Source: Blepharisma stoltei ATCC 30299
Taxonomy: Eukaryota; Protista; Ciliophora
Direction: 5' to 3'
DNA length: 64,000 nucleotides
NCBI GenBank assembly: GCA_965603825.1
Contig: CBFDEM010000027.1
Span: 558,001-622,000 of the forward strand
Positions 1-64,000 of this stretch are shown one piece after another. Position 1 is the first letter of the stretch. Each line of letters opens with the position of its first letter. The notes beneath the pieces were generated by a model that saw nothing but the letters and a program-made list of their open reading frames with translations, was not told the DNA's origin and made no database searches. Both the position numbers and the translations under genes were made by a program.

Positions 1-623
1 ATTTGTTAAAAGAGCAGGACAATAAAATTGAAAGGGCTATCTCAGGACTTATTTCTGAAAACCGGCAAAAAGAAAAATCAGCTGAAGCAGTTATTAACTC
101 ACAAATTGAAAATTTAAGCAGGGATATACTTGAATTAAAAGAAAGAGACAGGTGGTATTTGACTTATCATCATTCCTATGGAGATAAAGAAATCAAAGCG
201 TTTCGGCACATTCCAAGTCTTCTAAATTCTCCTTGGTATTCCAAGCTTTATATGGTTTTAATAGGCCAAGAGACAGGATATGAAGTATCAGTAAAAATCA
301 TGGATGGTTTTGATGATGAAATTTTTGAAAAATTGTGAGAAAAATTTTCGAAATTTTTGAATAAATATTTGTCACATAATAAAGAAGAATTTATACTGGA
401 AAATGCTGCTCATTATTGGCATAGCTTCATATCTCTACAAGAAGCCTTTTTCAAGCTGAAAATGGCTTTTGAGATCAGCGAGATCTTGACAACAGATACT
501 TCTTTAATAATCAAAGGAACTGCAGGAGATCAGAAATGGGAAACTGGGTTTTCTTTTATCAGCATTGACAAAGATTGGGATCTTTTTAAATCCTCCCTGC
601 GAAATTTAGGCCTTGAAATATAA
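1..623 (+). CDS. 3' part of an uncharacterised protein (5' end outside window; one in-frame TGA=Trp at 336-338)
   Basis: ORFs 3..338 and 357..623 are in the same frame, separated only by TGA; ends at TAA. Confidence 0.7.
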
Positions 624-677
624 AGATGTGTATAAATCTTTAGAAATAATGAAATAATAGTCCTTTATTAAATATAT

Positions 678-1379
678 CTAACACTTCTGCTTCTTAGATG
701 GCTTTGCTTCGTCATTATTGCATGCCCCATTAATTAAGCTGCATAATCCTTACTTAAATATTTTGTCAAAAGAGTCTTTGTCAAGAGCATTCATCTTAAT
801 TTGGATTCTTTCAGTGTCCAGCTCCTCTATTGCAGGCTTGCATTGGCTTTCAACAATTTTCACTATTTCTGCAAGCAGCTCAACAGGCGCTCTTCTGATT
901 TTTTCTGCAAGCTCGATTTTGCTTTCAAAGCTTAGTGCTTCATTGTTTGTCAAAGGCATGCTGAAAATGTCTTCTCTTGGTCTTTTGACCGCTTTTTCTA
1001 CAAATAAACTATGCTTATCAATGTATTTCTTCATATATACCTCCATCATTTCAGCATGCTGATAGATAGGCTAAATAAGGATTACAGAGCCAGTTTGATT
1101 ATAAGTTTTACAGTTTTCCCAGATGAGGCTGAGGTCTTTGAGAAATTCTTTGGAGTTAGAATATTTTGAGGACTTGAGCTTTTTCTTTACAGTTGATAAG
1201 TCCATAGGATTGCTTATAATGAGTGGATAGTCGATAAGGCCTAATGCTTTATAATCAACTGGTTTTGAAAATAAATTGGACTCTGGACGCTTTTCTAGAT
1301 GCTTTATCAATTCTTGAGCCTTTTTAATCTCATCTTTTGATAGAGCAGACTTCTTAATTGACTCTGGCTTCTGATCCAT
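678..1379 (-). CDS. Bromodomain + ET (extra-terminal) domain protein, BET/GTE-like; two 15-nt introns (1071-1085, 739-753)
   Basis: Bromodomain motifs FSKPVD..DYPLII..PMDLSTV..NCKTYN; second exon resembles ET domain; removing GTAATCCTTATTTAG and GTAAGGATTATGCAG restores a continuous frame ending KKQKC-TAG. Confidence 0.85.
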
Positions 1380-1536
1380 AAGTTGAGATTATTAATAATT
1401 GAATTTCAATAAATTTTCAAATGAATTTCACTTAAAAAATAAATTATTTAAATTTATAAAAAAGCTCTGATTTATATAAATTTCAATTGTTTTTGTGGCA
1501 GAGATAATCATAGAGTGATAAAATATTACTTATGTG

Positions 1537-3339
1537 TTAAGCATTAGACTTTCTAGCTCTTTTTCTGGATTCTTGATCTAAAATTTTCTTTCTCAGCCTG
1601 ATTGACTTTGGTGTAATTTCTACTAGTTCATCTTCATTAATATAAGCAAAAGCTTCTTCTACTGTAAAGGTTTTAACTGGACTCAGCTTAATATTTTCAT
1701 CTCTCATAGCAGACCTTACATTAGTCAGCCTTTTTTCCTTATTTGGATTTAATACAATTTCATCCTCAACAGTAGTTTCTCCAATGATCATTCCTTCATA
1801 CACTTTTTGCCCAGGGGTAATAAAAGCTTGGCCTTTTTCTTCTAAGTGGTTGATTCCGTACTCAGTGCAATTTCCTTTGTGGGTTGCCACTACCACTCCT
1901 TGTTGTCTTCTTCTGAGTGCTCCTTTGTAAGGTGAATATGTTTTAACATGGGACTCAATGGTCATATTTCCTTTGGTTATACTGAGAAGTTTTGGCTTAA
2001 ACCCCATCATTGCTCTTGTAGGGATATGGAAGATTACTCTAGAATGGGTCGCAGAAATATCTTTTTGATCAATGAATGTGGCTAGTCTATTTAAGAAAGC
2101 TTCAGTTAAAGGCAGTGCAAACTCTTGTGGAGACTCAATGACAACTTCTTCAATTGGCTCGACAACTGTGCCATCTTCCAGAATTTTGGTCAAAATAATA
2201 GGAGGCTCAATAGTCATTTCAAAGTCTTCACGTCTCAGATTTTCAACTAAAATTCCTAAATGCAACTCTCCTCTTCCAGAGACTTCAACACAATTGTTTC
2301 CTTCTCTTACCACCAAAGCTAAATCATTTTCAGCTTCTTCATAAAGTCTTTTCTTTATAGCACCTATAGTATTCTTTGTTCCTTCTTGTGAATTATAAGG
2401 TGAGTCATTAGCCCTGATTCTCAAAGTCATTGTTGGCTCATCAATAGGTATTGCATTCAATTTTTCTGTATTTTCTACATGAGAAACAGTATCATTTACT
2501 TGCCCATTGACGCCTGACACCAATATAATATCCCCTGCAATTCCTTTATTGACATCAATTCTTTCACTTCCCAATGTTTTTTGGATTTTTGTGATTTTGC
2601 CTGTTTCTTTAACCCCTTGGCTTCCAATCAGATGAATATCGTCACCAAGCTTTACTTCTCCTTGATTGACCTTTCCAATCATATATTTTCCGAAATGAGG
2701 ATTAGTCTCAGTCATTGTGATAAGCATTCTAAAAGGTCCAGTCTCTTTTTCTTTTGGAGGGTCAACTTCATTAATTATAGTTTCCAGTAGAGGGTCACAA
2801 TTTTCCCTTGGCCCTTTGAGTTCTCTATCAACCCAACCACTTCTCCCTGAGGCATAGAGCAGAGGATAACTCAATTGATGCTCACTGACATTGAGACTGC
2901 AAAATAAATCAAAAATCCTGCTTTCGACTTCGCCTGGCTTTGCTGTAGGACGATCAAGTTTATTCATGACAACTATTGGCTTGAGGCCTGCAGCAATAGC
3001 TTTACTAAGAACGTAGCGAGTTTGAGGCATTGGACCTTCAGTGGCACAGACAACTAGAAGGCATCCATCCACTATGCTCATCACACGCTCCACCTGGCCT
3101 CCAAAATCTGCATGCCCTGGTGTGTCGACAAAGTTGATTAGGTAGTCTTTATATGGAATCCCAGTCACTTTAGAGAGGATTGTAATCCCTCTCTCCTGCT
3201 CAAGATCTAAGCTGTCCATTGATTTCGTGTAGTTTCCTCTCTGAGTAAGGATTGAGTTTACGAGAGTTGTTTTTCCATGATCAACGTGAGCAATTACAGC
3301 GATGTTACGGAGAAATTTCTGGCGGAGGTTGCTAAGCAT
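1537..3339 (-). CDS. typA: TypA/BipA-family translational GTPase, probably mitochondrial
   Basis: [43 protein letters not shown], and BipA-specific C-terminus [23 protein letters not shown]; short basic N-terminal extension. Confidence 0.92.
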
Positions 3340-3820
3340 CGTGGATTGATAAAATATGAATTTTGATAAATATGGCCTTTAATTATAATAATAAAATATC
3401 TAAGAAACAATTATTCGGAATATTTATTTTCACATCCAAATTAATAAAAAATTGGTTAAGTATGTACTGATAATAAAAATAAATGCATTAAACTGATTCT
3501 TTTTATTTTTTGGAAAATAATTTAGCTAAGTCTTAATAATAATTTTCAAAGAAATTATAAGTATTAGTTAAATATGCTTAGATAATTAAGAATAGCATAT
3601 TCGTTGATCCTAACTAAAATTAAGCTGCATGGGATATCCTTTTTAATTAGATTGCAATATTCACTAATCAGCATGCAAATATTTTCAAATTTTAAGTAAT
3701 AAAAGTACTTGAACTTAATTATAAGTTAAATTTTTATTAAAATTGTGTATAATTCTGTATGTTAATTAATATTTCTTGGCAATCTATATATTATACTCTA
3801 AATTTCATTGAACATTCAGA

Positions 3821-4705
3821 TTACTTCTTTTGTGAATACAGATTTGATCCACTTGCATTCCTTACTAGCTTTTGAGGATCTTTAATTTTCATTTCTTTGT
3901 ATTCCTGAGCCGAAGATCTCACATTCATATTTGCAGGCGTAGAATTGCCATTTTGCATCATTTTTCAGCTTCCAGCAAAACTTGATCTCACAGAATTATC
4001 AAATGTGCTTGAAAAATTCCTTGGAGAACTGTCCTTCACAATTGGCCTATCAATTTTGTCGGCTTTACTTGCAATTAGCTGCTGAGGCAAAGACCCTCTT
4101 GGAAAACTTAATTTCCTTGAAAATGAAGACTCTTCTGCTGGAGAATTGTCCTTTAAAGATATTGGCGATTGTGGAAAATCCTTATCTTTTTTTAAGCTAG
4201 AAAATTGAGGTTGTGAAGAATATGAGTTAGGTGTAGGTGATATAGATTTTAAAGGGAGGGATCCTCGACGGAATTCTAATTGCTTGGAAAATGACGGCTC
4301 ATCTTCTGATATACCGGCTCGAAAAGAAAAAGATAACCCTTGCTCGTTAATAAATTTAGAAAATTGCTGCTGAGGGGATGGTGCTAGAGTTGATTGCATA
4401 GGTAATGATCCTCGACGCAAAATTGATTGATTTGAAAATGGAGACTCATCTCCTAATGCATTGCTTCTAAATGATATTGGATTATGCGAATAAGCTCTTT
4501 CCTTATTAAAAGTTGCAATTTGCGAAGGAGGACATAGTGTATTGGCTGTAACAATAGGAAATTGATAAGATGATTCTGGGAATGGAATCTTCAGAATCTG
4601 CTGTGACGTCGTTTTGTGAATTTTGGTTGGGCTGATTATTTTATTAATTGGCTGCTCGCTTCCAGAAAATACAACGTTCGTTGGCTGATTGTACCTTTTA
4701 TCCAT
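3821..4705 (-). CDS. Low-complexity Ser/Pro-rich protein with three RRGSLP-type repeats (TGA=Trp at 3965-3967)
   Basis: ORF 3965..4705 continues through TGA to TAA at 3821-3823. Confidence 0.65.
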
Positions 4706-4937
4706 TTTTCTTTTTCAGATCAAAAATCTCAAAAAGAAACTATATTTACAGAAAATCATAGTTATTTTTCCTAAATTAAAGCCAACTCTTTTTAATCATA
4801 CAGCCTACCAATAATCTAAGCTATCTGAATAATGTTTATTTAAACTAACATGATATCACTTTTAGGTCTTATTATGCTTTCTAGGAAATAACTAAGTCAC
4901 TTTTAAAATAATAATTGAATAAATTTTGGCTATAAAA

Positions 4938-5243
4938 ATGTTCAGCAGGGCTATTAAAACCAAATTCAATGAGCGCAAGTACATGATGCAGAGTATTGTT
5001 AGGAACAGGCGCATCGAAGACGAGGATCTTCAGCCAGCTGCAAAGAGATTCGGGCTAATAATGGGACTTTGCCTCACATTCAGTTTGATTAAACTCAAGA
5101 GAAAGGATCCTAGCCACAAGACCAACTATACCAGATGGAGCAAAGGTCTGTATACACTTCCTAACTTGCCTTGGTATAAGAAATTGGAAGAAGGCTCTGT
5201 GCCAATGAAGAAACAACCAACTGCTCTTTATCCAGACGTATAA
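4938..5243 (+). CDS. Small single-TM basic protein, possibly mitochondrial
   Basis: AAAATG start, basic N-terminus, one hydrophobic stretch (FGLIMGLCLTFSLI). Confidence 0.6.
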   Translation: MFSRAIKTKFNERKYMMQSIVRNRRIEDEDLQPAAKRFGLIMGLCLTFSLIKLKRKDPSHKTNYTRWSKGLYTLPNLPWYKKLEEGSVPMKKQPTALYPDV

Positions 5244-5314
5244 CCAGAAATGGATAACTAAAAGAGTTCATAGCAAACTAATCTTGTAAATAAATTCCAA
5301 ATAAATACTTCTTC

Positions 5315-5854
5315 ATGGAAGGGAACACAAAAGATTATTATGGAACGCTTCAAGTTCCCAAAGAAGCCACCTTACAAGAAATAAAAACTGCCTACCGCCG
5401 GCTTGCGCTTGCTTTTCACCCTGACAAAAACCCTGACCCTTCCTCGAAGCAGAAATTCCAAAGCATCACTGAAGCATACTCAGTGCTGAGTGACCCAGAA
5501 AAAAGAGAAATGTATGACACCTATGGGACTGCAGAAATGGACGAACTTGACATGAGTGACTTAGAAGACTTGCTAGGCAGCGATTTTATTGTAGATTTAG
5601 GCTTTATTGATATGATGGATTTTCTAGGACCATTGATGGGATTTAAGAAAGGAAGCGAAAGCGGAGAAAGCATGGACGAAGAAGAACTGAGAAATTTCCA
5701 AGAATTTGTCAATAATAATACAATAAAAATTGGGGATGAATACAAATGTGGAATTTGCTCAAGAAAATTCAAAACAAAAGAAGCCACAACGAAGCATATT
5801 GGGAATAAGCATGATGAAGTATTTTATGGGGAGGAAGATGAGGAAGGTGAATAA
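5315..5854 (+). CDS. DnaJ (J-domain) protein with C-terminal C2H2 zinc finger
   Basis: DYY..L..EIKTAYRRLAL..HPDKN..AYSVLSD..YD; CGIC-x12-H-x4-H near C-terminus. Confidence 0.9.
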   Translation: MEGNTKDYYGTLQVPKEATLQEIKTAYRRLALAFHPDKNPDPSSKQKFQSITEAYSVLSDPEKREMYDTYGTAEMDELDMSDLEDLLGSDFIVDLGFIDMMDFLGPLMGFKKGSESGESMDEEELRNFQEFVNNNTIKIGDEYKCGICSRKFKTKEATTKHIGNKHDEVFYGEEDEEGE

Positions 5855-5863
5855 TGTATTAAA

Positions 5864-7330
5864 TTAAGAATCTTCTGCTAAAAATTTTGGGATTTTACGG
5901 AGACGGATTGCACTTTTTGATTCTTTGGAGTCGCTATGAGGGATTGGAGAGATATCGGGGAAAAGTTTGAAGCTTTTTCGTAGCTTTGAAGGGGTAAAAC
6001 TGTGTCTTTGGCTGCTTGGGGTACGTGATTTTGATTTCGGGGAGTATATTGGGACTAGTTTATTGGAATAAATTGAGCCAGACTGCAAAACGGTTTTAGT
6101 TTCTTCATTTGTGTCTATGGTCAGCTGTCGTTGAGAGCCTGCATTTGAAGACAAATGCCGAATAGATTTTGTTTCTATCAAAGAAGGAGCCTCTAAAAGC
6201 ATTCGAGTCGGAGATGGGCTACGAATTTTAGGACTAAAATTCAAAGCTCTTGGATCATGACTATTTCTGACAAGTTCCATTCTTCTGAAATTTGACAGTG
6301 CTTTGCGGTTTGCCCTGGGGTAATCCTTTTCGGTATATTCAAAAGATTTATTAAAATCAGTTTGGCCTTCTGTATATACTGCTTGGGCAATAGTTTTGTC
6401 TATTTCTCCTCGCCTGCTTGCTCATCATTGAAGTTTAGTTTCAACGTTTTTTCTCATTATTTCAAGAACAGCACTCGGAAATTCATGCAATAATGAATTT
6501 CGACTTATTTTTAATGCAATAACTGCAGTCTTCGCTATTACTGATATTTCCATTGGTCGGTCCATTAAAATTGAAGCTTCTCCTGCTCATTCTCCAGGCA
6601 CCAAAATGCCATAATTATAGCTTGACGTTGTAAGTGATATGAACCCTCATTTTTGGTTAATTGCTCCATTTGAACATATAAGTTTGCATTCACCTTCTTT
6701 AATTAACAACGCATTTTCTGAAACTTCTCCTTCTCTTATCAGTACTTCTCCAGGCACAAAATTTATGCTTGAAAATAAGCCGAATAAGCTTAATTTTCCA
6801 GATTCACTGATAAGGTTACCACCCGGTATTGATTTCCCTATAAAATCAATTAACTGCTTTCTTTCGAGAAATGCTTTATATTTTTCTCCGATTTTTGTGA
6901 ACTTCTTTTTAGGCACGTAGATGATCAGTGAGTCAGCCATTGCGCTTGCATTGTAACGATCCCATATCTCTTCTTTAAATGGTGATGTGGAACCAAAAAG
7001 ATCGAGATTGCCTTTTGTTTCTGATTTTTTCCCAGGGCATTCAATCAAGACTTTTCCTGATAATACGATGTAAAAATCAATGGTTTTGTCTTTAATAGTG
7101 AAAATTTGGGAATTTTGAGGAATATCAAGAAGCAGCATAAATTTGCAGAGCTATTTACTGTTTACTTGGGTTTTCAAAGGCTGTGGCAAAGGTTTCAACT
7201 CTTCTATATCTTTAATATAAAACCTGATTTTCTGTTTAAATGCTACATTGATTTGTTCTTTTGATCTGGATCTTGGAATTATGCTTAAGATCTGTTTAAG
7301 GTCTTCAATTGCCCTTGTGTACAACGCCAT
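5864..7330 (-). CDS. Cyclic-nucleotide-binding (cNMP) domain protein; intron 7151-7165 (possible second at 7232-7246); several TGA=Trp
   Basis: FYIVLSGKV and GEVLIREGE..LIKEGEC motifs; ORFs 6647..7138 and 5864..6280 are joined in frame through TGA codons; upstream exon from ATG 7330. Confidence 0.75.
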
Positions 7331-7644
7331 TCTAATTCTTTAGATATATGTTAAAATTTGTGGGTATTGAGTTTTAACTGAGAAATCATTAAAAATGACT
7401 TTTTGCGGTTGGATTAAAGAATAGCTATTATTCTTTTTTACAGCAGGGCTATACAAATAATTAATTAAGCAAAAGAGATAGCACAAGTCAGTCAGAGTTT
7501 ACTTCAATAGGCTGCAAATTTACCTAAAATAATATTTCTCAAATCCATGCTTGCTTAATCCCTTTAGGCATAATCAATTTATATATAAACCAACAATTAT
7601 CAGAGCCATAGAATCATGCCGTTGATTTAACTCATAAATAAAAA

Positions 7645-10608
7645 ATGTTATTAAAATCTCACACCCCACTTCGGCCTTCAAATTTCAGCATTCTTAACAT
7701 AAGCAGATCAAAATACAGATCTCCTTCAAGGCAGTCAAATAGTTCGTCAAAGAGTCCCAGTCATTTACGCAAAAGATTCACTCCAACCGTAAATAAATCG
7801 TTTACCCCATATGAAGAAACTACTCCAATACATTTTCGAAGCCCTTCAGTAGATCGCACTCTAAAAAGTTCTACTATAATAGGAGGTGCGAAAAAGAGAA
7901 GAAATCATTCATTAAAAGCCACAAGCAAGTTGTCAACGCTACTTGAAGAAAAAGAAACTTGTTTAGATAGAGGAAAACAATTAATAAGCCAAGGACATTT
8001 AGAAGAAGCTTTAAAATATATTACAAAAGGAATTTCAAAATTTTCGAGATTTGTGGAAGGGTATATTTTGAGAGGGCAGTTATATTTAGAGCAGCAACTG
8101 TATGATAAAGCATTAAGTGATTTTAGAAAAGCATTTTCTTATAACTCAAAAGAGCCTTTGTCTCTGTTTGGAATTGCAGACTGTCTGCATGCTCTAGGAG
8201 ATGATGAAGCTGCAATTGATTATATTGATCAAGCTATTAATCTGCCTCAATCTTATTTACTTGCTTTATTAAAGAGAGCTAAATTGTGCCAAGAAAAAGA
8301 TCCTGAAAAAGCATTAGAAGATTTCAATACCTATTTGTCATGTAAACCAGAAGAATCTGAAGCATATTTAGGGAAAGCCACAATTTTATTCAACCTAAAG
8401 CAATATTCTGAAGCAGCTTTATGCTTCGAGCAAGCTATAAAATATGATAAAGAAATGAAATGCAGCCCTACTGCTATTTATTATCTTGGAGCAATTAAAA
8501 TAAGAGAAAAAGACTTCTATGGCGCTTTACATGCATTTAATAGATGAAAGGGAGCAAGTGAGATGAAGCAGCAAAAAATTTTAAGATCTTTTGCTGAAGC
8601 TGTGATTTTTATGATGAAAAGAAAGTACAAAGAAGGGATCATTTTATTTACGAAGCTGATTAAAAAAAATTACTCAGTATTGCAAGAGTATCAAGGAAAC
8701 TGCTATACTTATAGAGCATATGGGTATAATGCGTTAAATCAGCATGAAAAAGCTTTAAGTGATCTAAAAAAAGCATCTTCTTATTTCAAGCTTGATAGTG
8801 CGTCACGCTATAACCAGAAATTATCACAGGGGTTATATCATTATACTAAGAAAAATTATGCATCATCAATAAGCTACTTTCAAAAAGCCCATTCAATTTT
8901 TCCTAAAAATCCTGAACCTGAAATTTTCCATTCAGCTGTTCTTCTCAAAATTGCATTTGATTCACAGCCATTTGATAAAGAACTCCTAGAAGAAGCTGAA
9001 GACCTTGTCAATAAAGCTGCCAAAAAGCGAGAAATTGAAAGTGAAACTTATTTTTTCAGGGCTGTTCTTCGGTATCTAAACAATAAACCTAAGGACGCAT
9101 TAGACGACGTGAAATTAGCAATTGAAAAAGCCGAAGACAACCAGTACGAGCATTATGTGCTTAAAGGGCTCTGTCATGCAACTTTGCATCTGTTTCAGGA
9201 CGCAGCTCAAGATTTCAGCATAGCTCATCAGCTTAATGAAAGTTTATTATACATCCTCTCTTATAGAGGAAGATGCGAATATCTTACAGACGACACCAGC
9301 TCAGCATTTTCTGATTTTCAAAAACTAGTGATGAATGATCCAACTAACATATCATTTCACATGCAAAAAGCAGATTTATTTATGCTTACTGGAGCTTATG
9401 ATGACGCTATTAAAACACTAGATGATATACTTGACATTGAAAATGATTTTGATGCGATTTATCAAAAATTAAAATGCTTTATTCTTATGAATAGAATAGA
9501 AGAAAGCTTTATTGAAATCAAAAAAGTGCTGCAAATGAAGCCAAATCATAAAACTGCTCAATTTGATATGGAGTGCCTGAAATATTTAAGAAAAATGATT
9601 AAGGCCGAAAAAAAATCTGAAGATTGGAAAGAAATGACAAGAGTTTGCCAAAATTGGATAGATATGGGCAAAGGAGAAATATTTGATAAAAAATATATTT
9701 TGTGGATTAAAGGGGTCACACTGATGTATACAGGAGAGTTTGATGAGAGTTTGTATGAATTCCAGAAAGTGTTGGAAATTATTCATGCAAAAGATGTGAG
9801 CTTGTTGAATTCGGATGAAGCACTAATAGCAGAAGAAGAAAATTGTGAAATTTTGTTTAACATAGCTTTGTGCCATTTAGACAGAAGTATGTCTCATTCC
9901 TTACAAATCTTTCAAGATCTAGCCAAAATTCTGAATAGTAAGCACAAAGGGCAGATGCTATTTCTATGTGCATTGATTGAAATTTCCTTAGAAAATTCAG
10001 ACTCTGCAGAGTCCCTTCTAAAAGAAGCTTTTCGATGTGATCCAGATTCCATAAAACCTTTTTTGAATAACGAGCCCACTCACATAATGCCATTGAATAC
10101 AAACAACGACTTCGCATCTAACTTCCCATTCATGGACCTCCCTTTCAACTGTAGTCCTAAAGTCCAAATTCGGCCAGCAATTTCTCTACCTCGAGTTGAC
10201 CTCCCTTCTTTAAATTTTGATATACCAGAAGAAAGAGTCCGAGAGTTTTTCACTATTTCCAAAGTTACCCCAAAGCCTGAAGCCCCATGACTAAATAGAG
10301 TTAGAGGCTCAATTCAGTTTACTGAACTAATTGTAGATATAGACACTGAGCCTACAGAAATTTCTGACGAAGATACAAAGCCAACACTTCAAAAATCTTC
10401 AGTATCAGAAGACAGCGAAATTAAAAGACAAGTAAAATCTGCAGCTCCACTTAGGCATTTTTCTTCTTCATGAATAATAGCAGATGAGAGTATTACTAAG
10501 CTTGGTGAATCTATCAAAAATGCTGAGGAAAATCGGCATGCTCCAGAAATATCTAATGCTCCAGAAGATGTCTTGCAAAAGATCAAGCAAATATGTAAAC
10601 CTGTATAA
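7645..10608 (+). CDS. Large tetratricopeptide-repeat (TPR) protein (~987 aa)
   Basis: Many TPR consensus repeats; ORFs 7645..8547 and 8563..10290 and the tail are one frame with TGA read-through, ending TAA at 10606-10608. Confidence 0.88.
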
Positions 10609-10660
10609 ATTTTAATTTTACTTAATTAAATAAGTAGAAATAAGAATTTTTCTTTAAATT

Positions 10661-10696
10661 TTTATTCTAAATAAGAATATTCTTATTTAGAATAAA
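10661..10696. repeat. Perfect 36-bp palindrome TTTATTCTAAATAAGAATATTCTTATTTAGAATAAA
   Basis: Sequence equals its own reverse complement; lies between convergent TPR and Rab genes. Confidence 0.9.
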
Positions 10697-10813
10697 CTCA
10701 TAGCAGACTTTGCTATACCAAAGAATCGCAGAGTTCCAAAAGACACATATTTATTTATCTCACACATTACTAAAATTGAAGTTCTTGAATATGTGCTTAT
10801 TCTAAGGATTCTA

Positions 10814-11431
10814 TTAGCAGCATCCTTTTTTTGTTTTTACAGCAGGTTTTGCTTCCAATTTTTTAGTCGCGCTGACTATTTTCGACTCAACTCCACCTTC
10901 TTTTATTGGGCACTTATTCATCATTTCGGTTACAAGCATCATTAACGCCTTTTCTGTATTGGCACCTGTCTTTGCGGATGTGAAAATCCCAGCCAAAAAA
11001 TTGCGAGATCCCGCGAACTCATTGAGCTCTTCTTGTGTCATGCAAGAGTGGGGATTCGTAAGATCATACTTATTTGCGCACAAAATCATAGGTATGTGGG
11101 ATCCATCAACCAATCTGGAATTTTCGTCTATATTCGCCTTTCAGCTGGTCGCTTTATCTAAAGTTTCTCTCCTAGTGATATCTGTGATTACTAAAGCCCC
11201 ATTCGCATCTCGGCAGTAAAGACGTGAAATTCCTCCAAGCCTATCTTGTCCAGCAAGATCCCACAATTGAATTCGTACATTTTCACCATTAATGTCTATC
11301 ACTTTTAAGCCAAATTCGCACCCAATAGTCGCTTTATATTTTTCTGTGAAGGTGTTGTAAACAATCCTATTAACTAAAGAGGTTTTCCCCACCCCGACAT
11401 CGCCTATGACAAGTATTTTGTAAAAACTCAT
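10814..11431 (-). CDS. Rab GTPase, Rab32/38/29-like
   Basis: GDVGVGKTS, ATIG, WDLAGQD, NKYD, TSAK, C-terminal GCC prenylation site; TGA at 11141-11143 supplies the conserved Trp (ATS-W-K). Confidence 0.9.
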
Positions 11432-11487
11432 TAATTACAACAATTTTATTTTAATTGGATTATATCATAAATTTAAACAAAATTTTA

Positions 11488-12504
11488 TTAGGAGTCTGTT
11501 GATATTCCAATGTTAATCACGTGAGCTTTTGGGGTCATCTCACTTTTGTGATAAAAACCTGTAGAATTTCGAGGGCGATAGGTAGGAGAAATATCGCGAA
11601 CTTCTTCTTCGAGAAAAATTAGGCTTGCTTTGGGAAGCTTGGAGGGAGGGCTTGCGCTTGCGAATTTATAAAATTCAGTTCTTGTGATTGACTTTAAGGC
11701 TCGAGGTGATGAGTGGGCTGCAATAGGGGTCTGGAGGGTGTGCCTTGGGCGAGGAGTATTAAAAGAAGTAGATTCTTCTTGTGTTGATGAGATATAGCAT
11801 ACTTTGGGCGACTGAGATTGCCGAGCTCTGATAGCAACTGAGTCTCGTTTTGGGAAATATTTGTGAGGAATATGCTGTCCTATCAAACCGAGGTCAGCTA
11901 AAGTAACTTTTTCAGAAATCAATCTTTTGTGATTCTGCTGAAGCTTTACTGGCTTAGGTAGCAAATCTTTAAATAATTCATGCTCAATTTTTTCTAAATT
12001 ATTTTCAAACATCTCAGAATCGTCAACTAATTTTGCGTTATTTTTATCATTCTCAAGATGATTTCTTGCAGAGTCATCATTGTTTGCCTCTTTGTTTATA
12101 GATAGTTCAGGACTAGGGCTCACTTTATTAATGAAATCAATAGGTGGTAAATATGTTACAGCATTGTTTTCTAAGAAATGATTAAGTGTCGCCTCAATAA
12201 AATCTTCTTTAGGCTCTTCGATACTTATTGACTTTGGTAATGGGGTTACTATTGTTTCTGCAGAGAAGCGTGAGTTTTTGAGATTGAGATTTTTAGTTAT
12301 TTTAACAGGTTCAACTTTTATTGAAGGATTTTCGACTTGGCTAATAAATTTGGGATCATCAAAATATATCTTTTTCCTCAGATCTCTGATTTTTGAAACT
12401 GGGGTACTAACTTTATGAGTAATGCTCATCCTCTTTCAAGCTAACCAATTTGGTTTGGGCTCTTTATTTCCTTTTATACTTGGGTAAAACTGGACAGCTT
12501 TCAT
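11488..12504 (-). CDS. Uncharacterised low-complexity protein
   Basis: ORF 11488..12429 extends upstream through one TGA to ATG at 12504. Confidence 0.65.
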
Positions 12505-12840
12505 CAATCTATTTTATTTATTGTTAACATGCAATTATTTATTTACTTGCTAAAAAGCTTTTAAATATAATGATCTTTAGCTCAATCATTTAATGTGTTT
12601 TTTATAGACGATATATAAGATATTTTACTATTTTCTTTAGATCTATTCCCTTAAGCTTTTTAACATGATTTGATATTGTAATATATCTCACATTTATCGT
12701 CTTTAAACTTAGTAAAAATTCCTCAATCTATCTTCAATGCAATTAACTATTTAATATTTATGGGGGATTAATTATAAAAATATGAAGTTTTGTTGATGTA
12801 ATATCAGTTAGTATTTCAATTATATCTGTTATTTATATTT

Positions 12841-13194
12841 TTAAAAACTACCAAGTGTAGGCTCCGTTAAATATTTGATATACAATATTTTGTCTTTTTC
12901 TTGGCACTCTTCATATAAGTTTAAAATTTTCGTGTCTAATTTAGCAAGCTGTTTTCCGTTTATTAAGAGGAAAATCGCATGAGTTTTAGGTAGTTGCAGT
13001 CTTCTTCTCAAATGAAATAAAAGCTCATGAACTGTGAAATAATCAGGTACAAGGAACTTATTCTGATCAAGGAAAAAGGGTAACTCACCTTCAGGCTCTA
13101 CGATAATTGGGATTTTGTTTGGAGGGAAAACTGATACTGACACAGATTCTGTATCAGTTTTCTGCTTCTGATTTTCATCAAAATACGTTGTCAT
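12841..13194 (-). CDS. ATG8: Atg8/LC3-family ubiquitin-like autophagy protein (divergent)
   Basis: P-x-KIPIIVE, KFLVP, LRRRLQL..AIFLLIN, LYE..DKILYIKY, and C-terminal TLG|SF with the conjugating Gly. Confidence 0.85.
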   Translation of the reverse strand: MTTYFDENQKQKTDTESVSVSVFPPNKIPIIVEPEGELPFFLDQNKFLVPDYFTVHELLFHLRRRLQLPKTHAIFLLINGKQLAKLDTKILNLYEECQEKDKILYIKYLTEPTLGSF

Positions 13195-13282
13195 ATTTAT
13201 ATAATTATTACTCCTGGTGAAATTCAAAATTTCCAATTCTATAATAATCTTAATATAAAATATATAAATTATTACAAGAAAT

Positions 13283-14399
13283 TTAATCTAACGTTACCCA
13301 TTCCGTATCGTCTGAGATCTCTTCAAATGATTGCATAAAATAATTATTCCTCTCAATCGTAATCAAATTTTGGACTTCGTCAAATTTACACAAATACAAT
13401 TTCCCATCCAAATGGGCTACATAAAATTCATTTTCTCCTCTTCAGCATATTGCTGGGCCAGTTGAAGTCGACTGTTCACATGCCAGCAAAAGCTCAGGTA
13501 TTATTTGGATTTTGGCTACACTTCTTTCGTAATCAAAATAAGAAGAAAACCGGCTCATTATTTTTGAGACTGACAAAGACTCTGTGGCCTTTAAATTTCA
13601 TAGGTGTATTGTAGATTTGTTGCTGGCAGCTAACAAATATGCCCCACTAGGACTAAAAGCCATGCTTGATATCAAAGCAGACGAGCTTCCCCTTACAAAA
13701 TTATGAAAGATATCTAACGTTTTGCAGTCAAAAACTCGAATTATGGTCCCATTCGCAACTGAGCAAGCCCCCAAATTTCCAAAGAAGTCGACCATAATAA
13801 ACCCTATTGGGCTATCATACATTAATTTTTCATTGACTTCTCCCTGATAAAAATTTTCAACTCTAATCGTCCCTACCCTTGTATTTAAAGTAGCTAAAAT
13901 AAAATTGTCTTTATCATAAGAAATTGCGCCTACTCCAAACTCGTTATCAAGAGTAGGGATCGATGCCACAGGTTTCAAAGTATTTAGCATGTAAACGTAT
14001 GTCTATATATTTCCTACCAACTTTTCCAGGACGATAACTACCATATCTCGTCTTATGAGCACATTTTTGACAGGTGTTCGAAATCTTATATCGCCTTTAG
14101 CCTTATTGTTATACTCGTCTCAAAAATATAGGTAATTCGGTGGATAATTTGCATTGAGAGAGCTTCCAACCAAGCATAAAAGCTGAGTTGAAAACATAGG
14201 AGCGATTAGAGAAAATCCGCCTATAAATTGTTGATTAGTAGAAATCTCATGTATTGATGATATCGAGGCATCATCAACTTTGACGATTCTAAAGCCTTTA
14301 GAAGTCCCCACAAAGAGCAATGACTATATAGGAAATCACGTTGGTTTGGTTTAAACATAATCGAAGAATCTTATTTCCGCTGTCCTCTAGCAATGACAT
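13283..14399 (-). CDS. ATG18: Atg18/WIPI (PROPPIN) WD40 protein; introns 14324-14339 (16 nt) and 14003-14017 (15 nt); TGA=Trp x3
   Basis: LNQ..LFVGT..GFRI, F-W-DE, RRDMVVIVLE, GTIIRVF, FVRGS (FRRG position), SNKSTIHLW. Confidence 0.85.
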
Positions 14400-14679
14400 G
14401 TATAAAATATTTTTAAATAAATCCAGGGATGAGAAAAGGACTCTAAATTACAAGGGGACGCTATCAATATAAGTCTTAATGAATTAATTAAAATTTCTTC
14501 AAGCAATTTCTGGCTTATTTATACTATACTTAATATAGATTCAAAAACAAATTTTGCCGAATAATATCATAGGGAATTATTTTTACAAATTCAATTTGTA
14601 AATATCAGAACTATTGCGAATTTTGAAATGAATTATGACCATTTTTTAGCTACATTTTTAAGATTAATAAATAATTTAA

Positions 14680-16299
14680 ATGAAATTTACCGATGTACTG
14701 TTTCTATTTCTTATCGGATTTTCGGTAGGGCTTGAATACACATCGTGCCACACTGTTACTTGTGGAACAGGGATTACCTCATCAGAATGTATCTCTATCT
14801 CCTCATCAGATGGAAAGGTGACAGTTACCCCCTGCACAACTGGTCTACAGTGTCAAGATAATGGACAATTTACGTCAACAACAGGGGGCTGGAATTCATC
14901 AAATTGCACAACAGCCATATCCCAAAACAGCACGACCAGCTTGATTAGGCAATCGGCAGCAGGCTACCCTTGCAGCTCTAACTCAGATTGTGCTAGCAAC
15001 ACTTGTCAGAATGGAATTTGCCAAGGAATTCCGGAAGGGCAAAATTGCACACTAGACGACGAGTGTCAGCCCAATCATTATTGCTATATTCAAAGCACAA
15101 ACCAGACCTCAAATAATGACTCCAGCTCAAATAACTCTACATCAGGCAATACATCAAATGGTACAAATGGAACAGGCACAAATGCAAGTACTGGCGGAAA
15201 TACAACTAATTCCACTGGTTCATCAAATTCCACTAATCAAACGAGTAGCAATGGAACTTCTACAAATAGTTCAAGTGAGAATGCTACAAATAGCACAAGT
15301 GGTGGGGTCACTCCTTCTAATAATACAAATAGCTCGACAAGTTCTAATACGACAGCTTCTAATACGACAACTTCTAATACGACAACTTCTAATACGACAA
15401 CGTCTAATACTACGACTTCTAATACCACAACGTCTAATACGAGCAGCTCAACTAATAATACTGAGTCTAATACAAGTTCTAGCACTAATACAACGACTTC
15501 CAATACTACGACCTCTAATACAAGCTCAGGCAACAATGATACATCTGAAAACTCTAGCAGCGCCAGCAATTCATCAAATTCATCTGGAACAAACAATACC
15601 ACCACAACTAATACAGCAAGGCGACTGCAAACTGAGACCACTGATGCCAGCAACCAAGGTATATGTATGGCTGCAAATCCTGTAGACACTGCCTGTACAT
15701 CTGACACTCAATGTCAAGTCGGCTATGGCTGCAACAATCTTGTCTGCACCAAACTTTTCTCAGTAGCTGTTGGGACTGCTGCTTCCAGTTCAAAATTCTG
15801 TGCAACAAACCTCGTGAGAAATGGAGTCTGTGAAGGCATCGTAATTGTTTCTCAAAATAAAACTCTGAGCAGTCCTTATCAGTGTTCTATCGGCTCTGAT
15901 TGTATATATCAATATAAAACAGATGGAGCTAATTTCACTACAGATCATTGCCAATGTGACGGTACCAGCACATCAGTCGGGTACTGTGGAATGGTCTCAG
16001 GAGTTATCGGGGTTTGGGACCAGGTTTATCCTAAACTTCAATACACAGTCTCAAATTGCTCAGGAACCTTGACACATACAGATGATATCCAAGATCTCAT
16101 AGCTTGTGGGTCTCTTTCTAATGATACTCAATCATACTATAACGAAGCAATTCTAGAAACAAGTGCATGGACTTTATACCAGTCAGGAGCAATTGATAAA
16201 TGCGCTTCTTCTCTTGGTCTGTTTGCACCAAATTCATCTAATGACGCAAGCTCAGCTTTTGTGCTTGTTTTGTCAGCAGTTTTCTTGGTTTTCATTTAA
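14680..16299 (+). CDS. Secreted Cys-rich surface protein with Ser/Thr/Asn-rich mucin-like insert, probable GPI anchor
   Basis: N-terminal signal peptide, repeated C-x4-5-C modules, S/T/N tract, RRLQ site, small residues followed by hydrophobic C-terminal tail. Confidence 0.8.
   Translation: MKFTDVLFLFLIGFSVGLEYTSCHTVTCGTGITSSECISISSSDGKVTVTPCTTGLQCQDNGQFTSTTGGWNSSNCTTAISQNSTTSLIRQSAAGYPCSSNSDCASNTCQNGICQGIPEGQNCTLDDECQPNHYCYIQSTNQTSNNDSSSNNSTSGNTSNGTNGTGTNASTGGNTTNSTGSSNSTNQTSSNGTSTNSSSENATNSTSGGVTPSNNTNSSTSSNTTASNTTTSNTTTSNTTTSNTTTSNTTTSNTSSSTNNTESNTSSSTNTTTSNTTTSNTSSGNNDTSENSSSASNSSNSSGTNNTTTTNTARRLQTETTDASNQGICMAANPVDTACTSDTQCQVGYGCNNLVCTKLFSVAVGTAASSSKFCATNLVRNGVCEGIVIVSQNKTLSSPYQCSIGSDCIYQYKTDGANFTTDHCQCDGTSTSVGYCGMVSGVIGVWDQVYPKLQYTVSNCSGTLTHTDDIQDLIACGSLSNDTQSYYNEAILETSAWTLYQSGAIDKCASSLGLFAPNSSNDASSAFVLVLSAVFLVFI
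15343..15440 (+). repeat. Coding 15-nt tandem repeat (TCTAATACGACAACT-like; SNTTT)
   Basis: About six imperfect units directly visible. Confidence 0.8.
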
Positions 16300-16447
16300 T
16301 ATGAGAAAAGATTATTCTATAACTTATAAACTCATTTATTAATCAGCTTTCAAAATTATATTATTAATATTATAATCTGCTTCATTTTTCCTATTCAAAA
16401 TAGTTTTTCTCATATTAAAATTTATTCTTACCTTATTAAACAATTAG

Positions 16448-17926
16448 TTAGCATTCATTATCACCCATTATCCTTGGCCATTCCGATCTTTTTTCTATAC
16501 ATTGTATGATCATATGTCTAAAATCATGGTCCAGTAAGACGTAATTTCTTACCGGCTTTTCTGGGAACTCCAGTTCTATACCTTCACTCCTGTTCTTTTC
16601 TGTTATAAATTTGCAAGCATGCTTATATTTTTCTAACTCAACCAAAAATTCATTAAGCCTTTCTTTTAATTTCATTTTTATATAGAATTCTTTTACTTCA
16701 TCAGGGATTGTTGAGTTTCCTAAAATAGCTTTCTGCTCAATAGGTTTATGAAGCTCATCTTTGCTATACTTTCTCATCTTAACTAGCTGCTCTCTATGCA
16801 TTTTATATTCAACTTTATTTCATATTGTTTTTCTGATGATCATGCTTGTTTTCTTTTCTATATGCATATGCTTCCATGTTCTCTGTATAAAGATCAGCCT
16901 GTTTCTTCATCATGCCATCAACTGAAAAAGTGTGTCTGACATCAAAGTCCTCTCAAAAACGTCTGTAATTCTGTTTTTATATGCAACTTTAATATGCTTC
17001 AAGTGAATATGAATAGGTTTTGATAAAATTTGCAATTTCTTAACAGCTAAATTTGACCTTGCTCTTTGAGCAAGGATTTTAAATTTCCCGATACTTTTAC
17101 ACATAATAAAAAGCATTTTCAGTACTTTTTGTGACCTAGCATGCAAATCTTTTCGATATTTGATCTTATAAGTAGCTTCTGTATTCCAAGAAGCTACAAT
17201 TAATAAAATGCACCAAGCTTTCACAATATGCGAAACCTGGGCTCTTTTTACTTTCATTATAAGTCTCCTTTGTTTATCTTCAATTTTGCTTTGTATTTCA
17301 ATTTTTTTTTGAAAAAGTAGAAATTCTTTTTTCCTTTTCGCTTGGCAGATGCGGGCAGCTTCAACTTCTGACTTGATTTTGCTAAGATATAGCCTATTTG
17401 AAAGCTTGTGCTGAAGCATATTTTTATTATGTTTCAAAATATCTGTGGCAGACTTGGATTTATCTTGAGACGCATAAAGTCCAAGAGATTCTGGTCTTCG
17501 AAATCGACAAGTTGTGCTGAACTGAAAAGATGTTCCTCCGAGTGTGCTTAATCCGATATTATAATATCCAGGACCTAATCTAGGGCCTGCACAATCTACA
17601 GTAAGATTAGCTCTTCCATAATCAAAAGAAGCTTGATATTCATTTAGTAGTCTTTCGATTTCATTTCGGCTCTTTATAAAAATTACGATTTTTCTACTAG
17701 ATTCTGGAAGCCTTGAAGTTAATCCTGAATAATTTGTAGACTTTGGAGTTCTTTCTGATTGAATATTGTGCAATTCAGAAATGTTTCCATGGTCAATTAT
17801 ATTTTCCAGACTTATTGGATTTTTTGGTGTGGATACTTGTTCTTTTGAGTCTTGCTGAGGATCGTCTGTGACTGTGATGTATGACAAAGGTATAGCAGGT
17901 AGTAATCCTTGTCTTTCAGATTTCAT
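16448..17926 (-). CDS. Uncharacterised basic protein with IQ-like motif
   Basis: ORFs 16910..17926 and 16448..16801 joined in frame via TGA codons; linker encodes IQRTWK. Confidence 0.65.
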
Positions 17927-18045
17927 TAAATAGAATTATTTTCAAGCATTAACTATTTTTTTTCATTAAAGTAGATATATAATTTAGCATTTTGGTAATT
18001 TCTGTTTTAATTATGTTAAACATTAATAAAGTAAAAAGAGTGAAT

Positions 18046-19068
18046 TTAACTCAAACTAGTCGCAGAGCCTTTTGCGTATACAAGTCTCTCAAGCTTTGCT
18101 ATTCTTTCTCTATATCTCTTATTTTTCTTCATTTCTTTAGCAATGTCACTTTCATACTTGCTGATGCTTTTACTAAGCAGATTAGTTTCCTGCTTTGCAG
18201 CATCTCTTGCAGGGACAATTTTGCTTACCTCATATTCATGCTCTTCAAGCTTTTTTTGAGAATCAAACAAAGAATCCTTTAGACTGTGCAAATCATTATC
18301 AGTTTCTTGCTTTCTCAATTCAAATTCTCTCCTTAAATGGCTTATTTCATATTCCAAGTTTTGAATCATCCTTTCTTTAGCGTCCAATTTTTTCTCAATT
18401 TCTTTAGCTTCATTGCTTTTTTCCTTTTTAAAGTTATCTATTTCTTTTACATGCTTTTCTTTTAGCTTTTCTAGGGTGTCTTGAAGTCTACCAATTTCAT
18501 TTTTATGGACGTCAGAGATTTTTTCTTTTAAAAAATCAAGCTCACTTGTTAATTCTTGTTTTTTGTCTTGCAGCTCTTTGATTTCGTCTTCTTGTTTTAG
18601 CTTGAGTGAGTTCATTTCTTTTTTCTTGGATTCTAACAAGTAGCCTTCTTGCTCAGCTTTTATTTTTAGCTCATTGAGATGGCTTGTAAGCTCTTCAATA
18701 TCTTGGGATTTTTGAGATCTTACTTCGTCGAACTTTCTCTGGTATTCTTTTCTGATTTTTTCTGCTTCGTTAGATTGCTTTTTGATTCGGTTTTCAATTG
18801 ATTCTCTAGTTTTCGCGATTTGTCGCTTTAAATCGTCAACTTGTAGCTCATGTTTTGTTTCTTGTTCTTTTAATTTAGATCTTAAAAACGAAATTTCTTG
18901 ATCGTGCTTTCTTTCGATCTCTGCTACATACTCTCCAGGATTCATTACTGGATCAGCTCTGCGGCCAGACCTTAAAATATCTTCATTTGTGAAATATTCT
19001 CTTGAGCTTTCAGGTCGAAATGTATAGAGATTGGATAATCCGCTTGAATACTGGTAAGGAAAAGTCAT
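18046..19068 (-). CDS. Coiled-coil protein
   Basis: 340-aa E/K/Q-rich heptad ORF, ATG to TAA. Confidence 0.75.
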   Translation of the reverse strand: MTFPYQYSSGLSNLYTFRPESSREYFTNEDILRSGRRADPVMNPGEYVAEIERKHDQEISFLRSKLKEQETKHELQVDDLKRQIAKTRESIENRIKKQSNEAEKIRKEYQRKFDEVRSQKSQDIEELTSHLNELKIKAEQEGYLLESKKKEMNSLKLKQEDEIKELQDKKQELTSELDFLKEKISDVHKNEIGRLQDTLEKLKEKHVKEIDNFKKEKSNEAKEIEKKLDAKERMIQNLEYEISHLRREFELRKQETDNDLHSLKDSLFDSQKKLEEHEYEVSKIVPARDAAKQETNLLSKSISKYESDIAKEMKKNKRYRERIAKLERLVYAKGSATSLS

Positions 19069-19240
19069 TGTTTATTTTAAATTATTTTTGTATTAAACGT
19101 ATGAATTATTGTATTTCTTTAGAGGCAACAAATAAATATAACATTTCGACATGCAAAAACAAGCTATTAGTAGATATATAATTATTTAGAAGTCTAATTG
19201 CAAAACGGATAATTATTTAGTTTGTATTTGTATTAGGAAG

Positions 19241-19816
19241 TTATGATGTCCCTTTCAGCATTGTAACAAGCCTAAATAATTTTTACCAGTCAAACCCTTC
19301 AGAAATCCCTTCACCTTTTTTAGCACTTGCAGCACAAATTCTCCACTGTCGATTTCTAATTGTATGAAGCCCTAATCTGTCACTGACTTCAGCCTCTTTC
19401 ATTGCGTTAGGCATATCTTGTTTATTTGCAAAAACCAATAATGGGCATCCTGCCAAATCTTCTTCTTGTAGCATTGACAGCATTTCTTGTTTACTAATAT
19501 CAATTCTATCTCTATCTACGCTGTCAACAACATAGACAATTGCATTTGTGTTAGGATAATAACAGCGCCAATAAGGTCTTATTGTCCCTTGACCTCCTAG
19601 ATCCCAGACTTGAAGCTTAAGGTTGTTATATTGAACTGTTTCTACATTGAATCCAATAGCTAATTAAAAATTACTTGGAACTGTCTCTATGACTTGATTT
19701 AGTTGAAGCTTGTAGAGAAGAGTTGTTTTTCCAGCGTTATCAAGGCCCAATATCAAAATTCGTATTTCACTGCTCCCAAAAAGCGAAGAAAAGATGCGAG
19801 AAAAAAGCATGCCCAT
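19241..19816 (-). CDS. ARL1: ADP-ribosylation factor-like GTPase Arl1; 15-nt introns 19660-19674 and 19272-19286
   Basis: MG myristoylation start, [19 protein letters not shown] (spanning intron), [19 protein letters not shown]. Confidence 0.92.
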
Positions 19817-20063
19817 TTTCCTTGTTGGAATTATTACAAATATAGGCTCTGTGTTTGAGAATTTTTTAACTTAGAAATTTATGAATACCATTAAAATAAG
19901 GCTAATAAACAATTTTTATTCAGTTTACAACCTATAAACCGTTTTCTTCGCACAATTTAGAAATTTGCATAACGGGCTGAAACATATCAATGTAAAAACA
20001 TATTATTTTGCCAATTAAAAACTGTTCAGTCATTTATAATTCATTAGGACTATTAAAAGTTAA

Positions 20064-20915
20064 ATGGACACCCAGCTTGAAGAAATCAAACAGCTTTTTA
20101 GAGATGACAGACTAATTCTTGCTCACAAAAAACTAACTGAGCTAGGTAATTTTAAAATAGAAGCAGAACTTTCAACTGAAGAAAAGCTTTCGGTTTCTCA
20201 AATATCTGAAATTAGTGTTATTAAAGAAGATCTTCGCTTAGCAAACCTACTATTAGAGCTCTTGGGGGACTTAGAATCATGAGAACTTGTGGCTCAAGAC
20301 GAAGATATTGCTACTTTTTCCAAAAATACGACATCCGAAGTGATAGTTCGTGGAGAAATGCTTTTGCACACTCCTATAACTCCTTTACTAGCCTTGTTTT
20401 CTGAGTGCGATTTATTGAAAAACTGGGTACCTATCCTCAAAGACGCAAAGTGTTTGGGACGGCCTAGCATTTTCAGAAGAATAATCCACTATTTTTTTGA
20501 TTTGCCCTGACCAGTAACGAATCGTGACATGGTCGTAAGTGCTGTAGGCATCCCTATCCCTGAAAATAGCTCAACCCTAATGATTCTAAGAAGTATTGAT
20601 GAATATTCAAGCTTTTTAGATATTAATATCCCCACTTCTGAAGGTGTCAGAATCACAATGAACTATGCATGTTTAAACATAACCTATATAAGTCCTAACG
20701 AATCACAAATTTCATTGATCGCAAGATGTGACCCGCACATGTCTTTAATCCCGACTTTTTTAGTAAATTATGTGACTAAGCACGGAATACTATACTTTTT
20801 GCAGTCTGTCAGAGAGCAATGCCAACAGTATGAAGGGAGCGTCCATCAAGAATACGTTAATGCAAACCCTGGATATTACGAAGAAGTTATGAAAAGAATT
20901 AACGTTGAAACCTAA
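20064..20915 (+). CDS. START (lipid-transfer) domain protein; probable intron 20146-20160; TGA=Trp x2
   Basis: Three in-frame ORF pieces; TGA at 20508-20510 gives LP-W-PVTNRD START motif; DP..IP..LVN near C-terminus. Confidence 0.8.
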
Positions 20916-20916
20916 T

Positions 20917-23625
20917 TTAAAAGTCTTCATCCCAATTTGATGGAGGAGCTTTCACACTTTTTCTTAAAATTTCATGGTGTTCAGCGCTTTCTTCTTTCTA
21001 AATAGAAATTACTCTGATAAAATTTATAAGTTTTTTGTTTTTTTGGATACCTCTTTCGATATCTGTGGCTAGGTTTTCTAATTTAGGTACATGTGGGGGC
21101 TTGATTTGTTTGCCTATAAGTTTGTCCCAATTGATGTTTTGAAACCATGGAAGGGCTTTAATGGACTCAACCGTTCCTCTCATAGCTGGATTTTTATTCA
21201 ATAAATGCTCAATAATAGGGGCTGCCTTTAGTTTAAAGCCTACACATTTAGGATAAGCTAGTTTTCTTTCTAAAACTTTTTCGTAGACTCTATAAGGATC
21301 CTCTTCTTCTTCTCCAAAAGGAACACCTCCACATAAGAATTCATAGATCATTATTCCTACACTCCAGTAATCAGATGACAGCCCATATCCTTTTCCACTG
21401 ATTACTTCTGGGGCCATATAATGAGGAGTCCCGACTACAGTATAAGTCCTTCCTTCTACAATTTTTGTTGTCCCAAAGTCAATCATTTTTGGATACCCTT
21501 CCTCGTCAACCATAATGTTTTCAGGTTTTAAATCTCGGTGAATAATTCGCCGCTCATGCAGATGTTCAAGCATAAGGAAGATGCAAGCTGAATAAAATTT
21601 TGCATCGTCGTCTGTTAATAGATTTAACACCCTGAGTACATCAAAAAGGTCTTTTCCTCTGACATATTCCATGAGAAAGTAGACTCTTTCTTCATCTTTA
21701 AAGGTTTTTACCAGCTTCATTATTAAAGGATGATCAATTTGAAGGAGAATTTTTCGTTCTGATACCAAGTCGTCAGAAATGCCAAACGCAGAAACTTTGG
21801 CTCTGGAAACTGTTTTAATTGCATATGGCATTCCTGTTTTTTTGTTGATCGTTAAAAATACATTGCCAAACATCCCTTTTCCGAGGACCTTAATAGGGCA
21901 TAAATCAGCTAAAGCTACTGAGTCATCTTGCAAATTGATCCTTTTTATGAGCTGGTTTCTGATGCCTTCATCAATCATTCCTAGAAAATTATGTTTTTCT
22001 AAAACCCAGCACGAAACATTTTTCCCATGTGCTATAACTGAAGCAGTCCTTCGTTCATTTGATATCATTGATCTTTCTCCAAAGAAGTCGCTTCTTGTAA
22101 TCGTCCTTATATGGATTCCATCCTTAACAATATCAACTTGTCCTTCTTTGACAATATAAAAGTCATCGCCTTCATCATTTTGGTTAAAAATCGGTTCTTG
22201 GTTTTCAAAATGCCTCACTTTAATTTTAGATGCCAAAGCTTCTAATTTATTCATAGATAGCGATCTTAGTAGCTGAACTTTTCGTAAGATTGATAAAACT
22301 TCGTTTTGAGACGCAATATTTGATAAAGAGCCTCCTATACATTCTTCTAGATCAAGCCAAGAAATTTCAGCGATATCTGATTTTCCGACACATTTAAACT
22401 CAGAATCATACTTCTTTTTTGATGAATGATGACTATCTTCGTCTCCTATGCATTCGAAAACGTTTACTATTCTAGACTTATCTTCTGAAATTAGACATCC
22501 TTTTAATACCATCCAGATTTTTTGTTGTTTAGGAAAATTTCTTTGTATGACTACTTGGCCATCTGTATAAGTGCAGATTTGCATTTTTTCAATAACCAGC
22601 TCGATCTGAGACTTCGTAAGGATTTTTAGTGTCCTTGAATTTTCAATAGAAATTCTTTGCGAATTTCTATAGATAATACCTTGCAGCTGGTTTCCCAAAA
22701 CTCTTGTTAAATCTTCTCTGCCTAAAGATAAAACAGTGACTGCAGAGATTGCAGTAACAGTAGCTGTTCTTTGTGTATTATAAAGCAATGCTTGCTCTCC
22801 AAAAAACTCCCCATGAGATAATTGTCTGATTTCTTTTCCTTTTACAGTGCAGCAAACTGTGCCTTTTTTAATTATGTATAAAAGATCACCTGGGTCACCT
22901 TCTATTACAATTTTTTGCCCATGTAGAAATTCTTGAGAAATCACCACTGATAGCAGCAAGTCTTTTTGTTGTGGAGTTAAAAGACTTAAAATGGGCACAC
23001 TGTCAATAAACTGCTTATTTTCTTTGTATTTATTTGAATTTACTTTTTCAATTGCCGTTCTGAATTCTTGCCTACCAATTCCCCACAAAGTGACTCTGTC
23101 AATCGTCTTAATTGTTGCTGTCCTTTCGCTATTGTGCAGCAGCGCGAGCTCTCCGAAGCATTTTCCTTTTGTTAAAATTCCTTTAGTTTCACCATTCACA
23201 ATTACTTCGACTTTTCCAGAAGAAATTATAAAAAAATTATTCCCGTGGTCTCCCTGGTTGAAGATGGCTTGTTTAGGGTGTAATAAATAAAACTTCATTT
23301 GGTCGATTACTAATGAAACATTTTCGTGTGAAAGGGAATTAAAAAGGGAATGGGACAGAAGAATTTTTTCGAGCTCGTTTTTATCTTTTTTGGTTTTTGG
23401 ACGATCTAAGATTTCGGCTGTAGGAGCATCTGAGTCTTCGAAATTTTGATTTCGTGCATCTGCGATAGGTCCTTTGGTTTTAATTGCTTTTCTTGGATTT
23501 TGGCAGCTTTTTATTTCTTCGTCAGTGGATTGAGGATATGCAAATGTCCCTAAGCTGTCATTTGAAATTTTAGAATGGTTATGCTTATGTTTGGAAGACC
23601 CTGAGGATTTTACACAATTTCCCAT
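20917..23625 (-). CDS. PKG: cGMP-dependent protein kinase, alveolate type (MGxC acylated N-terminus, four cNMP domains); intron 20998-21012
   Basis: FGELALL..RTAT / FGEQALL..RTAT / FGERSMI..RTAS cGMP cassettes, kinase GKGMFG, HRDLKPEN, DFG, GTPHYMAPE; splicing yields the typical WDEDF C-terminus. Confidence 0.93.
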
Positions 23626-24013
23626 AACTAGTTTGTTTTTTAATATAAAATATTATGACTTACTTAATAAAGTCAAAAATTTAATATTAATTAAAAAATC
23701 ATCTATTTTATTATTTAAACTCAGCTTAGTCTGCAGCTTGAATTTAATTGTTGAATTTTTTGAATTTTACACTCCATTCATTTTTCTGCACTATTCATTT
23801 TTTATGCACAAGATATAGCTTATTCTCATCTTTATGGTAATTCAAATTTCAACAATTAAAAATTTAAATAATTATCATCACTGGATTTATTAAATTTTGT
23901 TTAATATAAAAATATATCTTTATTTTAGAAATAAATATTATTTTAAAATTATTAAAGCATTAAACTATAATTTTTGTATAATTTTCATAAAGATCATAAG
24001 GACAAAAATTTAG

Positions 24014-24346
24014 TTATGAGATTTGATTTCCAAAATTTGGAGTTTTAGGTTTTGCTTGAGGAGATAAAAATAAAAAGTCAGAATTTGTCATAGCTCGCTC
24101 AGCATATCGTGAAAAATTATTTTTAGTTTCATCCTGATTAGTATATTTAACATCATTTTCAAAATTTCCTACACTGCTTTTATTGTTCTCATTTTCTATG
24201 CAGGATTGTGAGTCTTGATCTAATAGAGGTCTCTCATCATAAAGCTGATTTTTACTTGACACAAATTGTTCTGAAAATTTCAATTGAGCTATGATGAATT
24301 CTCCTTTTTCGTGATTATATTGGCAACAACCCATAGAAGCTCCCAT
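24014..24346 (-). CDS. Small putatively acylated protein (MGxxxGCC)
   Basis: 110-aa ATG-TAA ORF flanked by AT-rich spacers. Confidence 0.55.
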   Translation of the reverse strand: MGASMGCCQYNHEKGEFIIAQLKFSEQFVSSKNQLYDERPLLDQDSQSCIENENNKSSVGNFENDVKYTNQDETKNNFSRYAERAMTNSDFLFLSPQAKPKTPNFGNQIS

Positions 24347-24644
24347 TTCTGTGCTATTTATTTATATTTAAAATTCTAATAATTATTATAATAAGCCAAG
24401 CTGAAGCCCTGATAATCTCTGATAAAAAATTCACTTTGGAAAAAGCTATATTAATTTTGCTTGGCAAAGCTAGCATTTATTCTTTTTAAGGTTTCTTTCA
24501 AAAGAAATCCTATGCATGCAATTTTAAAGATTCATTATTAGATAGAATTATTTGAAATAAACTGCATTCGAAGAAGTTTAATATTTTCCTAAAACATCTT
24601 ATAAAAGTGTCTGGCCTGACCTATTCGTGAATTATAATTTTAAA

Positions 24645-25978
24645 GTGAGAGAAATAATATCAATTCATATTGGCCAAGCTGGTATTCAAGCTGGAAATGG
24701 TTGCTGAGAACTTTTTTGCTTAGAGCATGGAATAAAAAGTGACAGGCAATCTTCAATAAGAGATGTAGAATGTGATGATAAGTTTACTACTCTTTTTGCA
24801 GAGATTCAAGAAAATGAATATGTTCCAAGATCACTCTTTATAGATTTAGAGCCTACAGCCATTAACGAAGTAAAAAGAGGAATAAACGGCAGGCTATTTT
24901 TCCCTGAGCAATTTATTTCTGGTAAAGAAGACGCTGCAAATAACTATGCCAGGGGATATTATAAAGCAGGCAAAACCATTATTGACGAAAGTCTCGATAA
25001 AATACGAAAAATTGCTGAAAATTGTACAGGATTGCAAGGATTCTTTATTTTTGATTCCGTGGGAGGTGGGACTGGATCTGGATTTGGGTCTTTATTGCTT
25101 GAAAAGCTTTCATCCGAATATTCGAAAAAAACTAAATTTAGCCTTGCAATTTATCCTTCTCCAAAGATTTCAACTTCTGTAGTAGAACCTTATAATTCAG
25201 TCCTTGCTACATATAAATTACGTGAATTCGCTGATATGTCTCTCGTACTTCACAATGAAGCAATTTATGACATATGCAATCAAAAATTAGATATTGAGCG
25301 ACCAACCTACACCAATATAAATAAAATAATTGCACAAGTAGTTTCTGGCATGACAGTATCCCTAAGATACTATGATTCCTTAAATGTAGATTTATATGAA
25401 TTTAACAAAAATCTAGTACCATTCCCAAAAGTGCATTTTTTGCTTTCATCTTATGCTCCTTTTCTTTCAACTGTGCGAGCATACCATAAAGACCCATCAG
25501 TTTTTGATATAACAGATTTAGCTTTTGACAGCGCACATATGATGGCAAAATGTGACCCAACAAATGGAAGATATATAGCCTGCAATTTAAAATATATGGG
25601 AGATGTAATACCAAAAGATGCAAACGCAGCAATAATTAAAGCGAGAGAAAAACTTAGGATTCAGTCTGCTGACTGATGATATGTAGGAATAAGATGTGGA
25701 TTTTGTTATAATGCGCAATAGTTTTTCCTGGGGGAAATATGGCAAAAATGGCAAGATCTGTATTCAACATAAGCAATCACTCATCTATCGTTCAATTATT
25801 TTCAAGAATTAATAAAGATTTTGATTTGATGTATACCAAGAAAGCTTTTCTTCATTAGTATCATAAAGAAGGAATGGAGGAGGAAGAATTATATGAAGCC
25901 AGATATGACATGTCTGCTCTTATTAATGATTACAAAGAACTTGAAGAAAATCCAGATGAAGAAGAAGATACTAATTAG
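24645..25978 (+). pseudogene. Divergent alpha-tubulin-like copy 1; GTG at codon 1, 1-nt deletion near 25716-25718, nonsense TAG at 25856-25858
   Basis: (V)REIISIHIGQAG, GGGTGSG; frameshift relative to copies 2/3 and TAG at the conserved AFxH-W-Y Trp. Confidence 0.75.
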
Positions 25979-26248
25979 GACATAAATAATTAATATTTTA
26001 AATTATTTTATTTTTAGTCCTGGCTATTCCAAGCAAAGCTTGCAAAGATTCCTAAACTTATAGACTAGATTCTCAAGAGTATGAAAAATGCTATTTTCTA
26101 TTAGAAATATATAGCTAAGATGTTCTTGGAAAGAGATTATTTTAATAATTTGTATTTTTAAATTTTTAGGCTGAAATAAGAAGAAAAACTTATTAAGTTT
26201 AACAATTAATCTACTGCAAGGCTATAAATAAAACTGATATAAATTAAT

Positions 26249-27550
26249 CTGAAAGAAATAATATCAATTCATATAGGGCAAGCTGGAATTCAAGCTGGCA
26301 ATACTTGCTGAGAACTATTTTGTATGGAGCATGGGCTAAAAAACGATAGGCATTTTGCCAATGAAGGTGATCCTTATGATGATTGCTTAACTTCTTTTTT
26401 CGCAGAAACTAAAGAAAATGAATATGTTCCAAGATCACTCTTCATAGATTTAGAGCCTACAGCTATTAACGAAGTAAAAAGAGGAATAAACGGCAGGCTA
26501 TTTCTCCCTGAACAATTCATTTCTGGTAAAGAAGACGCAGCAAGTAACTATGCCAGAGGGTACTATTCAATAGGGAATAGAGTAATCGACGAAAGTCTCG
26601 ATAAAATACGAAAAATCGCTGATAACTGCACAGGATTGCAAGGATTCTTCATTTTTGATTCTGTGGGAGGCGGGACTGGATCTGGATTTGGGTCATTATT
26701 GCTTGAAAATCTTTCATCTGAATATCCCAAAAAAACTAAATTTAGCCTTGCAATTTATCCTTCTCCAAAGATTTCAACTTCTGTACTTGAACCCTATAAT
26801 TCAGTCCTTGCAACACATCAACTGCGTGAGTACGCTGATGTAGTTTTTGTGTTTGATAACGATGCAATCAATGATATATGCAAGCAGCGATTATATATTT
26901 ATCAGCCATCCTATACCAACTTAAATAATATAATTGCTCAAGTAGCTTCTGCAATGACTGCATCCATTCGATATGAATCTTACATGAATACAAACTTGCA
27001 TGAATTTCAAACAAATCTCGCTCCTTATCCAAGAATGAAGTTTATGCTTTCGTCTTATGCTCCATTTCTTTCTTCTGAGCGGGTGATCTATGAAATTCCT
27101 TCAGTTTCAAATATAAGTGAATCAGCATTTGAGGCTTCAAGTATGATGGCAAAATGCGACCCAAGAGAAGGAAGGGCTATTTCTTACAATTTAATGTACA
27201 GAGGAGATGTAGTACCAAAAGATGTATCTATATCAGTAAATGCTGCAAAAGCAAAAGGGGCTTTTCAATATAGCAATCAATATACCAATATTTTAAAATG
27301 TGGGACTACCTATTCACAACCTATGGTGCTTCCTGGAAGCTGAATGGCAAAGTTATTGAGATCTGTATTGTATATTAGTAATAATTCAGCAATTACCAAA
27401 GTATTTTCACGAATTAATAAAGATTTTGATACAATGTATAGAAAGCAAGCATTCCTTCACTGGTATTGCAGAGAAGGAATGGAAAAGGAAGAATTCTGTG
27501 AGGCAAGGCATGATATTACAGATATTGAAAAAGATTATGAAGAACTATAG
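26249..27550 (+). CDS. Divergent alpha-tubulin-like copy 2; CTG at codon 1; lacks acidic tail
   Basis: (L)KEIISIHIGQAG, C-W(TGA)-[48 protein letters not shown]; open frame with TGA=Trp. Confidence 0.8.
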
Positions 27551-27706
27551 GAAATACAAAGAAGGAGAGAATGATATTAAGTATCAAAGAAATTCAGTAT
27601 AATTATTATGCATATAAGTCTTTTATTATTTCATATCCTTCCGAAATTATTTTTATGATTTTTTTCCTTTTTAAGACACAATAAATTAAAATGAAAATAA
27701 ATTAAT

Positions 27707-29047
27707 CTGAGAGAAGTATTATTAATTCATATTGGGCAAGCTGGAATTCAACTTGGAAATGCTTGCTGGGAACTATTTTGTTTGGAGCATGGATTAAAAA
27801 ATGATAGGCATTTTGTTAATGAAGATACTCCTTATAATGATAATTTTACAACCTTTTTCGCAGAAATTAAAGAAAACGAATTTGTGCCAAGATCAGTTTT
27901 TATCGATTTGGAGCCTGCAGTTATTGACGAAGTAAAAAGAGGAATAAATAGCGAGTTATTTCTTCCTGAACAATTCATTTCTGGAAAAGAAGATGCTGCA
28001 AGTATTTATTCTAGGGGATACTATACAATTGGAAAAGAAATCGTAGACGAAAGTTTAGACAGAATAAGAAAGATAGTTGAAAATTGTATAGGATTTCAAG
28101 GTTTTTTAGTTTTCAATTCAGTAGGAGGCGGAACTGGATCAGGCTTCAGTTCTTTATTGCTGGAGCGGCTTTCAGTTGACTACGGAGGAAAGCCTAAGAT
28201 CAGTTTTCCAATTTATCCTTCTTCAACTACATCAACTTCTGTTGTTGAGCCCTACAATTCAGTCTTTGCGACTCATAAGCTAATTGAACACTCTGATGCT
28301 GCTCTTATACTTGATAATAAAGCACTTTACGATATATGCAACTGGCAACTAGCCATTGACAAGCCAACCTACACAAGTATAAACAGTTTAACTTCACAAG
28401 CAATTTCCTCTATAACTTTATCTATGCGAGCTGGCGGGGCATTAAATGCAGATCCATACGAGATTAAAAACAACATGGTCCCATACCCAAGAATTCATTT
28501 TCTGTTTTCATCATACGCTCCACTATTTCCGTCAACTTGCACACCTTATAGTCCAAATTGCTCAGAAATAACGAGTCGTTGTTTTGAGCCTATATATATG
28601 ATGGCGAAATGTGACCCTGGAAACGGAAAATATATGGCAATCAGCTTGATGTATCGTGGAGATGTTGTACCTAAAGATGTATCTGCATCAATTGCATGAA
28701 TGAAAAGTAGAAGAAGCATAAATTTTGTTGATTGATGTCCAACAGGGCTGAAATGTGGGATAAATTATGAATCGCCAACAGTGATCATAGGTGGCGACAT
28801 CGCTAAAATGTCGAGATCGGCACTTATGGTCTGCAATCATACAGCTATTTCAGAAGTTTTTTCGAGAATTAATGGTGAATTCGATTTAATGTATAAAAAA
28901 AAGGCTTTTGTTCATTGATATACAGCTGAAGGAATGGAAGAAAGTGAATTTGCTGAAGCGAGAGAAGATTTAGCAGAACTTCAGGCTGATTATAAAGAAT
29001 GTGCATCGGATAATGTTGATGAAGATACTGCTGAAGATGAGGGTTAA
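27707..29047 (+). CDS. Divergent alpha-tubulin-like copy 3 (446 aa); CTG at codon 1
   Basis: (L)[29 protein letters not shown](TGA)-CPTG, AFVH-W(TGA)-Y..EGMEE.EF.EAREDL, acidic tail, TAA. Confidence 0.85.
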
Positions 29048-29366
29048 TGATGCAATTAAATTTACATTTTATTAATTGCATTATATCTGCCGATAAGATA
29101 AAGTTTTGACTAACATATAATCAGCTATTAATATACTCCCTAGAGAAAAGTTTACAATTATACACATTTATAAAAATGAAATAAGGAAAAAATAACAGTT
29201 GATTCGTCTGTCTGTTTAGTGTTGGATTTGCCAAAAATTACTATTCAAACATAAAAGTTATATTAATAATGCTCATATTCCATTTCCTCAGGCTGCACAT
29301 TTTCTGCTGAAATTCTTCATAGTCTTTTTCAAATGCGGCAAGATTTTCTCTTAATTATTATATTTA

Positions 29367-30770
29367 ATGGAAAACCGTCGCTATCTTCAACATAAAAATG
29401 ATGGAGAATGGGCAGCTGTAATCAATGCTCAAGCCGCCACGACTAAATTTTTGCAAGAAGAAGAAAAGCAGCTTCAAGCGCTTTCAAAAAAGCTTTACAA
29501 AGAGGAATTAGACAGACAAATTCGTGAAAAAGTTTCTAATAAAATGCAAACTGTTGAAGAACTCAATAAAGAACGCCAATTCTTGTCGGCACAACAAATC
29601 GCCATGCAAAATTTTGAGGCAAGACGAAGAAATGAAGATAAATCATTTCAGGATGTTTTTTCTAAAGAATACTCAAATGAAATTAGTGAAAAACAAAGAA
29701 AAATAAATCAAGAGCGAGAAGCTGCTATTGCTAAAGAACAAGAAAGAATTAGAAAGGCACAGTTTGATTTAGAGTTCGAGCAGCAGAGAATGCTAGAAAA
29801 TAAGATGAGATCAGTGAGTTTAGAAAGAGAAGCCCTAATGAAACAACAAGAAGAAAAAAGGCGACTCCAAGAATTAAAAGAAGCTGAAAAATACAAAGAC
29901 AAAATCGAAATCGAAAGAAACATGAAAGAAATGGAAGCTAAAGAGCGAGCCTTTAGAGATTTTTATAATAAAAGACTAGAAGAGCAAGAAAGGAAATTTA
30001 GAAATTACAGAGCTATCCCAAACGAAAAAGGGGTATATGAAACAGAAATGAGGAATAAAGAATGAGAAAGGATTGTTTTAGAGCGCGCTGCTTTAAAAGA
30101 ACAATTTGAAAGAAATATGAAAGATAAAGCCATGAGTGACATGAAAACCGAATTAAATCGACAAATTGAAGCCAGAAAAAGAGAGAAAGAGCTTGAATAT
30201 TTAGAGAGCATAAGGGAACAAGAAAGAGCAAGAAATAATGCCAGACAAGTGGAGTTTCAAAGTGCGGTCGAAAATGAAAGACGATTGAGAGAAAAACGAG
30301 AACTTCAAGAAGCCTTAGAAAAGCAATTAACTGAAAAGCAAAGGAATTTTAGAACACAAGAAGAAATGGATGAAATTGAAAAGAGATACAACATGAATAT
30401 ATTAAAAAGCATTGAAAAGCAAAATAAAATTGCTTTTCCTGGGGTCCCTGGAATTCATAGTACTGAATCACCAATAAAGCAGCAATTCGCTAAGGTTTAC
30501 CTTAATAAGGGATATGAAACCGCAGAATCTTCAGAGAGAATCTCAGTGAATCAATCATACGAAAATGGAAGGAGGGTGTCTAGATCAGTTGGTGGAGATC
30601 CTGTAAACCGTAGGAATGTTTTTTATTGGCCTGACCCTAATCAGCATAATCCAATCACAAATCCTATAGGATCTAATGCGCCACGAATTATGCCAGGTCA
30701 AAGACTTCCAAAGGGAAATAATGGTTCTCGCTCAAAACTTGCTGTTGCTGCTAATTCTATATTTGGATAA
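29367..30770 (+). CDS. Charged coiled-coil protein, possibly ciliary/cytoskeletal
   Basis: ORFs 29367..30065 and 30117..30770 in frame via one TGA; HNPITNPIG motif near C-terminus. Confidence 0.7.
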
Positions 30771-30924
30771 TATTAATAATTAATTCAAATTTTGCATAAG
30801 CTTGAAATGGCCGCAATCATTTTTACAATTAAGAATAAAAGTAGAAAATTAATTAATTTTAATAAAAAAATACTGGCAATAAGCAGTTCTAAATTATAAC
30901 CAAAAACAATTCATTATCTTTTAG

Positions 30925-31695
30925 CTATAACTGTAATTTATTATAATCGGCTTGAGAATCTTTGTACCCGCCCCATCGATCAAGATAAGGAGAAACCCAT
31001 CCTGAAATAATCCAAAAATAGTGAGCAAAAACTATCCCTGCGAACATGTCAACTGCATAGTGTGCCCTAAGTACTAATAGCACAAAAAATTCAAAAAATG
31101 CTGTAAAAGTCGACAAATACATTAATAGACGATTTCCTTCATGTCTGTTCTCCAACGCACAGAATACCATGACCCCTACATGCCCTGAATAGAAAAAATC
31201 AGTTGTTCGAAGATATGTTACCGTTATAGACGGGATTCCTGGATAGTCCCACAAATTATCATCAGGGAATTTCATTATAAATACACTCTGAATTAGTGTT
31301 CTAGTCAAATAGAACGACACAAATCATATCAAGGGCCTCCAGGATTTGCCCCACAAGATGTACCGGATTGTGAAAATGAATAGAATGGAGTCAATCAAGG
31401 CTGATGACAAAATCATCATCCCATGCTTAATGCCTTCATTTTCTTCGAAATATTTATTAAGTGGCTGAGTGGCGACGAAGAAGCCATCCCATATGCATTC
31501 AGTTTCGGTTTTCTGCACTGCCATGCCTGTCACTGCATTAGAGATTGAAAAAATTACAAGAGAAACCATGACTGTCATCCTTACCCCAAACATGATCTTT
31601 TTTGTGGGCATACTAAAATTATTTTCTTCTAGCAATCTTTTGTATCTATAATATCGCTGCTGCAGCTCTCCTGTGAGAAGTCCTTTATCTGCCAT
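30925..31695 (-). CDS. Sphingomyelin-synthase/PAP2-like multipass membrane phosphotransferase
   Basis: DFFYSGH and RAHYAVD catalytic-type motifs; two ORFs joined by one TGA. Confidence 0.8.
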
Positions 31696-31827
31696 AATAA
31701 AAAGAAGCCAATTATTATGCTTTATCAGTTAATATTAAATTTTTCTTATTAATTACAAGTTTATTAAGTATTATTATAAATATTAGTGGCAATTAAAATA
31801 GCTTAAAGGTTTTAGTTATCTCAAAGT

Positions 31828-33465
31828 CTAAGAATTATCATCTTTACCAGTTCCAATTATACTCTCATACTTCTCTTGTAAGACCTGCCTAGTTGTTATA
31901 TCTTCATTAACATTTTTAGGGAGAGCTTCCACACTTGTAGAGTGACTGCTTGCTATAAGTTCCTCATAGTCCTCTTTATGCGGCTTCAAGTTCCCTTTCC
32001 TCTTAAGTTCTTCTAGAAATACTTCATTAATAGCTTTATTCAACTTTTTCCTTATATCCTGCACATCTGTGGCTTCAGAAATGCGGTATTTCAGTCCGTT
32101 TACTGTTGTGTCAACTGATTTTCTTATGAATTCTAAAAATTCGTTCCTCACAATTTTCATGTCACTTTTGATCATAGAAACCATCTCATTTTTAATCACA
32201 TATATGCAGAAATTCAAAAAAATGATTTGTTCCCATAGCTCCATAGGTGTATCTTGGTTCATTAGCTTCAAGAAATAGTTCGAGTCCAGCAATAAATACT
32301 TCTCCCATGGCTCTGTTTTTATGTTAAGCTTAGATCTGGCTTCTTCAAGCTCCTGCATTTGTTTAAGGTCAGAAAAAATCTCAATAAATTCTGCTCTTAT
32401 TGACTGCAAAATAGGGTGCTGCCAAATAATTGGGATTTTTTTACCTTTGGTAAAGTCTAATGAAGGACGATTATCAATAAATGGCTTTTTAATTGTCTCA
32501 AAATTAATAACTTGATTGACAAATGAGCGCATATGGACTGCCATTCCTAATGATAAAGTATTGTGAATATTATCTTCGCTGTTTTCTTCTAAAATAGTTA
32601 CTGAGGTAAGCGAAGACTTATCAGATAAGTATTTTGAATGCTCAAAAATCATATTTGCTATATTTGTCGGCATTAGCTTGTATTGGTAAAATAAGGATCT
32701 CTCGATAAATGTGTGGTGGAGTAAATCATTGATAAGTAAAAAGACATGGTTTCCTTGGTCCCTTAAATAGCATGCATGAGCCAAAGCAAAGTAGGGTGTG
32801 AAGTATTGGGAAATGTCAGAGCTCAGGTGCTTTGATGAATAAATGACAGAGTTTGGGGAATTTATATAAGCCTGCAACGCACTTGCATTTATATAAGGAT
32901 TTGGGTTTGCAATAACAACTTTATGATTGTCTCCTGCATTTAAAAATTGTTTGGCAGCACTCATGGCAAGCTTTGTTTTCCCTAAGTTTGATTTTCCATG
33001 TAGCATTACTGATTGGCCATAACTTAAAGGCTGCATCAAATCTACTTGCAAAAATCCACTCGTCAGCATTTTAGTGCATGGTAAATGCTTTAGGCTCGGC
33101 TTTAAATTAAGAAATTTGCTGAAATCGAGGCCTTCATTTTTTGGAGATAGAGGATGCAAAATTGTATTTGCAGCGTTGACTGGGACTTGGAGCTTGAAAT
33201 TTATGTCAAGTGTGACGTCTCCTTCTAATTTTTCAATTTTTTCGCTTAAACATGCTGCTAGCACCTTTTCTTCAAGTAAAGCAAAAACCCATGCGTGATT
33301 ATCCCCAATTTTTACAAAGTCACCTTTTTTTGCGGCATTTAATCCAAAAATCGACACAATGTTATCTGCTTATCATTTACTTTTCACAGAGTCTACATAG
33401 CCTTGAGTTGGGCTAAGTTCTCTCAGATTTTTAAGACTGCGAGAGATCCTTGCGGCTAAGGCCAT
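31828..33465 (-). CDS. Highly divergent F1-ATPase alpha-subunit-like protein; intron 33366-33380
   Basis: TSGFLQVDLMQPLSYGQ, Walker A GKSNLGKT, QYFTPY..YLRDQGNHVFLLINDL, SLTSVTILE align to F1-alpha blocks; basic presequence MALAARISRSLK. Confidence 0.75.
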
Positions 33466-33752
33466 ATTATAACACAAATTATAGTGATAATTTTTAAAGG
33501 CTGAACAAAATAAGATAATTTTCTTTAAAAATAGCTGTAAAATCCAAAAATGCGAGAAAAATCGTTCAAATTAAATTTCAATACTAAATAAAAAATAAAT
33601 CTAATTTTGTCTTAATAAATGAGATTAATTGCAATAAAATCCGATTTCTGAGGACTAAAATATTTATATATTATCAATAATTTGGCGATATTCCAAATTA
33701 AAATCATTTTTAAATGAAAGCTATCAATAAACCCACCTCAAATTCATAATAA

Positions 33753-35526
33753 ATGGAGGGATACAATTTATTTCCTGAAGTCTTGGAAGTAAATATACAA
33801 CTGACTGAAGAAATCAAGTCAGATCCTGTTTATCAAAGATATCTACAATGGCTCACTGATAACGGCTGCATTTTTCCAAACATAGATTTCCCTGTTGCAT
33901 TTGGTGATTACGGATACATCGGCGCAAAAGCCAAAACTGACATCCCTTCTCTAAAGGTAAAACCTTTATAGGCATTTTTATTTATTCCTTTCAACATTAT
34001 TATTACCCCTCAAAAAGCGCGAGAGAGCCCAATAGGTTTTGTTTTCAATGAATGTGATTTTTTATTTAAATCAGGCCATCGATCTGACGATTTTATTTTA
34101 TGAGTCTACCTCATGTATGAGTTTTTTCTAGGTGAAGAAAGCTTTTATTATCCTTATTTCCAGACAATACAAAATCCTGAAATGCTTATGGACTGAAACT
34201 TTGAAGAACTGAAGCTATTACAAGATAAATTTTTGTTACTCAATGCTAGAAAAAGTTACCGAGAAACAATGATTTATTTTAATTCTTTATCACAAATTTT
34301 TGAAAAACACCCTGACTTTTTCCCTCCAGAAAAGTAACAAAATATTCAGAGACTTAAAATCAGCCTTTTTTTGGGCCTATAAAATAGTAACAACAAGAGC
34401 GTTCTGCTGGGGAGATGGCATGATAATTCCTTTAGCTGACAATTTAAACCATGAAGATGTGTATATAGATTACCTGACCCTTTCAAAAGAATTTCTTACT
34501 GTCAAAGCAGAGCAGCCAGTTCTACTTAAAGATTATTCAGATTTTTTAGGCTCTTCTAAACAATCAGCTGTGCCAATGAGAAGTCGCTCGCATTTAAATA
34601 AGCTTGAAAAGCATATTAGATGGTACCAAGATGAAGGCTTTACAAACCATTCTTCAGTTTGGGAGCTAGAAGAGTCTTTTCATAGCTTAGAAAGCAGTTC
34701 TGATGAAGAAGAACGTGTTAATGGAAGCTCAGGAGAAGAAACTGACAGTGAAGCTTCATCATCTGAAAGCAGTAGTAATTCAGAAAACTCAGAAGAAGAC
34801 TTAAGCTACAGACTGGATGTGACTAACAAATATTTTGTAATGAGGGCTGGAGAAGATGGAAGTTTTAAAGAAGGCTCACAAGTATTCAACTGTTATGGGA
34901 GACTAAATAATGTCGACTTGCTGCTTGATTATGGCTTTTGCTTACTTCCAAACAGATATGATAGCGTTTATGTGAGGGTAGCATTTATTTAGATGTACAA
35001 AGCTAGGGTGAAATCTGAAGGAGGGAGGGTTGAGATTAGCAAGCCTGATATAAAAACAGAAAACTCGTTAAAAGATGCAATTAATATTTTTTATCTCAAG
35101 TACAATAAACTCAATGAAAAATTTTTGAATTATTTTAGGAAATTAGTGTGGAACACAAGAGAATATGAAAATTTAAGGGTTGCTGCTCATGTTGAGGCTA
35201 ATATAATCCAAGGAGCTTGTGATGTTATTAAAGAACTAATCAGGACACATCCAACAACACTAGGTGAAGATGAAGATGCTATAAGAAATCCGCAACCAAT
35301 GAGAACTTTATTCGCTTTAAGATACAGGATATCTCAAAAGAGAATTTTGCACAAACAAGTTGAGTTGCTAGAAAATTTGAAAATAATTGTAGAAGAAATT
35401 GAAGCTGGAAGCTCTGTGGAGAGTGCGCATTGGAAAGAAATGAATATTGAAAATGCAAGGCGAGTGTACCCGTTCCGAGGATATCTGAAAAAACTTAAAA
35501 ATTTAGATGTTTGGGATATGGATTAA
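33753..35526 (+). CDS. SET-domain (Rubisco-LSMT/SETD3-like) methyltransferase; introns 33957-33971, 34334-34349, 34978-34992
   Basis: WL..NG, WAY.IVTTRAF, IPLADNLNH, QVFNCYG.LNN.DLLLDYGF; splicing joins all pieces in frame. Confidence 0.88.
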
Positions 35527-35589
35527 CAATTAAAAAATTATTTCTTCTGCTATGCTTTGAAAAATTTCATCTATTAATTACAAGAATAC

Positions 35590-38500
35590 CTAAATCATGC
35601 ACTCTCTTTTAATTCGTCTTAGCTCGAGCTGAAGTATTTTCCAGCATATTAATGGATTAATAGGTTCTTCAATTTCAATCCTATGCTGTATCGAATTAAG
35701 TCTCATTTCGAGGCTATTTTCATCATAATTTCAATTCTTTTCTGCTTTCGACTTCATTTGGTTTAATATGTCTAAAAGTTCTTGATTTTGGGATTTATAG
35801 TCCTTTATAGTATCATTTTCGTTTATTCCCTGCTTATTTATAAAGTTTTTTACATCAGCAATAGATAAAACATTTTTTTCTATACAGATAGAGATGATAT
35901 CACTGGTAAAAAGCTGAGAAAGTGAGTCAAGATTCAGCAGCTGCTGGCCATCTAACCACTTTTGCATCACAAAGCTAAAACCTATACGATTTTCATCCAA
36001 AATAATTTTTTCAGGAGAAATGCAGCGAATTATCATAAAAAGTTCGCTTTTTAGAATGCATTCATCATCTTGGAATCCCATTGCAGACTGAATTGTGAAA
36101 ACTCCTTCTATTATATTTCTCTGATAATTTTCGTAATTTTCTATAAGAATTTCAAAAGCTCTGTCTAAGTCAATGAGACCATTCGGATTCAAATTTTTTG
36201 GGTCTGTGATAACTTCTTTTTCGAGCTCCGCAACAATGTTCCCAATAGTTGTTTTGTCTAAAATTTTATCGAAAATTTCTTTTGCGGATTCAATGACCCT
36301 TATGCTTGGGTACATAAGCCTATCTGCAGAATCATCAATTCCAAAAATAATCCCAATTTTAGAGTTCATTACCATGCCTAAAATATTCAAAAAGAAGATA
36401 AAGCTATGCCAGCTGTAGTTTTTGGAGCCAAGCTTTTCCCCACACCCCAAAAATCGCAAATAAATCATTGCCCTTCTTCCGCTAGAATTTTTAATCAAAG
36501 AGGCTACAAATTCTAAAAATTTTTTGTCTCCTATAGATTTCAGTCCATACTTTGTAATGAAAATGTCATAAGTTTCTTCGAGCAAGCTATCAATTTCTTC
36601 AGAGCGGCTTAGTTTTGACCTAATATCTTGATACATAGTAAACATCAAATGATACAGCATTTTTCTGCTAATTGTAGCTTTCGTGCTGATTCAATTCACA
36701 TCTTTTTGTAGAAACCTTTGAAGGATCCCAGGAGCTGGGTGGTTTTTTTTGGTCGAGGTCGTTTCGTGGTGGAAATTAAATTCCATAAACTTCGTGAGGT
36801 CTTTATTTGTGTTTTTTTTCTTTCTTGAAGCAGCTTGGCTAGAATGGGTTCTTGATTCCGTAAAAATTTTGTCTTCTGGCTCAAGTACAAAGCTTTTCGT
36901 TAGTTTATCGTCTACCCAAAATGAGTTGTTTGACTCAATGTTTTCTTTTACAGCTGTTAAATAGCCATTTTGATGGCCTTCTTCATATCCAAGCATTTTC
37001 CCATCCTTAAAGCCAAACTCTTTTCCTGTTTCAAAGCCAGAGCTAAACCCTGCTTTTCATGAATTAATGTCAGCATCTTTTGGAATATATTCTGTTATAT
37101 TGATAGAAATATTTGGGTAATTCGGGATTGGGAATGATAAAGAAGTGTCAGGCCTGCTGTTAGATTGAGAAGAATTAAGCCTTTGCTCATCAGGCCCTGG
37201 AGTAAGAAATGGGCTTACACAATTAATTGAATTTTCAAATGACTCTATTTTTGCAGTCAATTTTTCCAATATTTTCAATTTATTTTCTATTTCTTTATTA
37301 ATTGTATCAAGCTCATCTTTCTTGTGATCGATTATGGTATTGTTTGAATCCTGCCTAATAAAAGAAAATTCTTTATTTTTGCCGTTGGAAAATTTTAAGG
37401 GTTCAGGGGTTTCGTTTTTAATTTGAAATTTGTCTTTATTTGCTTGTGAAGTTCTTCTTGAAGTCTTTGCCTGCTTAAATTTTTTATTTATAGAGTTTCT
37501 TTTCTTAATAGCTACTGGGCTTGAGTTCGGCCTTTCAAGTATAGGGTGAAGTGGAACTGAAGATTTTTCATATCTGGCTGATCCTTTAGTTGCAGCAATA
37601 GGGAGAGGAGCGATAAAGATTTCTTTTGTTTCTTTTGTTTCTTTTATCTCTTTTCCAGGATCAAAAATATTAGCATAATCGTCTAGCATTGAGATCTCAG
37701 CTTCATCAATTATATCTTCATCTTTAAACTCATTTTCATCCTTTATTTCAATATATTCTTCTTCGGCATTAATCTTTTCTTCGCTATATACAAATGGCTC
37801 TGTTTGCACCTCTTTTGATTCGATGCTTTTGCTTTTTACATCAATTTTTATGGTCTCAGTTTGTGTTTCTCTTTCATATGTTTGAATTGAAGCCATTTGT
37901 ACGATTTCCTCTTCTTTTACGTCTTCAGGCATTTCTTGGAATTTCTCATTTTCTTCTGATTCGTTTTTAAATGTTTTGTCTTGGCTTTCATCAAGAATTG
38001 TCTTGCTGGCTGATATGATTTGATCTTTTTGTTCTTCATTTTCTTCAGTTTGTAGAATTTCTTTTTCTTCTTCACTTTCTGACTGCTGAGTTTCAACGGT
38101 CTCAGGTGGCTGTTCTTTTCAATATACAACTGAGAGCTTATGCTCCATGATTGGAAGTGTATTTGTCCTCGTTTTTAAGCTTGCTTTAATAATTGGTCTA
38201 TCCATTCTGGCTTTAAATTCCAGATGCCTTTCTAAATTTTTAATTCTTGCTTTATAAGCTAACAAATTGTCATCAGATTTTACCTTGGCAAGTCTTTCTT
38301 GGTCTCGCTGGTCTTCAATTGCTTGTATTTTCAAATTCATTTGTGCAATTTCATTACTATGAGCATTTTTTAAATCAAAAATCTCTTTTGTGTGTTTTTC
38401 CTTCAATTTTTTCATTTCCTCAACTAAAGATTCACATCTCCTCTCTGTGATTTCTGGCTGCTTTTCTAAAACTTCTCTCAGCAACTCTCCTCTGTTAATG

Positions 38501-39276
38501 CAATGCACAGTTACTTGCCTTACTAGCTCTTTTCCACACATTCCATAAATTATTTCTGTAGCATCCAAGTCTCCATTAGCTAAATACTTGGATTTCATCA
38601 AGCTGAATCATTTTCTCAGATTTTCGATTTCTTGTCGACCAGTTGGGTTACCTAAGTAAAACCTTTCAAATGTTTCATAAGGACTTAGAGGCCTCAAAGT
38701 ATTTTCTTCTATATCTGAATTTTCTTCCACAAGTGCAGCTAAATTTAAGCGCTTGCTAGAACTGGAAGAGGGTATCGTTGCAAGTGCTCTATTTACGCAC
38801 GCTTCTCTTTTACAAGAAATCGGGCTGCTTAGCCCAGTAGGGCTAAATGAACTAGTAATTCCTCGATAATCTGAATTAGTCAGCAGTGTTTTTACTTGGT
38901 CTAGCTCTGTAGGAAGCTCCATACTGTTTAAGATGGTGTCAAGATCTAACTCAGGGATTTTAATTTTGTCTTTTAGATGAGAAACATCGCGAGTATTTTT
39001 TGTCGCAACTCATTGGACTCGTTTTCGCTGACTTTCTGATTTTAATAGCCCACGCACTTTGTCCAGCTCAGCGATCGCTCTCCTATCAAAACCCTTTTCT
39101 GGGTTGAAGTCTAATAAACCTGTAACTTTTTCTATTTTTTTCTCAAAAACCTGGGTTTTTGTGTTTTTAGGAGTTTCCGGAGGTCTTTGATTTACCGTTA
39201 AGTCTTCTAATTTGGCGCGGTGCTTGATTTCAATAAAAGGTGCTAAAGGACTTAGTTTTGATTTACTTTTTTTCAT
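35590..39276 (-). CDS. ~1228-aa protein with axonemal dynein light chain (p28/AXDND1-like) domain; six TGA=Trp
   Basis: Six ORF fragments share one frame; PTGRQEIENLRKW and ELVRQVTVHCINRGELL resemble the Ax_dynein_light motif; 3' end slightly uncertain. Confidence 0.7.
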
Positions 39277-39699
39277 ATGTTTGTTTATGTATTAATCCGA
39301 ATTTTTAATTTTTTAATGCTAAATCACCTGTAGAACATTTGACAATCGCTACAATTATTTTGGCTTTTAGCATAGCTCATTAAATTGCGATGGAAAATGG
39401 TTTTTATGAGTAAGAAACGAAGCTCATTTATAAGTCTGAAAAAGGACTAAATGATTTCTATAGATGGCTATTTCAATGCAAAATAATATCATTTGATGCT
39501 TTTATGGCTGAATTATTTTAATAATTAATAGATTCATCTTTGCTAAATTACAAGTTATATTAATTGCTGTTTTTAGACCAAATTAATAAAGAAACTCTTT
39601 GAGGTTTACAATATCAGCCAAAGTAAACAAAATTCCTTTATTAATTATTGAAAAAGCTTGCAGATTATAAGTACTTTTCAGTATCGTCATAATATTAAA

Positions 39700-42600
39700 A
39701 TGGTCGAAGAAATTTTATTTCCTAAAATTCTTGTCTTACTCCTCCTGCTATTGCTCCCACTGCTTTGTAAGGCTGATGAAATTGTCCAGCTCTACGATCT
39801 CTCCAGCCTTAGAGTTCCTTACAATTCTGTTCGAAATCTTCCCCTTCAATATTATATCCAAGGTCAAAACCTCACTTATTCGCTCAGCGGATCATATTCA
39901 GGCGGCATAAACAGTGCTAGTCCTTCTATAACTCAAGGCATGAACTTAATTTCGACAACAAAAAAGGCAGCCTCCAATAATCCTCCCAACAGTTTTGATC
40001 TGATCCAGCAAGATCAAAACAACCCTCAGCTATTGTATACAGTTGAAGGGTCAAATCTTAACTTTTGGAATATTGCCAGTCTAAGCAACATTCAGCTTTT
40101 AGGGTCTTCTCCAATTTCAGGGACCGGCACAGTTGTAGGGGTTTATTCAGTTTACCTTTCAAATACAGCTTATTATATTATTTTGCAGAGCAGCAAGACA
40201 GGAATCTCAGCGTCGCTTTATAATTTGACAAAAACCGCGACAATTGCACCTATTTCAGGTATGAGTTATACGATTTCTACAAGCTACTCTTTAATCGGGT
40301 CATCTTTTACGACAATGAATAGCAATATTTTCAGCTTTGTCCAGGTGGGTGGTACAACGCCTACAGTTTATGTGATTGCTTTTGATACTATACATTCAAC
40401 TGCTACCTTATATAATCAGATTAATAACAGCACTGTACAAGCAAAAACTTTTAATCCAATTGCAATGGGCTTTTCAAATAAAAATTATGCTTACATTTGT
40501 GACACAAATAACGGTGTGTTCTTATTTAACGCCACTGCTTATTTAGCGGCTCCGAATACAGCTATTGATATTCCAATGCTTCTGCAAGATCCAAGCGACT
40601 ATGGGTATATTTTTTCTTGTTCTTTAGATAATGACTGGCTGGCTGTAGGGACTTCTCAAGGAATTGCTTTATATTTATTCCCTTCTCTTCAATTTGTGAA
40701 AAAATTATCAAGATATGCTCGCCAGCATGAAGCTACCAGTCTGTTAGGGCTACAAAGATTAAGTAACACATATACATTTACAACTAGTTATTTTATCAGC
40801 AACTTAACTACAAGTTTCAGAGTGCAATACTTGCAATCTCAATTACAAGAAAATTTGTTATACTCAGAAATTTCATATGACCTTTTCTCCACAGATTCAA
40901 GTGTATTAGCACCTCCATATATTGTTATCGCAATGAGCAATATTTGGTATGCTATTTTCAACACTCCGAGCTACCTTTGGGTTTATCAAATCAATAGACC
41001 GTATGCATCTTCTGTGGCTTTGTCCTCTCCATATACCTTTACTGGAGATTTGGTAGTCAGCAATTTAAATACAGAAATCCAAGTCCCTATAGTTTTGCAT
41101 GGGGTTGACCCAAAAAGCTATGAAATTTATGGCTACAAAGGATTTGCCAAAAGTGCTGGCTTTGGATATCCTTCTGAAATAATTATGTATATGAATACTA
41201 ATGTTACTAAACAAAATCTTGAGTTTTATTTGCCTGTATCCAATTATTATGCTGGACAAGGTTTAGCTTATAAACTTGAAACATCTGGAAATATTCAGGA
41301 TGTGACTATTGGAATCGTCCTTCCGGAGAAATACATGCAAACTTCAAATATAAATACACAAGCTTCTATAACTTTTAGTCCTGTGCTGGCTACCGATTTC
41401 AATGAACTCATCCCAATTGCTGTGGCCATACCTACAGGTGACTCAAATATTACTATTTATAGCTTGAATCCTTCATCAGGCCCTATGCGTCAATCAACCT
41501 TTACTTGTACAAACAGTTCAATGTACAGCAATAATGCAATAACTTTTATTGGAGGCAATATCAGATTTTTGATTGTAGAATGCTATCTGCAAAATCAAAA
41601 CACTGGAGCTTATGATGTAGACTGGTACATTTACTCTGTAAGCAGCAGCTATCAGCCAACTCTATTAAGCACTTTTTCATGGATCCAAATAATTCCTTCA
41701 ACTAAACTAAGCATTATCTGCACAAATATAGCAGCACTTAGAGGACAGCAAATAGAAATTTACCAATTTGACCAAACAACATACAAATTTACTGCTTGGA
41801 CACCAATATCTACAAATAGCATATCAGGAATCAACCAATTTATGCCTATAGATTTTGTAATAGAAAATAATGGTGGAAGCTGCAGTAGCATTTATGTTTA
41901 CGACTTCAACGCTGGACTTATTCAGGTTACAGTCTCAAACTCAGCAGGGCCATATGCAGCATCAACAATTGGGACAATCAGCTCTTTGCAAGATATATAT
42001 GCACGCATCGGTACTTATGGAGAAAATGTATTCATTATTTCACCTCAATCTGACTCTGCAATGAGCTTTGCTGGAGTTCAAGTTACTTCTTCTAGCTACC
42101 AAATTACTTATTACCCAGTCTTTTCTGGCTGTAGCTATACTGCTATTGATATAAGTGACACGTTTGTAGTTGTTTTGTGCGAAAACATTGATGGAAACCA
42201 AATTTTGGTGTTTGATTATAACGACTACACCTTTGAAAATTTATACACCTCGATCCCAGTTGATAGTATTGGCGCCATTTCTTTAGAAGGTGGCTCTATC
42301 AATTCCCTATTTGTGTACACAGGGGAATATTTCTCTTCTTATGCGCTTAGCCAAATAGCTGATGAATTCAGTCCTCCAGTGAGTTCTGATTTTATTCCTC
42401 AGTATTATGGTGGTGTTACTACCTGGGCTTTGGTATGGTTTAATTTTACAGCTGCCCCTACAACTGAAATTGTGGTTGAATTTGAATTAAATGCAACTAA
42501 CAGCTACAATAGTAATAAAACTACCATCGTCTTTTCCTTACTCCCAAGAGGTACAGCTATTAAGCAAGAGACTAGCTTTGATACTAGCAGCAGTGTCCTC

Positions 42601-44205
42601 ACATCTGGAGAAAAGGTTAAAATCACTGATAGTTCATTTATTCAGCCGATACCTCTTAACGCTTTTATTGGGAATAACTTGAATTTCGGCTTATTGAACA
42701 ATAAAAATGGAACTTTTATACAAAGTTCTGAGCTTTGTCCAGTTGAATCAGCCCCTATATGTATTCTAGGCAAATATAAGATTGATAGCGCTTTATCGTA
42801 TGAGTCAACATCTGTTTCTGCGTTCGACATGACTCAATCTGGAGCCATTCTTTATGTCTCCATAGAAAATGCGATCATTGCTTATGATACCACAGCTAGC
42901 CCATATTCAGTGTCCCAAGTCTATAATTTGACTGATTTCCGTGGATCCTACACGACTAACTGTTTGAAAATACAGAGCGCGCCTTATAGTAATGTATTAA
43001 TTATGTCCTGCACAGAGTGGAAGACTGAAGCTTCAATGTACAGTGACACTTATCTGACCGTGCTCAATCTAACAAATATCAAAACCCCTCAACAAATAAT
43101 GCTTAAATCATACCCTGCTGTCCTAATTACTATAGCTGATGATTTAACTCTACAATATCCATTGGCTTATGTCCATGATTTCCAAACTGTCGATGTCTAC
43201 CAAATCATCACAAATAATGGCCAGGTTTCCTTAAATCTGGTCTCTTATATTGATCCTGAGGTGATTGAGACCAATACTTTCTTTATTTGCTCAGTTCTCT
43301 ACATTAACAGCACAGATCTGATTTTACTGGAAATTTATAGCGGATTCATATACCTTAAAGCAACCCAAACAGTGAATCCCGTAGGATTTACTTATTCTAT
43401 TTTCGCTACTTTCCCAGTACCGTCTTCAATAGTTAATTATGAAAACACTTATTACACCTCAGCTTATATGACAAGTGATAAGAAAATGATCATTGCTACT
43501 GAAGTAAGAGGGGATGTATATGTTTATGATATAAATAATGATGGATTAGAGCTAAAAAGCCAGTTCCCACCGCTTACTCAAGAGTATGCTTATTGGATTA
43601 ACTCAATTGCTGTGAACGAAACTCTAAAGCTGATGGTTTTCCCGATTTGGGATACTACCAAAGTAAAGCTTAGAGTTCTGAATTACACACAAGAAACTAT
43701 AAACGCTATCTACACTGATATTGATGTAGGAATACCTTTAGCTTCTCAGTCATTTGGAAGTATAGCAAATATAAACCTTGCTTATAAAGATGAAAATACA
43801 ATTAAAATCAATTCATTTACTCAGCTTGTGCAAAGGACTTCTAGTGAAGTGGTTTTGGCTGAGATTAATTTGTTGCCTCAGGTCATAATTTCTCCAATCG
43901 ATTCGTCTGTTTCAGTTGAATATTCATTGGCTGCTTATATTCAAGAATCAGGAGCACAAGTAGAATTAGGAACTTTAAGCTTGATTTTTGGAAAGGGATC
44001 AAGCCCATCTGATGATAGCAGCAGCGATGGCGACAACTCCAACTGGTACAAAGAATGGTGGGTCTGGTTCATTATTATTGTTGGCGTTCTTTTGGTGGTT
44101 TCTACACTAATTATTGCAATTTATTTCATCAAAAGATCCCGCAAAAAGAAAGAGATGGAAAGTTTACTTATGGTTGATAAGAAATTTAGCGTTAATACTA
44201 ACTAA
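39700..44205 (+). CDS. Large type I membrane protein (~1501 aa) with beta-rich ectodomain
   Basis: Signal peptide, long S/T/N/Y-rich region, single TM (WWVWFIIIVGVLLVV..) followed by KRSRKKK. Confidence 0.85.
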   Translation: MVEEILFPKILVLLLLLLLPLLCKADEIVQLYDLSSLRVPYNSVRNLPLQYYIQGQNLTYSLSGSYSGGINSASPSITQGMNLISTTKKAASNNPPNSFDLIQQDQNNPQLLYTVEGSNLNFWNIASLSNIQLLGSSPISGTGTVVGVYSVYLSNTAYYIILQSSKTGISASLYNLTKTATIAPISGMSYTISTSYSLIGSSFTTMNSNIFSFVQVGGTTPTVYVIAFDTIHSTATLYNQINNSTVQAKTFNPIAMGFSNKNYAYICDTNNGVFLFNATAYLAAPNTAIDIPMLLQDPSDYGYIFSCSLDNDWLAVGTSQGIALYLFPSLQFVKKLSRYARQHEATSLLGLQRLSNTYTFTTSYFISNLTTSFRVQYLQSQLQENLLYSEISYDLFSTDSSVLAPPYIVIAMSNIWYAIFNTPSYLWVYQINRPYASSVALSSPYTFTGDLVVSNLNTEIQVPIVLHGVDPKSYEIYGYKGFAKSAGFGYPSEIIMYMNTNVTKQNLEFYLPVSNYYAGQGLAYKLETSGNIQDVTIGIVLPEKYMQTSNINTQASITFSPVLATDFNELIPIAVAIPTGDSNITIYSLNPSSGPMRQSTFTCTNSSMYSNNAITFIGGNIRFLIVECYLQNQNTGAYDVDWYIYSVSSSYQPTLLSTFSWIQIIPSTKLSIICTNIAALRGQQIEIYQFDQTTYKFTAWTPISTNSISGINQFMPIDFVIENNGGSCSSIYVYDFNAGLIQVTVSNSAGPYAASTIGTISSLQDIYARIGTYGENVFIISPQSDSAMSFAGVQVTSSSYQITYYPVFSGCSYTAIDISDTFVVVLCENIDGNQILVFDYNDYTFENLYTSIPVDSIGAISLEGGSINSLFVYTGEYFSSYALSQIADEFSPPVSSDFIPQYYGGVTTWALVWFNFTAAPTTEIVVEFELNATNSYNSNKTTIVFSLLPRGTAIKQETSFDTSSSVLTSGEKVKITDSSFIQPIPLNAFIGNNLNFGLLNNKNGTFIQSSELCPVESAPICILGKYKIDSALSYESTSVSAFDMTQSGAILYVSIENAIIAYDTTASPYSVSQVYNLTDFRGSYTTNCLKIQSAPYSNVLIMSCTEWKTEASMYSDTYLTVLNLTNIKTPQQIMLKSYPAVLITIADDLTLQYPLAYVHDFQTVDVYQIITNNGQVSLNLVSYIDPEVIETNTFFICSVLYINSTDLILLEIYSGFIYLKATQTVNPVGFTYSIFATFPVPSSIVNYENTYYTSAYMTSDKKMIIATEVRGDVYVYDINNDGLELKSQFPPLTQEYAYWINSIAVNETLKLMVFPIWDTTKVKLRVLNYTQETINAIYTDIDVGIPLASQSFGSIANINLAYKDENTIKINSFTQLVQRTSSEVVLAEINLLPQVIISPIDSSVSVEYSLAAYIQESGAQVELGTLSLIFGKGSSPSDDSSSDGDNSNWYKEWWVWFIIIVGVLLVVSTLIIAIYFIKRSRKKKEMESLLMVDKKFSVNTN

Positions 44206-44215
44206 TATCATTATC

Positions 44216-44941
44216 TTAAACTTTTTCAGAGCTTTCACTTTCAGCATCAGTTTTCGCAATTTTCGGAGTTAGCGATTTTCGCTGTTCTCTTTCTTCCTTC
44301 AAACTTTTATAAAAACTATCTCTCGGGAATAGATAGGTATTCATCTTTTTCTTCAAAAACATAAAATAAATTCCGCTTGAAACTGATAAAAATACAGCGA
44401 AAAACATAAGAATAACTCCAAAGTAAATTTTCAGGTCATAATCTGAGTCATAATTGCTAGGTGGTGACATGTTGTAGAATTGTGAAACTGATAAATAAAG
44501 CACCACCGCCACAATATAAACCCCAGGATATACATAGTGTGGAAAATCATACTTCAATAATCCCCACATTCTGCATCCACAAGCCTTGCCAATCATATTG
44601 AGTATCCCATACGCCATAAAAGCATGCGCCAAAGATGAAAACACCACAAACAAAATCCCTGCTATCTCCAAATTGTCTTTATTGTCGCACAACTTTTTGC
44701 TTAAATACTGTGCGTAGATACCTGGGTCACAAAAATGATCAGAGAACTGTTCGTATGACGCAACAAGTTGGGCTTCTAGACCATACTGCGAATTGGTGTA
44801 ATCATATCTAATCCCCAGCAGTCCTATGTAGTACTTGTCCATAAATTTAAAAATCTCTACAAAGTATACAGACAAAACCACACAAAAGTACAGAATATCG
44901 ATGCCGATTTTGTAAAAAATAGTTGACCTAGCACTTACCAT
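44216..44941 (-). CDS. Four-TM membrane protein (claudin-like topology)
   Basis: Four hydrophobic segments, GLLG and two Cys in first loop, charged tail. Confidence 0.65.
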   Translation of the reverse strand: MVSARSTIFYKIGIDILYFCVVLSVYFVEIFKFMDKYYIGLLGIRYDYTNSQYGLEAQLVASYEQFSDHFCDPGIYAQYLSKKLCDNKDNLEIAGILFVVFSSLAHAFMAYGILNMIGKACGCRMWGLLKYDFPHYVYPGVYIVAVVLYLSVSQFYNMSPPSNYDSDYDLKIYFGVILMFFAVFLSVSSGIYFMFLKKKMNTYLFPRDSFYKSLKEEREQRKSLTPKIAKTDAESESSEKV

Positions 44942-44962
44942 ATTATTATCGACTTTTTATAT

Positions 44963-47335
44963 TTAATAGTTATCAGAAAGTTTAGCCTTTTTCAAATACT
45001 TCCCTAGGTCAGCGAACATAAACATAGCTGGTTTTCTCCATTTGAATTGTCCAGTTATACATGAGATCATGTAGTTGTTTAGTAACTTGATAATCCAGGT
45101 GTCGGATTCTCGAGGTCTTTTTTGTCCATTTTGGAGGTTTTCGACAGCTTCCCAATATACTAAAGCGCTTTCTCTATATATAAGGACTTTAAAATTTGGA
45201 ACCCCTGAAGTTCTTTGGATTTTATAGTCGGTATGCAAGAGAGTTTCTGTGAATTGTAATTTATGGACATCAATAAAAGCTACTTCATGGGAATTTATAA
45301 CGAACCGGAGAGGGAAAGGAGGCTTATAGAACTTGTACATAAAATATTGTATAAGGGAAAAAGAATTGCAGGTTATATCATGATTTCGTAGTGAAAATTC
45401 TTGGGGATAGAGGTAAATTTTGGTACCTCTTTCTTTAGGGAAAAGTGAATCGTAGTTAAAGTGGCTTCTGTTAAGAATATTCATTAAGTTTGGTTGGGAA
45501 ATATCTTTGTTAGGGTATACTGGCTGGTTTAGCTTGTCAAACACAATAAAAAAGCAAGGGACATATAGGTCTGTTTTTTCAATAAGTGCAATAGATAAGA
45601 ATTCTTCTGTTCTGCTAAAAATTATTGCTATTGGTGAAAGCTTCATCATTGGAACCAATAAATTTTTTCCACTAGTCCCAACACAATAATTTCCTACTTC
45701 CTGTGGATTTAACTCCAGCTTGCTTGAGACTTCTAAAACCATCACTTTTGTATCCAAATTGCTAGAGTCCCACGATTTCAGCATTTTTTGTCTGATATCG
45801 AACTCTCCATCCTCTTGATTCTCAGGCAAAAATTCAAAATCCATCGGCTCAGCTTTCGGAATTATTTTAATAATTTTGCCTTTCCTCATATTCACAGTCC
45901 CTCTAGAGTTAATTCCAACTACCCCTTTTCCTATAATATCACATATTTTCGAAAGCGCATTAAAATCATTTAAAAATTCTTTCCCCATCCCTTCAATAGC
46001 AGAAACCGGGATACTTGCCTTGCAGAAGAAGTTCATTCTTGGGTACCCTATTTCAGGAAACCTTTTCAAAAATTCGCATGTGCCCTGAGAATGGCCACAA
46101 AGGGCGCACATATGACTTTGCAGCTGTTTTTTGACAGGCTTATTATTGATTTGTTCAATTTTGCTTTTCCCAAAGGACAACACAGCCATTTCATTTTTCG
46201 CAATTTTTTCATTCCCCATTCCTCCAAATATAAAAAGTGAATTTTTAAAAGTCGCAGCTGAGTGAGCCATTCTTCCAGGAATATAATTCATAGGCTTAAT
46301 TTCATTTCACGCATTTCTTTCAATGCTATAAACCCATATATCGCTTACTGCACCTTTCGTAGAACATTCTCCTCCAAAAACTATAAGAAAATTTACATTT
46401 AAAGGAGACATTGAGTGGGAAAGCCTTTTTGGTGGACAATTATCGCTGGTTATGCGTCTGCAAATTGCTGCATCATTTTTTATTTCAATTTCAAAAAAGT
46501 CATTGGTGTATTCGTCGACTTCAGAGGAAAGGTGGCTGGTGTTTCCTCCAAATATCCAAAGTCTGTCTTTAGTGGAGGCAAAACCCATGGATTCTCTATG
46601 GCCTGGGTGATCTCCTTGCCATTTCAAAGATTTTCATTCAAAAGTGTTCAGATTCATAGAAAAAATATCATCTAAAAGGCCTTGAGAGCCACTTCCTCCA
46701 TATATGATCATTTGGCTTCGGATCACTCCAGCAGCGTGTCCATCTCTCCCAGTTGGTTTGGCTCCAGTTGTTTTGTATTCATCCCAAGATTTGGTGTTTA
46801 TATCTAGCACCCAGACGTCATTGTAAGGCTCAGTTTCGCCTTCTCCACCTTCACATCCTCCAAACACAATAAGCTGCTGCTTGTAAGGAATCATAGAATG
46901 CCCTTCCCTGGGCTTAGGCAAATTCGTAGTTTTCATTGAAAAAAACATTTTCGGGCCAAGCTCAAGCACGTGGCACGAACTTCTGGTCTTTGAATCGGTC
47001 CCTCTCCCGCCAAAAAGATACAATTTCCCTTCAATTTTAGCAGCTGCACATCCCCATCGAGCTAATGGTCTTCCGCTAACTAAATTACAATTACCTAATG
47101 AAGGAACAATTGTCCATTTGCAGCTTCATGATTCAGAATCTTGGTTTCTGCCAGCCCCACTTGTAGTGTGTAACTGGGAAATTAGATCAGAAATTGACAA
47201 GTTATTGGACCTCGAATTGTTTAGAATTTTGTAAAACTAAGTGAATGCTACCTTTTCGTGCTCTTCTGAGGTCAGTTGGAGCAGGTTGCAGTTAATTGAA
47301 CTTGAATCTGAGTTCGAGATGTCCATATTTTTCAT
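44963..47335 (-). CDS. Kelch-repeat protein with C-terminal degenerate MORC-like (GHKL/S5) module; introns 47237-47251, 47080-47094
   Basis: Six Kelch repeats (R-x-GH, YLFGG/IVFGG, W by TGA); C-terminal blocks resemble MORC. Kelch call is strong, MORC call moderate. Confidence 0.75.
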
Positions 47336-47434
47336 TATAACCATTGCTTACTTAAGGGAACAAAGGGACCTTAACGATTATTAAATTTAAAAGGCAGCTG
47401 GGGACTTATAAATGAGAAGATTAAATAGGTAGTT

Positions 47435-49648
47435 TTACATGCGATTTTGAAGGAAGGTTTTTTCAAATTGGGATACAATGCTATTAAAAATAGGGTGGCC
47501 AAGTTTGGCCTTGATGGAGGGTCATTTAGTATTATTGAAAGCTCTAACGATATTGTCGTATTCAAAGCTGAATTTTGAGCGAAAATCGTTTGCCATTGCA
47601 CTTAAGCAGCCATACAAAATAGGCAGATATGATCGATCAGCAGTTGATGAGTCTCAACTCATAATGCTGCTGATAGAGTATCATGCATTACTTATGTCTT
47701 GCAGTTGAATCACATAGCTTGCAAACAGCTTTCCAAGCGCTATATTTTTGATGATTTCAGTGTTAACAATTTTCTGGATTTCAGACATCTTTTTCTCTCC
47801 AAGGTCTTTCATGAGGCACTTGTGTAGCGCAAGCTCCGGAGATACTGGATTCGGGATTAAAATTTCAGCTCGAAAGAATATCTCCAATTTAAAAATTTCA
47901 AAAAGTGGGGAAGAATTTGAAAATTTTGAAACTTTTTCAAGCAACTTGATATACTGTTCACCATATCCATGAATTTTTGGAGTGTGAAGAGAGGCCTCCA
48001 AATACAAATCTACTAATTTAATGCAAAGATATATATGAGCTTTGGTTAGGAAATTTGAATTTGAAAAATTTGCCATTGAATTTCTTAGAGTTGTGGATAT
48101 TGATGTCAATTTTATTTCACTTGCCTTTGAGCTTATATTCCATAAAGCTAGACAAACATCTTTTCTAAATTCTAAAAATTCCCGACAATTTTCAGCTTCA
48201 TACCGATCTTTAGCATAACCTTGCATTTTTTTTTGAGTTTCTGTTATAGAAGTATTGACTGTAGATTCTGGATTATTTAATTTTGGATAATTAAATGGTG
48301 CTGATATATTCATAGGAGGATTAGGTATATTTTGAGTTGTTGGGGGAAAATTGGTAGGGGTAGGGGCATTGGGATATGTCATGGCTTGCATTGAAAATGT
48401 GTTTGATTGTAATGGAGCAGATAGCGCTATTGGTTGAAATGGTGACGCTGTTTGTTGAGGCTGCGTTGTGGTTTGCCTTGTGTTTAACGCTATTGGTTGA
48501 AACACATTTGTGGGCTTTTGAATAGAAAATGGAGATTGCTGAGTTTGAAAGACTGGTTGATTTGTTAGTGTGATTTGTTGAAAAGATTGTGTTGGCTGAC
48601 TAACAATTGTTGTTTGCTGGAACGGTTGTGTTGCACCTAATGGTTGAGAAGTGAAAGCATTTTTATAAGCTGGATTCGGCGAAAATTGATTTACAGGTTG
48701 CTGAAATGGATTTTCTTTTGGAGCATTTTGAATAGAAAAACTATTTTGGAATACTCCCTGCTGGCCTGGAATAGCAGTTGGAGGCTTCCATTGAGAATTA
48801 GTTGCATATGTATTTTGAGTTTGCATAGAATAATTTTGCTGCATATTGCTCCCCATATCTTGATCCATAAATTGATTATCTTGGCTAGGCTTAATTGGAT
48901 TATTTTCGACTATAGGTTTTACAGTGTTAATTTGTGGGCGAACAGAACCATTGTTTTCTATTATTGGTTTCACAATAGGATCTTTAACAGAAAAATCAAA
49001 GTCAAACGTATTATTTTTAAATGGTTCATTTTTCTCTTGTTTTGCTTCATTTGCAGGTTTTATATCCATCACAGTTATCTGCTTTTCCAGCAAAGGAGGA
49101 TCTTTTATTTCTTCTTTAGTTTCATTAAGTTTTTTAATATCTTCTTCTTTCTTTTTCTTTTCTAATTCTTCATTGGTTTTATTTACACTATGCAAAGTTT
49201 TTTCTATGCTTTCAAGAATCTGATTAAAACCTCCATGCATTTTTTCTGTTTTCTCTGACTCTATATTGTCTATTTCATTTCAAGCGAGCCTACTTTTGTT
49301 ATAGCTTTCCCTTAGCTTTGAATAGGCATCTTCAAATTCAGGGTTTGGGGATTTTAGTTCTTCTATTATCAGTTTCCCTGCTTTTTTAAACTCAATTGAT
49401 TGGGCTTCTAAGTTTTTTGCTTGCTTTTTCCGTGTTATGGAACACTTTTTGTCGAAAAAGCTAGGAATATAAGAAGGTGCAGTGATTTCATTTTGGCTGC
49501 CATTATAGCTAGCCTCTTCTTGAAAGAGAAAAGACTCATGATAATGGCTGCTGGTTTTAAAAATAGGTGAGTCGGTGATATTGTCGAAATTTAATCTTTT
49601 AGAAGGACTTGGATATAGGTTTGAATTGTTCTTTTTACTAAAATCCAT
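47435..49648 (-). CDS. Possible GLE1-like mRNA export factor (coiled coil, Q/P/N-rich linker, helical C-terminal domain)
   Basis: One frame with four TGA; C-terminal LFASYV..NAWYSISSIM..ILYGCL resembles GLE1 core. Gene model solid, identity tentative. Confidence 0.5.
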
Positions 49649-49973
49649 TTTGATTTTATAACTATAAGGCTTGGTATCAATTTATTTTAGAGGATCCCAC
49701 AAACCAGTCCTTATATAACCTATATACTTCTTATTGTTTTAATAAAGAGCTTAATAATTTGATCATATAATTATTTAGAATTTATCAGTGTCTTTATGTA
49801 TAATCAGAAAATAGGATGAATGCTATTAGCATTACATAGGCATTTGCAGATTAAAATAATTTGAAATTTTTAACTATAAATCAATAATTTTAAATAATTT
49901 TTGCTAGTCGTTAATTATTTAATGGATTAAAAGCATCTGACAAGGATAAAAAATAGTATTTTTGTTATTTAAA

Positions 49974-50435
49974 ATGAAATGTTGTTTTAATCCTTTGAAA
50001 ATTCTTGCTGTGGGGTATTTTACAACGTTTGCATCAGGACTCTATATATTTGTCGCATTCCAAATGAATTCACTGTAAAGAGTATTAAGGTTTGCCTTTA
50101 TATGAATTTTAAGCATGCTTATTATCCTCCTGATTATTATCTGCGTTTCACGTAAAACAAGATCAAGAAGATTAAGATATTATAGTCATACATATGCTCA
50201 CTCACAACGCACTGAGCCTCTTTTAGCGTCAAGATATGAATTACATATTGTTTCTGAGTTAAACACCAGCAGAACGGAATCATTAAATTTAGATGATGAA
50301 TGTGCAATTTGCAAGCAACTGTACAGGCCGAATGAAATAGTTGCCCGAACTGATAGGTGTTTCCACCTGTTTCATAGTAGCTGCTATACAAATTGGATGA
50401 GATATAACAGCACATGCCCAATATGCAGAAAATAA
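49974..50435 (+). CDS. Membrane-anchored RING-H2 E3 ligase; intron 50075-50089
   Basis: CAIC..CFHLFH..C..W..CPIC; upstream hydrophobic exon joined by GTAAAGAGTATTAAG removal and one TGA. Confidence 0.8.
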
Positions 50436-50699
50436 ATTTGATAATTTAATAAAAAAATCATTCTTTTACCGTTGCATTTATTTTTCTGACTTCATTGATT
50501 TGGATATAATTGATAAGTATGATTATAAAATAGTTTTTTAATAAGTTATAATCATTAATTACTATTCTAAAATCGATTGCTCAAATATTGGCTATAGATA
50601 ATATGACTATGTTTATTTCAATATCAACAATAATTATATAATGGCTATAATGAATAAAATTATTTATAACTCAGTATGGGTTCTGACCGTTGGGAAATT

Positions 50700-51345
50700 A
50701 TCAGCCACAATAGAAACTTTTGAAGCGATTATAGAGAGCAGAAAGTTCGAAAATAACATATCACTGTATCCTGAACTTGACTCATTGTTGAAAAAGCACC
50801 AGCTTTACATCAATTAGATTTTTATGCTGTTAATGCAATGCAGACCATTTATCGTATCTAGAATGGTCTCTTTAGGGCTAGGCTTCGACTGTGCAAGCAA
50901 ACAAGAGCTTGAGTTCATCAAAGCAGCAAATGCGAATATAGAAAATGATGTAATATTTTCACAGCCTATCAAATCAAGCAGAGACCTCACAGCAATATTG
51001 AACCTTGGGGTGAAATATGTGACCCTTGACTGTGCAAAAAAGCTTCAAAAAATTGCAAGCTTTGGGGTGCCGAATCTGAAAATGGTACAAGGTTGGTTTT
51101 TTACCCTGATTTTTTACCAAAATCAAAAAATGGAGAAGGAAGCATAAAGGTGACTTCAGCATTATATGGACCGACTTTTAATGGACTAGATAAAATAGTT
51201 GAATGCTATTTCGAAAATGCTGAAACATGATGGCACTCGAAAATACGGAGCTTATAATCAATTTTTGGCTACTGGTTTTAATGGGATTCCAATGGCATCG
51301 AACTCAAAACTATATATACTCGAGCAAGATTTCGTTGCAAATTAA
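50700..51345 (+). pseudogene. Ornithine decarboxylase-like pseudogene (tandem duplicate of the downstream gene)
   Basis: Clear nucleotide similarity to 51590..52795, frameshifts around the FYAVKCN motif and large internal deletion. Confidence 0.85.
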
Positions 51346-51589
51346 TAAAGTTAATTGTATGGCAAGCTAATTTAATTAGAGCTAAAAATATTAATATTAG
51401 AGCCTTGAAGTATAAAAAAGCAGTTCATTTAGTTAAGATCTATTTCAGATGAAATTTTCCGTATATTATGCATATATTTTAATCCTATTTCATGGCAATG
51501 ATTATTAAGCTTATCATAGAATCTTTTTGTCTCACTTTTTCTCTATTGAATTATTTATTCTCTTTTAATCTAATTATTACATCGCTATT

Positions 51590-52795
51590 ATGTCCAAAAT
51601 AGTTGATCAAGAAGGATGGTCCTTGGAACTTGAAGCCAATAAAAGCACAAAAGAAATTTTTGAAGCTATTTTAGAAAGCAGAAATTTCGAAAACAACATA
51701 TCGCTTTATGATATTGCAAAGCTTGGCCTCGTTTTAGAGAAATGATATCAGCTTTTGCCGTCAATCAGACCTTTTTATGCAGTCAAATGCAATCCTGATC
51801 CATTTGTTGTATCTAGAATGGTTTCTCTAGGCATAGGCTTTGACTGTGCAAGCAAGCATGAGCTTGAGTTAGTTAAATCTTCAAATGCAAATATAGAAAA
51901 TGACGTAATCTTTGCACAAACCATCAAATCAAATCGAGACCTTGCAGCGATCTCAAATCTTAGTGTTAAATACGCAACCTTTGATTGTGTCGAAGAACTT
52001 CGAAAAATTGCAAACTTCGGACTTCCCAACCTAAAACTAGTCTTGAGAATATTTGAAATTGACGAAAAGGCTATTTTAAGCTTCAGACATAAGTTTGGAG
52101 CAATTAAAACTGATTGGGTGAATATATTTGAAGAAGCTGTAAAACTAGGCATTGATATTGCTGGGGTGAGCTTTAATGTTGGCTCAAGAGTTAAAGATAC
52201 AAACGCTTATTTCAGAGCTATAAGAGCTGCTGATGAAGTATGAAATCTAGGAGAACAATATGGGTTTAATATGCATCTTTTAGATATAGGAGGAGGCTTT
52301 ACTTTTCAAAATTTTGAAAACGCAGCAGAAGAAATCAACAGAGGGATAAACCAGTATTTCTCAGAAAGAAAAGTGCAGATAATTTCAGAGCCAGGCATTT
52401 TTTTCGCAGAAACAATAGTTTCAAGCTGCTTTTCAATTGTTGGGAAAAGGTCAAGAATTATAAATGGGGAAAATAAAGTTGATTATTTTTTGTCAGATGG
52501 ATTAATAGGGACTTTTTCAAGCTTAAGGTTTTATTCAGATATTATTCCTAAACCAATATTGCTGGGAAGGAATAGAGGAGAAGGTCAAAAGGTGCTTTCA
52601 ACATTATATGGGCCAACATGCAATGGACTGGATAAAATTGTTGAATGCGAATTTGAAGATGCAGAGATCGGAGATATGGTAGCTTTCGAAAACATGGGAG
52701 CTTATAATCAAGCTTTAGCTACTGATTTTAACGGAATTCCTATGGCTTCCAATACAAAGCTTTACATTTTTGAGCAAGATTCCGTTACAAATTAA
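51590..52795 (+). CDS. Ornithine decarboxylase-family (group IV PLP) protein with atypical active-site residues
   Basis: K-W(TGA)..PFYAVKCN, GFDCAS, KFGA, LDIGGGF, EPG, GPTC, MGAY; two TGA=Trp. Confidence 0.9.
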
Positions 52796-53089
52796 TTTAT
52801 TTAATAAACTTATATACATATTTATCAATCTTAATATTCTATACTAGCATTTTCTCTATAAACTTCTTTAGGTTTAGGTATAGAAATTAATTTTTATATC
52901 CGAAGGCTTAAACCTTTACAATTACGTGAAAATCAATAAATCTAAATATTTCGTTGAAAATTAACCTATTTCTCTTTGAGTATCATCACTTAAAAGACAT
53001 TTTTTAAAGTTGGAGAGTATTAATTCACCATATCAATTATTTCAAACTTAACCTGCAAAAGTAGCAAATTCTATTAATTTTGTGAACTA

Positions 53090-53812
53090 ATGGTACAATG
53101 GTATCCTCTATTCAGCATCAGATTCCTTCTCTGCCAATGTATCATTGGTGCAATCGGCTATTCCATTTATTATCATGATAAATACTTGTAATTTTAAGTC
53201 AGATGCGACTTGATTTTTGTATGCTGGACTTACTCCCTGCTTGCTCTCTGTCTACAAGCACACGTCATTATATCATGCACCAAGAATAAAGCCTCATGCG
53301 CCTCTGTCTATTTAGCAGCTTTTCATATTCCTGTTATATATCTTGACTTCATAGGTGGAGCAATTTATTTTGTTATTAGTGGCCTTCCTTCATGCTACCA
53401 CGACCAAGGGCAGCTGGCAATAATCGGAGCATTTATCTTATTTGTGGCTTTTAATTGTCTCAATTTATTGGCCTCATCCTGCATAATGCTGTCTCATGTA
53501 TCAATTATTTAGAGAAGAAGGCAATTGAGAAGACGAGAAAATGAAAATTTAAGCTATTTATTGGATGCGAACCAGCAGGATATTGGAATTAATAGAGGAA
53601 ATATACAGGAGCCAAATAATATACATTGGATGAAGGAGCTTAAAGTAACTAGGGCCATGCTAAATATGCCCTGCACTATTTGTTTGGAAAATTTTATACA
53701 GAGTGAAAAATTTGTGGAGCTGCCTTGTCTGCATGCTTTTCACCCCAAGTGTATCATGAGGTGGCATATGGTAGATCATAGCTGCCCAATGTGCCGACAA
53801 AGATTAGATTAA
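53090..53812 (+). CDS. Multipass membrane RING-H2 E3 ligase; introns 53188-53202, 53498-53512
   Basis: Four hydrophobic segments then CTICLE..LPCLHAFH..CI..W..CPMCR. Confidence 0.85.
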
Positions 53813-53861
53813 TATAATTTATATTTTTATTTTAAAATAATTTTTTAATAGAAAATGCATA

Positions 53862-55958
53862 TTAATTAGACAGTTTTCTTAGTCTTGTTTTTGATCTTGT
53901 TTGGACAGAAAAATTAATCTGGTTATTGCAGCTGTCGCAGTATCATTCTTTTTTAGGAGCCTTTTTTAAACCAATGCAAGAAAAATGGACTACTTTAGGA
54001 CAGGCTTCACATTGGATTAGTCTTCCTCCATTTTCGCAGAAAAAGCAAACTTTCTCATGCTCAAATTTTTCAAGATTTTCTGGTTCTTTTGATTTTTCTT
54101 CGTCTTTAGGTATTTTTGTGTCTGTTTCATAGGCCATGCTTTCTTGTTTCTTTTCAATATAACTATTTAATATCGTAGAATAAATTTCTATATCAAGAGT
54201 CAGCTGCCCTAAAGTTGTAATTGATTGTGTTAAATTTTCCCAAAAACTGTGGTAATCACCTAAGTCCTGCCATATTCTGATAGAGACTTTGCGATATTTA
54301 TGCTTTTCTTCCTCCTGGTTTTGGGTTGAAACTGAAAGCCTTAGTGGGTTTGAGGATTTTTGAGAATGCTCAAGCATGAGAATTGCTAAATCTTGAGGGG
54401 TTTGGGATTGGGTGACTTCTTTTCTTCAGTCTTCTAATCTTTCATTGCTATCTCATTGTTTTTGCCCCTTCTTGAGGAAGCTTGAAAATTTTTTATCTAA
54501 GTCAAGCATTATTTGTTTCAGGTCTTCTAAGCCTAGACTTCTGCCTTCAAATATAGAGCATTCATTAATATAGAAAGCCCCAGTTTCATTTTCTGAAGTA
54601 ATTAATTTGGTTTTTACAGTTTTTAAGCCTTCAATCAATTTTGATTCTTTCAATCCTCTTATTCAAAGAGCTGCGATTAGGCTATCGATTTGACTTTGGT
54701 TAGTGTAAACATACCATGGATTCGCATTATTTAATGAATCTGTACTTTCGCCTTGCTTTTTGTATGGTTTGACATATATCCGAGACGCATCAAATTCAAA
54801 AAAATAATATTCGTTCAAATCGCTGTCAGTGCCAATTGGACTGGTTCGAATATGGATTTTTTCAATTTTTTGATTAATGCTTTCAAATTGCTTGTGGAGT
54901 TTTTGTATTTTTTCTGATGATTTTCTTATTCCTGCATCTTTTATTTCACAGTTTTGGCATTCTATATCTCTTATCTGAGTCATAATCAGCCCTTTTTCTC
55001 TGATTAAATCTGTCTTTAGTTCAATTCTTTTGGACAATTCTTCATGGATTTCTCTAAAATCAAATACAGAATTTAATAAAAATATTAAAATCCCAACCTT
55101 TTCTTCAAAGCTATAATCAAAATAGCAATTTTCAATAGGAAATTCTTCACTTTTTTGCAGTATATTTTCAATAATAGTATCCTCAGAATAATCTTTGAAT
55201 AATGGAAGTCTCATAACTTCATTAACTAAGGTCAACCATGAATAAGGAAGAATTTTATTGGCATCAAAAACCTCTCGAAGTTGGGATATGGAATATAAAA
55301 ATCCAGTATCTATATTTAAGGTTTCGTTAGAGTTTTCTTTTTCTAATATATGACTTATTAGTAGCTTTATAATGGACAGATGTAATTCTTTGATAAGATT
55401 GGTTTCTTCATTAGCTCTTAAACTCTCATATAGCTGTTCTATAGAAAATGGGGTCATTTTAAAAATTTCTTGAAAAGTAAATACACTATCACAAATGAAC
55501 AGCAAATCTTCTATTTTTTCTGTTTCAAATTTAAGCTTTTCTGGACTAGGTAGTTCTTCATTCCTTATTTCTTCTAAAGTTTTGGCGTGTTCAGGCAATC
55601 TGCCATTATTATTTTTCGTACTGACGTTTTGAGAGTTTAATCCATTATTTGAATCTTCAATGTATTGGGTTTGAAAAAAAGATACACAAAATGAGCAGTA
55701 AAGAGTACTGTATGACAAACTCGGATTGTAAAAACTGGCACAAATTGGATGATATGAGTTTGAACAATTTTGACATATCAGAAAAGCTTCTGGTCCGTGA
55801 CACACGGCACATCGAAAATCATTTAATGAATTCATGGGAATAAAACTAAGAGGTATTAGGGCAGTATTTTGTGTGAATCTGCCATTATTTTTTTCTTGGC
55901 TGCCCTCGATACTTTCATAGTTCGAGTTAAGATGATCAGTCATTCCTCTCGCTATCAT
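53862..55958 (-). CDS. PHD-DDT-WHIM/WSD-PHD chromatin protein (ACF1/BAZ-like ISWI partner)
   Basis: N-terminal PHD, DLLFICDSVFTFQEIF..PFS (DDT-like), RTSPIGTD..YYFF, C-terminal PHD whose conserved Trp is TGA (PKKE-W-YCDSC). Confidence 0.8.
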
Positions 55959-56293
55959 ACTTTTATTGTTGCGTTTATTACGGAATAAAAATGGATCAAA
56001 TTTAAATTTAAACCAGTGACTAGCCTCTGCTATAGTTTATTATTTCTCAATAAAAATTTTTATTGTTTTCAGACAAAATTCTATAATACCAATTATATTT
56101 ATATAATAAAATCTCTGCATTTTTTTGTCTTATAATTATACAATATATAAATAAAATTATCGATATCGAATTTCTATGTTTTTAAATTTATTTATGTTAA
56201 TTCCTCACAATATATCAAGGATATATCGAACGAATTGCTATAGAGCTTAGTTTTAAAGAAAATAATTAAAATTAGCCTCTACAAGAATCAATA

Positions 56294-56764
56294 TTAATCA
56301 TACTCATCCACATCTTCAGTCATCTTAATTTCTCTCTCTTCTGCTTGACTATTTTGCTGGGCTGATGCTAAAAGCTTTTCTTGTTCTTCGATGAGCTCAT
56401 CATGAGATTTTCCTGATTTCTGAAGCTTAAGCTGCAAACTTGGCTTATTCTAAGTTAATTTTACTGATTTCATGTCTTCATATGCAGCGATTTCTTTCTC
56501 AAGCTCTTCTTTATTGATAGGGAAGTGCATTGACTCAAGCGCGGCAAAAACATTATCTGGCACAATTGTTTTCTTTCCTTTTGCTACGCAGTCAGAATAG
56601 GATTTTGAGACAAGCTCATGGATAAACGCTAAATTATTCTTACTTAGTGCAACCCCTCCTATTGCGTCGGATATCTCAACAGAACTGTTTCTTAAAGATG
56701 GGCTGGTGTATTTTTTCACTAGCGCCTTAACAGATGAGCGTGGCAAAACTATCTCTGATTCCAT
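56294..56764 (-). CDS. DR1: NC2 beta / Dr1 histone-fold transcription cofactor; introns 56629-56643, 56450-56464
   Basis: LPRSSV..FIH..KKTI.P..V..AL..F histone fold and SG...ELIEEQEKLL..A tail. Confidence 0.8.
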
Positions 56765-57159
56765 ATACTTTTATAAAAAGTTAATCAACACAAAATTTGG
56801 TTATTAATTTCTTGGGGTTTGAGCTGAATTAGCATCTCATAATAATTCATATATATGACACTTCTAAATCCATTATGAGATATAATAATTTTCATATAAA
56901 TAATGCTAAAAATAAGTATTTTAGGAGTCTTGAATATTTCTTGCTTTGAACTTGTGGCAGATTAGATAAGAAATAATCCAGATATACTTATAATTAATAT
57001 ATCTTGAATAAGAGATTAATTATAGTAAAAGATTGATAGATTCTTCAATAAACAATCAACCCTTTAAAAGATCAAAAACTAATTTTGCAACAAAATCTAA
57101 GCATTATCATTTAATTTGATTATTCATAGATAAATTACTGAGCCTGCCTCTCAATTCTC

Positions 57160-57357
57160 TTAAGAGCTCTTTCCATGATAAATTCCTCTTCTTATTTCAA
57201 TATCCCTTTGTCTTTGTTGTTCTTCTAGTTCTCTTTGATGGGCTTCAATCATATCAGTATATTGATTTTTATCAAGCCCTATCACTTCTACCAATACTTC
57301 TCCTCAGAATTTAGTCTCATCCCACAATCAATTACCAAAATTTTTGACCGACTCCAT
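57160..57357 (-). CDS. 65-aa microprotein, FAM177-like, absent from the ORF track (two TGA=Trp)
   Basis: MESVKNFGNWLWDETKFWGEVLVEVIGLDKNQYTDMIEAHQRELEEQQRQ...; AAATG context, AT-rich flanks. Confidence 0.6.
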
Positions 57358-57434
57358 TTCCAATTAAATCCAAATTTTATTAATTTAAAAATTTTTTATT
57401 CTAATTGAATTCGCAATAAAATAAATTAATAATA

Positions 57435-60400
57435 TTAGTACCTTATGTTTTCATCTCTTTTTCTTTTTCCATCATTACTATTTCTGCTCATTGAGCTTAG
57501 CGGCCTGCTAGCATTACAATTTTTAAGTCTCAAAGGAAGAGGAGAGGATTCATGTGTTGCAGAGCTTGATGGTGTGCTGTATTCTGTGCCTTTATCATCA
57601 TATTTCTCCTTTGAAAACTCTTCATATGAGGAATTTTCCATAAAGCTCGGTATAAATGACCGATTTAAAGTTATTGGAGGTTTAGCTCTTATATTGCTTG
57701 AAGGTCTTGGCTTAGTAGGTCTCTCTGATCTATATTTCTCGATTTCTCTTATAAGTGATTCTTTTCTTTTTTCAAGCCTCTCAATCAGATCTTGTGACTC
57801 ATTCTTTTGCTGGAGAAAAATGTCCCTTTCTAAAGCCCACTTTGCTTTTTCCTTTTCATGTTCTAAAAATATCTGACTTTTTTGATGGTCACTTTCCTTT
57901 ACTTTTTGTTCAAGTTCAACAAATTTATTTTTAAAATTTTCTTTTTCGTTTTTAATAAAATCTGCTAATTCTTTGATTTTTTTGTCTTTTTGCTTTATAA
58001 AAACTTCAAATTCTGATTTTAATTTTTGCTCATTTTCTATTAGTTCATTGATTTTTTTTTCATAATTTTCGTTTTGGTAATAATTATTTTTCTTTGAGCC
58101 TAATTCATCTTTGGCAGCTTGAAGCTCTCTATCTAGTAGGCTTATTTTGTTATTTAATTCGTTTATAGTAGCAAGATTAGTTTCTTGGATTTCTTTAATT
58201 TGGTTGCTATATCTGCTTTCTACTGAAGCAATAAGCGACGCTGTAGCAGTTTCTATTTTGTCTTTTTCATGCATTTCTCGTTTTTGGAGCTGCTCTAATG
58301 CTATATCAAACTTTTTCTGGTGGTCAGCTAGGTCGTTTCTAGCTTGATCCCTTTGAGAAAGCAAAAAGTTAAATTTGTTCTCCCATAGAATTTTGTCTCT
58401 TTCTGCTAAAATTTGCAGTTCATTTACCTTATGTTCCAGCTCAGTAGATCTTGCTCTTAGTGCATCACAATCATTTAAAACTGATGATTTATCTTTAAAA
58501 ACTATTCCTCCTCTTAACGCTAATTGCTCTTGAAGATCTTTAATTTCTGAGCTCAGTCTATTTTCAATTTCATCTTTTTTGTTATTAACATGAGCTAAAT
58601 TTTCTTCTAATAAAGCTTTTTCTTTTTCCAAAATATTTACTTGACGAATATGTTTCATTTCTAGTTCTTTGGTTGCTTTACGTTTTTCCTCTAGTTTTTT
58701 TTCTGCATATTCTTTTTCTAAGCTGAGTTTCTCAACCATTTCTGACAGTTCTTGTCCATTTTCAGTTTTCCATGATTTGATTGAATCATTATATTTAACG
58801 GAGTTTTCCTGAAGCGATTTTTCAAGATCTGCTATTTTTTTAGCTTGGAATTCAATATGCTGATTTGCTAGAGCTATCTCTCGCTTATAGTCGCTTTTCT
58901 TTTTATTTACTTCATCAGCAAGCTTATGATTTGCTTTTTTGGCAGATTCGATTCTTTCAATATATGAAACTCTTTCTTTATTAAATTGCTCTTTTAGCTC
59001 ATCAAGCTCTCTATCTAAATTTTTAATTTTTGATTCATTTTGTTCAGTTTTGAAAATAAAATTTGCAATTTCTCGATCTTTGAATGCAGCTTCGTTACTT
59101 AATTTTTCAATTTTTTCTGAAAGCAGGACTCTTTCATTGTTGAAAGATTGTAACTGGCTTTCAGAAGCTTGAGTATGTGAGTTTTGGATTAACGATAGCT
59201 GCTCTTTAGTGTTTTGCAGATAATTTTCAAGATTTTCTATTTTTTGAGAATATAAAGCAATTTTGTTGTTATGCTGCTGGGTCTCTTGAGCACTAGCTTC
59301 TTGCATCTCTCTAAGCTCTTCATGAAGAGAATTGATTTCTTCTTCATACCTTTCCTGCTCCTCTCTAAGTCTATTTTCATATTCTTCACAAGCCAATGCA
59401 TATTTTTTATCATATCTTTCTTTTTCATATTTAGTTCGTTGCTCAATAGCCTGCTTTTCATTGGTCATTAATTGTTTAATTTGATTAAGAACTTGATCAT
59501 TATCTCTTTTCAAAGAGTCTACTTCTTTTCCATGGTTGGCATTCAATTCTTCGATTCTGAGCTCAAGGTCCTTAATTCTCTTTTTCAATCTTGCCTCATT
59601 ATCCTCATTTGCAGAATTTTCAGCATAATTTTTATTTTTTTCTTGAAGCTGGATTTTCTCTTGTTTTACATTTTCTATGATATTTAATAGCTCATTTTGC
59701 TTTATAGTAGCTTCATTAAGAAGAGAATTATACTGAGTTTCAGCTAGTTCTTTACCTTGTTTAAGTCCTTTAATGTTTTCATTTAAATTTTTGATAAGGT
59801 CTTCGTATTTTGATTCTGTTTCTTTTATTTGGTCTGTGTGGGATGATTTTAGTTTTTCTATTTCAAATAGCAGATCTTCTTCTTTAGGGGAAAGACTAAC
59901 TTGTCCAATGGTATAAAGCATGCTTTCATGCGATTTTCTTTCGTCTTCTAAATTATTTTTTGTCTCTAGCAGGTCTTGCTCTAAAAATTCTATTTTCTGC
60001 TGAAGAATTGCAATTTCTTTTTGGCTTTGAGATTGAGAATTCAATGCAAATGTATCTTTTTCCCTTAGATTTCCTTCTGTTTCATGGAGTTTTTCACGCA
60101 AGTGCTGAATTTCTAACTCAGCTGATTGTTGAAGATTTTTTAATTCCTGCTTATAAAAAATTTCTTTTTTATCAAATTTTGTTTTCAAAAGCTGGGTTTC
60201 TTCTTTTGTTTCTTTTATAATATTAGATAGCTGTTCTTCATTTCTATTCAGAAGGATTTTGAACTTTTCAATTTCTGTATCTTTTTCAAAGATAATTCTT
60301 TCAAGCTCGTTGAATTTTTCTGTTTCTTGGAGGACTTGAGCTTGAAGATCTGCTATATAATTTTCATGTTTGGCATTAATATCTTTGACAGCTTGTGTAT

Positions 60401-60944
60401 ACATTTGTTTTTGTGTTTTTACTTCATTAGAAATCTTTTTCTCCCTTATTAGGCCTTCTTCCAAAGAAGCCTCTAGGAAAGAAATTTTTTGTTCTAGTAA
60501 AGCAATTTCTTGTGATTTTTCAGCTTTTAAATGAAATATCTCGTCTTCGAATTCTTTAATTTTTTCTTCTAATGATAAATCCTTATTTTCTTTTTCAGGT
60601 GGCTGACTCTGGTATTTATCATTTATTTTTTCATTTCTTTCAGTGGTGCTTTGAGAGGTTTCAATCCAGGATTCCAAGAGTTCCTCTTCATCAATTTTTG
60701 AATTTTCGTTTTTTTCTGTAATGGCTATTTGCAGACTTTCTGTCTTTTCTTCACAAGCTGGGTTATTTATGGCTTCATTTTCAGCTTCTGAATTTTCGTC
60801 AATTAATTCATTTTGGCTTTCAACATCATTTTCTCATTTTTCTGAAGAATACTCTGATGATGAATAGTTTTCTTTCGTCTCGGTTGCTTCTTCGTCTGAA
60901 GATTCTTCGCTGTAGATGTCTATTGTTTCTTGTATATCTCCCAT
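57435..60944 (-). CDS. Long coiled-coil protein (~1169 aa) with acidic N-terminus
   Basis: ORF 57435..60677 extends upstream through one TGA to ATG at 60944. Confidence 0.8.
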
Positions 60945-61449
60945 TTTAATTTAAATTATGAATAAGGATAAGGTGATAAAATATTTAAAAGTAGCGCCTT
61001 CATTTTTTTATCATTTCATATTATTTTGTAGGTGGCTTCCTAAAATTGAAGGCAATTTTTTTTGAAAATCAATTAAATTTAATATATTCCATACTATTTT
61101 GTGTGAATTTTCTTAAATGATCTTAAAGTAAGCTTTATTTACTAAAAATCTAAATTTATTAAGGTTCTCTTTGATTTTAAAAGCTGTTTATTATATATTT
61201 TTGATTATATCAATATTTAGGTTTCCGTTTATTTATGAGAAAAGTGTATTAAAGCTGCAATTGATTAAATAAATATAAATTTAAGATTATGTTTATTTCT
61301 GGCAATGCTAATATGGCTTTAGCCTTAAGTGATTATTCTGATTAAGAATCTGCAAAATCTAAAATAGCTTTTAAATATCAACAACCTAATATATTCTATG
61401 TAATTATTCACCACTTCAAAATTCAGATAAATGAAAATTATTCTTTAAA

Positions 61450-62481
61450 ATGAAATCTCAGGAATTAATTGATACCCCTGTTTTTATTTATTCCGATACA
61501 ACATTCGAGACTTTAAGAGAAATAAATGAAGACGCTAGCCCAAATATCAATTATGAAAATCTAGACGACTACACTACTCTATCTAAAGATGAAATTCAAG
61601 ATATACCAGGTGGATGACTCTATTCAAGATACACAGAACAGCATATAGAAAAAATGCGCCTATTCCATATACTTGGCGTAGCCTTTGAGGCGATTGGACT
61701 GCTTCTTGGAGAAGCTTTAGTAGCAAGCGATACATATCATAGCGTCAATTCATTCTCCCCACAGCATTTCTTTATTCTTGCTGGGTGGATTTTTATTTTA
61801 TCATTAGGAATATTCTTTCTCTATATGCTCTACAGCCAAACATTAGCTTCCAGAGAAATCATGGTAAATCAATTAGGCTATCTGGCATTTGCTGTTTATG
61901 CATTAAACAGTATTTATTTATCACTAAGAAACTTCACAGAATTGCTATTTGTAAACATCATCTGCACAGTTCTTCTAACTGCATTGATGATTATTGTATT
62001 TAGATTACATAGAAGGGTAAAGTATGAGGATGACGGACGATATGTGGTTTCTCGATCAGTATTTTTAGGAGTCCATGCAAAAATTAGTTTATTACTTGGA
62101 TGACTTTTAATTCTTTTCCTCCACAGAATTTTCATCTGTTTATCCTTCTCCGAAACATCCTACAATCTCCTAGGCTGGCCCAACGAAAACTGGTCAATTT
62201 TAGCATTATGCTTGGCCTTCGCAATTGGTGTAATTTTTATGAGTACATATAAAGACGTTTTTTACGCCATATCTTTAGTCTATTCCTTTATTGGCATTTA
62301 TGTCATGCAGAACCACAGCCATATATGCAAATCCGTGATGCAAGAAAACTGTAGCGAAGAAGTAGGGACTTGTGCTATAGCATTGGCATCAATTTTTCTT
62401 ATATTCATCCTCATCACCTTGATCTTTTATTATGACACTGTCTGCTACAAAAAGCGCCGAATTGTCCCCAGCAACCTATAG
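61450..62481 (+). CDS. Multipass membrane protein of unknown function
   Basis: Single frame with two TGA; about eight hydrophobic segments; ends TAG. Confidence 0.7.
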
Positions 62482-62546
62482 CCTGCTATTCTAATAAACC
62501 CAATCCTAACTAATTCATAAACTGATAATCAATCAGTTACTTTAAA

Positions 62547-64000
62547 ATGGAGCAATCGAATATTTTCGAAGGCAAAGGGCCACGCATCATATTCGTTACT
62601 GGAGGTCCAGGAACTGGCAAAGGAACCCAATGTGCCGTTCTTGTTGAAGAATATGGCTTTATGCACATCTCAATAGGAGATCTTATGAGACATGAAATCA
62701 GAAGTGGAAGCGAAGAAGGCCAAAACATCAAAGCAATTGTGCAGAGCGGAAATTTAGTCCCAAAAGAACTCACTGTAACGTTACTAATGAAAGCTTTAAA
62801 ATCTACAAGCGCCCATACAGTGCTGATTGATGGGTTTCCCAGATCGGTGGATCAGGCAGTTTACTTGGAACAAATGGGCTTAAAAATCAATTACCTGCTG
62901 CATTTTGATACAAATAAAGAAGACGTGCTGCTAAATAGACTGATTGAGAGAGGAAAAACAAGTGGGAGAGCTGATGACAATGAAGAGACTATCGTTAAAA
63001 GATTTAGAGTTTATAAAGCAGAGTCATTACCTGTGCTGCAGTTATATGAACCTTTTGGAATTGTGAGGAAAGTTGATTGCTTAGCGACAATCCCTGAAGT
63101 GTTTCATAGGGCTGTGTGCACCTTAAGGCCTGAACTTTTATTTGTAGCTGGTTCTAAGTTTTCAGGAAAAACCACCTTAAGCAAGATTTTAGCTGAAAGG
63201 TACTATTACTACTATATGTCATTGGACAGTATTTTAGTAATCAAAAGAGAAGGGCAAAAAGTGAAAATAACTGATGATGAAGAAATTGCTAGAAGGCTTG
63301 CAAAAAAATTACAGAAATTAAAACACCATACACGAGTACTAGTTGATGGGTTTCCGAAGAATTTAGCACAGGCTCAGCTGTTTGAAGGACTATTAGGAGC
63401 GCCTAATAAAGTGATTTATTTACATTGTCCAAGAGATATGTGTCAAAACAGACAGTTAAGTTTAGGGAAAAAATCAGAAAATTATATTTCGTCAACCCAA
63501 TTCAGCCAGCTCTATAACCAATCAATTTTTGGAAGTGCTGAGCTAATCGCTTATTATAAAAAGACAACACTTTTGCACGAACTAGACTCTGGGGTAGACT
63601 TAGAACATTTGAGGCTGAGAGCTGGAGATGCAATAGAGCCAGAAGTTGTGATGGTGAGAGGCGAAATTAAATTCCCATTTTTGAAGTACCTTGAAAATTC
63701 AGGCTATAAACTTGTCAATGCAACCAATTTAATGGATTTATGGAAAAATGCGAGGGGATTGTCAAGAGCTCAATATGAAACTGATTTCGATGACCCAGAA
63801 ACCATTGATGTCTTGCTCAATATGATATACTCTGGCAACGCAACCCTTAAATTTGCACTATATAACTTTGCAGTAAAAAATTTGAATTTAATAAGCGAAT
63901 TCGAAAAAAGGGTCTGCAAAATCCGGAAAATTTATTACATACATACAAATTCATGGCCCAATATTGCTGATCCTGTCTCAGAATATTATTATACCACAGG
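62547..64000 (+). CDS. Tandem-domain adenylate kinase (runs off the window)
   Basis: GGPGTGKGTQC, HISIGDL.R, GNLVP, LIDGFPR, GRADDNEETI; second domain GSKFSGKTT..VDGFPK..QA. Confidence 0.9.
   Translation, partial: MEQSNIFEGKGPRIIFVTGGPGTGKGTQCAVLVEEYGFMHISIGDLMRHEIRSGSEEGQNIKAIVQSGNLVPKELTVTLLMKALKSTSAHTVLIDGFPRSVDQAVYLEQMGLKINYLLHFDTNKEDVLLNRLIERGKTSGRADDNEETIVKRFRVYKAESLPVLQLYEPFGIVRKVDCLATIPEVFHRAVCTLRPELLFVAGSKFSGKTTLSKILAERYYYYYMSLDSILVIKREGQKVKITDDEEIARRLAKKLQKLKHHTRVLVDGFPKNLAQAQLFEGLLGAPNKVIYLHCPRDMCQNRQLSLGKKSENYISSTQFSQLYNQSIFGSAELIAYYKKTTLLHELDSGVDLEHLRLRAGDAIEPEVVMVRGEIKFPFLKYLENSGYKLVNATNLMDLWKNARGLSRAQYETDFDDPETIDVLLNMIYSGNATLKFALYNFAVKNLNLISEFEKRVCKIRKIYYIHTNSWPNIADPVSEYYYTT

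Follow-up and report, generated by a model that had tools for sequence, protein, structure and literature searches.

CTG codons at the start position of tandem alpha-tubulin-like genes in Blepharisma stoltei: a possible case of CUG-initiated minor tubulins

Genes are known in which the main open reading frame is started solely by a near-cognate codon, including those for eIF4G2/DAP5 (GUG) and TEAD1 (AUU), and the yeast genes GRS1 (UUG) and ALA1 (ACG); these starts have been proven by mutagenesis or ribosome profiling. Among near-cognate start codons, CUG and GUG work best in yeast and mammals. The dosage of tubulin isotypes is normally controlled via co-translational mRNA decay. We found no report in the literature on how efficiently ciliates initiate at near-cognate codons, or of a case in which they do, nor of a near-cognate start of the main open reading frame for any tubulin. 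The noncanonical tubulins of Tetrahymena are extra, fast-evolving paralogues (approximately 55–65% identical to the canonical isotype); the same is true of three tandem genes of Blepharisma stoltei, described here, which have CTG or GTG at the position of the initiator codon.

The DNA analysed is a stretch of 64,000 nucleotides (the window) from the somatic genome of B. stoltei ATCC 30299, assembled from PacBio HiFi reads. According to the genome paper only UGA is reassigned in this species, TAG being a stop, and the introns are mostly 15–16 bp in length. Direct reading and translation of the window, with TGA read as Trp, reveals a tandem trio of alpha-tubulin-like genes on the forward strand, hereafter denoted c1 (24645–25978, from the GTG at the start position to a terminal TAG at 25976–25978), c2 (26249–27550; 433 codons, stop TAG at 27548–27550) and c3 (27707–29047; 446 codons, stop TAA at 29045–29047). 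All three exceed the curated cut-off of 33 bits for PF00091 (E-values of 4.7e-61, 1.5e-63 and 3.4e-62 for c1, c2 and c3, respectively), and PF03953 (Tubulin_C) is among the precomputed Pfam matches of their annotated fragments. Alignment indicates that the T1 GQAG and T4 GGGTGSG motifs and the T7 catalytic Glu254 are kept in each copy, as is the alpha-specific 8-residue insertion between S9 and S10, where beta-tubulin has a gap. The three genes are of the alpha type, not beta or gamma; their top database matches are alpha-tubulins, and in the tree they form one clade within the alpha family, with a further locus of the genome (L017) as sister.

Within that clade the topology is (c3,(c1,c2)), with 99/98 support, and the protein branch of c2 (0.31) matches in length that of its dead sister copy c1 (0.30). 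None of the three has the features of a canonical (axonemal-type) isotype, i.e. the K40 loop, an acidic E/G-rich tail and an ATG initiator: at the K40 position every copy has a 2-residue deletion and no Lys, and the tails of c1 and c3 are short and unlike that of canonical alpha-tubulin. In c2 the DWCPTG strand motif, N101 (T3; Ser in both c2 and c3), D251 (replaced by Asn) and the acidic tail are all lost, the protein terminating directly after DYEEL. Searches of the protein database and of metagenome contigs, in which TGA-containing proteins were queried as TGA-free pieces of the protein for the former, returned only canonical alpha-tubulins and no orthologue of c1–c3 above 63% identity.

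The codon aligned with Met1 of tubulin is GTG in c1 (24645–24647) and CTG in both c2 (26249–26251) and c3 (27707–27709), as the initial annotation had stated and direct reading confirms; TG is common to the three and only the first base varies. The intact N-terminus that it described, R/K-E-x-x-x-I-H-I-G-Q-A-G, follows this codon in the translation of each copy. In c1 the closest in-frame upstream stop is a TAA at 24603, with no ATG in between, whilst sequence and translation place an in-frame TAA two codons 5′ of the CTG in both c2 (26240–26242) and c3 (27698–27700); the former rules out an N-terminal extension of c2. A 14-nt run which includes the CTG is identical between c2 and c3, and the preceding 30 nt or so of c2 (26219–26248), in which there is a TATAAATA-like element, have a homologous counterpart in the flank of c3 (27677–27706). 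The TAAT which stands before the c2 start is the context seen at other tubulin genes of this genome. Upstream of c3 there is a four-codon, out-of-frame ORF (ATG AAA ATA AAT TAA; 27691–27705), which stops 1 nt short of the CTG; at the equivalent position c2 has no ATG. The ATG of this ORF precedes the CTG by 16 nt and, if transcribed, would intercept scanning ribosomes.

These start positions stand apart from those of related genes. An ATG occupies the homologous position in 27/27 other tubulin-superfamily loci of the B. stoltei genome and in 79/79 environmental (metagenomic) alpha-tubulin loci, c1–c3 being the only ones to lack it among about 30 tubulin-superfamily loci of the genome. Among the long ORFs of the window, c1 and c3 are also outliers in the position of their first ATG, which is codon 218 and codon 241, respectively, of the stop-to-stop frame.

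One of the three copies is a pseudogene, and probably a recently dead one. Translation and alignment of c1 reveal a 1-nt frameshift after codon 358 (25719–25720), where the codon aligned with alpha-tubulin residue 361 or thereabouts is reduced to two bases and the frame passes from 0 to 2; on either side its alignment to c2, c3 and canonical genes stays collinear. Further downstream, an in-frame TAG (25856–25858) replaces the codon for the invariant Trp407 of the FVHWY motif, which is TGG in c2 and TGA in c3. A 17-nt GT..AG segment considered as a frameshift-repairing intron was rejected, as excising it would cost the gene conserved residues, collinear across all paralogues; the alternative that TAG is read as sense, following the old NCBI table 15, was set aside, only UGA being reassigned in the genome paper. 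Other decaying tubulin copies exist in this genome, namely a fragment on C39 with three kinds of stop and a split locus (L027).

By comparison c2 and c3 are fully open, as the initial annotation had held, with no disabling frameshift or premature stop. The codon model GY94 gives an omega of 0.20 over c1–c3, with omega = 1 rejected (2ΔlnL = 224), and of 0.23 for the first 88 codons, with omega = 1 again rejected (2ΔlnL = 32); a value near 1, by which plain pseudogenes were to be recognised, is thus not observed. The NG86 dN/dS ratio between c2 and c3 is 0.27 (bootstrap range 0.18–0.38); per-branch dN/dS was obtained by a three-taxon distance decomposition. Purifying selection acts on the codons that precede the first AUG in frame, the timing of this selection relative to the loss of the ATG being something we infer. 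The start regions of c2 and c3 differ by 13–15% (pS 0.25). Since the two share the CTG, have an omega of 0.20–0.23 and keep open frames despite this divergence, the evolutionary evidence favours their having been kept as genes after the ATG was lost.

On balance, we consider it somewhat probable that c2 and c3 encode minor alpha-like tubulins initiated at CUG and that c1 is a relative which has recently died. The cluster would be a Blepharisma-specific tandem array of noncanonical alpha-like tubulins, in whose ancestor the initiator ATG became CTG inside the usual TAAT-ATG context. Parsimony suggests CTG at the root of the clade with a later C-to-G change in c1, because one origin and one change in c1 are cheaper than three separate losses; the divergence profile is a mosaic, implying that gene conversion has acted, so that identity by descent of the two CTG codons is something we infer. 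In c2 and c3, presumed to be working still, ribosomes scanning a very short leader would begin at the CUG, the likely initiation site, with initiator Met-tRNA, and the products would be full-length tubulins beginning M-K/R-E-... made at an output below the AUG level; a reduced dosage would be the consequence of such a start. Copy c1 would have shifted to GTG before the frameshift and nonsense codon ended it. The initial annotation had proposed a family of minor tubulins initiated at non-AUG codons, with a low dose as the conjectured purpose: selection and open frames fit such initiation for c2 and c3, but c1 is a pseudogene, and a family of three working genes therefore does not stand. A more far-reaching version, in which the small alpha-like subfamily has outlasted two or more duplications and diverged for long whilst being translated exclusively from CUG, is possible, and on the present comparisons we would place it a little short of an even chance.

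The main rival is that c1–c3 are all pseudogenes at different stages of decay, c2 and c3 being freshly inactivated with start loss as their sole lesion so far, which we regard as unlikely though deserving of serious weight. It would account directly for the frameshift and nonsense codon of c1, for the conserved motifs and tail missing from c2 and its c1-like branch length, for the company of the C39 fragment and L027, and for an annotation pipeline that produced truncated models only. The omega of 0.2–0.3 also lies far above the 0.066 of other alpha-family paralogues fitted jointly. Against this, for the whole cluster to be dead, base 1 of the initiator must have been hit three times independently, or once long ago. 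So old a hit is incompatible with frames still intact after the 13–15% divergence of the start regions: neutral simulation yields approximately 54 new TAA/TAG codons per unit divergence per gene and a probability of remaining open of 0.07 at 5% divergence and <0.015 at 10%, so that a neutral copy should acquire a stop within about 5% divergence, and for c2 and c3 the probability is about 0.03–0.07 per gene and <0.005 for both; the damage to be expected of a dead copy is seen in c1. The 2–3 stop or frameshift lesions of the entire cluster correspond to roughly 1% neutral divergence, at which the expectation is some 0.03 start losses per gene, against three observed; from these simulated rates, start losses appear about 30-fold over-represented relative to stops and frameshifts, which argues that the start changes are not random decay. 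Moreover, A-to-C and A-to-G changes run counter to the AT mutation bias (GC3 0.21–0.25), and in the very 5′ region that contains the start, too, the data reject omega = 1.

A second rival is that an ordinary ATG exists but is invisible here, lying behind an atypical long or non-GT-AG intron, on another allele of the macronucleus, which is polyploid, or beneath a first-base assembly error; we consider this improbable. Exhaustive testing of ATG/GT/AG combinations turned up no GT-AG intron of 15/16 nt that could supply an ATG to c1, c2 or c3, in agreement with the initial annotation, nor any of the patterns AT-intron-G, A-intron-TG or ATG-intron in the three genes; as a control, the script was run on seven Ras-family loci without an ATG in the first ORF, and in six of them it detected canonical 15-nt GTAA..AG introns. 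Long GT-AG candidates (94–608 nt) were found for c1 and c3, and these favour a hidden ATG, but c2 has no GT-AG candidate at any length and the introns of this species are mainly 15–16 bp. Removal of 16 nt in c3 would join the ATG at 27691 to AGA GAA, yet 0/3 placements of the boundaries give GT..AG ends, and an ATG is missing from c2 at this point. The assembly is from HiFi reads, none of the three sites is a homopolymer and two show the same codon, and the RNA-seq-guided annotation has no intron in c1–c3. Each copy combines a near-cognate codon, located where homologous genes start, with a preceding stop in the same frame, and splicing gives it no access to an AUG. Two further routes to initiation were examined and rejected: a +1 frameshift out of the c3 upstream ORF (AAT TAA T), an ORF which is absent from c2 and c1, and readthrough or reinitiation from c2 into c3, which have a common frame with several stops intervening.

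The public annotation, RNA-seq-guided and with ATG starts forced, has truncated models of all three copies, each beginning at the first internal in-frame ATG: codon 198 in c1, codon 26 (26324) in c2, where the model (P0121) has 408 aa, and codon 240 (28424) in c3, where it has only 207 aa. That c2 and c3 are expressed solely as these N-truncated proteins, from Met26 and Met240, is very improbable: the public models match it and the first downstream ATG of c2 is in frame, but the product of c2 would have no T1 loop GQAG and that of c3 no GTPase domain at all, the first downstream ATG of c3, as of c1, lies in another frame and begins an ORF that is very short, and purifying selection acts 5′ of the internal ATGs (omega 0.23, codons 1–88). 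The earlier view, that initiation from the next ATG would give nothing functional, is reasonable.

If c2 and c3 are indeed CUG-translated, the start-codon stringency of heterotrichs would be such as to permit near-cognate starts of main ORFs, and tubulin isotype dosage could be set at initiation in addition to mRNA decay. In the more far-reaching version the subfamily would be without precedent twice over, as a family of cytoskeletal genes initiated at a non-AUG codon and as a documented near-cognate start of a main ORF in a ciliate, and the CUG may act as a hard-wired translational throttle which keeps down the stoichiometry of a minor tubulin that could be poisonous. Gene callers that accept only ATG would truncate or miss such genes, as with the 3/3 truncated public models here. 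If, instead, the cluster is dead, it neatly illustrates how tubulin genes arise and die in the macronucleus of a ciliate, and is of little wider interest.

Like eIF4G2/DAP5 and the other near-cognate genes, c2 and c3 have a single near-cognate codon with A at −3 and A at +4, an in-frame stop just 5′ of it, evolutionary retention, and constraint on the codons before the first AUG; the starts of those genes are experimentally proven, whereas for c2 and c3 it is sequence evolution that suggests such a start. The resemblance to the Tetrahymena noncanonical tubulins extends to altered GTP-site and interface residues and to the lack of tail motifs for glycylation and glutamylation, with c1–c3 also lacking K40 and its loop and c2 the acidic tail. 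The Tetrahymena genes, however, have ordinary initiator codons and cDNA support, whereas those of B. stoltei have CTG or GTG, lie in a tandem array of which one member is dead, and belong to a clade with, unlike the Tetrahymena genes, no orthologue detected elsewhere in the protein database or metagenomes. In its frameshift, nonsense codon and absent ATG, c1 is like an ordinary tubulin pseudogene; c2 and c3 differ from such pseudogenes in that the start codon is their sole lesion and their dN/dS is significantly below 1.

The codon aligned with Met1, the initiator position of the canonical tubulin alignment, is GTG in c1 (24645-25978, + strand), CTG in c2 (26249-27550, +) and CTG in c3 (27707-29047, +), three alpha-tubulin-like genes arranged head-to-tail. 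ATG occupies the homologous position in 27/27 other tubulin-superfamily loci of the genome and in 79/79 environmental alpha-tubulin loci. The CTG is directly preceded by TAAT, which several other tubulin genes of the genome have before their ATG, and both c2 and c3 carry a TAA stop in frame two codons 5′ of it; in c1, the 13 codons upstream of the GTG are open in frame and lack an ATG. The first in-frame ATG downstream is codon 198 (c1), 26 (c2) or 240 (c3). An out-of-frame, four-codon uORF of c3 (ATG AAA ATA AAT TAA; 27691-27705, +) ends 1 nt before the CTG and, if transcribed, would interfere with initiation there.

Every way of splicing an upstream ATG onto the tubulin frame through a GT donor and an AG acceptor was enumerated. 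This exhaustive search found no 15/16-nt intron supplying an ATG for c1, c2 or c3, and for c2 no GT-AG candidate of any length; the sole candidates for c1 and c3 span 94-608 nt and have poor splice sites. The absence is meaningful, since the same script recovered a canonical 15-nt GTAA..AG intron restoring an ATG in 6/7 Ras-family loci without one in their first ORF. Direct reading and the intron search bear out the initial annotation, which had described GTG, CTG and CTG starts with neither an in-frame upstream ATG nor a 15/16-nt intron. The 15-nt GTAA..AG intron follows codon 6 in Ras/Rab loci L034, L038, L039, L052, L054 and L057 (e.g. MANPEY / DYLFK), and a naive ORF scan finds no ATG in these loci because it lies so close to the start. 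Removal of the 16 nt after the c3 uORF ATG yields ATG AGA GAA; this candidate was rejected as the segment lacks GT..AG ends. Two long stop-to-stop ORFs of the window (31828-33369, -; 44963-47236, -), with their first ATG ~100 codons in, probably belong to multi-exon genes in which tiny introns lie close to the 5′ end.

The published macronuclear genome of Blepharisma stoltei ATCC 30299 is 41 Mb, with UGA read as Trp and introns predominantly of 15-16 bp; our genome searches covered 41.46 Mb in 64 contigs, and translation of the window places TGA at conserved Trp positions. The public annotation imposes an ATG start on every gene model, and its models begin exactly at the next in-frame ATGs, giving products of 161 (c1), 408 (c2) and 207 aa (c3); look-up located the annotated c2 product on GCA_914767885.1, contig CAJZBQ010000027.1. 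Small annotated ORFs in or beside c1 at 24946-25182 (+), ~24014-24346 (-) and ~24632-24862 (-), of 78, 110 and 76 aa, the first within the c1 coding region in another frame, look like artefacts of imposed ATG starts around the ATG-less c1.

Each of the three genes has a tubulin GTPase domain hit (E about 1e-61 to 1e-63) and aligns collinearly from end to end with the genome's own canonical alpha-tubulins. The alignment shows that the GQAG loop, the GGGTGSG loop, Glu254 and the alpha-specific S9-S10 insertion are kept, that the Lys40 loop lacks this lysine and is two residues shorter, that N101 is replaced by Ser in c2 and c3, and that the canonical acidic tail is missing or altered, with c2 ending straight after helix H12. 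In the ML tree, c1-c3 form a single clade, (c3,(c1,c2)), with support of 99/98, nested in the alpha family and adjoining the divergent paralogue L017. Identity to canonical alpha-tubulins is about 57-63%, and neither the protein database nor the metagenome contigs contained a closer relative.

Another tandem pair of divergent alpha-like tubulins, L020 and L019 (G000:C35:623579-626817; dS 0.08, omega 0.48), has ATG in both; the L020 frame stops early (426 aa), before H12 is complete and without the tail, and this copy may be decaying or contain an unrecognised intron. In the tandem near-canonical alpha-tubulin pair L009 and L014 (G000:C2:208821-212267; dS 0.13, omega 0.33), several nonconservative changes in L014, e.g. 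a Trp in place of the Gly of the EHG motif, suggest relaxed constraint on one copy. A fragment with TGA, TAG and TAA within the match (G000:C39:590087-590554) and a tubulin in two separate matches (L027, G000:C11:501105-501733) are likely further pseudogenes or intron-containing genes.

Within the cluster, c1 is a pseudogene: after codon 358 one codon is reduced to two bases (25719-25720), which shifts the frame, and the invariant Trp407 codon has become TAG (25856-25858), both overlooked in the initial annotation. Constraint on the cluster is evident. Plain pseudogenes with dN/dS near 1 are not what is found, as omega across the three copies is 0.20 and omega = 1 is rejected (2dlnL = 224, GY94 codon model); the first 88 codons, which include the start and lie 5′ of all in-frame ATGs of c1 and c3, give 0.23 (2dlnL = 32, GY94). 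Pairwise omega is 0.27-0.34, with bootstrap intervals below 0.45 (NG86), and 0.11 in the tracts where c1 and c2 are most alike (pS 0.175). Under neutral simulation with AT bias, run on c2 and c3, about 54 TAA/TAG arose per unit divergence, and even before indels are counted the chance that the frame remains open was 0.07 at 5% divergence and no more than 0.015 at 10%. Between c2 and c3 the start region has diverged by 13-15% across the first 60-90 nt, pS is 0.25 in the first 30 codons, and the flanks differ at about 18% of positions; if their common CTG is identical by descent, c2 (433 codons) and c3 (446) would have stayed open far beyond neutral expectation.

From sequence, these are alpha-like tubulins, probably near-cognate-initiated, and we somewhat favour c2 and c3 as CUG-initiated genes with c1 as a recent casualty. 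The main rival, a cluster freshly dead as a whole, appears less likely; in its favour, c2 is degenerate in places (DWCPTG strand, D251, tail lost), and its branch in the protein tree matches that of the dead c1 in length. Stop and frameshift lesions number 2-3 in total, in c1 only, corresponding by the simulated rates to roughly 1% neutral divergence, for which about 0.03 lost start codons would be expected in each gene. Three are seen, and the start changes therefore appear separate from recent decay. The CTGs of c2 and c3 may alternatively reflect two recent parallel A-to-C changes; independent loss entails three hits, every one on base 1 and two the same transversion, counter to the trend of these genes towards AT (GC3 0.21-0.25), and the shortest history on the supported tree is one ATG-to-CTG before the clade plus one C-to-G in c1. 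Divergence is mosaic: codons 61-90 and 131-180 show a c1-c2 mismatch of 3-8%, against 30-60% in the rest, and c2 and c3 are closest over codons 1-90. Gene conversion must therefore have taken place, and it could have spread the CTG. The open-frame argument survives this, because the tract has accumulated 13-15% divergence after its conversion.

CUG initiation of c2 and c3 would proceed by cap-dependent scanning along a very short AT-rich leader, the initiator Met-tRNA being accepted at a CUG flanked by A(-3) and A(+4); a complete tubulin, with the usual Met-Arg/Lys-Glu at its N-terminus, would result at reduced yield, and this low yield is the putative selected function. Beyond the CTG codon and the lack of another Met source, we infer this mechanism. 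The proposed family of non-AUG-initiated minor tubulins is partly supported: selection, open frames and parsimony speak for c2 and c3, the evolutionary case is stronger than expected, and c1 drops out as a pseudogene.

Our literature search turned up neither a ciliate gene nor a tubulin described as starting at a non-AUG codon. Noncanonical ciliate tubulins are already known, and by their features, tree position, identity level and lack of a closer relative c1-c3 resemble the noncanonical alpha-like tubulins of Tetrahymena. Near-cognate starts of main ORFs are known from animals, plants and fungi.
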